The notes under the pieces: generated by a model
Told to the model about the DNA's origin: nothing
What the model saw: only the letters and a program-made list of their open reading frames with translations
Database searches by the model: none
Program-made: the position numbers and the translations under genes
In this document: piece by piece, positions 1-64,000 of the stretch
How positions within the stretch are numbered: position 1 is the stretch's first letter
Layout of the letters: every line of letters begins with the position of its first letter
DNA from: Desulfobacterales bacterium
GTDB taxonomy: Bacteria > Desulfobacterota > Desulfobacteria > Desulfobacterales > UBA5852
DNA length: 64,000 nucleotides
Direction of reading: 5' to 3'
Assembly (NCBI GenBank): GCA_963674755.2
Contig: CAXXVS010000003.1
Coordinates: 704,001 to 768,000 of the forward strand

Positions 1-1776
1 TTGATGAACAAAGGGCTGGCCCAGCAGGCCGACAATCGTGGGCACCAGATCCACCTGGGTTCCGACAACGGAGGTCCGGCTTCCGTAGGCTTCGCGGATT
101 CCCGGTCCGATCAGCAGCAGCGGCACATGGTACATCAGGATATCGATGCCGGCCAGCTGCTTTGGTACGCCGAAACCGTGGTCGCCGGTAATGGCAAAGA
201 GGGTGTCGCGGTAGTAGGGTGATTTTTTAGCCGCTTTGAAAAACCGGCCCAGCGCCCAGTCCGAATACTTCATGGCCGTGAGGTGTTCCGCCAATGGACC
301 GGTATCCGCCGGCAGGGGATCGAAGGGCAGGGGGGACGGCAGCACATAGGGCGTGTGGTTGGACAGGGTTTGCAGGACAGCGAAGAAAGGCTGGTTTTGG
401 GCGGCCTTGTCTAGCTCGGTCAGGGCCTTGTCGAACATGTCCTCGTCGGACACCCCCCAGGTGGGATTGACGACTTTGGGATTGCGGTAATCCTGCCGGC
501 CGACGAAGCGGGTCATGCCCTGGTTGCGGAAAAAACCCTCCTGATTGTCCCAGGCGAAATCCCCGTTATAGACGTACAGGTCGTTGAAGCCCCGTTCTTT
601 CAGCAGAACGGGCAGCCCGGAAAAGGCATTGCTCCCCTGGGGCTGCTGCATCAGGTATTCATGGCCGGGAAGGTTGGGGAAAGAGGCCAGCGAGGCAAAC
701 ATGCCCTGGTGGGTGTGGGTGCCGTTGGAAAAAAAGTGGTCGAATAAAAGCCCTTCCCGGGCCAGTTTGTCAAATTCCGGGGTAACGCCGTAATCCCGCT
801 GCAAGGCGCCCACGAATTCAGCCGAAAAGCTCTCCATGATGATCACGACCACATTCTTGATGCGGTTGGGGGCCAGCTTGGATACCGGGCGATGCTCGCG
901 CAGAACCGCATACCGGTCGGGATCGAGCAGCTTGTCGCGTCCGGTCACCAGCATGCCCCGCGTGACGGCGGTCGCTTCGTCACGGGGCAGGGCGCGCAGC
1001 CATTTCTCCCCTTTTTTTTGGCTTTCGACATCTTCCACGGCCTTGGCCAGCGTGAAGGTGCCGTTCAGGCTGAGGTGATTCGCGAAGGTGTTGGAACTGA
1101 AGTAGGCATCGCCCCATCGCAGGGGGGGGCCGGACCGCAGGGTTCCCCGGGCGCCGGTGACACCGAGCAGAACGACCAGGAGAAACGCCAGAATGTGAAC
1201 CGCGGGGCGATAGGCAGGCCGCAGCCGCTTACCGTAGGCGGGGACATGCTTGTTCACCAGCAGCAGGCCGCCCATGTACAAACTCCAGAGAAAAGCGCAC
1301 AGCAGGAGATAGCGGACCACCGGGAAACCGAACCACAACATTTGCAGAACGGTCTTTGGATCCTCTTTCAGGTACTGAAAAGCGATGCTGTTCAGCCGGG
1401 CATGAAATTCATGGTAAAAATCCAACTCGGCAATGCCGAGAAAAATGCAGACGGCGCCGCAGAACCCCAGCCAGTACAGGCAAGCCCTGCGCCATCCGGC
1501 GCTGACGGGAAAAAGGAGCATGAAGCCGAGGGGCAGCATGCAGTAGCAGACGATGATCAAATCGAAACGCAGGCCCACCCCAAAGGCCGTGACCAGGCTC
1601 GCGGTGGGAATGTCAGCGGTCAGATCGAAATTGCGATAAAGCAGCAGCGCCCTGAGCAGCGAAAAGGTGACCAGGAAAACCAACGCGCATCCGAGCAGAA
1701 ACAAGATCTGGGTGCGTACCTCTTGAAAGGGCGTTATCCCTTTTTGGGGGGTACGATTCTCTATTGATGGCATCAT
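1..1776 (-). CDS. LTA synthase family / sulfatase-like membrane protein (runs off window start)
   Basis: Not in ORF track because it leaves the window. Manual minus-strand translation from ATG 1776: MMPSIENRTPQ...TM helices...GVGLRFD, later KNVVVIIMESFSAEF and FFSNGTHTHQG in the same frame, typical of LtaS/MdoB-like phosphoglycerol transferases. Confidence 0.85.
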   Translation of the reverse strand, partial: MMPSIENRTPQKGITPFQEVRTQILFLLGCALVFLVTFSLLRALLLYRNFDLTADIPTASLVTAFGVGLRFDLIIVCYCMLPLGFMLLFPVSAGWRRACLYWLGFCGAVCIFLGIAELDFYHEFHARLNSIAFQYLKEDPKTVLQMLWFGFPVVRYLLLCAFLWSLYMGGLLLVNKHVPAYGKRLRPAYRPAVHILAFLLVVLLGVTGARGTLRSGPPLRWGDAYFSSNTFANHLSLNGTFTLAKAVEDVESQKKGEKWLRALPRDEATAVTRGMLVTGRDKLLDPDRYAVLREHRPVSKLAPNRIKNVVVIIMESFSAEFVGALQRDYGVTPEFDKLAREGLLFDHFFSNGTHTHQGMFASLASFPNLPGHEYLMQQPQGSNAFSGLPVLLKERGFNDLYVYNGDFAWDNQEGFFRNQGMTRFVGRQDYRNPKVVNPTWGVSDEDMFDKALTELDKAAQNQPFFAVLQTLSNHTPYVLPSPLPFDPLPADTGPLAEHLTAMKYSDWALGRFFKAAKKSPYYRDTLFAITGDHGFGVPKQLAGIDILMYHVPLLLIGPGIREAYGSRTSVVGTQVDLVPTIVGLLGQPFVHQ

Positions 1777-2004
1777 GCAACCACTTCTAATTAGGATTAA
1801 CGATAACAAAGGGATTATGACGCGATATCCACAAAAGGTTTACTTATATTGTATGGATAATGATGACAACATGATCTGCAGATTATCTTTTGGCAATATA
1901 CCCGGCATGGCCCGGCTATGAAAATGGAAAGGGGGAGGCTTTTTCCGATCGTGACCGAGCAGGAACCGGTTGACCGCCGGCCGGCCGGCAGGCATGATGG
2001 GCGT

Positions 2005-2688
2005 ATGCTGTCCACCCCATTTGACGACGATGCCTGCCGCGATGGCCTTCGGGAACGGATTACCGCCAACCTGCGCCGTTTCACGGTGTGCGCCAAGAAC
2101 GGCCCTGCGAAACGGCGGGCGGCCGTGGCCGTCACGGTGGTGGAGGCGGGCCACGGGGCGGAGGTCGACGGCCTGCCCCGTCATCCGCAGTGGGATACCC
2201 GCGCCGCGGTCGTCCTGACCCGCCGGGCCGCCGGCCTGCGCCATCATGCCGGCCAGTGGGCCTTTCCCGGCGGACGCACGGAGGATGGGGAGCGACCGGA
2301 AGAGGCAGCATTGCGGGAACTTGCCGAGGAGGTGGGGCTGCAATTGACCTCCGACCGGATCATGGGCCACCTGGATGATTTCACCACCCGCTCCGGTTTC
2401 ACCATTACGCCGGTGGTGGTCTGGGGCGGCCCCGTACGCCGGCTGACGCCCAACCCCGGGGAAGTGGCCTCGGTGCATCGCATTCCTGTCCAGGAATTGA
2501 TGCGGCCGGATGCGCCCATCCTCGAGTCCATTCCCGCCAGCCGGCACCCCGTGCTCCTCATGCCGGTAGGACGCAGCTGGATTGCCGCCCCCACGGCCGC
2601 CATCCTTTACCAGTTCCGTGAAGTTGCGATCCGGGGCCGCGCCACCCGCGTGGCCCACTACGAACAGCCCTACTTTGCCTGGCGATAA
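2005..2688 (+). CDS. Nudix hydrolase, CoA pyrophosphatase-like
   Basis: LTRR..LRHHAGQWAFPGG followed by Nudix box GGRTEDGERPEEAALRELAEEVG; ATG 2005 chosen over 1918. Confidence 0.85.
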   Translation: MLSTPFDDDACRDGLRERITANLRRFTVCAKNGPAKRRAAVAVTVVEAGHGAEVDGLPRHPQWDTRAAVVLTRRAAGLRHHAGQWAFPGGRTEDGERPEEAALRELAEEVGLQLTSDRIMGHLDDFTTRSGFTITPVVVWGGPVRRLTPNPGEVASVHRIPVQELMRPDAPILESIPASRHPVLLMPVGRSWIAAPTAAILYQFREVAIRGRATRVAHYEQPYFAWR

Positions 2689-2739
2689 ACGCCGCGGCGT
2701 CGTTTCCCAAAACCCTTTCACAAGGGACGACGGTTGGCC

Positions 2740-4200
2740 ATGGGTGACCAGATTACGATTTCCCTCTGGCTATTTCTCCTCCTGCTAGTGGTGGCCTTAA
2801 TCGCCGTTCTCGATCGGGTGTTGATTCCCAGCACGCGGTGGTTCCTGCGCCGGCGGATCAACCGCGTGATCGATGAAATCGGAACCCGCCTGGACATCGA
2901 GATCCGTCCCTTTCAGCTCACCAAGCGCCAGGTGCTCATCGACCGGCTGGCGTTCGATCCCCTGGTTATCGAGGCCGTCCAGGAGTATGCCCAGGCCAGC
3001 GACATGCCCCTTGAAGTCGTACAGAAAAAGGTCATTGGCTATGCTAAGGAAATCGTGCCCTCCTTCAACGCCTATCTGTATTTCCGCATTGGCTACTGGG
3101 TGGCCAAAAAAATCGCGCGGCTGCTTTACCGGGTGCGTGTGGGCGTGATCGAAAACGAGGCTTACCGCACCGTCGATCCCGACTCAACCGTCGTTTTCGT
3201 CATGAATCACCGCTCCAACATGGATTATATCCTGGTTGCCTTTCTGGCCGCCGAGCGCACCACACTGTCCTATGCGGTGGGGGAGTGGGCCAAGATTTGG
3301 CCCCTGCATATGCTCATCCGGGCTATGGGGGCTTTTTTTGTCCGTCGCAGGTCGGGCAATCCCCTCTACCGGCGGGTGTTGGAGCGCTACATCCACATGG
3401 CCACCCGCGAGGGGGTCTGCCAGGCCGTCTTCCTGGAAGGCGGCCTCAGCCGTGACGGACGTCTGCGTGAGCCCAGGCTGGGACTGGTGGACTACATGCT
3501 CCGGGGGTACGATCCGGGCCGGGACCGGGACATCGTTTTCATCCCGGTGGGCATCAACTACGACCGCACCCTGGAGGACCGCAGCCTGTTGCGGGCCCTG
3601 GACCCGGAGATCCCAAAACGCAGCGGATGGTTCGTGATACGGACCACGGTTCGGTTCATCACCCGCAGCCTGGTCCTGATGGTCTTGAGCCGCTGGCGGC
3701 GTTACGGCTACGCCTGCGTCAACTTCGGCACCCCCCTGTCGGTGCGGACCTACTGCCGGGAACAGAACCTGCAATTCAACACCTTGCCGCGATCCGAACG
3801 TTTCCACCAGGTTGAGCGGTTTTGCCGGCGCATCATGCGGGCGATCGCGGATGAAGTTCCGGTGCTGCCGGTCTCCTTGGTCGCCAACGTTTTTCTGGAT
3901 GCTCGTGGGGAGGGTATGGACATCCTGGAGATCGAGCGGCGTATCAACCGGATGCACAGCGCCCTCGCCAGGCGGGGGGCGCCGGTTTTCGAGGTGCTCC
4001 GGAGCACCCGGGCCCGGGTGATTTCCGAAGCGCTCCGCATGCTGTTGCTGCGGCGTCTCGTGACGGAGGATCATGGCGTGTTCCGGGCCGTGCCTGAAGA
4101 AAGGGCGGTTATTGCCTACTATGCCAACGCCATTGCCCACTGGTGGGATGCACCTGCTGCGGCAGAGGCCTCCAAGGAATCGAGGAAACCAGCACCATGA
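2740..4200 (+). CDS. glycerol-3-phosphate/lysophospholipid acyltransferase (PlsB/PlsC superfamily)
   Basis: NHRSNMDY (HX4D), GAFFVRR, FLEGGLSRDG and IPVGINYD blocks; N-terminal TM helix. Confidence 0.85.
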   Translation: MGDQITISLWLFLLLLVVALIAVLDRVLIPSTRWFLRRRINRVIDEIGTRLDIEIRPFQLTKRQVLIDRLAFDPLVIEAVQEYAQASDMPLEVVQKKVIGYAKEIVPSFNAYLYFRIGYWVAKKIARLLYRVRVGVIENEAYRTVDPDSTVVFVMNHRSNMDYILVAFLAAERTTLSYAVGEWAKIWPLHMLIRAMGAFFVRRRSGNPLYRRVLERYIHMATREGVCQAVFLEGGLSRDGRLREPRLGLVDYMLRGYDPGRDRDIVFIPVGINYDRTLEDRSLLRALDPEIPKRSGWFVIRTTVRFITRSLVLMVLSRWRRYGYACVNFGTPLSVRTYCREQNLQFNTLPRSERFHQVERFCRRIMRAIADEVPVLPVSLVANVFLDARGEGMDILEIERRINRMHSALARRGAPVFEVLRSTRARVISEALRMLLLRRLVTEDHGVFRAVPEERAVIAYYANAIAHWWDAPAAAEASKESRKPAP

Positions 4201-4700
4201 CAGAATTGACGATCGTCAACGGGTATCGCCCGGGGGCCATCGGCCGGGTGGCCCAGCTGCACGGCGAATACTACCACCGCCAGTGGGGATTCGGCCTGTT
4301 TTTCGAAGCCAAGGTGGCCACCGAATTGGCAGCTTTTTTAAGCCGCTGCGACGAAACCCGGGACGGCTTCTGGACGGCGGAGGCCAATGGACGGGTGGAA
4401 GGCGCCATCGTCATCGACGGCCAGGACGCGTCCGGGGCCGGGGCGCACCTGCGGTGGTTCATCGTGTCCGACGTCTTGCGGGGCCGGGGGGCGGGCCATC
4501 GTCTCCTGGAAACAGCCATGGATTTCTGCCGCCGGAAGGGGTATTCTAAAGTGTATCTGTGGACTTTTGAAGGCCTGACGGCGGCGCGCCATCTCTACCA
4601 CAAATATGGGTTTGCCCTGGCAGAGCAGCGCCGGGGCGCCCAATGGGGTGTTACGGTCCATGAGCAGCGGTTTGTCTGGTCCGGCACGCCCGAGCACTGA
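4197..4700 (+). CDS. GNAT family N-acetyltransferase
   Basis: LRWFIV..LRGRGAGHRL acetyl-CoA motif, VYLWTFEGLTAARHLYHKYGF; ATGA overlap with upstream stop. Confidence 0.85.
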   Translation: MTELTIVNGYRPGAIGRVAQLHGEYYHRQWGFGLFFEAKVATELAAFLSRCDETRDGFWTAEANGRVEGAIVIDGQDASGAGAHLRWFIVSDVLRGRGAGHRLLETAMDFCRRKGYSKVYLWTFEGLTAARHLYHKYGFALAEQRRGAQWGVTVHEQRFVWSGTPEH

Positions 4701-4741
4701 TGCGGCGGGGCGCGGCCGACACCAAAGAGGAAGGATCACCA

Positions 4742-5182
4742 ATGAAATTGCGGGCGTGCGGGTCGCTGCTGACCTTGCTGCTGCTCCTGTCGGGATGCGG
4801 ATTCAGCGACAGCCGGGAAGCGGCCGCCGAAGTGATGGAACAGTATTTTACGGCCATCAAGGGGCAGGATTATGCTGCCGCCATGGTTTTTTATGCGGAC
4901 GGCTTTTTCGCGGACGCCTCCCGGCAGGAATGGGAGGCCCAGCTGCGGCACTACAACCGCCGGCTCGGCGACCTTGAATCCTATGAGGCGGTCAGTTGGA
5001 ATGTCCAGAAACATGCGGGATCCAACGCGGGCACTTTCGTGCGGGTCATTTACAAGACCAGCTACTCCCGCCATCCGGCGGTGGAGCAGTTTATTCTGAA
5101 GAAGACGCAGGACGCGTACCGGATCGTTGCCCACCGGATTCAAGCCGAAGCGATGCCGCAAGGGGAGACCCAATTCATCTAG
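4742..5182 (+). CDS. lipoprotein, probable NTF2-like fold
   Basis: Signal with lipobox LLSGC; RBS GAGGAAGG upstream. Confidence 0.7.
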   Translation: MKLRACGSLLTLLLLLSGCGFSDSREAAAEVMEQYFTAIKGQDYAAAMVFYADGFFADASRQEWEAQLRHYNRRLGDLESYEAVSWNVQKHAGSNAGTFVRVIYKTSYSRHPAVEQFILKKTQDAYRIVAHRIQAEAMPQGETQFI

Positions 5183-5378
5183 TGTCCCTCCAGAGACGGC
5201 ATCTTTCGATCCCGGCCGGCGTTCTCGCCTCCTGTCGGTCCTCGGCGTAGCCGGGCTACGCCTGTGGGCGCCAGTCGGCTGCGGTTTGTCGAACACCGAT
5301 GTGTTCAGCGACCAGATGTGAAATCCCGCGCTGTGCGGCGGGAGCCGGAACCAAAATCTACCATCGCTGGAGGGGCAC
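5182..5378 (+). repeat. 197-bp MITE/REP-like element, family A, copy 1
   Basis: Imperfect terminal inverted repeats gtgtccctccagagacgg / ccatcgctggaggggcac; internal cgtagccgggctacg hairpin; homologous to 14314-14510 and 46249-46445 in reverse orientation. Confidence 0.85.
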
Positions 5379-5446
5379 TGTTTACGCATGCGTAAAAGGG
5401 CGCGCATATCGGTACGCAGTTACAGCAAGCCCAGGGAGCGGATGGC

Positions 5447-5734
5447 ATGACGACCATGGACTGGACGGCCATCATTGTGATGGGCGCCGCGGCGGTGGTG
5501 ACGGCGATTTCCTTTGCCCTGATCGCCAACACGCTTTTCGAACACGGCCTGGCCGACCGCAACCACCCTCCCGCAAACATCCTTACCCTTTACAAGCGAT
5601 ACCGGCACCACATGCGGTCCACGACGGGAGACGCGCCTATCTTTTTGTGGATCCACATGGCGGCGGCCGGCAGTTTCATCGGGGCGGGTGTGGTCTATAT
5701 GCGGGTGCGTTTGGTCTTCAATTGGACGTTTTAA
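5447..5734 (+). CDS. small hypothetical membrane protein (2 TM)
   Basis: Two hydrophobic segments; GGAG upstream; collinear with neighbours. Confidence 0.6.
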   Translation: MTTMDWTAIIVMGAAAVVTAISFALIANTLFEHGLADRNHPPANILTLYKRYRHHMRSTTGDAPIFLWIHMAAAGSFIGAGVVYMRVRLVFNWTF

Positions 5735-5777
5735 GGTGCGGGTCGGCGCTCCGGACAACCACCAAAAGGATAACATC

Positions 5778-6845
5778 ATGAAGCGGGTACTGATCGAACC
5801 AGCCGACTACGGGAGCGTGGGCCAGGTCGTGGACCGGGTCTTCGACTGCTTTCCCCTGCCAATAACGGGCAAGAAAGTGCTCATCAAACCCAATGTGCTG
5901 CGGGCCTCCGAAGCCCGCGAGGGAATCGTCACCCACCCGGCCGTTCTGGAAGCTGTCGTGCGAAAAGTGCAGTGCATGGATCCGGCCGAGATCGTCGTGG
6001 GGGACAATCCGGGCCTTTTCAGCTACGGCGACAATGAAGCGAGCTTCCGCAAGACGGGGCTGATGGCGGCGGCCCTGGGCTGTTACCGCAATATCGGCAA
6101 CGAAGGCGTCACGGTGGATTTCAACCCGGACTTCATGCCCCGTGTCAGCGTGTCCCGGGCGGTACTGGAAGCCGATGTCGTCATCAGCCTGCCCAAATTC
6201 AAGACCCACGGCCTGACGGTGCTGACCGGCGGGATCAAGAACAGCTACGGCATTCTGCCGGGCGCCCAAAAAGCCATGCTGCACCGGATCGCCGGGAGTC
6301 CGGAGCGGTTTCACGAGCTGGTGGTGGAGGTGTTCAAGCTGCGCGTCCCGGACCTTTTCATCCTGGACGCCGTGGTCGGCATGGAAGGCAACGGGCCTGC
6401 TTCCCCGGAGTTGCGGGACATCGGCCTGATCCTGGCGGCCGACAACGCCGTGGCCCTGGATGCGGTCATGGCGGTCATGATGGGAGTGGCGCCGGAACGG
6501 CTGGGGTTTTTACGCAAGGCCCGAGCGGATGGGCTCGGTGACTACGACCTGGCGACAATCGACATTATCGGCGCGCTGGAGCCGCTGCCGGACTTCAAAT
6601 TGCCTCCCCTGAGCGGATCCGCCATCCAGGACAACGCCGCCGCCCAAGGTTTCATCGCCGAGCGGACCCGGCTGCGGCCCAAGGCCGACCCGGCACTGTG
6701 CACGGGTTGCGGCACCTGCGTCGACCAATGCCCGGTCGGGGCCCTTTCCATGCCGGAGGACCTGCCCGTGGTGGATGCCGATACCTGCATCACCTGTTTC
6801 TGCTGCCAGGAAGTCTGCCCGGAGAAGGCCATCGCCCTGGCGTGA
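5778..6845 (+). CDS. DUF362 domain protein with C-terminal 2[4Fe-4S] ferredoxin
   Basis: KKVLIKPN, THP, ISLPKFKTH, GGIKNSYG, GMEGNGP; CTGCGTCVDQCP and CITCFCCQEVCP. Confidence 0.9.
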   Translation: MKRVLIEPADYGSVGQVVDRVFDCFPLPITGKKVLIKPNVLRASEAREGIVTHPAVLEAVVRKVQCMDPAEIVVGDNPGLFSYGDNEASFRKTGLMAAALGCYRNIGNEGVTVDFNPDFMPRVSVSRAVLEADVVISLPKFKTHGLTVLTGGIKNSYGILPGAQKAMLHRIAGSPERFHELVVEVFKLRVPDLFILDAVVGMEGNGPASPELRDIGLILAADNAVALDAVMAVMMGVAPERLGFLRKARADGLGDYDLATIDIIGALEPLPDFKLPPLSGSAIQDNAAAQGFIAERTRLRPKADPALCTGCGTCVDQCPVGALSMPEDLPVVDADTCITCFCCQEVCPEKAIALA

Positions 6846-7022
6846 GGGGTCTGAAGGATTTCGGGGCCATAAAGCACAAAGAATTCAATGGGTTAATGGG
6901 GTCATAGGTCTATGGAAAAAAACCGCTTAAATCCTGTCCAGATAAGTCATGCTGCCAGAGGCGTTGTCAAAACGGCATTCCGTATTAGGCTAGGATAAAA
7001 CGTTTACGAAAGGAAAGCCGCT

Positions 7023-7355
7023 ATGTCCGACACTTCATCCACGGCCAAAGGGGTGCCGTTTGATGCCGCCCGCCACGTGGCCTATATCGAGGGCGCGGTG
7101 GTCAGCAAGACCCTCATCAAGAAAGAGACCGGCAACGTTACCCTGTTCGCTTTCGAGGCGGGGCAGGGCTTGAGCGAACACACGGCGCCCTTCGACGCCC
7201 TGGTCCACATCCTGGACGGCGAAGCCCGGATTACCATCGGCGGGGAGGCCCAGACGGTGACCGCCGGCCAGATGATCATCATGCCGGCGGACGTGCCTCA
7301 CGCGCTGCAGGCGGAGAAGGCGTTCAAAATGCTGCTCGTCATGATCCGTGGCTGA
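7023..7355 (+). CDS. cupin domain protein
   Basis: GQGLSEHTAPFDA...GEA...IIMPADVPHAL cupin motifs. Confidence 0.9.
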   Translation: MSDTSSTAKGVPFDAARHVAYIEGAVVSKTLIKKETGNVTLFAFEAGQGLSEHTAPFDALVHILDGEARITIGGEAQTVTAGQMIIMPADVPHALQAEKAFKMLLVMIRG

Positions 7356-8192
7356 CGGAGGCGTAAAATGCCCGATCTCCGCGTTACGCGCCTCCCTCGT
7401 CACTGCGGCGTACCGGTGTACGCCTCGCTCCTCCGGAGGCGCAAGCCTTGATCTCGACCATTTTACGCCTCCGTCCGAGGTGATTGGCCTAGATTGGGAT
7501 TAGGGGGCACATCGGGTTCGGCGGCGGCGGCGTACGGGCGTACGCCTCACCGCAAACCTTCGTGCGGCCTTGGTCAGGTCCAAAAATCCTCATTTCTGAA
7601 TCGGATACATACGGTGCCTAAGTGGAGGGATGGAAAGGAAAGCATATCGGGGGCGTAAAATGCCCGATCTCCGCGTTACGCGCCTCCCTCGTCACTGCGG
7701 CGTACCGGTGTACGCCTCGCTCCTCCGGAGGCGCAAGCCTTGATCTCGACCATTTTACGCCTCCGTCCGAGGTGATTGGCCTAGATTGGGATTAGGGGGC
7801 ACATCGGGTTCGGCGGCGGCGGCGTACGGGCGTACGCCTCACCGCAAACCTTCGTGCGGCCTTGGTCAGGTCCAAAAATCCTCATTTCTGAATCGGATAC
7901 ATACGGTGCCTAAGTGGAGGGATGGAAAGGAAAGCATATCGGGGGCGTAAAATGCCCGATCTCCGCGTTACGCGCCTCCCTCGTCACTGCGGCGTACCGG
8001 TGTACGCCTCGCTCCTCCGGAGGCGCAAGCCTTGATCTCGACCATTTTACGCCTCCGTCCGAGGTGATTGGCCTAGATTGGGATTAGGGGGCACATTGGG
8101 TTCGGCGGCGGCGGCGTACGGGCGTACGCCTCACCGCAAACCTTCGTGCGGCCTTGGTCAGGTCCAAAAATCCTCATTTCTGAATCGGATAC
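7354..8192 (+). repeat. tandem array of a 292-bp composite REP/MITE-like unit (about 2.9 copies)
   Basis: gcgtaaaatgcccgatc recurs at 7361, 7653 and 7945; units near-identical; first unit holds a 122-bp element with a perfect 17-bp IR gacggaggcgtaaaatg/cattttacgcctccgtc (7354-7475). Confidence 0.95.
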
Positions 8193-8359
8193 CGAAGGTG
8201 CCATACATTGCTCATCCGCCCGGGGGTGATTCCCGATCGATGATGATCAGGGGGATACCGTGGGGCGGTTCATCGGCTAGGCCAGCGGCAGGGCCTTGAC
8301 GCGCGGTCCCACAAACATACTAACCGGTCGTCCAAAGAACAACAGGGAGGGTTACCTTT

Positions 8360-8848
8360 ATGAAATGGCATTGCGGCCACTATCTGGCCATCAGCGCATC
8401 CTTGTTTTTGATCTGCTGCGCCGGCGGGTCCCGTTCCGAGGCCCAGCCCTCCGCTGTCCTGGATTCGGCCGGGCGGCTCCCGCCCTGCCCGTCCTCCCCC
8501 AATTGCGTTTCCACCCTGGCCCAAGATCCGGAGCATCAGATGGCGCCCCTGCCCTACCGGATCGATCGGGCAACATCGCGTCATCTGATCATGTCCATCG
8601 TCGGCGCCATGCCGCGAACCACCCTGGTGGTCGATGAGGACCACTACCTGCACTACGAGTTTCGTTCCCGGGTGTTCGGGTTCGTGGACGATGTGGCATT
8701 TGTGTTCGACGATGAAGCGGCGCTCATTCAGTTTCGTTCGGCCTCGCGCACCGGCTATTCGGATTTCGGGGTCAACCGCAGCCGCATGACCGCCATCAGC
8801 GAGGCTTATCAAAGTGCACCCCTCGCTTCAGCGGGCAACCCTTCCTGA
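8360..8848 (+). CDS. DUF1499 domain protein
   Basis: CPSSPNCVST, FGFVDDV and RSASRTGYSDFGVNRSR signature motifs. Confidence 0.85.
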   Translation: MKWHCGHYLAISASLFLICCAGGSRSEAQPSAVLDSAGRLPPCPSSPNCVSTLAQDPEHQMAPLPYRIDRATSRHLIMSIVGAMPRTTLVVDEDHYLHYEFRSRVFGFVDDVAFVFDDEAALIQFRSASRTGYSDFGVNRSRMTAISEAYQSAPLASAGNPS

Positions 8849-8866
8849 AAAAGGGAAGCGGCGGCG

Positions 8867-9055
8867 ATGACCTATAATTTCGATCCCGAGCGGTGGTACG
8901 CCAACGAACAGGACGCCCTGGAACGGGCCCTTCGCGCGGGCCGGCTGGACCGGTCCGCCTACGAAGCGGCCTTGGACCGGCTTCAGCAGCGAGTCGATGA
9001 TCTCTGGGACCGGCTGGACGGCAGCTATCGGCTGCCCGGCGGCGGGAACGATTAG
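8867..9055 (+). CDS. small hypothetical protein
   Basis: 62-aa helical ORF with purine-rich RBS, fitted between collinear genes. Confidence 0.55.
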   Translation: MTYNFDPERWYANEQDALERALRAGRLDRSAYEAALDRLQQRVDDLWDRLDGSYRLPGGGND

Positions 9056-9071
9056 CAGGGGGGCGCACGCC

Positions 9072-9761
9072 GTGACGAGAAAGAGGGGCGATTATCTTCC
9101 CCGAATCATAATGGGGCTAATGGCGGCGGTCGTATGTCTCGCGGGCCGTCAGGCGACGTGCGAGGATTTCAGCAGCCGCCTGGCCCGGGCCGCCCTCGAA
9201 CGCATCCGGCATCGGGTGGTGTACGACGGGTCCTACTATCGGATCGCCTATCCCGGCGGCGACGTGCCAGCCCATGTGGGGGTCTGCACCGACGTTGTGA
9301 TCCGCAGCTACCGCGCCCTGGGCGTCGACCTCCAGCAGGCGGTGCACGAAGACATGGTCCGGCATTTTGCCGCCTATCCTTCCCGGCGCATTTGGGGTCT
9401 TAGTCGCCCGGATTCCAACATCGACCATCGGCGGGTACCCAACCTGCAGGTATTCTTGGCCCGCAAGGGAACCGTGCTGCCCGTGGCAACCCGTCCGGAC
9501 GCCTACCAGGCCGGCGATCTGGTGACCTGGATGCTGCCGGGCGGCTTGCCCCATATCGGGATCGTGGCCGATCGTCGCACCGCCGACGGCGTGCGGCCCC
9601 TGATCGTCCACAATATCGGTGCCGGTCCCCGGCTGGAGGATATGCTCTTCCGCTACCCCATTACAGGCCATTACCGCTACCAGCCGGATGATCCTGCCCT
9701 GCCGGCGGCCTCCGTCCCCTTACGAACGATACCCGCAGCCCCCATGGGAGATCCATCATGA
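9072..9761 (+). CDS. DUF1287 (YijF-like) protein
   Basis: YDGSYYRIAYPGGDVP..GVCTDVVIRSYR, DSNIDHRRVPNL, PHIGIV, HNIGAG; start codon uncertain (GTG 9072 or ATG 9111). Confidence 0.85.
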   Translation: MTRKRGDYLPRIIMGLMAAVVCLAGRQATCEDFSSRLARAALERIRHRVVYDGSYYRIAYPGGDVPAHVGVCTDVVIRSYRALGVDLQQAVHEDMVRHFAAYPSRRIWGLSRPDSNIDHRRVPNLQVFLARKGTVLPVATRPDAYQAGDLVTWMLPGGLPHIGIVADRRTADGVRPLIVHNIGAGPRLEDMLFRYPITGHYRYQPDDPALPAASVPLRTIPAAPMGDPS

Positions 9762-10144
9762 GCGAAGCCCTATTCTGGCTTTACCTGACCAATGCCGTGC
9801 TGCTCATCGATCACGAGATCGATTCGGCCTACTGGCAGGAGTGGAACCTCTTTCATCTGCCGGGCGGCATTGCAGGCTTCCTTCTGCTGCATTTGCCGCT
9901 GCTGCTGGTCATCCTGTACGGTCTGGCGGCCGTCGCCCGGCAGCAGCCTTCGGCCGCCTGGTTTTCACTCCTCTTGAGCGCCGGCGGCGTGTTTGCCTTC
10001 GCCATCCATACCTATTTTCTCAAAAAGGGCCGGCAAGAATTCAACCAGCCGGTATCCAAGTTCATTCTATGGTCAACGCTGCTGGTTTCGCTCTGCCAGA
10101 TGGCACTGACTGTTCTTTATCTATCCCGCGGGGCGGCGGCGTGA
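9758..10144 (+). CDS. membrane protein, DUF6713-like
   Basis: Four hydrophobic helices; HEIDSAYWQEWNLF motif; ATGA overlap with upstream stop. Confidence 0.65.
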   Translation: MSEALFWLYLTNAVLLIDHEIDSAYWQEWNLFHLPGGIAGFLLLHLPLLLVILYGLAAVARQQPSAAWFSLLLSAGGVFAFAIHTYFLKKGRQEFNQPVSKFILWSTLLVSLCQMALTVLYLSRGAAA

Positions 10145-10247
10145 CGCCCCATCCAGCAGTGCGAATTCTCCAGAGACAGCGTGTTTTGGATGCGGACCGG
10201 CCGGCGTTTGCGCATCGTGCGCCTGTGGGGGATTGAGAGAGGGGTCC

Positions 10248-11123
10248 ATGGTCCAGGATATTCGCGATAAGCCCGCCATCGGTCACGAGGATGTGGTGGG
10301 GCTCAATTTCATCCGGGCGGAGAGCCCCTATCTTTTTCGGCGCCATTTCCGGCAGGGGCTCCGGTCCCATATCATGGAGATCCTGCAGCGATCGGACGTG
10401 GCCGCCGAGAATGGGGGCATCGTGGTGGACGGGGTCCGCCGGTTTCCCCGGGCCCGGCCCGATTTCATGCTGCGCATCTTCCGGGCCCGGCTGCAAACCC
10501 TGGAACAGGCCCTGGCGGAGATCGGACGGGTCAAGGTGGTGGAGACCTTTCTGGGGCCGGACTGCATCGCCGAATCCTGTGAATTCCTGGTGGATTATCG
10601 GGGACCCGCGGGATGCGGCATCATGCTGTGTGGTTTCCAGGCCTACACCGAAGGCGAGATATTGGATCCGTGGGGTTTGCTGGACCACGGCCCGTTGTTT
10701 CCAACCCTGTACCAAAGCCTTCACAAGGCCGGCGAGCGTTCCGGGGCCCATCGGCGAGACTGGATCCGCACCGCGCAAGGCAAGGGGCGGCACTTTATTC
10801 AGGCGGTCAAGCGGATGATCGCCGAGGTTCGCCATGTCCCGGATCTGGCCGGTGCCGGCAACATCGTGATGACCAAAGCCGGTCAGGTCAAACTCGTGGA
10901 TATCAACAATATCTCTCCGGTGGTCTTTGGTGACGAAATTTTCCTGGACGACAAGGGCTACCCGGTGTGCGACAAGTCCATCGAAGCCCTTGCATTGCTG
11001 GAGCAGAAAGTCACCGGGCAAGCCACCGCCGGGGACGAGGAGCCTTACCGCTTTTTTCTCGCGCCCGAACGCCGGCGGCGGGTGAAGCACCAGGAGGAAT
11101 TGTTCTACCGCCCGGATTCCTGA
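10248..11123 (+). CDS. hypothetical protein, possible atypical protein-kinase-like fold
   Basis: Long ORF with RBS GAGAGGGG; HVPDLAGAGNIVMT...VKLVDINN resembles kinase catalytic-loop and DFG positions. Confidence 0.6.
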   Translation: MVQDIRDKPAIGHEDVVGLNFIRAESPYLFRRHFRQGLRSHIMEILQRSDVAAENGGIVVDGVRRFPRARPDFMLRIFRARLQTLEQALAEIGRVKVVETFLGPDCIAESCEFLVDYRGPAGCGIMLCGFQAYTEGEILDPWGLLDHGPLFPTLYQSLHKAGERSGAHRRDWIRTAQGKGRHFIQAVKRMIAEVRHVPDLAGAGNIVMTKAGQVKLVDINNISPVVFGDEIFLDDKGYPVCDKSIEALALLEQKVTGQATAGDEEPYRFFLAPERRRRVKHQEELFYRPDS

Positions 11124-11333
11124 CGCGTTTGAACCCCCCCCGGTATCGTCGCCTCCGCTTTACGCCATGCCATCGCGGCCGCGTTTTGCGCCGGCCGCCC
11201 CCCGGCCGCCCGGCCGTTTGGCCTGACAGGATTTGACAGGAGGGCTGACGGAAAGTGTCAGTATTTCGACGGGGTTGGCTCTATCACAATCTTAACTTAT
11301 CGGAATAAAAACAAATTTCTTTTTGGCAACCTG

Positions 11334-11348
11334 TGGCATGGAAGTTGT
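11334..11348 (+). promoter_or_regulatory. possible sigma-54 (-24/-12) promoter
   Basis: TGGCATGGAAGTTGT versus consensus TGGCACGNNNNTTGC, after an AT-rich tract, upstream of the protease gene; -12 element is imperfect. Confidence 0.35.
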
Positions 11349-11531
11349 ATCAGTTTCCCCCGGGCATCTCCTTGGCATGCAATTCAATCTGTTTCACCCC
11401 TGACACAACAATCAAACGTGTGCACGATCCGATCGAAGAGGCCCGACCCCGGAACCATCCCCAGGGGTCATGACAGCTGCCGTTTTCCCGGAGGATCACG
11501 TGAATTTCCGGCCGCAAGAGGAAATGGAAAA

Positions 11532-12485
11532 ATGAAGCACCGCATTTGGCTCATCGTGTTGGCATTCACCTTCCTGGGCGCAGGCGCTAGCGGCGCCGAA
11601 ACCATCCAGCTGAAGGACCGCAACCGGATCTCGGCCCCGGTCATCAAGGAGTCCGCCGACCTTGTCTATGTGGATCTCGGTTTCGATATTCTTAAAATTC
11701 CCCGCACCGCCATCGCCAGCATCGACGCCCCCGGGGTGTCCGCCGCGCCGGCACCGCCGACCGCACCCACCGGGAGCAAAGGGCTCTATACCCTCGGCAA
11801 TCCGCAGGTATACTCCACCGTGGAGGGGGTTCAGGCCTTCGGTCCGGCTGTGGTGGTGGTCAAGTCGCCGGCCGGATTGGGGTCGGGCTTCATCGTGCAT
11901 GAGGACGGCTACCTCATCACCAATTTCCATGTGATCGAGGGGCAGAAGCATTTTACGGTAACCCAATTCGTTCAGGCGGGGGCCGAGCTCAAACGCGTCA
12001 TTCACAAAAAGATTCGCATCGTCGCCCTGGATGCCTTTCATGATCTGGCCGTGCTGCAGATCGAGGATGAGCACGAGACGCCCTTTCCGAAGGTGGTGCT
12101 CAGTCTCGATGAACCGGTCTACGGGGAGAGCATCTTCGTTATCGGCAACCCGGCCGGGCTGGAGCGCACCGTTACCGAAGGCATCCTGAGCCACACGGGA
12201 CGGCTTTTCGAAGGCAGCCTGTACCTGCAACTCGACGCCTCGGTCAATCCGGGCAATTCCGGCGGCCCGCTGTTCAACAGCCACGGCCAGGTCATCGGCG
12301 TGGTCAATATGGGCAGCCGGGTCATGCAGGGACTCAATTTCGCCATCCCGGTGCGGCATGTGACCTTTCTCCTCGATCATGTCGAAGCCTACGCCTACGA
12401 CACGAGCAATTCGGAATCCGGTTTCGTCTATGTGTCGGCGCCCCCCAACCCCCTCAAACACCAAGAAGAGGCCGCCCATGAATAA
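11532..12485 (+). CDS. secreted trypsin-like serine protease (S1C-type, no PDZ)
   Basis: Signal peptide; GSGF, TNFHV, DLAVL and NPGNSGGP catalytic-triad motifs. Confidence 0.9.
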   Translation: MKHRIWLIVLAFTFLGAGASGAETIQLKDRNRISAPVIKESADLVYVDLGFDILKIPRTAIASIDAPGVSAAPAPPTAPTGSKGLYTLGNPQVYSTVEGVQAFGPAVVVVKSPAGLGSGFIVHEDGYLITNFHVIEGQKHFTVTQFVQAGAELKRVIHKKIRIVALDAFHDLAVLQIEDEHETPFPKVVLSLDEPVYGESIFVIGNPAGLERTVTEGILSHTGRLFEGSLYLQLDASVNPGNSGGPLFNSHGQVIGVVNMGSRVMQGLNFAIPVRHVTFLLDHVEAYAYDTSNSESGFVYVSAPPNPLKHQEEAAHE

Positions 12486-14280
12486 GCTGCGACCATTTGC
12501 TGTTTCCGTTCTCACCCGACTCCTGGCAGTACTGGCGATCATATTTCTGGCGGCCTGCAGCGGGGGACCCGAGCAGGACAACCGGCCGCGCATGGCGCGT
12601 CTCGACCTTGTAACCGATGCGGATATGGTCGTGCACTGCACCGGCACCGCAGCCCTGTTGAGCGCCATTGAAACGTCTCCCCTGGGCCGTTTCTGGAGCA
12701 GTCCGGAGATGGAGGCCTTTCGCGACGGTCGGGACCTGAAGGAAGAATTGCGGCGGGCCCTGGTTGATCAGTCAGACGGGGACAATGCCGCCAAAATCCA
12801 GGAGATCTATCTGGAAGAGATAAAAATGCTGCGCGGTGAGGTCGTTCTGGGATTGGACTTCGCCGATTACGACGGGCAACCGGCCGTCACCCTCGTTGCC
12901 GCCATGAGCGAAGCGGATCACAAGCGCAGCCTCGAAATGGACACCCTTCTTTTTAAGCTGGAAGATGTGGAAACCATCAAGGCCAGCGAAGACTTCCGGG
13001 GCACGACCCTTTACACCTATATCCGCAAAGAAGACCAGGGCGATCGCTTTCTCTACCAGGCTTTTTATGAGGGCACGCTTTTGGCGTCGGAAGACCGGGG
13101 CTGGCTGGAACACGCCCTGCTGCAGTTGAAGGAAACCCCGGCCCGGGAGCCGGAGGGCTCCCCCGAGCTGACCCTGACGGCCAAGGCCGGCCTCATGGAC
13201 CGGCTGCAGTCCCTGCTGGCGGAGCGGGCGGCCGAAGAGGAATCCCCGGTGGATCCGCTGACGGTCGTCAAGAGCCTGGGGCTCGATGCGATCGGGGATG
13301 TCCGCCTGACCCTCGCCCTGCAGAAAGACCAGGCCGATATGGGGTTTCAGGTGGCACGGCGCGGCGAGTGGAACCGCGGGCTGATGGTCCTGATTCCCCC
13401 TGAGCCGGCCCCGCTGGATTTCCGCTTGGCCTACGTCCCCCGGAATGCGGCCAGCTATCAGGTGGCCCGCCTGGACCTGAATGCCTTCTGGACGCAGGTG
13501 CCGGAAATCCTGCGGCAGATCTCACCGGAATTTCAACTGCAGTTCAATATGGGCGTGAACGCGGCCGGCGGCCTGATGGACATCAATGTCAACGAAGATC
13601 TTTTCAACAATCTGGACCGGCTGATCTTCACCTATACCTGCCTCGAAGACGACCGGCAGCAATTTCTATACGGCCTGAAGGTCAAAGACAGCGATGCCAT
13701 GACGCGCACCCTGAATAAACTTTTTGCCGAGCACTCCCCCATCGTGGCGCAGCTGGGGGATTTCTACCGTCCGACCGATATCCAGGGGCATATCATTCAC
13801 ATGATCCAGTTCCCCCTGCCCGCCGTCGAGGGGGGGGTGCCGGTTTACAGCGACGTCGGTTTGACGGTCGTCGATCGGGCCCTGATCATCGGCCAGGGCG
13901 ATTTGCTGGTGGAGTATGTCCAGGCGGCCGTGAACAACCAGGGCCGGCCCGAATTTTACGAGCAGCCGGCCTTCAAGGCCATGCTGGCCCGAATTCCAGG
14001 TGATGCCTGCAGTTACGGCATGAGCGATCTGTCCGCCTACATGCGGTTTTACGTGAACCAGATGCGCACGGCCATGGTCCAGGCCGCCACCCCGGCCAGC
14101 AGTGATGGTGATGATGACCGGAAGTCCAATCCCTGGGGGGCCCTTTTTAAGGATTTCGACGTCGACAAGCTGCCGTCGGCCGAGGTCATGGCCCGCTATT
14201 TCGGGGTCAGCGATGGCTACAGCGTCATGGACACGGCCGGTTTCCGGTCCGTGATGACGATGCGCTATCCGAATCAATAG
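12478..14280 (+). CDS. large lipoprotein (DUF3352-like, tentative)
   Basis: Lipobox FLAAC; overlaps protease stop; family suggestion is by general resemblance only. Confidence 0.65.
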   Translation: MNKLRPFAVSVLTRLLAVLAIIFLAACSGGPEQDNRPRMARLDLVTDADMVVHCTGTAALLSAIETSPLGRFWSSPEMEAFRDGRDLKEELRRALVDQSDGDNAAKIQEIYLEEIKMLRGEVVLGLDFADYDGQPAVTLVAAMSEADHKRSLEMDTLLFKLEDVETIKASEDFRGTTLYTYIRKEDQGDRFLYQAFYEGTLLASEDRGWLEHALLQLKETPAREPEGSPELTLTAKAGLMDRLQSLLAERAAEEESPVDPLTVVKSLGLDAIGDVRLTLALQKDQADMGFQVARRGEWNRGLMVLIPPEPAPLDFRLAYVPRNAASYQVARLDLNAFWTQVPEILRQISPEFQLQFNMGVNAAGGLMDINVNEDLFNNLDRLIFTYTCLEDDRQQFLYGLKVKDSDAMTRTLNKLFAEHSPIVAQLGDFYRPTDIQGHIIHMIQFPLPAVEGGVPVYSDVGLTVVDRALIIGQGDLLVEYVQAAVNNQGRPEFYEQPAFKAMLARIPGDACSYGMSDLSAYMRFYVNQMRTAMVQAATPASSDGDDDRKSNPWGALFKDFDVDKLPSAEVMARYFGVSDGYSVMDTAGFRSVMTMRYPNQ

Positions 14281-14313
14281 CGGCCTTTGGAAGAGGCGGC
14301 AGCTGTTTAAGGA

Positions 14314-14510
14314 GTGCCTATCTATAAATGGTAGATTTTGGTTCCTGGTCCCGCCGCACAGCGCGGGATTTCGCATCTGATCCGTATATACATCGGTGTT
14401 CAACAAACCGCCGCCGACGGGCGCCCACAGGCATAGCCCGGCCACGCCGAGGACCGACAGGAGGTGAGAACACCGCCAGAGGCCAAAAGATGCTATTTAT
14501 GGATGGGCAC
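14314..14510 (-). repeat. 197-bp MITE/REP-like element, family A, copy 2
   Basis: Reverse-complement homologue of 5182-5378; ends gtgcctatctataaatgg / ctatttatggatgggcac. Confidence 0.85.
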
Positions 14511-14617
14511 GGAGTTCCTTGCGGGGTGAAAATACACCGAAGTGCCCCCGGGGCCAAAGCGGGTGGGGCGTGACCGTCGATGGACGGCCAATTTTACAGA
14601 CACAGGGAAAGCAATTC

Positions 14618-16831
14618 ATGCGAAACACCATTGTTGCCATACTGACCGGTTGCATCCTGCTGGTTTTTCTTCCCCCGCATGCGGATGTGCGCGCGGCCTC
14701 CCGGGCCTTCGGCTTCGGCGATCGTGAAATCTATGAATTCAAGGATGACACCTCACAGTTGCAGATTGACGACCTCAATGGGGACGGCTTCGACGATATC
14801 GTTTTCCTGAACAACCACATGTCCCGCATCGAGGTGCTGATCCGCAAACCCGACCGACCGAACGTGGCCGAGGACGGCCTGCCGGCCCTGGCAGACGCCT
14901 TCGGTTCGGCGGGTTTCCTCTTGGATCAGAAAACCGCCCAGCTGGAGGTGCTGGATCTCAACGGCGACCATCGCCCGGACATCCTGACGGCCGGAACCCA
15001 TCGCGGCCTGCGGATCTACCTTCAGGATCCCGCAGGGCGCTTCGGCAATGCCATCTCGCCCGCCGTGAAACAAACCGATCAGCTGATGGGGGTCAGGGCG
15101 GCCGATTTTGACAATGACGGGTATCCCGACATCCTGGTCGGCCGCCGCCGGTATGCCGAAATTCTGTACAACGACGGCCGCGGGCGTTTCCGGCGGCGTC
15201 TGACCATCGACTATACCGCCCCGGAGTGCGAGGGGGTGATGACCGGCGATTTCAACGGCGACGGGCGCCAGGATATCCTGCTGCGCTTTCCCGAAGAACA
15301 GCTTCCCCTGCGCCTGTTCCTGGGGCGTCCGGAGGGCGGCTTCGGCTGGGAGCATCCCCTGGAGACGCCTCCCCTGGGTACGCTGAAGCCGATTGCACTG
15401 GCCGATCAGCCGGCCGATCAGCTCCTGGCGATACTCAAAAATGGCGTGAACATTCACCACTACGAACTGGCCCGGGAGGCGTCCGGTACCCTCTGGGACG
15501 CCTCCGCGCTGGCCGCACTCCGCCTGGTGGCACCCGGCACGGGCGGCAAGATCCCCCTGTCATGGGCCGTTGCGGATTTCAACGGCGACGGCCGCAGGGA
15601 CTACGCCGTCAGCGCGCCCGAACTTTCCCGCATCATGATTTACCCGGGCGGTGATCAGGGCCTGAATCCCGTCCCCCAGGCCGTCAGCACCCTGCACCGC
15701 ATCAAATCCATGGGCGTCGACAACCGTGGCGACCTCTATGTCTTCAGCCCGGAGGAAAACGCGATTGCCTGCCATCCGGCTGGCGCCGCCACGGCCTTCC
15801 CCGGTTTCATCGATCTGGAAGGGACGCCTCTTTTGATGGCGCTTTCCCCATATAATCAGGGGGTTTTCACGATCCTCAAGCGTAAGCCCGATCGCCTGTA
15901 TTTTTGCTGGGCGGACCGCGGCGGCGAGAAGCGCACCGTGCCCCTGAAGATTCCTGCCGACCAGATCCCCGATGCCATGCGCATCTTTCCTGTTTCAAAG
16001 GGCCAGTGGGGCGTCGTATGTTTTTTCCCGTTAAAAAAGCCGCTGATGCATCTATGGAGCGGTCGCAAGCTGACGCCGGTGTCCGAAAAACAGCTACGGG
16101 CCCTGGGCGTCGGCCTGACCCCGGAAGACATCAGCCCGGTCGGCCTGCCGGATGCGCCCGGCGTTATCATCAACGAGGGCCAGGCGGCCAGGCTCTACCG
16201 CTTCAAGGCGGGGCAATTCGAGATCGAACGTCAATTCAGCTTGCCGGATGAAAACGCCGACCTGAAATTCGGCGTCATGGCCCAGGGACCCGCCGCCGCG
16301 CCGGGCTATCTGTTTTTCAACAAGCACGGCAACGAGCTCTGCTGGTTTTCCCAAGACGAGACGCAGCCTACGTTGTCCGTGGCGCTGGCCGACGACTTCC
16401 CGGAGATGGCCGGCATCGTGCCCCTGAATGAAGAAAAGGAAGAGGGCTTTTTACTGCCCGGCCGGACCGAGACCCGCTGGGTGCAGGCGGATGCGGCCCC
16501 TTACCGTCTCAAGACCATCAGCGGCTACACCAGCCGTGCGGAAAATCCCAAACTCTGGAATCTCTACCCCCTGACCCTCGGCAACCCACCCCGGCCCATG
16601 GCCGCCGCCCTGGACGCCAAAAACGCCTCGATGGAACTGATGTCGTTCCGGGAGGGGGCTCTGACGGAAGAACTCAGTTTCAAAGTCTTCCAGGGGCCGC
16701 AATTCAACCGGGATGAAAAGGGCTGGTACTACGAACCCCGGGAAGTGGCCTCCGGCGATTTGAACGCCGACGGCCTGATGGACCTGGCCATCCTGGTCCA
16801 CGACAAGCTGGTGATTCATCTGGGGGAATGA
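14618..16831 (+). CDS. secreted FG-GAP/VCBS repeat beta-propeller protein
   Basis: Signal peptide; repeated DLNGDGxxD / DFNGDGxxD Ca-binding motifs (six seen). Confidence 0.9.
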   Translation: MRNTIVAILTGCILLVFLPPHADVRAASRAFGFGDREIYEFKDDTSQLQIDDLNGDGFDDIVFLNNHMSRIEVLIRKPDRPNVAEDGLPALADAFGSAGFLLDQKTAQLEVLDLNGDHRPDILTAGTHRGLRIYLQDPAGRFGNAISPAVKQTDQLMGVRAADFDNDGYPDILVGRRRYAEILYNDGRGRFRRRLTIDYTAPECEGVMTGDFNGDGRQDILLRFPEEQLPLRLFLGRPEGGFGWEHPLETPPLGTLKPIALADQPADQLLAILKNGVNIHHYELAREASGTLWDASALAALRLVAPGTGGKIPLSWAVADFNGDGRRDYAVSAPELSRIMIYPGGDQGLNPVPQAVSTLHRIKSMGVDNRGDLYVFSPEENAIACHPAGAATAFPGFIDLEGTPLLMALSPYNQGVFTILKRKPDRLYFCWADRGGEKRTVPLKIPADQIPDAMRIFPVSKGQWGVVCFFPLKKPLMHLWSGRKLTPVSEKQLRALGVGLTPEDISPVGLPDAPGVIINEGQAARLYRFKAGQFEIERQFSLPDENADLKFGVMAQGPAAAPGYLFFNKHGNELCWFSQDETQPTLSVALADDFPEMAGIVPLNEEKEEGFLLPGRTETRWVQADAAPYRLKTISGYTSRAENPKLWNLYPLTLGNPPRPMAAALDAKNASMELMSFREGALTEELSFKVFQGPQFNRDEKGWYYEPREVASGDLNADGLMDLAILVHDKLVIHLGE

Positions 16832-16905
16832 AAGGCGTCTTCTTGCGAAGCGAATTCGCTATCGGTAGCGACGACATTAACCCACCCCCCGAATTTCTCC
16901 CATTT

Positions 16906-16958
16906 ACGGCGGCAAGCGATCCTCTTTTTCTCCTTCGCTTGCCGCCGTTTGTCTTGTT
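16906..16958 (+). terminator. probable intrinsic terminator between convergent genes
   Basis: 14-bp stem acggcggcaagcga/tcgcttgccgccgt followed by T-rich run. Confidence 0.55.
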
Positions 16959-17049
16959 CGGTTTCCATACAGACTGAATCAATATGTTCATAGGATAAAG
17001 TGCCCCAAGGGTAGAAATTCTCGTAAAATTTGGATTTTTGCGGGGATTT

Positions 17050-18153
17050 CTATTCCATGCGCCGCTTGAACAGCCACGCCGCAGCCGTCAGGGTCACCAT
17101 GGCGATGATCACCATGGGCAGGGTGTTGGAAAGCACATCGGCCAGGGGCATGTCCTTGAGGAAGACGCCCCGTACGATGATCAAAAACCAGCGCAGGGGA
17201 TTGATCAGGGTGAATTCCTGCAGCCAGGGAGGCATGTTTTCGATGGGGGTGGCGAAGCCGGACAGGATGATGGCCGGCGGCATGAAGACGAAGGCCCCCA
17301 GGATGGCCTGCTGCTGGGTCATGCAAAGGCTGCTGATGAAAAGACCGATGCCCACGATGGCGAACAGGAAAACCACCAGGGCGCCATAGAGCAGGAGCAG
17401 GGAGCCCTGGAAGGGAATCCGGAAGACGAAGATGGCGATGGCCAGCAGCAGCGAGGCCGAGCACAAAGCCAGGAAGTGGGCCGGCAGGGCCTTGCCCACC
17501 AAAATCTCGGTGGGCTGCAGGGGCGAGACCAGGAGCTGCTCGAAGGTGCCCATCTCGCGCTCCCGGGCCACGGACAGGGCGGTGAGGGTGAGACTGATCA
17601 CCGTGGCGAGGATGCAGATCAGGCTGGGCACGGTATACCACAGAAATTCCAGGTTGGGGTTGAACCAGTTGCGCGTCTCCAGGACGACCGGTTGCGGGGG
17701 TGATCCAGGGCCGCGCTCGGTCAGGTAACTTGCCAGGATGCGCTGGGCATAGCCCCGCACGATCTGGGCCGTGTTGGTCTTGCGGCCGTCCAGGAGCAGT
17801 TGCACCGCGGTGGGCCGGCCGTCGGCCAGGCGCCGGGAAAAGTCCACCGGCACGACGAGGACGGCCAGCACTTCCTGGCGGTCCAGGAGCGGCTTGATCT
17901 GGGCCTGGCCGGTCAGGGGAACGATCCGGGAGAAAGTTTGCGCTTCGTCGAAACGCTGTACCAGCTCCAGGCCCGCCTTGCCGCTGTCGAGATTCAACAC
18001 CCCCAGATGGATGTTTTTGGCCTCCATGGTCATGGCGAAGGAAAAGACGAAGATCTGGATGACAGGCGGCACCATCAGCACGGTGCGCGATTTGGGGTCC
18101 CGCAGGATATTGAGCAGTTCCTTGATGATCAGGGCTCTGAGGCGCGCCAGCAT
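17050..18153 (-). CDS. ybhR: ABC-2 type exporter permease (YbhR-like)
   Basis: IIKELLNILRDPKSR, WFNPNL, AREREMGTFEQLLVSP, LSGFATPIENMP. Confidence 0.85.
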   Translation of the reverse strand: MLARLRALIIKELLNILRDPKSRTVLMVPPVIQIFVFSFAMTMEAKNIHLGVLNLDSGKAGLELVQRFDEAQTFSRIVPLTGQAQIKPLLDRQEVLAVLVVPVDFSRRLADGRPTAVQLLLDGRKTNTAQIVRGYAQRILASYLTERGPGSPPQPVVLETRNWFNPNLEFLWYTVPSLICILATVISLTLTALSVAREREMGTFEQLLVSPLQPTEILVGKALPAHFLALCSASLLLAIAIFVFRIPFQGSLLLLYGALVVFLFAIVGIGLFISSLCMTQQQAILGAFVFMPPAIILSGFATPIENMPPWLQEFTLINPLRWFLIIVRGVFLKDMPLADVLSNTLPMVIIAMVTLTAAAWLFKRRME

Positions 18154-18161
18154 GGGGATCG

Positions 18162-19310
18162 CTACTCCAACCGTTTGGGGGTTTTTTTAAGGGTCAGGGC
18201 AAAGAGCAGGCCGCCCAGCAGCAGAAGCACCAGGATGTTGGTCCGCATCAGGGCCCAGATGTCGCCGGCTAGAAACAGGGCCCGCAGATTGGTGACAAAG
18301 TAGCGGGCCGGGATGATCTGCGCCAGCCGCCGGATGATCCAGGGCATGGAGGCGATTTCGAAGACGAACCCCGAGAGGATGAAGGCCGGCAGAAAGGCGG
18401 TTACCAGGGCGGCCTGGGAGGCCACGAACTGGTTGCGGGTGATGGTGGAAATCAGAAATCCCTGGCCGAGGGCCGCCAGGAGGAAGGCCGCCGAGGCCAG
18501 GGCCAGGGCCAACACGGAGCCCCGGAAGGGGATCCCGAAGAGGAAAATGGCCACGGCCGTGCAGATCGCCATGGAGGCCATGCCGAGTACAAAATAGGGC
18601 ACGAGCTTGCCGAAGATGATTTCCGGGGCGCTCAGGGGTGTGGCCAGCAGCGCTTCCATGGTGCCCCGCTCCCACTCCCGGGCCACCACCAGGGCGGTGA
18701 GCAGGGTGCCGATGATGGCCATGATGATGGCCAGCGAGCCGGGAACCAGGGAGTTGCGGCTGTCGAGCTCGGCATTGTAGAAGAAGCGCGCCGCCAGATC
18801 CACGGCGGGCGTGGAAACCTGCCCGGCCTGCCGCCTTTCCTGAATCAGCCAGTCGGCCAGGGTCCCTTCCGCATAGTTGGCCACATAGTTGGCCGTGTTG
18901 GTTTCGCTGCCGTCGGTGATCACCTGGATCCGGGCGGTGGCGCCCGGGGTCTGGAGGGCGCGGGAGAAATCCTGGGGGATGACCACCAGGCCGCGCAGGC
19001 GGCCGCTGACCACCTCGGCCTCCAGCGTGTGCCGGTCGAGGGCGATCCGGGTATTGAAAAAGGGGGTGGCCTGGTAGGCGGCCGCCAGGCGGCGCGCCTG
19101 CGGAGCGGTATCTTCCAGGACGACGCCCAGGCCCACCTGGCGGGCATCCAGGGAGACTCCGTAGCCGAAGAGAAAGAGCAGGATCAGCGGCAGGACGAAG
19201 GCGATCATGATGCTGCTCGGGTCGCGCACGATCTGAAGGCTTTCCTTGATGATCAGGGCTTTCACCCGCCGGGCGCGGCCGGCACGGAAATGAGGATGCG
19301 TGGGCTTCAT
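18162..19310 (-). CDS. ybhS: ABC-2 type exporter permease (YbhS-like)
   Basis: KESLQIVRDPSS, AREWERGTMEALLATP; real start ATG 19310 overlaps ATPase stop. Confidence 0.85.
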   Translation of the reverse strand: MKPTHPHFRAGRARRVKALIIKESLQIVRDPSSIMIAFVLPLILLFLFGYGVSLDARQVGLGVVLEDTAPQARRLAAAYQATPFFNTRIALDRHTLEAEVVSGRLRGLVVIPQDFSRALQTPGATARIQVITDGSETNTANYVANYAEGTLADWLIQERRQAGQVSTPAVDLAARFFYNAELDSRNSLVPGSLAIIMAIIGTLLTALVVAREWERGTMEALLATPLSAPEIIFGKLVPYFVLGMASMAICTAVAIFLFGIPFRGSVLALALASAAFLLAALGQGFLISTITRNQFVASQAALVTAFLPAFILSGFVFEIASMPWIIRRLAQIIPARYFVTNLRALFLAGDIWALMRTNILVLLLLGGLLFALTLKKTPKRLE

Positions 19311-21034
19311 GACAGGCCGTTCTCCCGGTCTTCCGAGTGTTCGATCAAAGCGATGAAAGCGTCTTCCAGGGTGGGGTCGGGTTTCTCCAGGGTGCGGGCT
19401 TCCGCCTTCAGGTGGTCCGGCGAGCCTTCGGCAATCTTGCGGCCCCGGTAGATCAGTCCGATCCGGTCGCAGTATTCGGCTTCGTCCATGAAATGGGTGG
19501 TGACCAGCACGGTCACCCCTTTTTCCACCAATCCGTTGATGTGGTTCCAGAACTCCCGCCGGGTGATGGGGTCCACCCCCGAGGTGGGCTCGTCCAGGAA
19601 AAGGACGTCCGGGCGGTGGATGACGGCGCAGGCCAGGGCCAGACGCTGCTTGAAGCCCAGGGGAAGCTCGGCGGCGGAGTGTCCCAGAAAGGGGTGCAGG
19701 TCGAACGCCGCCACCATGGCGTTGACGGCTTTTTTCTGGTCTGCGCCCCGCAGGCCATACACCCCGGAGAAGAACAGCAGGTTCTGCCATACCGTGAGAT
19801 CACCGTAGAGGGAGAACTTCTGGGCCATATAGCCCAGACGGGAACGGGCCTTGGAAGCGGCCTTGCCCAGGTGCAGCCCGACCACGAACCCTTCGCCGGC
19901 GGTGGGTTTGAGCAACCCGCACATCATCTTGAAGGTGGTGCTCTTGCCGGCCCCGTTGGGTCCCAGCAGACCGAAGATTTCCCCCCGGCGAATGGCGAAA
20001 CTGTTGTCCTCCACCGCCGTAAACGATCCGAAGCGCTTGGTCAGGCCCCGGGCTTCCACGACGGGTCCGTCGCTGTCCGGGCGGACGGGCATTTCCTGGG
20101 CCAGGGCCGAGCCGCCGCCGGGGCCGCCGCCCAGCAGATCGATAAAGGCGTCTTCGAAGCGCGGCGCCACCGGCACCACCTGTGCTCCGGTCCCGCCGCC
20201 CAGCGCTTCGGGGGTCGGCCGGGGGGCGGATTCCGCCAACAGCAGCCGCAAGGCGGCGCCCTGCACCACGCCGTCGCGGATTTCAGGGCGTTCCAGAATT
20301 TTGGCCAGCACCTGGCGCCGGTGGTCTTCGGGTATGCCCCGCAGCTGAAAGACGCGCCCTTCCACCTGGCTGGTCAATTGGTCGGGCCGTCCGGCGAACA
20401 GCAGACGGCCTTTGTTGAGCAGGAGCACGTGATCGCATTGTTCGGCCTCGTCCAGATAGGCCGTGCTCCACACGATGGTGATGTCTTCGTCCAGCATTTC
20501 ACGGACCATCCGCCACAGCTCCCGGCGGCTTAAAGGATCCACACCCACGCTGGGTTCGTCCAGCAGGAGCAGGCGGGGTTTTTTCATCAGGGCGCAGGCC
20601 AGGCCGAGTTTCTGCTTCATGCCGCCGGAAAGCTGCCGCGCCAGCCGTTTCTGGAAGGGAGCCAGGCCGGTGAAGGACAGCAGCCGTTCGAAGGTGGCCT
20701 GTCGTTCCGCACGGCGGATATGGCGTAGATCGGCATAGAGCCTCAGGTTTTCGATCACCGAGAGGTCCTCATAGAGACCGAAACGCTGGGGCATGTAGCC
20801 CATGACGGCGTGCAGGGCCTGGCCGTCCCGCACCGAATCCAGTTCGTCGTAGCTCACATGGCCCTCGGTGGGCACCAGAAGGCCGCCCATGAGACGCAGG
20901 AGGGTCGTCTTGCCGGCGCCGTCCGGTCCCACCAAACCGGTCAGGCGTCCCGGATGCAGCCGGGCCTCGATGGCATCCAGGGCCGGCCGGGACATGCCCG
21001 CAAACTGCTTGGTCATGGATGAGATGGTCAGCAT
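19307..21034 (-). CDS. ybhF: ABC exporter ATP-binding protein with two NBDs (YbhF-like)
   Basis: GPDGAGKTT/LSGGMKQK and GPNGAGKST/LPLGFKQR; two LDEP motifs. Confidence 0.9.
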   Translation of the reverse strand: MLTISSMTKQFAGMSRPALDAIEARLHPGRLTGLVGPDGAGKTTLLRLMGGLLVPTEGHVSYDELDSVRDGQALHAVMGYMPQRFGLYEDLSVIENLRLYADLRHIRRAERQATFERLLSFTGLAPFQKRLARQLSGGMKQKLGLACALMKKPRLLLLDEPSVGVDPLSRRELWRMVREMLDEDITIVWSTAYLDEAEQCDHVLLLNKGRLLFAGRPDQLTSQVEGRVFQLRGIPEDHRRQVLAKILERPEIRDGVVQGAALRLLLAESAPRPTPEALGGGTGAQVVPVAPRFEDAFIDLLGGGPGGGSALAQEMPVRPDSDGPVVEARGLTKRFGSFTAVEDNSFAIRRGEIFGLLGPNGAGKSTTFKMMCGLLKPTAGEGFVVGLHLGKAASKARSRLGYMAQKFSLYGDLTVWQNLLFFSGVYGLRGADQKKAVNAMVAAFDLHPFLGHSAAELPLGFKQRLALACAVIHRPDVLFLDEPTSGVDPITRREFWNHINGLVEKGVTVLVTTHFMDEAEYCDRIGLIYRGRKIAEGSPDHLKAEARTLEKPDPTLEDAFIALIEHSEDRENGLS

Positions 21035-21304
21035 GCGGTGCGACTTTCTTTAAAACGGCCGTTTGTTTTCAAGGCTGAATTCGCCTTGCGTAACCATCCG
21101 GCGTGGTGAAAGGGCCGGGGGTTCAAGGATCCACGGTACCAATCGATTTCCCGATTCTGGGTGTAATTACATCAATTGGTTACTTCATTTGGGTTATTGT
21201 CTTTTAGACCCCGATTTCGATTTTCAAACAAAAAAACTTAAAAAAGGGGCGGCGTAGGGGGGTGAAATTCGGGAGTTTGCGCCGTTCACGCGACCCCTTG
21301 GACC

Positions 21305-22339
21305 CTATCCGCTTGTCCCACCCTGGCCCCGTTCGGGCGGCGGGTTTTGGGTTTCCAGCTCCACAGTGACCGGCATGCCCTGGCGCAGGCCTTCATCCGG
21401 GTTTTCGGTCACCACCCGCAGACGGAAGACCAGGTCGGTGCGCAGGCGGGGGGTTTCCACATTCTTGGGGGTGAATTCGGCTTCCGGTGAGATAAACCCC
21501 ACATGCCCCCGGTAGGGATGGCCCGGGCGGCTGTCGGTATAAATCCGGGCCGGCATCCCCGGCCAGATTTTTCCCAGTTGCGGCTCGGGCACATAGGCCC
21601 GGATCCAGACCGGATTGTTCAGCGACAAGGTCGCCACGGTCTGGCCGGCCGCGACGATGGCTCCCTGTTCCACCACCCGGGTCAGGAGCACCCCGTCGGC
21701 CGGAGCGATGATCGCGGTGTCCCCCAGGCGGATACGGGCCTGTTCCAGGCGGGCCTCGGCCTCGGCCAGTTGGGAGCGCCCGGCGGCGATATCTTCTTTC
21801 CGAAAGCCCTCCAGGGCCAGGGCCAGGGCCGCGCGGGAACTGGCCAGCCGGGCCCGGGCGGCGTCGCGGCCGGCCTGGATGTCATCGAAGGCCTGTCGGG
21901 AGATGGCATTGACCTTCACCAGGGCACGGTTGCGCTGAAATTGTTCTTCTAGGGCCTTCAGGGAGGCTTCGGCTTCTGAGACCTGGGCCCGGGCCTGGCG
22001 GATCTCCTGGGGGCGGGTGCCGTTCAGCAGGCGGGTCAGTTCGGCATCGGCCCGGTCCCGGGCGGCTTGGGCCAGGGCCACTTCGTTTTCATAGGGTACG
22101 CGGTCCAGCAGGGCCATCTGCTCACCCTGGCGAACGGCATCCCCCTCTTCGAAGAAAAGCGTTGCCAGGCGTCCGGCCACCCGGAAGCCCAGGTCCACCT
22201 TGCGGATGTCCACATTGCCGTAAAGCGTGAATTCCGTTCCGTTTGCGGCCGCCTGGTCGCGCTGCCAGGTGCGGTAGCCGTAAACGCCGCCTGCAATAGC
22301 CGCAGCAAGCACCACGAGTATGATGATTTTTTTCTTCAT
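21305..22339 (-). CDS. ybhG: HlyD family membrane fusion protein (YbhG-like)
   Basis: LYGNVDIR, coiled coil, ISPEAEFTPKNVET, LRQGMP. Confidence 0.88.
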   Translation of the reverse strand: MKKKIIILVVLAAAIAGGVYGYRTWQRDQAAANGTEFTLYGNVDIRKVDLGFRVAGRLATLFFEEGDAVRQGEQMALLDRVPYENEVALAQAARDRADAELTRLLNGTRPQEIRQARAQVSEAEASLKALEEQFQRNRALVKVNAISRQAFDDIQAGRDAARARLASSRAALALALEGFRKEDIAAGRSQLAEAEARLEQARIRLGDTAIIAPADGVLLTRVVEQGAIVAAGQTVATLSLNNPVWIRAYVPEPQLGKIWPGMPARIYTDSRPGHPYRGHVGFISPEAEFTPKNVETPRLRTDLVFRLRVVTENPDEGLRQGMPVTVELETQNPPPERGQGGTSG

Positions 22340-22356
22340 GCGGATCGATCCTTTGA

Positions 22357-23019
22357 TCAGGTTTTCCGGGCGGCCATGAAGTCGAGGGCTGCCATGGCGC
22401 GCGAGAAGACGGTTTGCTGGATTTCAGCGATTTCCTGGGCCGTATAGCCTTCCATGCCGACCCGGCGCATGACGGTGGCCCGGCCGGCGCGCCAAACCAT
22501 GACCTGGCCGATGAAGAGCACGGCTTGCAGGCTGCACTGCCGTTCGTCGGTCTCTCCGGTGATGGCGGCGATCAAAATGGCGAAAGCGTTGAGAATGCGT
22601 TCCATTACCCGTGGGTAGATCACGTCAAAAGCCGCCGAGGGCGCCATCTGTTCCCGCAGGATGATCTGGGAATACGGCATGGTGCCGGGGTCGCCGCACA
22701 TCACGGTCACTATGGTGGAAAGTCCATTTCGCAGCAGGTCGCGTGCTGTTTCGGCATCCAGACTTGTTTCCGCCAAATCCTGGATTTTGGTCAGAAACGG
22801 ATCGAGCCGGGTGCCGAGAACATCAGCGATATGCTCGACTGCGGCCAGATAAAGCCCCTCCTTGTTGCGGAAGTAATAGGGGATGGCCGAGAGGTTGACC
22901 CGGGCCTTGTCCGCCAGCATGCGGGTGGTAGTGGCATTGAACCCGTTGGCCGCGAAAATGTCGATTGCCGCCTGAATCAGGCGCTCCCGGGCATCCGGTT
23001 TGGTGTCAGATTCGGTCAT
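22357..23019 (-). CDS. cecR: TetR family regulator (CecR/YbiH-like)
   Basis: N-terminal TetR HTH (ATTTRMLADKARVNLSAIPYYFRNKEGLY), ILREQMAPS; heads a ybhGFSR-like operon. Confidence 0.8.
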   Translation of the reverse strand: MTESDTKPDARERLIQAAIDIFAANGFNATTTRMLADKARVNLSAIPYYFRNKEGLYLAAVEHIADVLGTRLDPFLTKIQDLAETSLDAETARDLLRNGLSTIVTVMCGDPGTMPYSQIILREQMAPSAAFDVIYPRVMERILNAFAILIAAITGETDERQCSLQAVLFIGQVMVWRAGRATVMRRVGMEGYTAQEIAEIQQTVFSRAMAALDFMAARKT

Positions 23020-23057
23020 GGTGGGCTGTCCTTTCGGATGAAGTCCGCCAGATAATA

Positions 23058-23090
23058 ATTCATACGTTTGATTAAGTCAAACGTATGAAT
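23058..23090. promoter_or_regulatory. probable TetR/CecR autoregulatory operator
   Basis: Perfect 14-5-14 inverted repeat attcatacgtttga-ttaag-tcaaacgtatgaat, 39 bp upstream of the TetR start. Confidence 0.75.
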
Positions 23091-23849
23091 AAAATATTGA
23101 CGATATTCGGCATTCCCCGGTTATACACAACCCGATTCACCGGCTTCAAAGCCTGTGATTCATCCCTCCCCATGTGCCGGGCAAATCACAAACATTCTGG
23201 TTTTAATATGGGGTATGGCCCCTATTCGGTTGCCCACCGGCAAGGATGTGCGTGGTCATGTCCTGTACCCGAGCATTCTCCTATAGGAGCGTCGGACAGG
23301 GTGCCTATCAGGCGCATATGGTATGAGTTCCGGGTCCGACCTCCAAGTGCTCATGGTCGCAAAGGTTGATCGCCCCTGTCATAAAGGATTCCTGTTCGCC
23401 GAAAACGCTTTAAGTGTAAGCTCAAAAGTGCTATGGGCAGCGTGATGCATGCTGCGGTCGAAGCACTGTTGATCTAAGGGAAAAGTACTTCTGCCTCCAT
23501 TCGTCAGCTTCAAAGCCGGTGATTCGTCCTTTTGCCATCCCCAAGTGCTGGGACAACTCACAGACCCATTGTTTTCGAAAATTTATGGTTACACCCGTTG
23601 CGGACAAGCCACGCCGGTGTTGTGTTGCCGATGGCCTTTGTTGCTCGGCGCATTGCGGAGAACTTTCGTGGCACCCATGGCATGGAGGTGCCGGGTCACA
23701 ACCGCATTGGCGAAAGGCGACAACAATGGATGGAAGCTAGTATGGCGGCGGCTCTTCTGTTGTCCAGCGAGTTGTCGCACGAATAGGAATATATGCGGTT
23801 TAGCAAAGGATGTATGGGAGAAACCAGACATCAGAAAGAGGAGGGGAAT

Positions 23850-25108
23850 GTGTTGAAAGCGCTTATGATTCGGGTGAATGTGATTGCTCTTGTTGTCATT
23901 GTGTCTCTATTATTCGGTGCCGGTCCCGGAGAAGCGTCGGAAGTCAGCAATGCGGAAATCCTGAAGCGGCTGGAAGCGATGGGGCAGCGAATTCAGGCGA
24001 TGGACGCCGAGATCAAAACCCTCAAACAGGAAAACAAGGAACTCAAGGCCGAGCTCAAACAGGTTAGCCCGGGCCAGGCTGAGCGCCAACCGGTTGTGGC
24101 GGCCACCGGGGCGGAAGGACCTCCGGTGAACATGACACCTCTGATCGCGGATAAGCCATTCGAGGGGGGCCTTCAGGTAGATGCTGAACTTCTTCAGCTC
24201 ACGGTGGATCAGGATTCCGTAGCCTACGCCGGCTATCTATCCGGCTATACAGCACTACGGCCTCAATCGATGCCGGCCAGAATACGGAGTTTGACGAGAA
24301 TACCGCCTGGCGCTTCGGCCTGTCCTACATTGGGCCCACCGGTTGGGACGGAGGCCTGAAATATATGCACTTCAATACCTCGGGGGACAGTTCCCTCGGG
24401 GAGAGAGGCGTGGACAACGACAATGTATGGGTGAACCATCTGGATCGCTCCCTGGCGGACGTCGTCCTAAACAACACCTTTGACGACGGGGTGGCCGATT
24501 ATGCGTCTCAGGATCTTAAAATCGGTTTTGATGTATGGGACGCTGAGCTGGGACATACCTTCCGCACGAGTGACCACACGGCCCTGCGCCTTTTCGGCGG
24601 CCTCCGCCATGTCGACCTGAACAACGACTCTACGATTCAGTACGAAAACTGGGAAAGCGCCCTTCATCAAGTGGCCGTTATCGAGGACCGTCTGGACGTG
24701 GAAGGGTATGGCGCCCGCATCGGCGGTTCCGTTATGTGGGATATTTACGATACCGGTCTCAGCGTCAATTTCGGCTCGGCGCTCTCTCTTGTGTATGCCG
24801 ATTTTGATCTTTCCCGCAGCGACAACTACCAGTCGAGTGCTTCCACAGGCACTACCACAGGCACGCGCAGCATAACTTCGGATACGGAATCCCTGCTGCC
24901 CATCGTCGATATCAATCTCGGCCTGAAATACCGGTACCAATCGTTTTTCGTTGAAGGCGGCTACCTCCTTTCCTACTGGTTCAACGGCGATCGGCAGTAT
25001 CAGGTTGTGGGTCATGACGATGTCGATGACACGACGAGCCCCTACGGTTACGAAAAATCGGACATTAGCTTTCACGGATGGACCCTGAAGGCGGGGGTTG
25101 TATTTTAA
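23850..25108 (+). pseudogene. outer-membrane beta-barrel (Lpg1974/MOMP-like) with N-terminal coiled coil, frameshifted near 24250
   Basis: Signal peptide and coiled coil in ORF 23850-24359; second frame open from 24188 reads ...AWRFGLSYIGPTGWDGGLKYMHF... into ORF 24365-25108, ending in the OMP-type C-terminal Phe (KAGVVF). Confidence 0.7.
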
Positions 25109-25363
25109 TATAACAGAAGATAACAACCAAGGCCGATACGCCTGACCATTCAAAGTCTGCTAAGCGTTTGTGCGTTCAAAGACGATACCGATAGGTTAGA
25201 CGCCGTTTTGAAAAGGGGACAGCGGAGCGAGGCACCCGGCTGCTTGTCGCGCTCTGCTGCCCCTGAGCCGTTTTGACGAGCGATAGGAATACGCCGCGCG
25301 GCAGAGGAGGCCGCCGTCGTCTTTTCTTCTGGTGTGCCGCTTCAACAGAAAGGAGCCATTCCA

Positions 25364-25717
25364 ATGAACGTCATCCGATTCGACACGGCCGAAAGCTATG
25401 AGCCCGAGAAGGACTGGAAGCGCATCAGTCTGTGCGGCCAGGCGGACATTTCCATCGAGCACTTCGTGAAACCCGCCGGCCATGCCTCGCCCCGCCACAG
25501 CCATCCCAATTCCCAGGTGCTGATCGTGCTCAAGGGGCAATTGACCATCACCACGGACGAGGACGAACAGACCCTGTCTGAGAACGACGCGGTCTACATC
25601 CCCGGGGACGAACCCCACATCGTCACCAATCCCCTGGACGAGGTGTCGGTGGGGATCGATATTTTTGTGCCGGGGCGGTCGTTCGATTTTTGGTTAAAAC
25701 GCAAGACGGCTTCGTGA
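25364..25717 (+). CDS. cupin domain protein
   Basis: SPRHSHPNSQV...G...YIPGDEPH; RBS AAGGAG; last codons and stop lie inside the repeat array. Confidence 0.88.
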   Translation: MNVIRFDTAESYEPEKDWKRISLCGQADISIEHFVKPAGHASPRHSHPNSQVLIVLKGQLTITTDEDEQTLSENDAVYIPGDEPHIVTNPLDEVSVGIDIFVPGRSFDFWLKRKTAS

Positions 25718-26411
25718 AACGCCCAATATCTGCGTTGTGCGGCGCCCCTCGTCGCTGCGTCGTACCTGGTGTACGCCTCGCTCCTCAGACCTTGCACGCC
25801 TTGATCTTGGACGTTTCACGAAGCCGTCCGGACGAGGTTTCCGAGGCCCAAATCATGGATCGAGGGGCCATCGCCCAATATCTGCGTTGTGCGGCGCCCC
25901 TCGTCGCTGCGTCGTACCTGGTGTACGCCTCGCTCCTCAGACCTTGCACGCCTTGATCTTGGACGTTTCACGAAGCCGTCCGGACGAGGTTTCCGAGGCC
26001 CAAATCATGGATCGAGGGGCCATCGCCCAATATCTGCGTTGTGCGGCGCTCCTCGTCGCTGCGGCGTACCTGGTGTACGCCTCGCTCCTCAGACCTTGCA
26101 CGCCTTGATCTTGGACGTTTCACGAAGCCGTCCGGACGAGGTTTCCGAGGCCCAAATCATGGATCGAGGGGCCATCGCCCAATATCTGCGTTGTGCGGCG
26201 CTCCTCGTCGCTGCGGCGTACCTGGTGTACGCCTCGCTCCTCAGACCTTGCACGCCTTGATCTTGGACGTTTCACGAAGCCGTCCGGACGAGGTTTCCGA
26301 GGACCAAATCATGGATCAGAGGGGCCATCGCCCAATATCGGCGTTGTGCGGCGCTCCTCGTCCCTGCGGCGTACCTGGTGTACGCCTCGCTCCTCAGACT
26401 TTGCACACCTT
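25705..26411 (+). repeat. tandem array of a 152-bp REP/MITE-like unit (about 4.5 copies)
   Basis: gcccaatatc recurs at 25721, 25873, 26025, 26177 and 26330; first unit has a perfect 17-bp IR gacggcttcgtgaaacg/cgtttcacgaagccgtc (25705-25828). Confidence 0.95.
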
Positions 26412-26686
26412 CAATTGAGCCTGCCTTACCCCGCGAACCCTGCAAACCTTACGGTTGCCAGGTTCGCGGGGGCAAGCCGTCCCTGTTTCGATCAGACCCT
26501 CCGCCTCCCTCATATTTGCTTTTGCAAACTTAAACTAAAAATTCCTAAAGAAGTTGCGCCGCATCGCCGATATCCTGCCTGTCCCACCAGATGGGTGTTC
26601 GGGCCGGGCGTTTCCCGGGCCACCCGCAGGGACGCTCTAAAACCATGCACCGCGGTGCCTTCCATCCCTCAAAGGAGTTTTTAACG

Positions 26687-28579
26687 ATGAAGAAGCGTTC
26701 CCTCAAATTCAAACTGATGATCAGCGGCATACTGATCGTTCTGGTACCTTTAGTCATTACGGGGTTTTTTTCGGTCACCAAATCCTCGCAGGCGCTGCTT
26801 AATTTGGGGAAAAGCAATATCGAACTCACCGCCAAAACGCTGGCCACCACGGTGGATCTGGTGCTTTCCGAAGAGATTAAACTGGTCAATACCCTCGCCG
26901 CCGACCCGGTAACCCGTTCCGCAGCCGAGGCCTATTCCAACCGGGGTCCGGACGGAGCGGCCGCCGAAATCGAGTTGTTGGGCCGCAAGCTCCAGGCGAC
27001 AATGAAGAAAGTCGGCAGCGATTACGAAGGCCTCTTCTTAACCAATACCAAAGGCATTATCATAGCCGACGGTGTCGGCGGAAAACAAAAGGGAATCGAC
27101 CTATCCACTCGGGCCTATTTCAAGAAGGCGATGGCCGGCAAGGAGGCCGTGTCCGATCCGGTCAAATCCAAATTATCCGGCAATCTTATCGCGCCAGTGG
27201 CAGTGCCCGTCTTTTCCGCATCCGGGGAGGTGGTCGGCACCGTGGCGGCCGTTCTGGACATCAATTTTCTGGTGGCGAAAATAACGAGCATCAAAATTGG
27301 CGAATCAGGCTATCCGGTGATCACGAACGACGCAGGCTTGACCGTGGTCCACCCCAACAAAGACCTGATTTTGAAGGTCGATGTGAGTAAGCTGCCGGAG
27401 ATGGCGCCGCTTTATAACGGCTTCAAATCCAAAGCCTTCGGGACGAGCGACTATGTTTTTAAAGGTGTGGACAAGACCGCGGGGTTTGCCGCCTGCCAGG
27501 TGGTGAACTGGCACGTGCTGGCCATCCAGGACCAGGCAGAGCTTTCCGCGGCCTCCCACACCATCCGCAAGGTGATCCTGCTGGTTGGCGCCGCTTTCCT
27601 GGTCCTGACCATATTGGGGGTCCTCTTTTTTGCGGGCTCCATCAGCAAGCCCATCAACCGCATCGTGGCTCTGCTCAATGCCGGCTCCGACGAGGTGGCC
27701 TCCGCTTCGGGGCAGGTTTCGGGGGCCAGTCAATCCCTGGCCGAAGGCGCTTCCGAGCAGGCCGCCGCCATCGAGGAGACCTCTTCCTCCCTGGAGGAAA
27801 TGGCGTCCATGACCCGCCAGAATGCCGACAATGCCGGCCAGGCTGACCAGCTCATGCGCGGCGCCAACGACATCGTGGGTCAGGCCAGCCGGGAGATGGA
27901 GGAGCTGACCACATCCATGGGTGAAATTTCCAAAGCCAGTGAGGAAACCCAGAAGATCGTCAAAACCATCGATGAGATCGCCTTCCAGACCAATCTCCTG
28001 GCCCTCAACGCGGCGGTGGAGGCGGCCCGCGCCGGGGAGGCCGGTGCCGGTTTCGCCGTGGTGGCGGACGAAGTGCGCAATCTGGCCATCCGGGCCGCCG
28101 AGGCGGCTAAAACCACTTCCGATCTGATCCAGAGCACCTCGGGACGGATTCAAAACGGTGCCGGGCTGGTGGAGACCACCAACAAGGCCTTCCGCGAAAT
28201 CGCCGAAGCCAGCGGCAAGGTCAGCGATCTGGTGGCGGAGATTGCCGCTGCTTCCAAGGAACAGGCCCAGGGGGTCGAGCAGATCAACAATGCCATCTCC
28301 GAGATGGACAAGGTGGTTCAGAACAATGCGGCCACGGCCGAGGAATCCGCGTCGGCGTCCGAGGAGATGAACGCCCAGGCCGAGCAGCTCAAGGCGATCG
28401 TGGAACAGTTGGCCACCATCATCTCCGGCAGTCAACAAGCGCGCCCTGTGGTTGCCGCGTCCGCGTCCGGAAGGCCGGTGCGGCCTGCCAATGGGAAGAA
28501 GGCCGGCCATGCTTCGAGCGCTCCGGAAGCGATGATTCCATTTGACGACGGCCACGACGACGCTTTCGGCGATTTTTAA
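26687..28579 (+). CDS. methyl-accepting chemotaxis protein with Cache sensor domain
   Basis: Two TM helices around a periplasmic Cache-like region; [37 protein letters not shown] hairpin; C-terminal FGDF. Confidence 0.95.
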
Positions 28580-28641
28580 TCCGCCGGAGGCGGACGAAGG
28601 GCTAATTCCCTGCCGCGTAAGGCGTTACATGGCTTTTACAC

Positions 28642-28665
28642 ATACCCCGCTGCTTTGCGGCGGGG
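28642..28665. repeat. short GC hairpin resembling IS200/IS605-end or REP palindrome
   Basis: ataccccgctgctttgcggcgggg; no transposase adjacent. Confidence 0.35.
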
Positions 28666-29149
28666 CGACCCAATCTCCCCCCGCGGCCGGCGGATGAATA
28701 CAGCGGTATGCTGGATAATCCGCCGGCCGCACCCCGCCTGGGAAGTCATAACGGCATCAGGCACCCCCTTAATGCATTGACAAAGGAAGCCCCCCGGGCT
28801 ATGGGTGCGCAGACATTTCATTACAACCATACCCTTTAACGGGACACGCCATGCAATTCCATACCTCTCTAAAACATATCGCCATCCTGTCGATACTCCC
28901 CCCACCGCCCTGCCGACGCTAAAGCGTTTCGGCCATGGGTCTTTCCTGAACCGCCGTCCTATGGGGCGGATGCGGTCAGGTCATTCATTGCTTAAGCCTC
29001 TCCAGTAAATTGGGCTGCTGACGGACGGGACTGTTTATCCGGCCTTTGGTGCATCCGTGCCGGGTAAACCTCATCTCCGCCCGTGCACGTGCGCTGGACA
29101 GCTCTTTCCCCTGGAGCGGCTTGTTGCAGCAGGTGAAAGGATTGTATCG

Positions 29150-30322
29150 ATGACATCCAAAACAACGGCCTGCGGGCTGTTTCTGGCTATTTTTTTGATG
29201 ATGACCGGGGTGGGGATGATCGTGGCGGTCATGCCCCGGCACTACATTGCGCTGTCCGGCTCGCCCCACACCGTGGGCAGTTTGGCAGCGGCGTTCGCCA
29301 TCACCTATCTCATGGTCCAGCTGGTGGTGGGCCGGCTGGCCGACCGCTACGGGTTCCGGCGGTTTATCATCGCCGGCTATTTCATCTGTGCGGCGGCCGG
29401 CGTTTGCTTCTATATCAGCGCGGATGCGCTCATGCTCATCCTGGGGCGCCTCATCCAGGGCTTCGGCGAAGCGCCGGCCTGGTCCCTGGCGCCGGCGGTC
29501 CTGGCTCTCCAGAACCCGGCCCGGCCGGGCCGTCTGATCGGCGCCTACAGCGCGATATTGCATGTAGGGCTGGCACTCGGTCCTGCTCTGGGGATTTTGT
29601 GCCGCGTCATCTGGCCGGAAGAAAGCGTGTTCGCTGTTTTTGCGGGGTTATGTTTCTGCGGCGGATGGATCCTGATCGGGACCTTCCGGGCGGATGCCCC
29701 CCGCCAGGAGGCGCCGCGCCAGACGTCTTGCCGGTGGCGGCTGCCCAGGGAGGAAACCGCCGGTCGCGCTCTCATGGCAACCCTTTTAGGGGTCGCACTT
29801 TACGGGGCGGGCTATGGAACCTTCCTCACGGTGATTCCCGTCTATCTGCAAGCCGCTAAAGGGTTCGGCGAAACCGGCATCGCGCTGTACTTCAGCGGAT
29901 TCTACGTGGCCATCGGATCGGCGGCGCTGCTGACCGGCCTGCTGGGCGAACGCCTCGGTCAGCGCCGCTTGATGGCGGCCGGCCTGGCCCCGGCGGCCAT
30001 CGCCATGGCCTTCCTGCCGGCGGCCGAAGGTATGGTCCTGCTCGGGCTGCTCTTCGCATCCATGCTGGCCCTGGGCATCTTCGGGATGAGCTCCCTGGGC
30101 TACCTGAATGCCCTGGCAGCCCCGGAGCGCAAGGGCACCTTTTCCGGGTTCTATTTTCTGGCCTGGGGTCTTGGCATGTTCCTGGGGCCCCTGGTGATCG
30201 GCGGCATGGACGCCCTGGCGGCACCGGGAACCGGACTCCAGAGCTACGGCGTTTTCACAGGCCTGTATAGCTTGATTCTCGGCCAAGCGCTGACCGGCGA
30301 GGGGGCGGTCGTCATGGACTGA
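29150..30322 (+). CDS. MFS transporter
   Basis: About 12 hydrophobic helices; motif A GRLADRYGFRR and GRLIQG. Confidence 0.9.
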   Translation: MTSKTTACGLFLAIFLMMTGVGMIVAVMPRHYIALSGSPHTVGSLAAAFAITYLMVQLVVGRLADRYGFRRFIIAGYFICAAAGVCFYISADALMLILGRLIQGFGEAPAWSLAPAVLALQNPARPGRLIGAYSAILHVGLALGPALGILCRVIWPEESVFAVFAGLCFCGGWILIGTFRADAPRQEAPRQTSCRWRLPREETAGRALMATLLGVALYGAGYGTFLTVIPVYLQAAKGFGETGIALYFSGFYVAIGSAALLTGLLGERLGQRRLMAAGLAPAAIAMAFLPAAEGMVLLGLLFASMLALGIFGMSSLGYLNALAAPERKGTFSGFYFLAWGLGMFLGPLVIGGMDALAAPGTGLQSYGVFTGLYSLILGQALTGEGAVVMD

Positions 30323-30613
30323 CGGGGTGGCCGCTTGAATCGTCCTATGCAAGGGGGGGGCGGCGCGGCCCCGGCGCCTGTCGCGCAACCGGGACCCGGA
30401 CCGCTGCCGACCGCCAACTCCCGGCTTGACTTGGGCAACCAAACAGATTTATGTCGTTTGCTGAGCGCAGCGGATCCATCTTAGCGGCCCAAGCTTATGG
30501 CGGCATGCCGCCCTGGCCGGTCGATGCGCCTGGTGGACACGTCTGGGATGAAATCCACATCTGGACAACAGAACCTATAGTTTCGTTAATCTTCATGAAA
30601 AGGAGGCTGGAAA

Positions 30614-31582
30614 ATGGCGACGGAAGAAGCTGCGAAAATGAAGCCCCTCTGGCTAGCAATCGAAGAGGAGCTCCTTGCGCTCGGGTCACAGGGACTATCG
30701 GGTGAGGGATCGGAGGCGACGGTGCACAACATCGCTGGCAACCTGGACGGCAAGGGTTACAATGTATCCAAGCACGGCGGCCACCTGCTGCAATTGCGGT
30801 TTGCCCTGGAGGACATGCGCAAGGTCGGCAACCCTCTGATGGAGGATTTCAATGCGGCCCTGAATGCCCCCCTGCTGGAAGACCTGCTGGATCAATATGC
30901 GGCCGCTGACAAGCTGATCCGCAATGTGGGCGAAACCTGGCCCAGGCTCAAACGGGCCGAATGCCGTCCGGTGGTGATCGCCTTTGTCGAGCAGCGCAAG
31001 CTCGACCTGCTCATCGAAAAGGCCCGCGCCATGTCCGGCGACGACGGCATCGAGCTGCTCATCACCGAGAAGGTGGCGCCCGAGGTGATCACCCGCGGCA
31101 TGGAAATTACCGAGGAGAAGCTCAAAGACGTCAACACCGCCATGGAGAAGCGGGCGGCCGAACGCAAGCGGGTGCTGGGCCTGGTGGAGAAGGTCAATGA
31201 CAAGTCCGACGAGGACAAGGTGCGCTACCTGATCGACAACAACGTGGCCGAACCGCTGATTCTCGAACTGGGAGGCGTCGACCAGGCCGCCATCGACGGG
31301 GCCAAAAAGGCCATGGAAGAGGAGCTCAAGGAAAAACAGCGCCTGGCCGAAGAGGAAGCCGCCCGCAAGAAAAAGGAAGCCGAAGGGCCGGCGCTGGAAG
31401 ATATGTCGCCGGATGAGATGCTGACCCACATCGAGGCCATTCGTGAGATCATGGAATTCAGCGACGTGGAGAAAGAAATCCGCACCATGTGCGAGCAGAG
31501 CGCCCTCCCCAAGGCCCTCGTGGACATTGCGGTTTCCGACCCCGCCAAGCTGGACGAGCTGGAAAAGCAAGCGGGAGGATGA
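30614..31582 (+). CDS. hypothetical protein (helical, acidic, coiled-coil)
   Basis: Strong RBS AAAGGAGG, host-like codon usage, 322 aa; no recognisable motif. Confidence 0.75.
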   Translation: MATEEAAKMKPLWLAIEEELLALGSQGLSGEGSEATVHNIAGNLDGKGYNVSKHGGHLLQLRFALEDMRKVGNPLMEDFNAALNAPLLEDLLDQYAAADKLIRNVGETWPRLKRAECRPVVIAFVEQRKLDLLIEKARAMSGDDGIELLITEKVAPEVITRGMEITEEKLKDVNTAMEKRAAERKRVLGLVEKVNDKSDEDKVRYLIDNNVAEPLILELGGVDQAAIDGAKKAMEEELKEKQRLAEEEAARKKKEAEGPALEDMSPDEMLTHIEAIREIMEFSDVEKEIRTMCEQSALPKALVDIAVSDPAKLDELEKQAGG

Positions 31583-31690
31583 CGCAAGCGTAAGGCTTAG
31601 CAGGTCTTTTTAGGATCCAAGGGTCCAAGGGTTCCGGGGGCCGAGGGAAGGGCGAAAACTTTCCCCCCTGAACTTTGGGCCCTTGTTGTT

Positions 31691-32332
31691 TTACAAATCG
31701 TAGGCTTCGAACTCGCTGCGGGCGCATTCGGGGCAGAGGCCGTGGCTGAAATCGGCGTCGAAGTTGTTGCGTACGAAGGCTTCCAGCGAGTTCCAGGCGC
31801 CGTTGTCGTCGCGGATGCGGCGGCATTTGGCGCAGATGGGGATCAGGCCTTTGAGGGTCCTGACCTCGGAGAGGGCCTGCTCAAGTTTTTTAATAAGGGT
31901 TTCGCGCTCGGCCTGAATCTGCCTGAGCGCCGTGATATCCCTGACCAGGTGAACGGCCCCGGTCAGGCGCCCCTCCGGGTCGCTCAGCGGGTCGACCGTG
32001 ACCGAGAGCCAGCGGCCGCCCGCCAACTGAACCTCGGTCTGGGCGCGTCCATGCGATTTCACCATGGACAGGATGGGGCAGTGGCCGATGGGGGTGCCCG
32101 TGCCGTGCACGAGTTCGTAGCAGGTTTTACCGAGCACGTCCTCCCGCTTGATCCCGAGAAAGTCTTCCACCGCCCGGTTGCTGCGCACAATCCGGAAATC
32201 GTGGTCTATGATGCATACCCAGTCGGACATGGCGTCCACCGTTTCTTCCCATTCGGAGGAGGAACGGGCGCGTTCTGCTTCGAGAGCGGCAATGCGGGCC
32301 TGCAGGCGGGCGATCGTATCGTCGGCGGTCAT
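31691..32332 (-). CDS. PAS domain protein with C-terminal CxxC...HxxCxxC module
   Basis: PAS (DWVCIIDHDFRIVRSN...GKTCYELVHG...RDIT) then GLIPICAKCRRIRDDNGAW...FSHGLCPEC. Confidence 0.85.
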   Translation of the reverse strand: MTADDTIARLQARIAALEAERARSSSEWEETVDAMSDWVCIIDHDFRIVRSNRAVEDFLGIKREDVLGKTCYELVHGTGTPIGHCPILSMVKSHGRAQTEVQLAGGRWLSVTVDPLSDPEGRLTGAVHLVRDITALRQIQAERETLIKKLEQALSEVRTLKGLIPICAKCRRIRDDNGAWNSLEAFVRNNFDADFSHGLCPECARSEFEAYDL

Positions 32333-32878
32333 GGCGTATCCGGGGCAACGCGGCGCCGTAACGCAGCCATGCAACCCAAAGCGCTGGCGCGCATTGTCGG
32401 CGATTTTTCGCGTCCCAGTTGTCAGGTCCTGCCGGCTTCAGCGCACAAGCAAACCAGATCGCGTCGCGGGTGGGATGGGACGATATCCGATTCGAGGGAG
32501 GACGGGCGGCAAAGCCCGTTTGTGCATCTCATACCTTACCGCCATGGTGCAGGGGGGTCAATAGCGGACACGTCGGGAGGGGGTGACCAAGCTTCCCGGT
32601 CCCGGTCCCATTGGGCAGGACCGGAAAAACATGCCTAAAACATCCGGTGGCCGTATGATAAAAAAACAACGAAATCAATGGGATTAGCAGGTGGTTGCGG
32701 CAGGGTGCTTTACAAGCCCCGATTCTGGTGGTAGGGGGAGGGTGCTTTACAGGTTTGATACGCAGCCGGCATCCCTCCCTCTTAAATCACCATAGTGAAA
32801 CGGAAAGCGCCTGGTTCGACAGCCGATCGGCTTTCGAGAGGGGCACGGCAGCACCGCATACGGGCGAGGAAGACACCG

Positions 32879-34585
32879 ATGACCATGCAGGACAGCAGCA
32901 GTTTCGGGTCCGGTTTGACACCGTTTTCCGGCGCCATGCTGGACAGCAGCAATTTCCACCAGATCCTGTCCAACGGCAACAGCCACAAACTCCTGGCTTT
33001 TTTCAGATGCCGCAAGCAACAGATTCACGACTATCTGCTGGCTTTTCTTGGCTCCCAGCCGCCGTCGCTTTATCAGGAATTTATTTTGACGCATACCGAG
33101 GGCCAGGGGCGTATCAATATTTATCTTGATTCTTTTGAAGCAGCGCTTTCCGGGAAGGTCGACCGCTTTCTGGAGGACCAGAAGAAGATCGGCTATATCC
33201 GCGCCCTGGAAGGCTATCACCTGAACGATGTCTATAGCTACACGGTCTGCTTCAAGGATGCGTTATGGCGCGTCAGCCAGGAATACAATCAAAATGAAGC
33301 CCGGGCGGCCTATCGCCTGAATATCGACGATATCTTCATGTTCAACAAGCTGCTGGACGGCGCCTATTATTTGCTTTCCCTGTCGTTTCTGGAAACGCGC
33401 GACGAAATCATCATGCGCCATCGCGAGCAGCTGCAAGCGCTCCAGCGTTTCGCCGCAGGGATCGTTTCGGTTTTTGAAGAGGAGAAAATCTGGGCCCAGA
33501 CGACCCAGGGTGTCTTCGATGTCTTCGGACTGACGGGAACCTTCATTTTGATCGACGAAGGAGGGCTCCGCCAATCCTCGAGCCGGGCTTATCGCATGAT
33601 TGGCCTGCAAGTGGCGCAAAGTGATTTGGAGAAGGTTCTGGAAGGCATCGGGCACACCTCGAAGCCGACGGCCCTCGACCGCCGCAATACGCTGATCAGC
33701 CTGTCGTTTCCGGCAGATACCGACCAGTTCCGGCTGGTCGCTTCGCCCATCATGGACCCCAAAAACAACCTTGTCGGGGTCCTTTGCGTCCATGACCAGG
33801 GACGTCTGTTTCCGTTTCCCAGATTCGATCAAAACCTGTTGCTGCACTTTTCCTTTTTTACGGGGGCTGTTTCGGCCAACTGCCGCATGGTCTCGGAGAT
33901 CGCCGAAAACCGCATGGATCTGCGCAATCTCACGGCGCGCCTGATTTCTGTTCAGGAGAAGGAACGCAAAAAGATTGCCGCCGACATCCATGACGTCCTG
34001 ACCCAGGCCCTCACCGCTATCGGCTACAAAGCCCTGTATTGTATGGAAGTCGCCGGCCAGGACTCCGGCGCCCTGCACCGGGAGCTGGAGCTTCTCACCG
34101 ATACCGTCAATGATGCCCTGCGCCAGTCGCGGCAGATCATCAGCAATTTGCGGCCCCATATCCTGGACGATATCGGAGTGGTTGCGGCTTTCCGGAAGCT
34201 TGTGGGGGATTTCGGGCGCGAATTCGGCCTGCAAGCCCATTTTTACCACCCCGAACAACTGCAGCTCGACCCCGACAAGGGCATCGCCCTGTTTCGTATC
34301 CTGCAGGAGGCCCTGCATAATACCCGCCGCCATGCCGCGGCCACCCAGGTCGATCTGACCCTGCGGGTGGCCGCGGATGAGACGTTGTTCATGACCGTGA
34401 AGGACAACGGATGCGGGTTCGATATGCAGAAGAAAAGCCGCAGCCGCCAAAAGACGGGCCTGGGATTGCTCACCATGCGCGAACGGGCGGAAGACATTGG
34501 GGGCACCTTCCAGTTGATTTCTTCCGCCGGCCGGGGCTGCGAGATCATCGTGAGCGTTCCGCTGGGAAAGGCACAAAATGGCTGA
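32879..34585 (+). CDS. cytoplasmic sensor histidine kinase (HisKA_3 class) with GAF domain
   Basis: QEKERKKIAADIHD H-box, QEALHNTRRHA N-box, DNGCGF, GLGLLTMRERA; no TM segments. Confidence 0.92.
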   Translation: MTMQDSSSFGSGLTPFSGAMLDSSNFHQILSNGNSHKLLAFFRCRKQQIHDYLLAFLGSQPPSLYQEFILTHTEGQGRINIYLDSFEAALSGKVDRFLEDQKKIGYIRALEGYHLNDVYSYTVCFKDALWRVSQEYNQNEARAAYRLNIDDIFMFNKLLDGAYYLLSLSFLETRDEIIMRHREQLQALQRFAAGIVSVFEEEKIWAQTTQGVFDVFGLTGTFILIDEGGLRQSSSRAYRMIGLQVAQSDLEKVLEGIGHTSKPTALDRRNTLISLSFPADTDQFRLVASPIMDPKNNLVGVLCVHDQGRLFPFPRFDQNLLLHFSFFTGAVSANCRMVSEIAENRMDLRNLTARLISVQEKERKKIAADIHDVLTQALTAIGYKALYCMEVAGQDSGALHRELELLTDTVNDALRQSRQIISNLRPHILDDIGVVAAFRKLVGDFGREFGLQAHFYHPEQLQLDPDKGIALFRILQEALHNTRRHAAATQVDLTLRVAADETLFMTVKDNGCGFDMQKKSRSRQKTGLGLLTMRERAEDIGGTFQLISSAGRGCEIIVSVPLGKAQNG

Positions 34586-35240
34586 TCGCATACGCGTTAT
34601 GGTGGTGGACGACCATACCATCGTCCGGGAAGGGATCAAAGCCCTGCTCGAACTTCAGGAAGACATCGAGGTGGTCGGTGAAGCCACGTCCAGCAGTGAG
34701 TTTCTCGATAAGCTCGAATCCGTCCTGCCCGATGTGAGCCTGATCGATCTCAAGATGCCGGGGATCGACGGGATCGAGGCCGCGCGGCTGGCGAAAGCCA
34801 AATATCCGAGCATCAAGATAATCCTGCTCACCAATTATGATGACGAAGAATATGTCATGGAGGCGATCAAGGCCGGGGCCGACGGCTATGTGCTCAAAGA
34901 TGTCAAAAAGGGCGACCTGATCACGATCATACGGGGCGTATTGCACGACCACGCCTTCATCGACCCGACGGTGGCCTGCAAGCTGTTCCGCAGTATACGG
35001 CAGTCCACCGCCGCAGATGAGCAGACGATCGCGCGTCCGATCTTTTCCGAAAGAGAACTCCAGATTTTGGCACACCTGGCCGAAGGCCAATCCAACAAGG
35101 CAATCGCCCATACGCTCTGCCTGTCGCCGGATACGGTAAAATCCCACCTGAAGAACATCTACCAAAAGCTGGGGGTTCACAACCGCTCCCAGGCGGCACG
35201 GGCGGCGATCCAGGGCAAACTGATCCATTTGGCCCACTAG
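34578..35240 (+). CDS. NarL/LuxR family response regulator
   Basis: VVDDHTIVREG, LIDLKMPG, GYVLK and LuxR HTH (SERELQIL...SNKAIA...TVKSHLKNIYQKLGV). Confidence 0.95.
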   Translation: MADRIRVMVVDDHTIVREGIKALLELQEDIEVVGEATSSSEFLDKLESVLPDVSLIDLKMPGIDGIEAARLAKAKYPSIKIILLTNYDDEEYVMEAIKAGADGYVLKDVKKGDLITIIRGVLHDHAFIDPTVACKLFRSIRQSTAADEQTIARPIFSERELQILAHLAEGQSNKAIAHTLCLSPDTVKSHLKNIYQKLGVHNRSQAARAAIQGKLIHLAH

Positions 35241-35336
35241 ACGGTCAAGCGTGCGGCAACCGCCGTCTGCGCTAAGATGCCGGCTCAGAACGATCCCGAT
35301 CGTCGGGGGTGCCGCCACCCCCCTGGCCCCCATATC

Positions 35337-35350
35337 TACCCCTAAGGGTA
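35337..35350. promoter_or_regulatory. candidate NarL-family operator
   Basis: tacccctaagggta near-palindrome, with further TACCCC half-sites nearby, between the response regulator and the TRAP operon. Confidence 0.45.
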
Positions 35351-35607
35351 CCCCTTTTTCACCCGATCAGGGCATTTACTTCCTTTCCGCCCGCTGCTAT
35401 TCCCCCTTACAATCTGAAGGGTCTTCAATGACCGATTGTCATTACCCCTTTGGATGCGTTGAGGGAAGCCTACGCCGATTCGTTTTATGAGTATATGGGA
35501 CCGCAACGGCGTCCCTATTCTTAAACCCCCCGAAGCACGGTGTGCGGCAGGCGCAGCCGCCTGAACCGCCGTATGGGAACTTTCGGGAAAACCTGAGGAG
35601 GCTGAAA

Positions 35608-36750
35608 ATGGGCAAAAGTGAAATCGCCAAGGGAATTTCACGCCGCAAGTTTTTAAAGGACGTGGTGTTGGGGGGGGCGGCCGTCGGGGCCAGCCTGGGC
35701 ATGTTTCCGGGCGTCGGTATCTCCAGGGCCGCCAAGAAGGGCGTCTACACCCTCAAATACGACTGTTATATCGGTCCCACCGCGGAACCGGCCCAGCTCG
35801 ACAACTGGTTTCTGGACGAAATCGTCAAACGCAGTGACGGCCGCATCCAGATCAAGAAGTTCTGGTCGGGCTCCCTGCATAAAGTGGGTCAGCACCTGCC
35901 GGCCATTCGGGACGGCCTCTCCGAGATTTCCCTGATCAGCTACGGCTACTATCCTTCCGCGGTGCCGTTGAGCCGGGGCCTGGAATGGTATTACCACGGG
36001 TGCGATCATGCCGACAGTCTGCTTCACGTGTGCCGGGATATTTACGAGGCCACACCCGAGCTGCGCCAGGAATGGGAAGACCGCAACAACGCCAAGGTGC
36101 TCTATTTCACCAACTGGAGCTATTGCCCCTTTATCATGAAGGAGCCGCTGCCCAATGTCGAGGCCCTTAAAGGCAAAAAGGTCCGGGGCTACGGGATCGG
36201 CGCCGATACGGTCAATCGGCTGGGCGGGCAGGGGATGCCCATCGTGGCCGGCGAAGTCTACACTTCCCTGGAGCGGGGCATCCTGGACGGGGCCTTCGCC
36301 TTCGCGTTTATCACGGCCGAGAAGATGAAGCTGCACGAGCAGGCCCCCTACATCGTGGAAGGCGGGGCGGGCGCCCATGCGCCGACCACCGTCGTTATGA
36401 ACCGCAACATCTGGCGCTCCCTCCCGGATGATTTGAAAGAGGTCATCAATCAAACCGTGGCCGATATCTATGAATGGCGCTATCTGGAACTCTACAGCCA
36501 GCTGACCGAAGAAAGTGTGGACAAGATGGTCAAGGCCGGCGCCCAATTTTCCACCTGGTCGAAAGCGGAAAAGCAAAAGGCGGCCGCCATGGTCCAGCCG
36601 GCCCAGATCAACGAGTGGATCGAGAAGATCGCCAAGCCGAATCACTTCGACGGGGTGGCCTTCCAGGAAAAGGTTACGGAGCTGATCAAGAAATATGAAC
36701 CCGGGAAGCTCAAGAATCCCTGGGAAACCTACCAGCAGAAGTACATGTAA
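35608..36750 (+). CDS. dctP: TRAP transporter substrate-binding protein, Tat-exported
   Basis: Twin-arginine signal SRRKFLK; LKGKKVR, EVYTSLERGILDG, VVMNRNIWRSLPDDLK. Confidence 0.9.
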   Translation: MGKSEIAKGISRRKFLKDVVLGGAAVGASLGMFPGVGISRAAKKGVYTLKYDCYIGPTAEPAQLDNWFLDEIVKRSDGRIQIKKFWSGSLHKVGQHLPAIRDGLSEISLISYGYYPSAVPLSRGLEWYYHGCDHADSLLHVCRDIYEATPELRQEWEDRNNAKVLYFTNWSYCPFIMKEPLPNVEALKGKKVRGYGIGADTVNRLGGQGMPIVAGEVYTSLERGILDGAFAFAFITAEKMKLHEQAPYIVEGGAGAHAPTTVVMNRNIWRSLPDDLKEVINQTVADIYEWRYLELYSQLTEESVDKMVKAGAQFSTWSKAEKQKAAAMVQPAQINEWIEKIAKPNHFDGVAFQEKVTELIKKYEPGKLKNPWETYQQKYM

Positions 36751-36853
36751 CGTTCTTCCTCAGGCCGGATCGGCGCGGAGGCGCACGGGATGCATGCGCC
36801 TCCGGCCGGCCCCGCTGTAACGCTTCGGCTGCCGCCCCGGAGAAGGTGCCCTT

Positions 36854-37384
36854 ATGGTCAGATCGCACGACAGGCTGATGGTGGAAAGACTTGCGGACGG
36901 GTACACGGTTTTCTGCACGATCACGGGTGTCGTGGCCGCCGTCACGATCGCCCTGATGATGGTGAGCACAACCCTCGATGCCTCGGCCCGCTATGTGCTC
37001 AACAACCCGATTCCGGGGGTCTTCGAACTCAACGAGGTGTTGCTGGTCATTTGTGTCTACATGGGATTGGCCTGGACCCAGATCGAGCGGGGCCATATCC
37101 GGGTAACGGCCTTCCTGCGCAACCTCACCCCCAGGACGGAAGCCGGCTTCAACATCCTGGCCTGGGTGGTGACCTTCATCTTCATTTCAATCCTGGCCTA
37201 TCAAAGCGCGATCGGGGCCTGGGAGTCCTTCCAGATACGTGAGTTCCGCTGGGGCTCGGTCCAGATGCCGATCTGGTGGGCCAAGGCCCTCGTTCCGATG
37301 GGCTGCCTGATGATGGACCTCCAGCTGATCATCGACATCTGGAAAGAAGTCGAGGTCATACGCGGCCGTCTGTCCCGGTCATAG
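36854..37384 (+). CDS. dctQ: TRAP transporter small permease
   Basis: Four TM; RYVLNNPIPGVFEL and GHIRVT motifs. Confidence 0.88.
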   Translation: MVRSHDRLMVERLADGYTVFCTITGVVAAVTIALMMVSTTLDASARYVLNNPIPGVFELNEVLLVICVYMGLAWTQIERGHIRVTAFLRNLTPRTEAGFNILAWVVTFIFISILAYQSAIGAWESFQIREFRWGSVQMPIWWAKALVPMGCLMMDLQLIIDIWKEVEVIRGRLSRS

Positions 37385-37446
37385 ATGCGGTTCGGGCTGC
37401 TCTCGCTAAACCTGGTTTCTCAAGCGTGCACGGAAGGTAATCGATA

Positions 37447-38763
37447 ATGGATCCCTTGGTAGCCGTATTGGGCAGTGTCCCCTTAGTACTCATCATGCTG
37501 GCGGCGGGTATTCCGGTGTTCACTTCTCTCGGCATTACCGGTTTTCTCGGCTGTGCCGCGATCGCCGGTTTCGACATGGCTTTGATTCAGCTCAAGGTCT
37601 TCCCCTATGTCCAGACCGCCAGCTATCTGCTCGTGGTCGTGCCCCTGTTCGTGATCATGGGGCACTTCGCCTTCAAGGCCGGCATCGGCAAGGATGTCTA
37701 CCTGATCGGGCGCAACTGGTTTTCCCAGTTTCCGGCCGGTCTCGGGGTGGCGACCATCATCGGCAGCGCCGGCTTTGCGGCCTGTTCCGGATCGAGCGTG
37801 GCCACCGCCGCCACCATGGGGGCCGTGGCGGTGCCGGAGATGCGCGACCAGGGCTACGACCCCAAACTGGCCTGCGGTATCGTGGCCGCCGGCGGGGTGT
37901 TGGGCATCCTCATTCCGCCCAGCGTGATCCTGGTGTTCTACGGTGTCATCACGGATACCTCGGTGGGATCGATGCTGATTGCGGGTGTCATTCCCGGCCT
38001 TATTTCGGTGGTGATCTACGTCCTCGGCCTGACCCTGCTAAGCCGCATCGAGCCGACCCTGGCGCCCAAACCGCTGGCGGTAAGCTGGGCCGAGCGTTTT
38101 CGCAGCCTCAAGTACGGGGTGGGCGCCTTTCTGCTTTTCTTCATCGTGGTGGGCGGGATCTATATCGGCTGGTTCACCCCCACCGAGGCGGCCGCCGTGG
38201 GGGCCTTTGTCAGCTTCCTTGCCATGGTGGTGCGCCGCCGCCAGCTCCAGGAGCCCTTCGGCGAGGCCCTCAAGGATTGCTTCATCTCCACCCTGCGGAC
38301 CTCCTGCATGGTCTTCATCGTGATCGTGGGCGCCGGTCTCTACAGTTATTTCCTGACCCTGGCCCAGGTGCCCCAGATGGTGTCCGCCTGGGTGGCCACG
38401 CTGCCGGTGCCGCCCATGGTGGTGGTGGGCCTCTTCCTGCTCCTCTACATCCCGCTGGGCATGCTGCTGGATTCCTTTTCCCTGCTGCTGGTGACCCTGC
38501 CCATCATGTTCCCGGTGGTGGTCGACCAAATGGGGTTCAACGCCCTGTGGTTCGGCATCCTGTCCACCAAACTCTGCGAGGTGGGGCTCATCAGCCCGCC
38601 GGTGGGGCTCAATGTCTATGTACTGGCCGGAGTGGTGCGGGACGTGCCGCTGGCCGATATTTTCAAAGGCTGCCTGTGGTTCGTCCTGTTCGAACTCGTG
38701 GCGGCCCTCGTTCTGTTCGGTTTCCCTTCCCTGAGCTACTGGCTGCCCATGACGATGCAGTAG
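37447..38763 (+). CDS. dctM: TRAP transporter large permease
   Basis: VPLFVIMG, GSSVATAATMG, LGILIPPS, TPTEAAAVG, SPPVGLN. Confidence 0.93.
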   Translation: MDPLVAVLGSVPLVLIMLAAGIPVFTSLGITGFLGCAAIAGFDMALIQLKVFPYVQTASYLLVVVPLFVIMGHFAFKAGIGKDVYLIGRNWFSQFPAGLGVATIIGSAGFAACSGSSVATAATMGAVAVPEMRDQGYDPKLACGIVAAGGVLGILIPPSVILVFYGVITDTSVGSMLIAGVIPGLISVVIYVLGLTLLSRIEPTLAPKPLAVSWAERFRSLKYGVGAFLLFFIVVGGIYIGWFTPTEAAAVGAFVSFLAMVVRRRQLQEPFGEALKDCFISTLRTSCMVFIVIVGAGLYSYFLTLAQVPQMVSAWVATLPVPPMVVVGLFLLLYIPLGMLLDSFSLLLVTLPIMFPVVVDQMGFNALWFGILSTKLCEVGLISPPVGLNVYVLAGVVRDVPLADIFKGCLWFVLFELVAALVLFGFPSLSYWLPMTMQ

Positions 38764-38827
38764 GCCGTCAGGCGGATCAGCCCGGGGGAAGGACCGCATT
38801 CCACGTTTTGATTGCATGGAGGACCGC

Positions 38828-39607
38828 ATGGACAATAGCGCAATGAATCTGAAGGGACGCACGGCCATCGTAACGGGCGGCGCCCGCGGCATCGGGGCCG
38901 CCGCGGCCTGCGCCCTGGCCCGCCAGGGGGCCGACATCATCGTGGCCGACCTGATCGATGGAACCGAAACCGTGGCCCGGGTCGAGGCTCTGGGCCGCCG
39001 GGCCATCGCAGTGGAGACCAATGTGTGCGCCCCGGAAGATGTGCGCCGGATGGTGGAGAAGGCCATCGAGGCTTTCGGAACAATCGATATCCTGGTGAAC
39101 AACGCCGGGGTGGTGCACCGGGACAGCCTGCTGGAGACCTCGGAGGCCACCTGGGATCGCGTGGTGGGCGTGATTCTGAAAGGAACTTTTTTCTGCATCC
39201 AGGCGGTCTACCCGCACATGCGGGAGCGCGGCTACGGCAAGATCGTCAACGTCAGCTCCATTTCCGGCATCATCGGGGGGGCGGTGTCCAAACTGGACGA
39301 TTTGCCGGAAGCCGCCCGCGGCCGCTCCGGACCGGCCTACGCGGCGGGCAAGGGCGGCGTCATCGCGCTGACCCGCTGGATCGCCAAGGACGTGGCCAAG
39401 GACGGGATCTACGTGAACAGTATCGCCCCGGGGGCCTGCCAGACCGAAATGACCAGGGGCTTCGACTACAACGTCTCGATGCTGCCGATCGCCCGCATGG
39501 GGCAGCCCGAGGAGATGGCGGAAGCGATCGTCTTTCTGGCTTCCGATGCGTCCAGCTATATCACCGGCCAGGTGCTCAACGTGGACGGCGGCTGGGTCAT
39601 GGCCTGA
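38828..39607 (+). CDS. short-chain dehydrogenase/reductase (FabG-like)
   Basis: TGGARGIG, NNAG, YAAGK (YxxxK), ITGQVLNVDGG. Confidence 0.92.
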   Translation: MDNSAMNLKGRTAIVTGGARGIGAAAACALARQGADIIVADLIDGTETVARVEALGRRAIAVETNVCAPEDVRRMVEKAIEAFGTIDILVNNAGVVHRDSLLETSEATWDRVVGVILKGTFFCIQAVYPHMRERGYGKIVNVSSISGIIGGAVSKLDDLPEAARGRSGPAYAAGKGGVIALTRWIAKDVAKDGIYVNSIAPGACQTEMTRGFDYNVSMLPIARMGQPEEMAEAIVFLASDASSYITGQVLNVDGGWVMA

Positions 39608-39647
39608 ACCGGCCGGCCTTTCCACCAGAGACTTCAGGAGTGTATCG

Positions 39648-41210
39648 ATGAACCTAAGCATGCTGCTGACCAAGACCGCCCGGCTCTTCCCGGACAAGCC
39701 CGCCATCATCCACGGGGAGCGGGTGTTGACCTACGCCCGGTTCAATGCCCGCGTCAATCAACTGGCCCATGCCCTGCGGGGCCTCGGCGTACGGAAGGGC
39801 GACAATGTAGCCATTCTGCAGTACAACTATCCCGAGACGTTCGAATCCCTGTTTGCCTGCTTCAAGCTGGGGGCCGGGGCCGTGCCCATCAATTTCCGGC
39901 TGCATCCCAAAGAATTCGCCTTTATCATCGATCACTCCGATGCCAAGGCGGTCATCTTATCCCCCGAATTCAACCGGCCGATCCTCGACGTCCAGGACCG
40001 CATACCCAAGGCCGCCATCCTGATCAGCTTGCAGGGCGACGGGAGCCCGCTGCTCAATTACGAAACCCTGCTGGTCCGGGAAGACGATACGTTTAGCGAT
40101 GAAGACGTTTCCCCCGACGACCTGGCTTGGCTGTTCTATACCTCCGGGACCACCGGCATGCCCAAAGGGGCCATGCTGACCCACGGCAACCTGCTGGGGA
40201 TGTCCATGAATTTCTATGCCGATATCGCCCCGGGGTTTTCCTGCCGGGACGTGATCCTGCATGCCGCGCCCCTTTCCCACGGCAGCGGGCTCTATGGGCT
40301 GCCCAACATCGGCAAAGGGGCCACCAATGTCATCCTGGCCTCGAAATCCTTCGATCCGCCCCTGGTGTTCCGGAGTATCGAGAAGTACCGGGTGACCAAC
40401 ATGTTCGCCGCCCCGACCATGATCAAGATGCTCATCGACCATCCGGATGTGGACCGCTGCGATTTGAGTTCGCTACGGGCCCTCAACTACGGCGGCGCCC
40501 CCATGCTGCGGGAAGACCTCAAGAAGGCGATTCGCAAGCTCGGACCGTGCCTGGTCCAGCTCTTCGGCCAGGGTGAATCGCCCATGACCATCTCCTACCT
40601 GCCGCACTGGGCCCACCAGGCGGAGGGCAGCGCCGCGCAGACCGAACGCCTGGGGTCGGCCGGATTTCCCAGGACTGACGTGGAAGTGCGGATTTTCGAC
40701 GAAGACGACCGCGAACTGCCGCCCGGTCAGATCGGAGAAATCGTGACCCGTTCGCAGATGATGATGGCCGGGTACTGGAAAAACCCCGAGGCCACGGCCC
40801 AGACCCTTAAAAACGGATGGCTGCACACCGGCGACGTGGGCTACCTGGACGACCAGGGCTATTTGTTCATCATTGACCGCTCGAAAGACATGATCATCAG
40901 CGGCGGGGAGAACATCTATCCCCGGGAAATCGAGGAGGTCCTGGTGCAGCACCCGGCCGTACGGGAGGTGTCGGTCATCGGCGTGCCGCATCCCAAATGG
41001 GGAGAGGCCATCAAGGGCGTGGTCTCGCTCAATCCGGGCGCCGCCGCCACCGAAGAGGAGCTGATCGATTTTTGTAAGGAAAACATCGCCAGCTACAAGA
41101 AACCCAAATCCATCGATTTTGTCGACGAGCTGCCCAAGAACAACTACGGCAAAATCCTCAAGCGCGAACTGCGCGCCCGGTATTGGGATCTCGAAGAACG
41201 CCAGGTATAG
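39648..41210 (+). CDS. acyl-CoA synthetase / AMP-dependent CoA ligase
   Basis: [44 protein letters not shown]. Confidence 0.93.
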
Positions 41211-41221
41211 GAGACGCCACC

Positions 41222-41629
41222 ATGGAAGAGACGCGGGATCAAAAGCGCTATGAGCGGGGTCTGGCCAAATTGTCGGAAGTGGACGGCAAGTGGGGCCAGC
41301 AGGTGATCGAAGCCCTCCGGGACATCGCCCCGGATATGGCCCGCTACATCATCGAGTTTTCCTTCGGCGACATCTACTGCCGTCCGGGTCTCGACCTGAA
41401 ATCGCGCGAGATCGCCACGGTGGCCGCCCTGACCGCCCTCGGCAATGCCGCGCCCCAACTCAAGGTGCATATCCACGCCGCCTTGAACGTGGGCTGCACG
41501 CGCACCGAAGTGGTGGAAACGATCATGCATATGGCGGTCTTTGCCGGGTTTCCGGCCGCGCTGAACGGGCTGTATGCCGCCAAGGAAGTCTTTGCAGAAC
41601 GCGGTTCGGACCATGACAGCGGAAAATAG
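41222..41629 (+). CDS. carboxymuconolactone decarboxylase (CMD/AhpD) family protein
   Basis: [27 protein letters not shown]...[13 protein letters not shown]...AGFPAA. Confidence 0.88.
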
Positions 41630-41800
41630 CCGTCGCGGGAATGGGGTGCCGTCCGGGCGGGAAACCCGTTCCGCCGCCGGAGACGATGAGCCGCCCCGGT
41701 TCAAAGCAGCAGCGGTTCGCTAAAGGCAATGCAACGCCGCCAGGGGCGGGGACTTAACCCCCCGTCCATCGCCGGCGGATTCAACCAGGGAGGCCCTTAA

Positions 41801-43069
41801 ATGCCGCAACCAAGAAAACTGGCGCGAGGCGTCGCCATCGTCGGGGCGGGCATGTCGAAATTCGGCATGTTCCCCGCCAAGAACTCCAAGGACCTGTTCG
41901 CCGAGGCCTTCCAAGAGATGATCGCTTCGGTGGACAAGGGGGTCGACGCGGCCGATATCGACGCCCTCTACCTCGGCAACTTCACCAACGACTTTTTCGT
42001 GCACCAGGCCCACTGGGGACCCATCATGGCCGATCTGATCGGCCTTACGCCCAAACCCGCCACCCGCACCGAAGGGGCCTGCGCCTCCAGCGCCCTGGCC
42101 TTCCGGGAGGGCGTTTTCGCCATCGCCTCGGGCTTCTACGACATGGTGCTCGTGGGGGGCGCGGAAGACATGTCCAAACGGACCACCGAAGAGGTGGCCG
42201 AGGGACTGGCCCTGGCGACCTTCCCCTACGAGGGCCAGGCGGGCTTCACCTTCCCGGGGGTGTTCGGCGCCCTGGCCACGGCCTATTTTGCGAAATACGG
42301 GGCCGGCCGGGAAGATCTGATGAACATCACCATCAAGAGCCATAAAAACGCGGCCTTGAACCCCAAAGCCCAGTTCCCCCTGACCATCCGGGAGATCATG
42401 GCGGCCCGCCAGGCCAGCGCGGCCCGCAAGGGGCGGCCGGTGGTCGACTGGCCGGACGAGAAGGCCTTTTTGTCCGACCCGGCCGTCAATCCGATGGTGG
42501 CCTGGCCCATGCACCTTTACGACTGCTGCCCCATCAGCGACGGGGCCAGCTGCATGCTGCTGGTGGCCGAAGAGCGGGCCCGGGAGTTCACCGATCATCC
42601 CATCCGTGTGGCCGGCCTTGGCCAGGGCAGCGGCCGCGGGCTGCATGCCTGCCAATCCCTGACCTCATTCGAGGCCACGCGCTATGCCGCCCGGGAGGCC
42701 TACGGCATGGCGGGCGCCGAGCCGGGCGACATCCAGTTCGCCGAGGTGCACGACTGTTTTTCCATGGCCGAGCTGATCCATGTCGAAGATCTGGGCTTTT
42801 TCAAGCCCGGCGAAGGCTTCCGCGCCATTGGGGACGGCGCCACGGCCCTGGACGGGCCGATCCCCATCAATACCTCGGGCGGGCTCAAATGCAAGGGGCA
42901 TCCGGTGGGCGCCACGGGCGTCTCCCAGCTCTACGAAGTCTGGACCCAGCTCAGGGGGCAGGCCGGTCCGCGCCAGGTGCCCCAAGGGGATCTCCGCCTG
43001 GGGGCGGCCCACAATCTGGGGGGCACCGGCGGCACCTGTACCTTCACGATTCTGGAGAGGAGGGCATGA
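41801..43069 (+). CDS. thiolase family protein (SCP-x/archaeal type)
   Basis: EGACASS, CCPISDGA, EVHDCF, GHPVGATG, HNLGG. Confidence 0.92.
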   Translation: MPQPRKLARGVAIVGAGMSKFGMFPAKNSKDLFAEAFQEMIASVDKGVDAADIDALYLGNFTNDFFVHQAHWGPIMADLIGLTPKPATRTEGACASSALAFREGVFAIASGFYDMVLVGGAEDMSKRTTEEVAEGLALATFPYEGQAGFTFPGVFGALATAYFAKYGAGREDLMNITIKSHKNAALNPKAQFPLTIREIMAARQASAARKGRPVVDWPDEKAFLSDPAVNPMVAWPMHLYDCCPISDGASCMLLVAEERAREFTDHPIRVAGLGQGSGRGLHACQSLTSFEATRYAAREAYGMAGAEPGDIQFAEVHDCFSMAELIHVEDLGFFKPGEGFRAIGDGATALDGPIPINTSGGLKCKGHPVGATGVSQLYEVWTQLRGQAGPRQVPQGDLRLGAAHNLGGTGGTCTFTILERRA

Positions 43070-43488
43070 TGTCCGAGGAGCGCACCATCAGCGATGCGTC
43101 GTTTCAGGAATATCTGGCGGAAGAGCGCCTGATGGGCTGCCGCTGCCGAAATTGCGGCGCCCTTTTCCTGCCGCCCACACCGGTCTGCACCTGCTGCTAC
43201 CGCCAGGCGATGGAATGGCTGGCCATGCCGCAGGAGGGCACCCTGGCGGCCTTCACCTGCATCACGGTTTGCCCGCCCGCCATGACGCGGGAGGGCTTCG
43301 GCCGGGACAACCCTTACTGCACCGGGGTGGTGGCCCTGGCCGACGGCCTGCGGGTGACCACCCGCATCCATGGGGTGGACGCCCGCCGCCCGGAGACGAT
43401 CAAGGTGGGGATGCCCATGAAGGCCGCCTTCCTGCCCCGGGAAGAAGACGGCCGGAAAACGACCTTGTTAGCCTTTGGTCCGGCCTGA
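43066..43488 (+). CDS. DUF35 Zn-ribbon/OB-fold protein (thiolase partner)
   Basis: CRNCG..FLPPTPVCTCC, GTLAAFT, PY..GVVALADG; overlaps thiolase stop. Confidence 0.88.
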   Translation: MMSEERTISDASFQEYLAEERLMGCRCRNCGALFLPPTPVCTCCYRQAMEWLAMPQEGTLAAFTCITVCPPAMTREGFGRDNPYCTGVVALADGLRVTTRIHGVDARRPETIKVGMPMKAAFLPREEDGRKTTLLAFGPA

Positions 43489-43493
43489 AGCAA

Positions 43494-43661
43494 GGCGTGA
43501 CAGGCTTCAGGCGCCCGTGTCCCGCCTCCGGCAAGCCTTCGGCGGGCAGGCCCGCTTTCAGGATGACTTAGACGGATAAGGCCTTCTGCGGAAGACTTCA
43601 AGGATAAGCAGGCCGACACGCTTATCCCGCCCCCATCGTCGATGCTCGGCGCGGGGCAAAG
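43494..43661 (+). repeat. family B palindromic repeat, partial
   Basis: ggcgtgacaggcttca..gtgtcccg start shared with 50080 region; ends gatgctcggcgcggggcaaag. Confidence 0.55.
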
Positions 43662-43707
43662 CATTATAAAAGCATTAGAAAGCCCCCTTATTAAATCGGG
43701 AGATACC

Positions 43708-44226
43708 ATGAGCCATCTCTTTTCCTCGATCCTTCTAGCCACCAATCTGAAGCCGTCCTGCCGCCAGGCCTTTGAGATCGCCGCCGCCCTGGCGATTCGG
43801 CACCAAGCGGCCCTGGTGCTGGTGCACGTGCTCGAACAGGTGCCCGACTATGTCCAGAAAAACATCCAGACCATGCTGGGCAAAAGCGCTTACGACGAAC
43901 TCTCCCGCAAATACGAGAACAAGGCGCGCAATTTCCTGATCGGCAAGAAGTCCTCCAACCAGTTCATCCACGACGCGCTGGCGGAATTCTGCACCGTGGC
44001 CGGCATCGACGAGATCGCCTGCGACGGACCGTCCCGCCACGTGGTGGTAGCGGAAGGCCACCCGGTCAGCCAAATTCTTGAAACCGCCCGGACCCACAAC
44101 TGCGACCTCATCGTCATGGGGGCCCGGGAAGGGTTTCTGGCGGACAACGCCATCGGCGCCACCATCAAGGCCGTCATGCGCAGCTCCCGGGTGCCGGTCA
44201 TGATGGTTCCGCCCCTGGAAAGCTGA
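43708..44226 (+). CDS. universal stress protein
   Basis: ILLATNL, LVLVHV, GHPVSQIL, DLIVMGA, IGATIKAVMRSSRVPVMMVP. Confidence 0.9.
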   Translation: MSHLFSSILLATNLKPSCRQAFEIAAALAIRHQAALVLVHVLEQVPDYVQKNIQTMLGKSAYDELSRKYENKARNFLIGKKSSNQFIHDALAEFCTVAGIDEIACDGPSRHVVVAEGHPVSQILETARTHNCDLIVMGAREGFLADNAIGATIKAVMRSSRVPVMMVPPLES

Positions 44227-44628
44227 ACGCGCGGCCCACGGCGGCCAGGCGCCCGCCTGGCCCGCAAGACGGCCCTGGCAGCAATTGTCCGACGTCGCGG
44301 GCGGCCCCGGTAAGCACCTTCATTCAAGCCGGCACACCCATACCGGGGCGGCCCGCGATCGCGGGGTTTGCCGTGAACCTGCAGCCCGGCCTCCTCCGGA
44401 CCGGACGGCCCCTGTTTTTTCGCCCCGATCCCCCGTGCGCTGCGGGCCTTGAAGCACCGAGGCGTCTGGTTGGTCAGCAAACCACCCGCGACATCGAAGC
44501 CCGCAAGCCATTCCGACCTTAATCGCTTCGTGTTACAAAGCACCGTTAGTTTCGATCTGAGCCTCCACCCCTGGTGGAGGACGCGGAGAGGTTCTACCGA
44601 TCCAGGGCGCCGTTACATCAATAGGATC

Positions 44629-44807
44629 CTTCATTTTCTTGCACGTGCAAGAAAACGGAAGCAAAAGAAAACGCCCGTGTCCCGCTTAACCCTGCGCGTC
44701 GTCGACACGGCCGGAGCGCGCGGAAACTCCCCCGCCTGCGGCGGGGTCAGACAGTCCGCGCGCCTTTATCCGGCCGCATCGCCGATGCTCGGCGCGGGAC
44801 AAAGGGA
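44629..44807 (+). repeat. family B palindromic repeat
   Basis: ttttcttgcacgtgcaagaaaa hairpin, cctgcgcgtcgt, ggagcgcgcggaaactc, gatgctcggcgcgggacaaaggga. Confidence 0.8.
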
Positions 44808-44980
44808 CATCCAAAACCTCAAAAGCTGTTTTCAAGCCCCCTTCAAGGGGGCTTCCTGAGGTCTCCCGCGATGCGGGAGGAGACTCGCATGCGCCGGATC
44901 GCCCATTTGGGGGATGCTTTTCCGCTCGGCGGCGGCCATGATAGCTGGCGCCAACAACCGCAAGACCCCGGGGGAGCGAA

Positions 44981-45625
44981 ATGACCTTTGCAACGTTCTT
45001 TTCAAATCAGGCCCGGAAGCCCACCGGGCTGTTCGGCCGCTTTGTGGCCTCGCAAATTTTCAAAAAGGGCAACGCCGAGATGAATGCCTTCATCTACGAC
45101 AGTCTGTCCATCCGCGAAGACGATGATATCCTCGAGATCGGCTTCGGCCCCGGCGAGCTTATTCACGCCATGGCGTGCCGTGTGGACCGTGGGCGGGTGG
45201 AGGGGGTCGATTTCTCGGAGACGATGCTGGCCATCGCGCAACGGAGGAACCGGCAGCATATCCGAACTGGCAAGGTCAGGCTGCACCTCGGCGATTTCGA
45301 CGGGATGGCCTTCGACGGCCGCCGGTTCGACACCATCGTCACCGTCAACACCGTCTATTTCTGGCCGCAGCCGGAGGCGACCATCGCCAGGATAGGGGAT
45401 CTATTAAAGCCGGGGGGACGCCTGGCCGTCGGTTTCCATGAAAAAGCCGAGATGCAGGATTCAAATCTCAGCCGCGATGTGTTCCGGTTCTATTCCCCCC
45501 GGGATATGGAAGCGCTCTTGGCCACCTGCGGTGCTTTTGAACATATCGCGATCGCCTCCAGAAACGGAAAAGCAAAGAAGCTGCACTGCGCCGTCGGCAC
45601 CAAGGCGATCCGCCAAACCACCTAA
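44981..45625 (+). CDS. class I SAM-dependent methyltransferase
   Basis: ILEIGFGPG, GVDFS, FDTIVTVNTVYFW, LKPGGRL. Confidence 0.9.
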   Translation: MTFATFFSNQARKPTGLFGRFVASQIFKKGNAEMNAFIYDSLSIREDDDILEIGFGPGELIHAMACRVDRGRVEGVDFSETMLAIAQRRNRQHIRTGKVRLHLGDFDGMAFDGRRFDTIVTVNTVYFWPQPEATIARIGDLLKPGGRLAVGFHEKAEMQDSNLSRDVFRFYSPRDMEALLATCGAFEHIAIASRNGKAKKLHCAVGTKAIRQTT

Positions 45626-46095
45626 CGCCGGATGCATTTCAAACCATGTTTCTCCATGTTCCAGTAGATGCACTTTTTGGCCCAGGTGGGGCAGATCTCG
45701 GCATGCTTGCCGGAGACTTTGGTGACGATGATCGGATGCCGGCGATATTTCATTAAGGTCTCCACGGCCTCTGTTTTGGTCACCTCTCTGGCCTTGCCGG
45801 CATTCACCATCCCTTCCGCCAGTTCATCCAGGAAAACCGATTCCGTAAGTGGCGCTTCCGTGTGCACCGCTTTGCAGACCCGGGGTCCCACGGCGCACTG
45901 CCGGGCGTCCTCGATCAGCCGGATGGCCTGATCGATGGTCAGCTTGAGGGGCGCCAGCTTGGCCACGTTTTCCGACAGGATATCCCCGATGCGGGTTCCG
46001 GCCAGGGACGACTTGCCGGCCGCGTCGAAGATGGCGAAACTCTTTTCAATCTGTCCACATACTTTTCCCGAGACATAGTCTTCGATCGTTGCCAT
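45622..46095 (-). CDS. hypothetical Cys-containing protein (possible Fe-S related)
   Basis: RBS AAGGAG; CAVGPRVC and ICPTWAKKC; converges on the methyltransferase. Confidence 0.65.
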   Translation of the reverse strand: MATIEDYVSGKVCGQIEKSFAIFDAAGKSSLAGTRIGDILSENVAKLAPLKLTIDQAIRLIEDARQCAVGPRVCKAVHTEAPLTESVFLDELAEGMVNAGKAREVTKTEAVETLMKYRRHPIIVTKVSGKHAEICPTWAKKCIYWNMEKHGLKCIRR

Positions 46096-46201
46096 GTGCG
46101 GCTCCTTGTATTTGCTTCAATATTCAGGTCACCTATTCCGGCGGCATCCTTAGGAACTTTTAGGATTGCACCGTCATTAAAACGGTTTGGAAAGGCAACG
46201 C

Positions 46202-46219
46202 ATCCCCCGAATGGGCGAT
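46202..46219. promoter_or_regulatory. ATCCCCC-N4-GGGGGAT operator candidate, site 1
   Basis: atccccc-gaat-gggcgat in the divergent intergenic region. Confidence 0.55.
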
Positions 46220-46248
46220 GCGGCAAAAGGCCAAATGTTGTTTATCTA

Positions 46249-46445
46249 ATGTCCATCCAGAGATGGTAGATTTTGGTTCCTGGTCCCGCCGCACAGCGCG
46301 GGATTTCGCATCTGATCCGTATATACATCGGTGTTCAACAAACCGCAGCCGACGGGGTACCGCTGGCGTAGCCCGGCTACGCCGAGGACACTCAGGAGGA
46401 GAGAACGCCGCCAGGGGACAAAAGATGCCATTTATGGATGGACAC
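46249..46445 (-). repeat. 197-bp MITE/REP-like element, family A, copy 3
   Basis: Nearly identical to 14314-14510 over about the first 100 bp; ends atgtccatccagagatgg / ccatttatggatggacac. Confidence 0.85.
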
Positions 46446-46596
46446 TATCTAACCTAATAGGTCCCTTCATTTTCTTTTTTGAAGCAAAGTCGGAGGAGAG
46501 ACACTGAGATTTTCCGCTCTGCGGGAGGCGCCTCGTTTCGGATGATTTCTGTGTGAACACAGAGAATGCAGTAGAGAACAATTGAGGAGGGGAATC

Positions 46597-47241
46597 ATGC
46601 CAGCCGACAACCCGGTATTCGAAAAGCATTACAGGTCTTATCTGGAGGAAATCGCCAAGGTCGATCTCAGGGCGATAAACGATACCCTGGGATGCCGCAT
46701 GGACGGCGATCGCATCGTGATCCCGTTTTTCGGGGGGGACTACCGCGTATCGCCGGACGGCATTGCCGATGATCAAGACCACAAGCCGGGATACGTGGTT
46801 TGTGTCGTTCTCTCCAAATATCTTCTGCGTTGCCCTGCGGTCGTCCCGGCCAGCGATGGGTGGGTGTCGTTCAAGGATTTTAAAGCCACCTCCCATTTTA
46901 CCAATAGCAACTATTTTGCCAGTGACACCGAGCAGGCCATCGTGAAAGGCTTTAGCGGAAGGCTCGACGATTTGTCGGAAGCGTGCCGGCAAACGGGCGG
47001 TGTGCCGCACGAGGCCGGGATGCCCTACGATCTTTCCGTGCGGTTCGAGGCGCTTCCCAAGGTATCGCTCCTGCTGCTCTTCAACGACCGGGACGATGAA
47101 TTCCCGGCCGGCTGCAAGGTCCTTTTCAACCGGCGGGCCGAATGCTATCTGGATCCGGAATCCTTGGCGATGACCGGCGGCTTGCTCGCCAGAAGGCTTA
47201 CGAATGCCTGCGAAAAGCTTCAAATGGAAGATATCGGATAA
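46597..47241 (+). CDS. DUF3786 domain protein
   Basis: WVSFKDFK, FEALPKVSLLLLFNDRDDEFPAGCKVLF...YLDPESL. Confidence 0.8.
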   Translation: MPADNPVFEKHYRSYLEEIAKVDLRAINDTLGCRMDGDRIVIPFFGGDYRVSPDGIADDQDHKPGYVVCVVLSKYLLRCPAVVPASDGWVSFKDFKATSHFTNSNYFASDTEQAIVKGFSGRLDDLSEACRQTGGVPHEAGMPYDLSVRFEALPKVSLLLLFNDRDDEFPAGCKVLFNRRAECYLDPESLAMTGGLLARRLTNACEKLQMEDIG

Positions 47242-47344
47242 TTCCGAAAAAAGTCCACACTATAAGCCATTGCTTTGACTTAAACTCTCCACTCCTGGTG
47301 AAACGCTTATAGGATATTATCAATATAGCATAGTTATTCCTGTT

Positions 47345-47513
47345 GTTACTTTTCTTCCGTGTGGCAGAAAAGTAACCAAAAGAAGACACCATGTCTCGCT
47401 CAATCCTGCGCGTCGTTGCGGCGGCCGGAGCACGCGGAAACTCGCTTCGCTCAAACAGTCCGCGCGCTTATATCCGTCCACCCCAACGATGCTCAGCGCG
47501 AGACAAAGGGAAA
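47345..47513 (+). repeat. family B palindromic repeat
   Basis: gttacttttct..agaaaagtaaccaaaagaa, actcgcttcgctcaaaca, gatgctcagcgcgagacaaaggg. Confidence 0.8.
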
Positions 47514-47555
47514 TACAAAACCAAAAACCCAAAAACCGATTCAGACACACGGCAC

Positions 47556-47573
47556 ATCGCCCGAAGTGGGGAT
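47556..47573. promoter_or_regulatory. ATCCCCC-N4-GGGGGAT operator candidate, site 2
   Basis: atcgccc-gaag-tggggat upstream of the Fe-S/LuxR regulator. Confidence 0.5.
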
Positions 47574-47695
47574 CTATTGCTATATTCGTGCATCCTTCAT
47601 GGGCATTTCAAGAAAAAGGGTTGTCGATTTTAGGTCGGCTACGGTATGGGAATGGCTAATCCAAACCACGTATGAATATCGCAAAGGATGGCACC

Positions 47696-48574
47696 ATGCT
47701 CATCACGGGGTATTCCGACCTGTCCCTTACCCGCGGGGGGATTCTCCAGGATTTAACCTCCGAGCCGATCTGGGGCGCCTATTTCAGGCTCGACAGCGAT
47801 ATCCGTGCGGTATTTCCCTTCATCAACGGCGCGGTGGAGAAGGTCCGCTATCAATTGCGCCCCCTGCATGTCCGCTTTCTCTATCGGGAAGTGGCCTGCA
47901 CCCTCTATCCGAAGGAAGCCATGGCGGCCCCCCTGCGGGGGCGCGACCATGCGGTCGCCTATATCGACGCGCTGATCGTGTTCCTGAACAACCTGTATGA
48001 AAGGCGCTCTGCGCTGACGCCGAGCCACAAGCTTTACCAGCCGCCTGTCTCCGTGGTGGACATTGTTAAAATGCTGCCCCTCACCAATTGCCGAAAATGC
48101 GGCTATCCCACCTGCATGGCCTTTGCGGCCGCGATCCGCAAGGGCAAGGCCCTGCCGGAAGACTGTCCCGATTTTGCGGCACCCATCACGATCTGCAAGA
48201 TTTACCCGGTCTTCGGGCCGGAAGGCGCCCTAGAATCCACCCTGTCCATCGAAAGCGGCCTTACCCCGATGACGGCCGGAGAGAACAACGCTGAGGAGCA
48301 GGAGGCGGATGCAGGAGAGCCGTCCCAAACAGCCGCAGACGGCGAGGCGCCGCTTTACGACCGCTACGGCATCCGCATCCAGTATGATCTCACGCCGCGG
48401 GAAATCCAGGTGTTGCGCTACCTGGCCGAGGGCGCCAGCAACCCGGAGATCTCGGAAGCCCTCAACATCAGCCCCCACACCGTCAAATCCCATGTCATCC
48501 ACATCTTCAACAAGATCAATGTGAACGATCGGACCCAGGCGGCGGTTTGGGCGGTGCAGAACAAGGTAATTTAA
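47696..48574 (+). CDS. Fe-S cluster domain (CdhE/RnfB N-terminal type) fused to LuxR HTH regulator
   Basis: LPLTNCRKCGYPTCMAFA...CP then LTPREIQVLRYLAEGASNPEIS...TVKSHVIHIFNKINVNDRTQAAVWA; start may be 47672. Confidence 0.85.
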   Translation: MLITGYSDLSLTRGGILQDLTSEPIWGAYFRLDSDIRAVFPFINGAVEKVRYQLRPLHVRFLYREVACTLYPKEAMAAPLRGRDHAVAYIDALIVFLNNLYERRSALTPSHKLYQPPVSVVDIVKMLPLTNCRKCGYPTCMAFAAAIRKGKALPEDCPDFAAPITICKIYPVFGPEGALESTLSIESGLTPMTAGENNAEEQEADAGEPSQTAADGEAPLYDRYGIRIQYDLTPREIQVLRYLAEGASNPEISEALNISPHTVKSHVIHIFNKINVNDRTQAAVWAVQNKVI

Positions 48575-48575
48575 G

Positions 48576-48720
48576 TAGAAGCGATCTCAAAAATGTCTTT
48601 TGGTCCCATATCGGCGTTGGACGCTCGTTTCATGTCCTCGAAATACATAAGTATTCCTGCGGATGAAACTCACCTCCGCCTTGATCTGGAACCAAAATCC
48701 AAATTTTGAGAAGGCTTCTA
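48576..48720. repeat. 145-bp MITE-like element
   Basis: Terminal IR tagaagcgatctcaaaaat / aattttgagaaggcttcta. Confidence 0.7.
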
Positions 48721-48886
48721 CGTCCCCCCAGAAACGGCATCTTTTGGCCCCGGTCGGTGTTCTCGCTCTCCGTAAATCCGCGACGTAGCCAACTACGCAA
48801 CGCTATCGCTCATACGGCTACGCCGTCGGTCTCAAGATCGCTGCGGCCTTGGCCGGAACAAAAATCTACCATTTCTGAACGAACAC
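48720..48886 (+). repeat. family A variant (shorter)
   Basis: Ends gtccccccagaaacggcatctttt / aaaatctaccatttctgaacgaacac match family A; cgtagcc..ggctacg core. Confidence 0.7.
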
Positions 48887-48934
48887 TGGCTGGTGTTGGC
48901 CCATCCGGAAATAGGCAAAGAGGAGATTTAAGGA

Positions 48935-49126
48935 TAGAATGCATTTCAAAATTAAGATCAGGGTTCCTGACAAGGCGTGAGACGGTGAAAAAGCGGAGCA
49001 TACACGAAGTATGTGAGCATTTTGAGTCGGCTCGCTATGCCCCCTATTCCTAAATATCAGATGCGGTATCCAGCATCGCTGGAAACGCCGTCAGGGGCAC
49101 TTAGATTATTTTTGAGATACGTTCTA
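48935..49126. repeat. 192-bp MITE-like element
   Basis: Terminal IR tagaatgcatttcaaaattaa / ttatttttgagatacgttcta; internal catac..gtatg hairpin. Confidence 0.7.
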
Positions 49127-49130
49127 TGCG

Positions 49131-49931
49131 TCAGCCATGACGCCGCGCGATTTTCTCAAACATCAGGGATAGCCCCGCGCCCAATGTGTAGATGGCCTCG
49201 ATCCTGAGGTTGGCCTCGGCCGTGTCGTCGAAAAACAGGTTCAGCTCCGATGGCATGCCTTCATCCGGTTTCCAGTAGCAAACGAGCAGCGGCAGTTTGG
49301 GCAGGGGGTGCAGGACTACTCCGATGTCCGCGTCGAAGTGCTGTTCCACCAGCCGTCCGTTGAACAGGTGCACCATATCCTCGAACAGATCGGTGTAGGT
49401 GTCGGCCACGGCCTTCATGGGCTTCGTGCAGCGCTGGTCGAAAAACAGGTGCCAGTCCCGGCCACCCTTGAGCTCCCGCAGGGGGACCCAGTTGCCGGAC
49501 GGGGTTTGGCCTTCACCGGCCAGGATATAGGTCAGCACCGGCCCGGCGATCCAGCCATGGACATGAATATCGGTGCTAAACTGCCCCTGTTGGTCGACGC
49601 TGATTTCCTTGCCGAGGGTACGCAGGGTCAATTTGCCGTTGACGTAGCGGCCCCCCAGGCGTTCGGCCGCCTGGGCCAGGTCGACCCCCGCGATTTGGCG
49701 CTGCATCTGCCGCAGGGCTTCCTCGCCGTCCTGGTCCATCGTTCGGGCTTTTTCAACCCCGTCGCCGTACTTGGCGGCAATGGCCGGATCCAGCCGGGGG
49801 CATTCGGCAAGCTGTCGGGCCCCCTTGAAGACGGCTGCGGCAAACGCCAGGCAGGTGGCCTCCTCGCACTGCCGGCAATTTGATTTTTCCAATAGCTTGA
49901 AGACTTCCATGGTGTTTTTGATTTGGGGCAT
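49131..49931 (-). CDS. Fe-S cluster domain + DUF3786 protein
   Basis: LEKSNCRQCEEATCLAFA...CP N-terminus; WVPLRELKGG and PLPKLPLLVCYWKPDEGMPSELNLFFD. Confidence 0.82.
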   Translation of the reverse strand: MPQIKNTMEVFKLLEKSNCRQCEEATCLAFAAAVFKGARQLAECPRLDPAIAAKYGDGVEKARTMDQDGEEALRQMQRQIAGVDLAQAAERLGGRYVNGKLTLRTLGKEISVDQQGQFSTDIHVHGWIAGPVLTYILAGEGQTPSGNWVPLRELKGGRDWHLFFDQRCTKPMKAVADTYTDLFEDMVHLFNGRLVEQHFDADIGVVLHPLPKLPLLVCYWKPDEGMPSELNLFFDDTAEANLRIEAIYTLGAGLSLMFEKIARRHG

Positions 49932-50025
49932 ACTAGCCTCCCGGTTGTTTATGATCTGAGCCATCCCCCAACGGTGGATTCCTCGGAGTGGCTCTATCGA
50001 TTCGTGCTGATTATTGAAATCGATT

Positions 50026-50396
50026 CTTCATTTTCTGTCGCGTGACAGAAAACGAAGCAATCACGCCTTCCCTGAAAACGGCGTGACAGGCTTCAAACGC
50101 CAGTGTCCCGCGGCCCCTTCGGGGCTGACCTGCGCTTCTCCAAACCGGTGATGCAGCAAGAATCATGCTGTCAGGCAAGGCGCCAGGGGAAGCGAGGCGC
50201 GCAGCAATCGTCAGATTGTGAGCACTCGAGCGAGCCGGGCAACGCCGCATGGCGGCATGAGGCGCCGCTGGATCATCCGGTTTCGGACGGAGCGCGCGGT
50301 GACTCGCCCGCCTTCGCCAAGGTTGCGGCGGACTCAAACAGTCCGCGTGCTTTTATCCGGTCGCCCCGCCGATGCTCAGCGCGGGACAAAGGGAAA
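50026..50396 (+). repeat. family B repeat, extended by an internal insertion
   Basis: Starts cttcattttctgtcgcgtgacagaaaacgaagcaa, ends gatgctcagcgcgggacaaagggaaa; about 190 bp longer than other copies. Confidence 0.7.
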
Positions 50397-50499
50397 CGCA
50401 AGACCAAAGAATCAAAAGTCCTTTTGAGAGGCTACTTCAGGTCTATCGCTATGTTAGTGGGGCTTTTGACTAAATTTATGAAAAGGGAGAGACGATGCC

Positions 50500-50517
50500 A
50501 TCCCCCAAATGGGGGAT
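50500..50517. promoter_or_regulatory. ATCCCCC-N4-GGGGGAT operator candidate, site 3 (perfect)
   Basis: atccccc-aaat-gggggat in the divergent region upstream of 49931 and 50965. Confidence 0.6.
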
Positions 50518-50552
50518 TTGTTATGAAACGGAACACTTCAATTTGCCTTTAG

Positions 50553-50581
50553 CGTCATTCCCGGGCTTGGCCCGGGAATCC
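50553..50581 (+). repeat. CGTC-type REP-like hairpin
   Basis: cgtcattcccgggcttggcccgggaatcc: CGTC tetranucleotide followed by GC-rich stem. Confidence 0.5.
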
Positions 50582-50964
50582 CGCTTCCAAAATTTTCAAC
50601 ACCTGATGGCTCCCAACTCGCTTTACCCCGATGCTGTTCAACAGGCCCCCGCTGGCGGGACTGTTTGACGACCGCCCGAGAATATCATGCAACATCAATA
50701 AGATTGGGTATTTGACGCGGGGTGTAGGGCTTTACAGACATGACGCAAGGTGGTAGGTGAGAGGTATTTCAACGAAGCCTTTTCAAAATGTGGATTTTCG
50801 TTTTTGGAATCGCTTCAGCTGCAGACAGCCGGCCATCCCGCCCCCTTCGCCGCAACGGCGTGCAGTTCCCGAAGGCGTTGCATAGCGCCCAAAGCCGCAC
50901 TTGGAAGGTGCTCATGCCCTAGCATTCGAAATCGGTTCGTATCCCCCCAGCCAAGGACGACCGC

Positions 50965-51834
50965 ATGAAAAAAGGTTTTCTGGCGTGTTTCTCGATTTTC
51001 CTCCTCCTGGCGTTCCTCTCGCCGGCCGCAGCCGACTCCCCCGTCTGGAAAGTGAGTAAAGGGGATCGCCACCTCTTTATCGGCGGCACGGTGCACATCC
51101 TGACCCAGGCCGACTACCCCCTGCCGGAGGCCTTTGAGCAGGCCTACGGCGCGTCGTCGGTCATCGTGTTCGAAGCGGACTTTCGGGAATTGCAGACCCC
51201 GGAATTTCAGCAGGCGCTCCTCAGCCGGGCCAAATATCCCGAGGGCCGCAATCTGATGATGTTCCTGAAGGACGACACGCGCCAGCACCTGGTGCAGTAC
51301 CTTACCGAGCGCCAGATTCCCATGGACAACCTGATAAAATTTAAGGCCGGCATGGTGGCCATGACCCTGACCATGGTGGAATTGCAGCGGCTGGGGCTTG
51401 CCGGTTCGGGGGTCGACCAGTTTTTCAGCCTGCGGGCCCTGAACGACCAAAAGGAAATCGGCCACCTGGAGACTGCCGACGAGCAGTTGGATTTCATTGC
51501 CGGCATGGGGGAGGGCAAGGAGGACGCGCTGATCGCCTACACCCTGCGCCAGATGGAAGACCTGCCGGAAATGCTGCAGGCCATGAAGGCGGCCTGGCGC
51601 GCGGGGGACAACGCTAAATTGGAAGAAGTGGCCCTGAAACCCATGGAGAAGGATTTCCCGGTCATGACGGACCGCGTCGTCGAGGACCGCAACGATGCCT
51701 GGCTGCCCAAGATCGAGGCCATGCTCCGGACCGAGGAGGTCGAGCTGGTTTTGGTGGGGGCGCTGCATTTGGTAGGGGAGGAAGGGTTGCTGGAGCAGTT
51801 GAAAGAAAAGGGGTACGATATAGAAAACCTTTAG
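50965..51834 (+). CDS. TraB/GumN family protein
   Basis: Signal peptide; GGTVH, GVD, LETADEQ, DRNDAW, VGALHLVG. Confidence 0.9.
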   Translation: MKKGFLACFSIFLLLAFLSPAAADSPVWKVSKGDRHLFIGGTVHILTQADYPLPEAFEQAYGASSVIVFEADFRELQTPEFQQALLSRAKYPEGRNLMMFLKDDTRQHLVQYLTERQIPMDNLIKFKAGMVAMTLTMVELQRLGLAGSGVDQFFSLRALNDQKEIGHLETADEQLDFIAGMGEGKEDALIAYTLRQMEDLPEMLQAMKAAWRAGDNAKLEEVALKPMEKDFPVMTDRVVEDRNDAWLPKIEAMLRTEEVELVLVGALHLVGEEGLLEQLKEKGYDIENL

Positions 51835-51918
51835 TTAGGTGGTCACAATTTGTGACCACCTAAGAAAGGTTTTCTGAAGTAGGTATTTTAAATGGTTTAA
51901 AGCCCTTGGTTTTCACTG

Positions 51919-52087
51919 TTCCCTTTGTCCCGCGCTGAGCATCAGCGATGGGGGCGGATGAAGCGTGTCGGCCTGTCTGAGCGAAGCGAGTTCCGACACG
52001 CGCCGACTCCGTCGATGACGCGCAGGAAGAAGCGGGACACGGGCGTCTTCTTTTGGTTACTTTTCTGCCACGCGGAAGAAAAGTAAC
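51919..52087 (-). repeat. family B palindromic repeat (reverse)
   Basis: ccctttgtcccgcgctgagcatc ... tgagcgaagcgagt ... ttcttttggttacttttct..agaaaagtaac. Confidence 0.8.
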
Positions 52088-52156
52088 ATTGGAAAAAAAC
52101 AATAGATCTGTAGAACTGCTGTAGATCAAATCTATAAGAACGAAAAGGCTTAAACC

Positions 52157-52681
52157 ATGCTGCTGCAAAGCTATCAGCTCGATGTCATCAACAACCACTG
52201 CATGCCCAGTGCCCAGAGCGTCAACTGCATCGCCCGGCTGGACCAGGACGTGGGCTGTGCCATCCCCTACTTGAACGCAGTCATCGAGGGCGACCAGTTC
52301 ACCCCCGACCCGCCCTCCATCACCTTCCGCAACGAGGGCCGGCTGATTTCGGTCACGGAGCGCACGATCACGGTCAACGCCGTGGCGGACGAGGCCCAGG
52401 GCCGGAAGATTGTCGAATGGATCATGCGGGAGATCAACGACGCCTGGGAAAACAGGGAGAAGATCGCGCCGCGCTACACCAAGGCCGAACGCCCCCAGGT
52501 GGTTGAGGTTTTAAAACGCCTGCCCAAAACCAATTGCAAAAAATGTGGCGCGCCTACCTGCATGGTGTTTGCTACCTGGGTGGTCCAGGGGGCTAAGGAT
52601 GAGACGCAGTGCTCTGAGTTGAATGAAGAGGGGAAAAGAGAGCTGCAAGTTTATCTCACACGATTTAGTGCAGACGACTAA
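52157..52681 (+). CDS. Fe-S cluster domain-containing protein
   Basis: IPYLNAVI and LPKTNCKKCGAPTCMVFA...C; paralogous to the N-terminal part of 47696-48574. Confidence 0.82.
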   Translation: MLLQSYQLDVINNHCMPSAQSVNCIARLDQDVGCAIPYLNAVIEGDQFTPDPPSITFRNEGRLISVTERTITVNAVADEAQGRKIVEWIMREINDAWENREKIAPRYTKAERPQVVEVLKRLPKTNCKKCGAPTCMVFATWVVQGAKDETQCSELNEEGKRELQVYLTRFSADD

Positions 52682-52794
52682 TATTTAAGGGCGCATAAAT
52701 GTAAAAAGAAAATTTGAAGTTAATAAAGTATTATGCTCGATGATAACACTTAGCGTCTTCATTATTTCCTGCAATACTCTGAAAGGTTGCTTTT

Positions 52795-55700
52795 ATGATT
52801 ATAAAAGGAATCCCAGATAGATGGGAGATAAGCCCAAAGAAAAAGCTTGATGTTCTGAGTAAAAATTGGCTGAATTCTGTGTCTTTCGATTTAAAAAACA
52901 TAAATTCTGATTCTGATAAAAGAATCACTATTGATCTCAGCAATATAGATTTTGTTTCAGCTTATGAATGGGTATCTTTGGTAGCTTTAGTCAACTATAC
53001 TATCGATAGAAAAGAAATTGACTATGTTGATATAGATCTGATTGGCGATAGTAAAGAAATGCTATTAAAACCAAAGGAATATATGCGATATATAGGCAAT
53101 AGAGATTTTTCTCGAACTACCTCCCCATCAGATTTTTATCATAGCCATAGGGCATATCAAATTGTTGGATTTTTAGAGGCATTTGGGACAAAAAGTGCCC
53201 TATTTAAAAGCCAAAAAAATGTTTCCATATTGTATCCTTGGCTGAATTTAAATGATGCTGATTTTCTGAACTTTTATGAATATAAAGAAACTAGACCAAC
53301 CGTTTTTTTAGGTTTAACTGAAATAAGAACAGAAGAAAATTGTCGATTATTCTTGGAAGATGAGATGGTAATGAATTGGCGAAATGCGATGAGAGAAAAA
53401 TTCGATAATTCGCCAATATTGGAGACAGAAGAAATCTGGCGCTCAATATGCCATGAACTATCAACTAACATATGGGAGCACTCTAATTCAAGTGGATATA
53501 TTTTTTACCGAGTTGTAAAACCAGTAGGGAAAAATAATAAAATACGTTGGTGGTGCAAGAATAATTATTCAGAAACACTTGGTAATTTATGGGGCAAATA
53601 CAAAGATGGATTTTTAGAAATTTGTGCAGTAGATTCAGGAGATGGTTTTGTTAATAGTTTAAAAGAATCATATTTAAACCAATCCAATCGCAAAAGTTGT
53701 GGACTTTCCGATGTAGTAGATATTTTATCTTTCGCATTTGATGAATTTGGGACATCTAAAACTAAGGATGAGAGTTGGGTTCTCAGTAGACATGCCTTAG
53801 GTAGGATTTTGTTAATAGTTTCTAAGTATGGTGGGGTGATTACGCTAAGATCTGATGGAGTTGAGATTAGATATATATCGTCGGAAAAAGGGTTTCTTCG
53901 AAATAAGAATGGTATGGGTTACAAACCTTCATCAGTAGACTATATCGATGAGAATATAGTTGGTTCTCATATACAAATATTGCTTCCGCTATATCCTACT
54001 GTTTCGTACAAGGATTTTGTCGAAAGGGAATCAGTTTTTAATTATTTACCAAAAAGTTATACGATAGACCCTAATCACGTTAGAGGGCATCTTGTTCCTG
54101 TCATGGAGTCATTGGGTTTTAAAAACGTTGTGCGCGGTACGAAAAACATTAGAAAATTTAGAAATGCATGCATAAGGTTGAACAATAGTCTTAGAGATCA
54201 ACACCCCCCATCCGAACCACTAATATTCGATTTTAGTGCAATTAATTGGGAGCCAGCACAGTTCGAGACATTTTTATATTTATTGCAAAATATCATACAA
54301 AAAAGACTTGTATTATTGGTAGAAATTGATTCCAGGCTCGCAAAAGAAGTAATTAAATTAGAGGCGGATTTATCGGATACATTTATTGATAAAAAGGTAC
54401 TCGGCCATTCATCTGAAAAAAAGTTTTTTGAAACTTATACAGCTATAAACAATATAGTATTAGGAATTGATAAAAATGGCGAAAAGTATCTGTTTGGACT
54501 ATCAGATCATAAATATGAAAAGGCGCTTCTTGGGTTGATTGAAACACCAGATACCATAAGTGGGTTATGCAGCTTTATTAATGGCAGTAAGGAAAACGAA
54601 GCATTTTGTAAAACAATATTAACAAGAGAATCGAGCTTATTTTATCTAGACAAATTGAACCGGTGGAACTGTTCTTGGAATAGTGAGGAGATTCTATTAC
54701 AAGCAAATAGAATCATATCAGATCATTTTGATCAAATTGCAAATGCAACAGGGGCATGGCAAGGAAGATCTCTAAGTTATAGCGATCATATTGATGAGCT
54801 TGATGATTCTAAAATTATTAAGAAACACTTTCATGCCAAACTGAAATATAATTTGCCATGGCAAGAAGAATGGAGAGATGCTTTTCTTGAATCATCTAAA
54901 ATTTTATCTAGAGAACGATATTGTGATGAAGCTGCACATAGGCTAATTTATAGATTAAAATATGGCCTTGAAAAATTACATAGAAAACTTGATGACGTTA
55001 ACGTTTTTGTTTGCGTTACTGGCCCCGCTTTGCTTCTAGCATCTGCTATGTATCGATGGTGGCCGGATGTCAAAAGACCAATCGTTGCAGACTTAAGTTA
55101 TAATGTTCTTTTAGAATCATCAGAAAGCCTCCCTTCAATTGTAGATGAAGGTGGAATAGTCATAGTGCAGGACATTTTCGAGCGTCGTAAAGTATCAGGA
55201 GAACTTTTACGTAAACTACAAAACCAATCAAAGGATATTCTCTGTGCAATTAGTTTAATAAAATTACGTAAAAATGTTATTAAGACAAAAATTATTCCAG
55301 TATCTGAAGGATGGGCAGATAGACGAAGCCCAAGATCAGATAGACTTCCATATCATTCCTTAATTGAGGCCCCTTCACCTTCTGTCTGCGAACCACCAAA
55401 TGAAAACGACGATGATTCTAATTTGTTTTGGATAGAACCACGTTCATTACACCCAACGAGTTATAGGCACCTAAGAAGAGAGTTTGGTGAAGGTCGCGAT
55501 CCATATTTACGCAGAAGAGATGAAATTCTCCCTGAGTTTGATAGTAAAACAAATGGTTGCTTATTTGCTGCCGGACATTATGTTTATGGTCATCGCCATT
55601 ACCAAGTTGCCATCGATGTTAAAAAATTAATCTCTGGGAAAATTGGAAAACTCATTTCAAATTGGATTGCAGATGTATGCGAAGGCAATCCTATGAGAAA

Positions 55701-58014
55701 TCAAGCTGCTTGGGAAAGAGACCGCGGTTATCGCTTAAAAGGTGATGTAACATTTATAATTATGCCCTTGCATAGTCAAATACATTATTTATGGCCTGAA
55801 ATTCGTAACGTATTAGCACAGAGAGGCCGTAGAGTAATAATGTGTTTACTAGATGCAACATTATTTTCCGGGAGACGCCCAACTTATCGAATTTCACATC
55901 ATTTAGAACAACAACTTAAACGAGCATCTTTAGATGCTATTGAAGCATGTAAAGCAAAATTAGATGATCACCCATCTCCTTTGCGACTATTCATAATTGA
56001 CGATGCAATTGCATCAGCAAGAAGTGCTGAAACAATTCTATTAAGCATATCAAATAGATTAAATAAAATATTTAGAAAAGCCAATTTCAATTTAGACAAA
56101 TTGCCTAATAAATATCATCCAATACAATGGATAAGATATTTTGCAATATTAAATCAAATGGGACATGCTAATCATACATTATGGCATAATATGAAACATA
56201 TCGGTACTCCTCCAATAAATTTTATTTTAGAAGAATATGCTCCTTTTATGGGGGTTCCGTTATACGAAAAAAAGGATTGCCCATATTGTAATGATAGAGC
56301 GAGATTGAAACAACTAATAGCGAATTGCTCTCAATTTGGTGCTAATATGACTGTAGAGTGGGTAAATGAGAGTTATAGGGAACTAAAGCCTATCGCTATC
56401 GATGGCCCCACTTTTGGTAGAAAAGAACCTACACCAATTGACTCTGGAATAGATATTTTAGGGCTAAGATCTAAAAGAATGGGAGCCCATCCTATAAAGT
56501 ATATAACCAAATTTGCAGATACAGCAATTTGGCGTTTTCACAAACTTATGCATTTGTCATATCCAATAGAAGATATATTGAGAAATATAAATAAGTGGTG
56601 GGAGTTTAATATAGCAAAAAAGGAAAATTATGACGAAAGCCAAAAGATAGAGTATCAACGATATAGATGGGCAGTTATTGATTGGTGCATTAAAAACTGG
56701 AGCAGGGTGAAAGCAAGTACAGCAAGGAAATCATTTGTTGATTTAATAGATCGAGAATTGAAGAACAACACCCCACTAATTGAAAAATTTTTGAATGGTT
56801 GTCATTTTATCTATACGGACAAGTATATTTTTGATTTACTAAAAAAAATGATTTTTGAGTTAGAACGTTTAGAATTTCAGCGTAAAGAGGAAAACAAAGT
56901 TATAGATAAAGAAAGAATTGAAAGGATAGATCGAATTGAGACAGGGTTAACTATATTCTTTTTAAATATAGTTGGTATTAATGATGAAGGGCAATCTACC
57001 AATAACTTGGAAGGAATAAACGATTCTTCTAAAGAGCTTTTAAATGAGCTAGAGAATTCAACGAAGAGACTTAGCAAAATAGGAACTAATTTAATAAATA
57101 ATTTGTATACTAGATTAATAAGGCCTAAAAGTATAGCAAGTCCAAAATGGGCTTTAAATGCTGTTGCAGAAAATTTATTTAGAGGGAGAGATCCCAAAAA
57201 TGCTCCTGCTGGAAGACATCATTTATTACCAAGAGTATTGTATGATAATTTCAGTAAAAAAAGAAATATTGAAGATTTGTTATTGCTAGAAGGAAGTCTA
57301 AGCGTTTTTCTGGCTGCTCTTAAAGATATTCTTCCTTATGCATATCTTTCATCTCCTTTCGGTGATATGAGTAGTATTACTCCTGATGCAGAGAACGTTA
57401 AAGATTTGTCAGAAAAAATATTGAACTGGATAAAAATAAATACAAGAGAAAAACTTTTAAAGGACAGACCTCCAGAGCTAACAGTTTTATATGATTCTTT
57501 AAGTTTAGACGGAAAATTTGTGCAAGCATTTAATGCAATATTTCAAGTAGATATAAATTATATAAAGAATTATATTGAAAATACAAAAGCAGAAAGACCA
57601 TTTAGTGCTGAATTGGATTTCAAATTTATATCAAGTCCAGGTACTGGAAATAGTACTGTACTATGTTATATTAATAGCCTTTTGAACATTCTCATGAATC
57701 ACGCTGTTGATCCAATGGATAAAATGTCCAAAAATCATAAATCAAAAATCGAAGTATCTAAACCTAATCGAAATGAGTTTCATACTGATCGGATGGTTTT
57801 TCGAATTGCTACCAATTTTGACTCTCTCGACATAACTAATCAAAAAATATTCGATAGCAAACGTGGTTTGCGTGAGTTAAAAAACATTGAGATATTCGGC
57901 GCTAAATTTCACAGCAGGGAATGGTTTAAACCTAATCAAGAAGAAATCGAAGATGGCTATACGGCTGCTTGGGAAATCATGATACCAACAGGATACTTAT
58001 CAAAAAAGGATTGA
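52795..58014 (+). CDS. 1739-aa multidomain protein: STAS-like + HATPase + STAS-like + two PRTase-like domains + degenerate C-terminal kinase-like domain
   Basis: ITIDLSNIDFVS (aa~44); HELSTNIWEHS (220), DSGDG (280), RHALG..GG.ITLRS (332); LIFDFSAI (476); IVIVQDIF (~790); GHYVYGHRHY (927), FIIDDAIASARS (~1067), CPYC (1162). CDS certain, domain calls by eye. Confidence 0.75.
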   Translation: MIIKGIPDRWEISPKKKLDVLSKNWLNSVSFDLKNINSDSDKRITIDLSNIDFVSAYEWVSLVALVNYTIDRKEIDYVDIDLIGDSKEMLLKPKEYMRYIGNRDFSRTTSPSDFYHSHRAYQIVGFLEAFGTKSALFKSQKNVSILYPWLNLNDADFLNFYEYKETRPTVFLGLTEIRTEENCRLFLEDEMVMNWRNAMREKFDNSPILETEEIWRSICHELSTNIWEHSNSSGYIFYRVVKPVGKNNKIRWWCKNNYSETLGNLWGKYKDGFLEICAVDSGDGFVNSLKESYLNQSNRKSCGLSDVVDILSFAFDEFGTSKTKDESWVLSRHALGRILLIVSKYGGVITLRSDGVEIRYISSEKGFLRNKNGMGYKPSSVDYIDENIVGSHIQILLPLYPTVSYKDFVERESVFNYLPKSYTIDPNHVRGHLVPVMESLGFKNVVRGTKNIRKFRNACIRLNNSLRDQHPPSEPLIFDFSAINWEPAQFETFLYLLQNIIQKRLVLLVEIDSRLAKEVIKLEADLSDTFIDKKVLGHSSEKKFFETYTAINNIVLGIDKNGEKYLFGLSDHKYEKALLGLIETPDTISGLCSFINGSKENEAFCKTILTRESSLFYLDKLNRWNCSWNSEEILLQANRIISDHFDQIANATGAWQGRSLSYSDHIDELDDSKIIKKHFHAKLKYNLPWQEEWRDAFLESSKILSRERYCDEAAHRLIYRLKYGLEKLHRKLDDVNVFVCVTGPALLLASAMYRWWPDVKRPIVADLSYNVLLESSESLPSIVDEGGIVIVQDIFERRKVSGELLRKLQNQSKDILCAISLIKLRKNVIKTKIIPVSEGWADRRSPRSDRLPYHSLIEAPSPSVCEPPNENDDDSNLFWIEPRSLHPTSYRHLRREFGEGRDPYLRRRDEILPEFDSKTNGCLFAAGHYVYGHRHYQVAIDVKKLISGKIGKLISNWIADVCEGNPMRNQAAWERDRGYRLKGDVTFIIMPLHSQIHYLWPEIRNVLAQRGRRVIMCLLDATLFSGRRPTYRISHHLEQQLKRASLDAIEACKAKLDDHPSPLRLFIIDDAIASARSAETILLSISNRLNKIFRKANFNLDKLPNKYHPIQWIRYFAILNQMGHANHTLWHNMKHIGTPPINFILEEYAPFMGVPLYEKKDCPYCNDRARLKQLIANCSQFGANMTVEWVNESYRELKPIAIDGPTFGRKEPTPIDSGIDILGLRSKRMGAHPIKYITKFADTAIWRFHKLMHLSYPIEDILRNINKWWEFNIAKKENYDESQKIEYQRYRWAVIDWCIKNWSRVKASTARKSFVDLIDRELKNNTPLIEKFLNGCHFIYTDKYIFDLLKKMIFELERLEFQRKEENKVIDKERIERIDRIETGLTIFFLNIVGINDEGQSTNNLEGINDSSKELLNELENSTKRLSKIGTNLINNLYTRLIRPKSIASPKWALNAVAENLFRGRDPKNAPAGRHHLLPRVLYDNFSKKRNIEDLLLLEGSLSVFLAALKDILPYAYLSSPFGDMSSITPDAENVKDLSEKILNWIKINTREKLLKDRPPELTVLYDSLSLDGKFVQAFNAIFQVDINYIKNYIENTKAERPFSAELDFKFISSPGTGNSTVLCYINSLLNILMNHAVDPMDKMSKNHKSKIEVSKPNRNEFHTDRMVFRIATNFDSLDITNQKIFDSKRGLRELKNIEIFGAKFHSREWFKPNQEEIEDGYTAAWEIMIPTGYLSKKD

Positions 58015-58016
58015 AA

Positions 58017-59615
58017 ATGCCGATTAATATTCTTTATGTGGAAAATAGCCATAGAGATTATCTTGAACTTAAGAACGCTGCTGACGAATACAATAGCCAT
58101 AATTCTATAGATCCACTTGGAATATATAGAGCGCTTGACCCAGATGAAATGAAGGGATTAATTGGCCCTCAATTTAGTGTGATACTGGCAGACGTCTTCT
58201 TCAACGATCCTCAAACTGGTGAAGAGGATCAAATAAATAGATTAAAGGATATTATTGAGTATGTGAATGATTGGTGTAAATCACAAAGTAAGGATACATC
58301 AATTCCGATCATCGCTTATACTGGTAGAGCAACTTTAGAACAGTGTTTGGAGCAACAAGATTACTTATATGACATATGGGACAAAAATACTACAAATACT
58401 AACTATGTAATATGGAGGTTATCAAATCTTTCAATTGATATGTCAAGATATCAACCAGATGCATACATGCAAACTCTTATACGAGAAATGACTAAAGGAG
58501 CATCTTGGCATGATAAAGTAAAGGAAATGACTATTGACTACGATTCAGCCTTAAATGAATATGATCAAATCTACAGAGTTGACAAAACTATAGGTATAAT
58601 TGCGAATAATTTTGATACTGAAAACACTTGTGTTGAAATGTGGGGTTTAATTGAAAAGTCAGAACCGATAACGAGAGCACTAAATAAAAACATTAGAGGT
58701 CATGCAAGGCATGCCATTAATGTATTTTGGTTAGGCTACTATATTTTGAATTCTAGTGAGATCTCAGATCTCGTAATACAATATTGGAAAAACATGTTGA
58801 TAGATAGGCCAGATATGAAAGCGGTCAAAGATGTTGACTGTTTAGAAGCTTTAAATAACATTTGGTTCTATACAGGGTTGTTTCATGATATAGGAATAAA
58901 TGTAGAAAAATATAATCTTCAGTATGAGCAACAAAAATTATTTAAAAAGCATTTCAATGACTACGCCCTCCCATTGCCAAATCTAAAGGGGTTTCCGTTA
59001 TTAGAATTGCCATCTGAAATTAATGATTTAATTAATGAAATTAGCGGTAAGGAATTCGGAGAAGAATTAAGGGATAAATTTCTTGAAGGTATAAAAGGGA
59101 AAATACCCGATCATGGTCTTGTTGCTGCTACTTACTACCTAAAAAATATTCAATCAAATATGGAGCAGAAAAAATTTGCTAAAGAGGCAGCTAGGGCTAC
59201 TTTACTTCACAACATAATTTCGGAGGATTTTAGTCGGAATAAAACATTACTGAATTGGGAAAATGATTTTATTTCCTGTTTGCTATTGGTTTGTGATCAA
59301 TTGCAAACGTGGGATAGACAGCGCGAAGATAAATTGCTTATTGACGAAGAAAAGCCAGAAAGGGCAGAATTGAAAAGCCTTTCTTTTGAAAAACTAAAAG
59401 ATAAATATAAATTATCAATATTCATAGACTATATTGCTCCAGTCCATGTTGTTAGACACCCATACCACTATCAAAAACTTCGACATAGTTTAACCAATAT
59501 TATTTTGAAAAAACCTAACAAAGCTCTAAAAAAAATCGCCAAGCCCTGGCCTTTTGAATTATATGTAAATTTGACTTTGGGGAGGAAAGAGTTTTATAAA
59601 TTTACTTATAAATAG
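58017..59615 (+). CDS. response-regulator receiver domain fused to HD-superfamily phosphohydrolase
   Basis: ILYVEN, ILAD59V, AYT102G, WDK123; then H229ARH, FH290D291IG, DH366G, LH398N, CD427QLQTWDR; ATG 2 nt after upstream TGA, AAGGA RBS. Confidence 0.8.
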   Translation: MPINILYVENSHRDYLELKNAADEYNSHNSIDPLGIYRALDPDEMKGLIGPQFSVILADVFFNDPQTGEEDQINRLKDIIEYVNDWCKSQSKDTSIPIIAYTGRATLEQCLEQQDYLYDIWDKNTTNTNYVIWRLSNLSIDMSRYQPDAYMQTLIREMTKGASWHDKVKEMTIDYDSALNEYDQIYRVDKTIGIIANNFDTENTCVEMWGLIEKSEPITRALNKNIRGHARHAINVFWLGYYILNSSEISDLVIQYWKNMLIDRPDMKAVKDVDCLEALNNIWFYTGLFHDIGINVEKYNLQYEQQKLFKKHFNDYALPLPNLKGFPLLELPSEINDLINEISGKEFGEELRDKFLEGIKGKIPDHGLVAATYYLKNIQSNMEQKKFAKEAARATLLHNIISEDFSRNKTLLNWENDFISCLLLVCDQLQTWDRQREDKLLIDEEKPERAELKSLSFEKLKDKYKLSIFIDYIAPVHVVRHPYHYQKLRHSLTNIILKKPNKALKKIAKPWPFELYVNLTLGRKEFYKFTYK

Positions 59616-59699
59616 ACCAAGCAAGAAATAGGCCATGATGGGGACGCCCTTTATATATTTATATTTACATACCCGACCGTTTTCTGATATACATCTGAA

Positions 59700-60023
59700 A
59701 TGCCCCGACAAGCGCGAATCGATGCCCTCGGTGCGGTCCACCACATCATTGTCAGAGGAATCGAACGGCGTAAGATCTTCCTTGACGACCAGGATCGCGA
59801 CAACTTCGTAAACCGGCTGGGCGACCTGGTTATAGAAACCCAGACCCCATGTTTCGCCTGGGCGCTGCTTCCCAATCATTTCCATCTTCTGCTGCAAACC
59901 GGCTCCGTTCCCATCGCCACGTTGATGCGCCGGCTGCTGACCGGTTATGCTATCGGCTTTAACCGACGTCACCGCCGCAGCGGCCATCTGTTTCAAAACC
60001 GCTATAAATCTATCTTGTGGTAA
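59700..60023 (+). pseudogene. truncated Y1/RAYT-like transposase
   Basis: 59634-60019 duplicates 60674-61059 (6 differences counted by eye); cut at codon 107 by an IS66 end, before the catalytic Tyr. Confidence 0.9.
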
Positions 60024-60186
60024 GCGTTCAGCGAACCCCACTATCTATGCTGGGCGTGCGGGGGTGATCATTTGCTGATTCAGATTTTGCGGCAGGAGTT
60101 TCCTGTAATCGTCTTTGGTTTCCGCCAGCGGGAGTTTGTCGAACAGATACCGGAGGTAATCATAGGGCCTGAGCCCATTGGCTTTG
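60020..60186 (-). mobile_element. IS66-family remnant (right end + TnpC C-terminus)
   Basis: Terminus GTAAGCGTTCAGCGAACCCC; minus-strand KANGLRPYDYLRYLFDKLP...RKLLP typical of the IS66 transposase C-terminal element. Confidence 0.8.
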
Positions 60187-60294
60187 AGGCCATGATGGGG
60201 ACGCCCTAAACTTTTAAACTTCACGACCCAATCGGATAGTTTACCCAAACCTAAACTATAGATAATGATTCATGTTGGCGGAAGAGGAGAGAAA

Positions 60295-60588
60295 TTGCCA
60301 AAGCTTAAATGTCCTAATTGCAAACAAACGATTTCATTCTTTCATTTTTTTAAGGCATTCAGCCCTTGGAATTTTAAATGCTCAAGTTGCAATAAAAAAA
60401 TCAGGCCGAATAAAGCATCAATGACAATATTCCTTGCGTTTATGATATTGGCCGCGTTTTTCGGTTGGTTCAGACGATCGTTAAATCTCTCATGGCCTAG
60501 TTTTCTTGTCCTCGGGATAATTTTAGCAGGCATCGCCGAATATGCAATGTATTGGTTATATGTACAATTCGGTGCGACAACAGACTAA
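60295..60588 (+). CDS. small AT-rich Zn-ribbon membrane protein (CxxC-19-CxxC + 2 TM)
   Basis: CPNC-x19-CSSC then two hydrophobic helices; GAGGAG RBS before TTG 60295. Confidence 0.7.
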   Translation: MPKLKCPNCKQTISFFHFFKAFSPWNFKCSSCNKKIRPNKASMTIFLAFMILAAFFGWFRRSLNLSWPSFLVLGIILAGIAEYAMYWLYVQFGATTD

Positions 60589-60680
60589 ATCAGCCTGCCA
60601 ACCCACTTTCGACAAGGGACCAGGACGGGAGAAACGTGGGAACGACCCAAACTTATAAACTTCAGCATGGGAACATGATG

Positions 60681-61772
60681 GGGACGCCCTTTATATATTT
60701 ATATTTACATACCCGACCGTTTTCTGATATACATCTGAAATGCCCCGACAAGCGCGAATCGATGCTCCCGGTGCGGTCCACCACATCATTGTCAGAGGAA
60801 TCGAACGGCGTAAGATCTTCCTTGACGACCAGGACCGCGACAACTTCGTAAACCGGCTGGGCGACCTGGTTATAGAAACCCAGACCCCATGTTTCGCCTG
60901 GGCGCTGCTTCCCAATCATTTCCATCTTCTGCTGCAAACCGGTTCCGTTCCCATCGCCACGTTGATGCGCCGGCTGCTGACAGGTTATGCTATCGGCTTT
61001 AACCGACGTCACCGCCGCAGCGGCCATCTGTTTCAGAACCGCTATAAATCTATCTTGTGCGAAGAAGATGTTTATCTAAAGGAACTGGTTCGCTACATCC
61101 ATCTGAATCCTTTGAGGGCCAAGGTGGTTAATGACATCGTGGCCTTGGAGGGATACCGGTTTGCCGGTCACAGCTATTTGATGGGCAAACAGGAAAACGA
61201 TTGGCAGGCGCTCGACCGTGTATTGTCCTTGTTTGGAAAGCGTACATCCCCGGCCCGGCGCCAGTATCGCGAGTACGTTAAAAAGGGCTTGGACCAGGGT
61301 CGCCGGCCGGAATTGATCGGAGGCGGTTTGGTTCGAAGCACCGGCGGCTGGAAGGCCGTGCGATCACAGCGCCAAGCGGGTCTCCTTTTGAAAAGCGACG
61401 AACGGATTTTGGGCAGCAGCGAATTTGTGGGCAAGGTCCTGGCGGAAGCTCAGGAAGCTATGCAAAACAAGTATGTTCTGAGATCCAAAGGCATCGGGCT
61501 CGATGAGGTGATGAAAGCAGTAGCCCGTGAGCTGTCCATTGAAATGCAGGTGCTCATCGGTCCCGGTAAAGCGCGCACCATCGTCAAGGCCCGCCAGTTA
61601 GTGTGCCACTGGGCCGTGACAGAGCTGGGGTTGCCGATGACCGATGTCGCGCGACGGCTGGGCATTGCCGTACCAACCGTCAGTGTTGCGGCCAAAAAGG
61701 GCCGGGGACTTGCCGATAGGGAGCGATGGGTATTAGCCGATCTCCTAAATATAAAGGTATAAAGGGCGTCCC
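60681..61772. mobile_element. 1.09-kb unit bounded by 27-bp inverted repeats and containing the Y1 transposase
   Basis: gggacgccctttatatatttatattta (60681-60707) versus taaatataaaggtataaagggcgtccc (61746-61772): 25/27 complementary. Confidence 0.7.
60740..61762 (+). CDS. Y1 HUH tyrosine transposase (RAYT-like) with C-terminal HTH
   Basis: MPRQAR..HHIIVRGIERRKIF, HUH motif NHFHLL, GHLFQNRY, catalytic RYIHLNP; C-terminal DnaA-like HTH (ARQLVCHW...MTDVARRLG..TVS). Confidence 0.9.
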   Translation: MPRQARIDAPGAVHHIIVRGIERRKIFLDDQDRDNFVNRLGDLVIETQTPCFAWALLPNHFHLLLQTGSVPIATLMRRLLTGYAIGFNRRHRRSGHLFQNRYKSILCEEDVYLKELVRYIHLNPLRAKVVNDIVALEGYRFAGHSYLMGKQENDWQALDRVLSLFGKRTSPARRQYREYVKKGLDQGRRPELIGGGLVRSTGGWKAVRSQRQAGLLLKSDERILGSSEFVGKVLAEAQEAMQNKYVLRSKGIGLDEVMKAVARELSIEMQVLIGPGKARTIVKARQLVCHWAVTELGLPMTDVARRLGIAVPTVSVAAKKGRGLADRERWVLADLLNIKV

Positions 61773-61821
61773 ATAGACGTCCCCGGTGAATAGTTAGCCG
61801 AGAATAGTGCGACGATAGAAA

Positions 61822-62952
61822 ATGGATGTCGTATTAAAAGCCAATCGAATTGCAGCGATCGACATCGCGCGCTTTTATGCCATCGCGCTTGTCTTCTACG
61901 GCCACTTTATCGAAGAATTGATGCTGCTGAAAAATCCGGCCGCCGCCAGTCAATACAAATTTATCTACGCCTTCCATATGGTGCTGTTCATTGTCCTGGC
62001 TGGATATGTGGCCAAGGAAAGCGACGTCGAATGGCGTTGGGGCCAATTTTTAAAGCATCGGTTTTTCACGCGGCTTTTGCCCTTCATCTTCTTCACGTTA
62101 GTGATGATGATCCCGCCGATTTTCTTCCAGGGCAAGGTTTTCGGCATGGTATTGCCCAGCGTCGAGGGGTATAGCCGGGGGCTTGTCAACACCATTTTCG
62201 GTCTGCCGTCGTTTTGTATTCCCTCGTGGTTCCTGTTGCTGATTATCGGAATCGAATTGCTTCATTATACGGCGTTTCGCTTTCTAAAAGACTCCAATGC
62301 CAAAATCCTGATGGCCGCAGGCCTATTCTACGTTGCAGGCTACTGGCTGAACCTGAAGCTCGACTTGTTCAACCCCCTCAAAGGCCGCATCGTCGGCTGG
62401 AACTATTTCTTTATCCATGAGGCCATTGTCCTGTACGGCTTCTATTTGCTGGGCATATATCTCCGTCGCAAGCGCGTTTTTGTAAACCGGATGACATTCA
62501 AGATCTTAGTTCCGGGCGCGGTTGCGGCGTTCTTAATCGTCTTGTTGACCTACAAACTTAACACCGGCCCGTTCAATTTTAATGTCTATAACGATGTGGT
62601 CATATTGTTTTCTTCCCACGGCCATTTCCTGCTGTTCCCTTTTACCGCCATAGCCGGCTGCGCCCTCATACTGCTATGCGCTGCTATGACACCCGCCAGA
62701 GACACCTTCGTTTGGCTGGGACAAAACACCCTTATTCTTATGTGTCTGAACGGCATTTTCTATCACTACATCAACCCGCCGACGGCCAAGTGGGTGCTGG
62801 CCAACCTTTCCGAATCGGCGGTCGGCATATTCGGTATCGGTTTCGCCATGACGGCGGCCAGTCTGGCGCTGTGCATGCCCTTTATTTATCTGCTCAACAG
62901 GTTTGTCCCGCATCTCGTGGGCAAACCGCAATTATCAAAATATTTTGCATAA
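61822..62952 (+). CDS. acyltransferase family 3 membrane protein
   Basis: RIAAIDIAR..AIALVFYGH, IYAFHMVLF, WFL, LGQNTL; about 10 TM. Confidence 0.88.
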   Translation: MDVVLKANRIAAIDIARFYAIALVFYGHFIEELMLLKNPAAASQYKFIYAFHMVLFIVLAGYVAKESDVEWRWGQFLKHRFFTRLLPFIFFTLVMMIPPIFFQGKVFGMVLPSVEGYSRGLVNTIFGLPSFCIPSWFLLLIIGIELLHYTAFRFLKDSNAKILMAAGLFYVAGYWLNLKLDLFNPLKGRIVGWNYFFIHEAIVLYGFYLLGIYLRRKRVFVNRMTFKILVPGAVAAFLIVLLTYKLNTGPFNFNVYNDVVILFSSHGHFLLFPFTAIAGCALILLCAAMTPARDTFVWLGQNTLILMCLNGIFYHYINPPTAKWVLANLSESAVGIFGIGFAMTAASLALCMPFIYLLNRFVPHLVGKPQLSKYFA

Positions 62953-63747
62953 CATGGCCTGCATTTTCGCTGGCTGCCGACAACCCTGTTTATCGCCTTC
63001 TTATGCCTGCCCCTCATTTCACTTGTGTATTTAAGTTTCATTTCGACCTTGAGCGGCACCGCAACCCCGGTGGGGCAATTGACCCTGTCCAATTACCTTC
63101 ACGTTTTTCAAAATCCGGCCCTGACGGCTTCCATCATCAACTCCGTAAGCTATGTCATCTTAAATATTCTCATGACCATCCCGGTTGCGCTGCTGGCCGC
63201 CTACGCTTTTTCACGCTATTCTTTTGCGGGCGATCAGCATCTTTTTTTCGGCTTTCTAACCCTGCGGATGACGCCACCGGTGGTCATGGTGCTTCCGGTA
63301 TTTCTCATATTTGCCGCTCTGGACCTCATCAACAAACCGCTTGCGATCGCCCTGGCGCATTGTTTGTTTAACGTGCCCATTTCCATCTGGGTGCTGGAAA
63401 GCTTTATCTCGGCCATTCCCCAGGAACTGGACGAAACGGCCTTTATCGACGGCTATTCCCACTTCGGGTTTTTTGCCAGGGTGCTGATTCCCCTGCTGGC
63501 GCCGGGAATCGCGGTGGCCTGTTTCTTCTGCTTCATGTTTTCATGGGTCGAGGTGGTCTTTGCCCGGATATTGACGGTGACCGCCGGCAAACCCATCAGC
63601 ATGGCGATATCCGCCCTGTTTACGTTTCGAACCGATATCGGCCTTGTCATGGCGATGACGGTCCTTTCCATTATTCCGGGCGCCCTGATGATCTATTTTG
63701 TGCGCAATCACATTGCCAAGGGGTTTATGATCAGGCAGGTCAGCTGA
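62953..63747 (+). CDS. carbohydrate (glycerol-type) ABC transporter permease 2; 5' end anomalous
   Basis: EAA loop IPQELDETAFIDG, FCFMFSWVE, VRNHIAKGF; first TM helix is in frame from 62953 but ATG 62954 is out of frame. Confidence 0.75.
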   Translation, partial: HGLHFRWLPTTLFIAFLCLPLISLVYLSFISTLSGTATPVGQLTLSNYLHVFQNPALTASIINSVSYVILNILMTIPVALLAAYAFSRYSFAGDQHLFFGFLTLRMTPPVVMVLPVFLIFAALDLINKPLAIALAHCLFNVPISIWVLESFISAIPQELDETAFIDGYSHFGFFARVLIPLLAPGIAVACFFCFMFSWVEVVFARILTVTAGKPISMAISALFTFRTDIGLVMAMTVLSIIPGALMIYFVRNHIAKGFMIRQVS

Positions 63748-63753
63748 GGGGAT

Positions 63754-64000
63754 TTATTGAAGAGCCAAAGAGCGGCGCCTTTCGAGAGCGGCTTTGAAGG
63801 CCCACGATACGGTTAAGATGATGATAAAATAGATGATCGACCGGGCGGCCGCAGGACCCACGTCATACCCCACAACCTCCGTGCCCAGCTCCATGGCTAA
63901 AAAACTGGTCGAACTGCGGGGACCGCCGGCATTGAGAAGGAAGGGCTCGGTGTAGACCATCAGGCTGTCGATAAAGCGCAGCAGGATCGCCATCAGCAAT
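63754..64000 (-). CDS. carbohydrate (glycerol-type) ABC transporter permease 1, C-terminal part
   Basis: LLRFIDSLMVYTEPFLLNAGGP...GPAAARSIIYF; runs off window end. Confidence 0.8.
   Translation of the reverse strand, partial: LLMAILLRFIDSLMVYTEPFLLNAGGPRSSTSFLAMELGTEVVGYDVGPAAARSIIYFIIILTVSWAFKAALERRRSLALQ

Follow-up and report, generated by a model that had tools for sequence, protein, structure and literature searches.

A probable two-gene anti-phage cassette with a STAS–GHKL–phosphoribosyltransferase protein and a receiver–HD phosphohydrolase

The two-gene cassette described here probably represents an anti-phage system that has not been described before and whose signal relay is unusual. 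We read it, with a probability of roughly 55%, as a horizontally spread, Detocs-like defence system of the abortive-infection type. If this is true, the cassette would add a defence system found in environmental phyla that have been sampled poorly, along with a new family of HD effectors. It would also bring together in one operon two immune modules described separately so far, the DNA-damage kinase of CapK/VapK and the receiver–effector of Detocs.

Organization of the locus and pairing of the two genes

All coordinates refer to the window, a stretch of 64,000 nucleotides, and all features named lie on the + strand. Gene 1 (52795..58014) is an ORF for a multi-domain sensor/regulator of 1739 aa, and gene 2 (58017..59615) is an ORF for a receiver–HD protein of 532 aa. 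Both ORFs are intact and are joined by the junction TGA-AA-ATG, so the tight coupling claimed in an earlier note on this DNA holds. An alternative start of gene 2 at TTG 57969 was dropped because the homologues begin at ATG.

The earlier note also placed the genes in an AT-rich island of a GC-rich genome, next to transposase debris, and both descriptions were borne out. The GC content of the island is 0.333 (33%) versus 0.57–0.59 across three contigs (58% for the genome), and of 1914 overlapping windows of 7 kb along the genome, only 2 have a GC content below 0.345. The debris is a truncated duplicate of a REP-associated tyrosine transposase gene together with sequence upstream of it (59634..60019), 98.4% identical over 386 bp to 60674–61059; the full transposase gene occupies 60740–61762 (NCBIfam NF047646, E 1.5e-18, under that model's cut-off). 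On the other side, a host Fe-S gene (52157..52681), outside the system, marks a variable insertion slot: it is kept in 5/5 congeners examined, and the cargo after it differs in each of them; G401 carries an AIPR/AbiU-like gene there, and G410 an integrase and a Schlafen gene. The maximum 19-residue hydropathy was 1.72 and 1.71 (borderline) for gene 1 and 1.03 for gene 2, and the AlphaFold models of gene 1 (pLDDT 81.7 and 90.0) gave structural matches to soluble folds only, in agreement with the earlier claim that TM helices are absent.

Of the 45 informative loci, 44 have gene 1 immediately ahead of gene 2, the gap ranging from roughly −32 to +18 nt, and the single exception is interrupted by an IS. 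An intact gene 2 always has a kinase-type gene upstream in these loci. Pairwise identities of the two genes are correlated (Spearman 0.92; 300 non-independent pairs from 25 sequences), and no conserved third gene was found among the locus neighbours. The hosts are scattered over Deltaproteobacteria, Verrucomicrobiota, Acidobacteriota, a Kuenenia-labelled MAG and Nitrospiraceae; among 401 genomes of its phylum, the full-length pair occurs only in its own genome. The GC content is below that of the flanks in 19/24 loci, and the pair was absent from the plasmids and IMG/VR contigs searched. The gene pair is a rare, patchily spread, mobile and co-evolving family. The co-occurrence of the homologues, which the earlier note had proposed to check, was found together with a position outside housekeeping synteny.

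Domains of the two proteins

Gene 2 begins with a receiver domain of the phosphorylatable type (residues 1–140; 58017..58436), whose family profile matched the PhoP receiver with E 8.8e-12. Its key residues are nearly invariant in the 172 rows of the alignment: E/D9 (168), D59 (169), T/S102 (170) and K123 (170). The receiver is followed by an HD-superfamily phosphohydrolase domain (about 225–440; 58689..59336), recognized by ligand conservation and a weak Pfam HD match, the latter found in 6/82 gene 2 members. The ligand set H232..H290-D291..H366..H398..D427 includes H232, H290 and D291 in 172/172 rows, H398 and D427 in 171/172 and H366 in 146/172. The gene 2 protein therefore carries what the sequence identifies as the H...HD...D metal ligands of the HD superfamily, and the D/T/K receiver residues and full HD set named in the earlier note were recovered across the family. 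The HD-CE profile (PF24391) matched 0/82 members, 0/54 distant members and none in G000; since this match is lacking, the substrate cannot be inherited from any characterised family. Comparison with a five-sequence HD-CE template gave 5% in hhalign, with profile similarity confined to the HD motif, and in the ESM Atlas a feature score of 0.91 was obtained to a cluster annotated as HD-CE at 100% and Response_reg at 38%. The substrate is likely to be a nucleotide.

The partners of the HD domain vary. In locus L012 a GAF histidine kinase of the ordinary kind, whose H, N, G1 and G2 boxes are all intact, stands ahead of a close gene 2 homologue; in P0235 the HD is placed behind a SLOG domain, and in L160 a distant HD follows a kinase and a receiver. 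The GAF kinase pairing and the SLOG fusion suggest that the HD can be exchanged as a module under the control of a sensor, comparable to the Detocs effectors.

The gene 1 family comprises 64 proteins including the query (E<=1e-3); residue counts below refer to 64 rows, or to 69 rows for H1475 and the C-terminal catalytic domain. The N-terminus starts with STAS-like domain 1 (about residues 8–135; 52816..53199), which lies inside a 257-column match to VapK-like STAS-GHKL kinases; on its own it reached 27% probability against 5 host STAS domains (hhalign). Position 53 is aromatic in 56/64 rows, and an aromatic residue stacks on ssDNA in CapK (W68) and VapK (F54) (PMC13373217). The GHKL kinase/ATPase domain that follows (167–402; 53293..54000) is of the anti-sigma (SpoIIAB/VapK) type based on its fold match to SpoIIAB 1l0o (VIA Z 11.6, rmsd 2.9, 133 aligned) and conserved residues. 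Its N box (E221 58/64, N225 61/64) and G1 box (D280/G282/G284 62/64) are intact, and in the G2 box GxGL is replaced by RHAL, with H333 conserved in 63/64. A profile of five STAS-GHKL kinases, two of them from STAS-GHKL + DUF4325 + PIN (vapKSC-like) operons, matched the N-terminus with 97.4% and E 1.3e-11 (hhalign; reversed control 0.16%). The domain was also considered as an ordinary histidine kinase transmitter and rejected, with 76% to host histidine kinases versus 97% to the VapK-like kinases.

Model secondary structure and motif inspection suggest a second STAS-like domain (about 430–560) and a probable winged helix (about 570–630) at 54082..54684. The STAS2 assignment is only inferred, because its profile gave no significant match to STAS and DUF4325 with the small templates used. 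When aligned by eye, its usual phosphosite has no conserved Ser/Thr (Q489 53/64, A/G488); T492, conserved in 58/64, lies further along the helix.

Two type I PRTase domains occupy the centre of the chain. The first (640–870; 54712..55404) was assigned by fold, with VIA Z 14.9 to OPRTase 4ohc and 14.1 to 3m3h for residues 640–873, and its PRPP loop is altered from DD to QD (Q792 52/64, D793 62/64). The second (about 915–1155; 55537..56289) shows the loop DD-x-x-x-[ST]-[AG]-R-T with D1069 in 61/64 and D1070 in 60/64 rows, and the motifs GHYVYGxRH and PLHS are conserved, with H928, H935 and S994 in all 64. In L015 and L056, this loop exceeds the cut-off of Pfam Pribosyltran. The domain is followed by a CxxC (C1162/C1165, 63/64). 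Profiles of PRTase1 and PRTase2, built from small templates, had no significant similarity to each other.

The region 1171–1581 (56305..57537) is all-helical (model pTM 0.90) and is a candidate for phosphotransfer or docking. It contains His1475 (codon 57217–57219) within an H-x-L-L-P motif, conserved in 64/69, which precedes a helix instead of sitting within a recognised DHp; a profile search for a DHp match in this region found none (5.8%). The chain ends in a degenerate histidine-kinase catalytic (CA) domain (1582–1739; 57538..58011) that matches the CA of CckA 5idm by fold (VIA Z 12.3, rmsd 3.3, 145 aligned). The DxG of its G1 box is replaced by T-N-F (T1673 62/69, F1675 60/69), the Mg-binding Asn position is mostly D followed by P (D1639 42/69), and G2 is lost. 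The ATP motifs of this domain are lost family-wide. The GHKL and type I PRTase assignments of the earlier note are thus confirmed, as are the residues it named, D59, H290/D291, D1069/D1070 and E221/N225 of the N box, all present and conserved in homologues; it had missed the two STAS-like domains and the degenerate CA.

Possible signal route and defence context

Based on this architecture, we suggest the following route. Gene 1 would be a fused sensor-relay, in which the STAS-GHKL module and/or the tandem PRTases detect a sign of infection, either ssDNA or a nucleotide pool that has been perturbed or modified. The C-terminal pseudo-histidine-kinase module, that is, His1475 and the ATP-blind CA, would then relay the signal to D59 in the gene 2 receiver, as in ChpT, Spo0B or PhyT. 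The receiver would then turn on the HD phosphohydrolase, and a nucleotide needed for phage growth would be destroyed. A defence role of the pair is likely, and control of D59 phosphorylation by gene 1 is only slightly less so. The N-terminal GHKL can be named as the phosphoryl source tentatively at best, and ssDNA as the trigger is rather doubtful. A still bolder scheme, unlikely as a whole, would be a one-chain immune machine that combines two kinds of phosphorylation chemistry: the anti-sigma-type GHKL kinase, activated by ssDNA or a nucleotide, would phosphorylate H1475 or H333 in the pseudo-histidine-kinase tail of its own chain, the phosphate would move on to the receiver that controls a new type of HD nucleotide hydrolase, and the PRTases would serve as a second input, making a coincidence detector of DNA damage and nucleotide state.

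Of the interpretation in the earlier note, the conserved, co-evolving pair is supported; a plain relay from a sensor histidine kinase to the receiver was not seen, since the intact GHKL is of the serine-kinase type and the C-terminal histidine kinase fold lacks ATP motifs. Neither GHKL of gene 1 is a canonical autokinase for receivers. With an ATP-blind histidine kinase core and a single intact ATP site, of the serine-kinase type, the cassette raises the question of what drives its conserved phospho-receiver.

The same loss of ATP motifs alongside a conserved His would fit gene 1 acting as a guard or antitoxin that restrains the REC-HD by binding or draining D59~P until infection lifts the brake, with D59~P coming from host kinases or acetyl phosphate (PhyT-/DivL-like). 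Degenerate kinases are known that act as negative regulators or that sense RR~P (PMC5898713; PMC4211667), VapKSC works through toxin release (PMC13373217), and in the 45 informative loci intact gene 2 is never without its upstream kinase-type gene apart from the IS-interrupted locus. However, the intact kinase of L012 suggests activation by phosphorylation, and we regard restraint by gene 1 as an improbable alternative to the activating relay.

The roles could also be reversed, with PRTase2 acting as the toxin or producing the signal, and the REC-HD erasing its product until switched off. PRTases serve as toxic components of defence systems, and PRTase2 keeps its PRPP-binding loop and several invariant His/Ser; but the HD occurs with PRTase-free sensors (L012, P0235 and, for a distant HD, L160), which is the pattern of an output domain and makes this reversal quite improbable.

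Defence neighbours of the pair include DISARM, BREX, type I/II R-M, PtuA and PD-Lambda-2, and L015 has four Mrr genes nearby. PADLOC matched 28/230 neighbours versus 6/140 controls (two-sided p=0.015), the control being one genome, an enrichment near defence and mobile genes in line with what the earlier note had proposed to look for. Counted per locus against the same one-genome control, the enrichment is weak, at 12/28 versus 2/15 (two-sided p 0.086), and 3 of these 12 are generic-domain hits. Slightly less probable again is that the pair has no defence function and is a mobile stress or nucleotide-metabolism cassette with PurR/PyrR-like sensing and a second-messenger hydrolase: PurR (wHTH-PRTase) is among the gene 1 fold matches (Z 13.4), many loci are without a defence neighbour (L010, L013, L043 and L051 among them) and the boundary between stress and immune pathways is described as fuzzy in the CapK paper (PMC13373217), but conserved metabolic neighbours are absent across 28 loci, and the pair is rare, low in GC and inserted among R-M, BREX and DISARM genes.

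Relation to known systems

The earlier note did not recognise the pairing as a named system, and the libraries and literature searched gave none. Searches of both proteins against Pfam, PADLOC 2.0.0 and NCBIfam yielded chance-level hits at most, with no PADLOC 2.0.0 match for either protein at E<=1, and PDB sequence searches with single proteins and with A1, A2, A5 and A6 gave nothing significant (OPRTase, E 0.1 at best). Full-text searches found no publication with this architecture; Nicastro 2023, Burroughs and Aravind 2020, or supplements might list it.

The cassette resembles Detocs (DtcA-DtcB-DtcC; bioRxiv 10.1101/2023.01.24.525353) in that a sensor of the cytoplasm, containing a histidine-kinase fold, precedes a receiver–effector fusion, and in its conserved phospho-Asp (here D59) and effector modularity. 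Detocs consists of three genes with a standalone receiver DtcB, and its sensor has TPR and an intact C-terminal ATP-binding core, whereas the cassette has only two genes, lacks both the standalone receiver and the TPR sensor, and has a degenerate kinase core. Its STAS-GHKL and two PRTase domains are additional to the Detocs layout, and its HD differs from the Detocs effectors compared (PNP, REase, TOPRIM, TM hydrolase). Detocs membership was ruled out by the missing standalone receiver gene and the C-terminal kinase core without ATP motifs.

The vapKSC operons (STAS-GHKL + DUF4325 + PIN) are anti-phage, and CapK-CapS/VapKSC share with gene 1 a SpoIIAB-type STAS-GHKL kinase followed by a STAS(-wHTH) unit (PMC13373217); this likeness comes via the five-kinase profile and not via the named CapK/VapK sequences. 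In CapK-CapS/VapKSC the STAS partner is separate and has a conserved phospho-Ser/Thr, while here it is fused into the 1739-aa chain and the phospho-Ser is absent. The RHAL form of the G2 box is a further difference from CapK/VapK, and the output is a receiver–HD protein instead of transcription or VapC.

Like the HD-CE/PRTase-CE conflict effectors (PF24391), which we take to be those of Nicastro et al. 2023, the cassette places HD and PRTase domains within a mobile operon of defence-like character. Membership in HD-CE and PRTase-CE was ruled out, with no HMM match in any member scanned; the Pfam PRTase-CE profile found no match in gene 1 and 8 homologues, 3 of which gave only Pribosyltran.

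ChpT, Spo0B, PhyT and DivL share with gene 1 a conserved His and a CA-fold domain without ATP motifs. These are small or membrane regulators of development and stress, whereas in gene 1 the module forms the C-terminus of a giant protein, and its dimeric DHp is only conjectural. The C-terminal module matched the ChpT complex 4qpj with Z 9.0, lower than ordinary CA domains.

The gene pair and its genomic island

The pair comprises gene 1 (52795-58014, forward strand), an intact ORF of 1739 aa, and gene 2 (58017-59615, forward strand), an intact ORF of 532 aa. The earlier note had described two tightly joined genes in an AT-rich island of a GC-rich genome beside transposase debris, and each point was confirmed. 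The genes meet at a TGA-AA-ATG junction; the GC content of the island is 33% against 58% for the genome, with equally low values in 2 of 1914 overlapping 7-kb windows of the source genome; and 3' of the pair lies a REP-associated tyrosine transposase gene as one truncated duplicate and one full copy. Sequence searches of Pfam, PADLOC, NCBIfam and PDB gave no meaningful match for either gene.

Between the two transposase copies, positions 60265-60588 encode a membrane protein of 107 aa with a CxxC zinc ribbon, which resembles TIGR04104 at a score under the cut-off. A family of palindromic intergenic repeats was found at 51886-52116 and near 43609, 44671, 47344, 50031 and 50333. These repeats are REP-like, have many copies in the source genome and its congeners, and are perhaps linked to the tyrosine transposase.

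Conservation and neighbourhood of the pair

Homology searches yielded 92 relatives of gene 2 and 64 of gene 1 (queries counted), and a full-library profile search with gene 2 gave 136 representatives at E ≤ 1e-30. For pairing, 61 loci were fetched, all anchored on gene 2, so that the counts apply to the partners of gene 2; 16 were set aside as their 5' end or 400 bp upstream was absent. The pair is real and conserved: gene 1 directly precedes gene 2, ending within about -32 to +18 nt of it, in 44 of the 45 informative loci, which include several near-duplicates and are not 45 independent events. The sole exception was L012, in which a GAF histidine kinase whose boxes are intact precedes the gene 2 homologue. 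The two proteins covary in pairwise identity (Spearman 0.92). By record titles, the range covers Deltaproteobacteria, Verrucomicrobiota, Acidobacteriota, Aminicenantes, a Kuenenia-labelled MAG and Nitrospiraceae; among 401 genomes of the phylum, full genes occur in the source genome only.

At L012:2182-11272, the gene 2 homologue and the multi-GAF kinase are each broken by a different insertion sequence. Another locus (L050:104-3403) holds pieces of both genes in inverted and scrambled order, owing to rearrangement or misassembly.

The Fe-S gene flanking the pair is kept in five congeners, with different cargo after it; G401, for example, carries an AIPR/AbiU-like gene there, and G410 an integrase and a Schlafen gene. 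The cargo in this slot of G410 (L104:11113-15748) is low in GC and is a candidate unknown element; besides the integrase, it includes a small AAA ATPase and a 509-aa ORF that has no annotation.

Neighbours were scanned with PADLOC (E ≤ 1e-15) using 230 ORFs around 28 loci, which were picked from the 61 for having flanks and not being redundant and which include L012. The control comprised 140 ORFs of the source genome, taken from 15 stretches of 11 kb at even spacing, after 5 of 20 such stretches had been dropped. Matches were found for 28/230 neighbours and 6/140 control ORFs (Fisher two-sided p 0.015), and all six control matches look like housekeeping domains. Counted by eye, loci with a match over at least 70% of the profile were 12/28 against 2/15 (p 0.086), three of the 12 being matches to generic domains. 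Defence enrichment near the pair is real but moderate, with a single genome as the control. Unambiguous examples among the neighbours are DISARM (L002), type I R-M and PtuA (L003), BREX and HEC-01 (L009), methyltransferases (L026, L039), PD-Lambda-2 (L040) and four Mrr genes (L015).

In two related loci (L028:139-2415 and L042:2570-4843), an LRR-Roc-COR gene lies about 15 nt 5' of gene 1 on the same strand. At L008:2590-4914, the pair is preceded by an hsdM N-terminal fragment and followed by a TrwC relaxase; a fragment of an N6-methylase gene lies close by on the opposite strand. Directly 3' of the pair at L040:11772-15586 (duplicate, L019), a second cassette encodes a 764-aa GAF histidine kinase and a receiver that stands alone, together with two small ORFs of membrane type; it is flanked by PD-Lambda-2_B-like genes and is possibly another Detocs-like system.

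Domain architecture

AlphaFold models of gene 1 had pLDDT 81.7 and pTM 0.78 for residues 1-1170, and 90.0 and 0.90 for residues 1171-1739. In fold searches, the best GHKL-fold match of residues 167-402 was the anti-sigma kinase SpoIIAB (Z 11.6), and residues 640-870 matched orotate PRTases (Z 14.9). Residues 26-399 matched a five-kinase profile (97.4%, E 1.3e-11), compared with 0.16% for the reversed control. These kinases come from DUF4325-adjacent loci, two of which have the STAS-GHKL, STAS and PIN layout of vapKSC. The N-terminal GHKL domain has intact N and G1 boxes, while its G2 box reads RHAL, with H333 in 63/64 rows. Secondary structure and motifs point to a probable second STAS-like unit and winged helix after it, which recall CapS; the usual phospho-Ser is replaced (Q489 in 53/64). 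PRTase1 has QD in the PRPP loop; PRTase2 keeps DD, with H928, H935 and S994 invariant and CxxC after.

The C-terminal 158 residues fold like the CA domain of histidine kinases and match CckA at Z 12.3. In the 69 aligned rows, T-N-F stands in place of the adenine-binding DxG, G2 is gone, and the Mg-binding Asn has mostly given way to D, followed by P; judging from established GHKL motifs, this domain probably does not bind ATP. H1475, in the helical region upstream, is present in 64/69 rows.

The receiver-HD fusion proposed earlier for gene 2 also held. By profile, its receiver matches PhoP (E 8.8e-12), and among 172 full-length members all phosphorylation residues are conserved in about 170 and the HD ligands are near-invariant. 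A language-model feature score of 0.91 was obtained against the HD-CE plus receiver cluster, and the HD-CE profile gave no match in any test. This HD type also stands behind a SLOG domain in the protein P0235. At L160:6417-11470 (G239), a PocR-type histidine kinase, a standalone receiver and a 768-aa protein without a Pfam match, bearing a distant relative of this HD, form a Detocs-like layout of three genes with an HD effector. Based on these two contexts, the gene 2 HD behaves as a sensor-gated output.

Proposed function and known systems

The pair is probably defensive. We consider it most likely, with a probability of roughly 0.55, that gene 1 senses infection through its STAS-GHKL and/or PRTase domains, that the signal would pass via its pseudo-kinase tail to D59, the receiver phospho-Asp of gene 2, and that the HD would respond by nucleotide hydrolysis, comparable to the ATP nucleosidase through which Detocs executes defence (bioRxiv 10.1101/2023.01.24.525353). 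Precedent exists for degenerate kinases that transfer phosphoryl groups, act as phosphatases or sense RR~P (PMC5898713 and PMC4211667). Gene 1 might instead be a brake on gene 2, which we regard as unlikely; a PRTase toxin with the HD as its eraser is more doubtful still, and signalling unrelated to defence is the least probable.

The proposed relay would work like Detocs, and gene 1 shares a module with CapK/VapK, yet the pair lacks features that define each of them. It also lacks features by which HD-CE and PRTase-CE are defined. Full-text literature searches gave no description of the architecture, the two Aravind-lab surveys likeliest to have predicted such a pair lying outside their scope. 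We place the architecture as new within the two-component defence theme. Passages of PMC13092281, PMC7159879, PMC12839542, PMC12871103 and PMC13712802 contain no description of the pair. According to PMC13373217, vapKSC protects against a phage and is related to ssDNA-activated CapK. A possible vapKS variant was observed at L164:549-2577 (G078), where an STAS-GHKL-type kinase gene and a DUF4325 STAS gene are followed by an MNT-HEPN pair in place of the PIN toxin.
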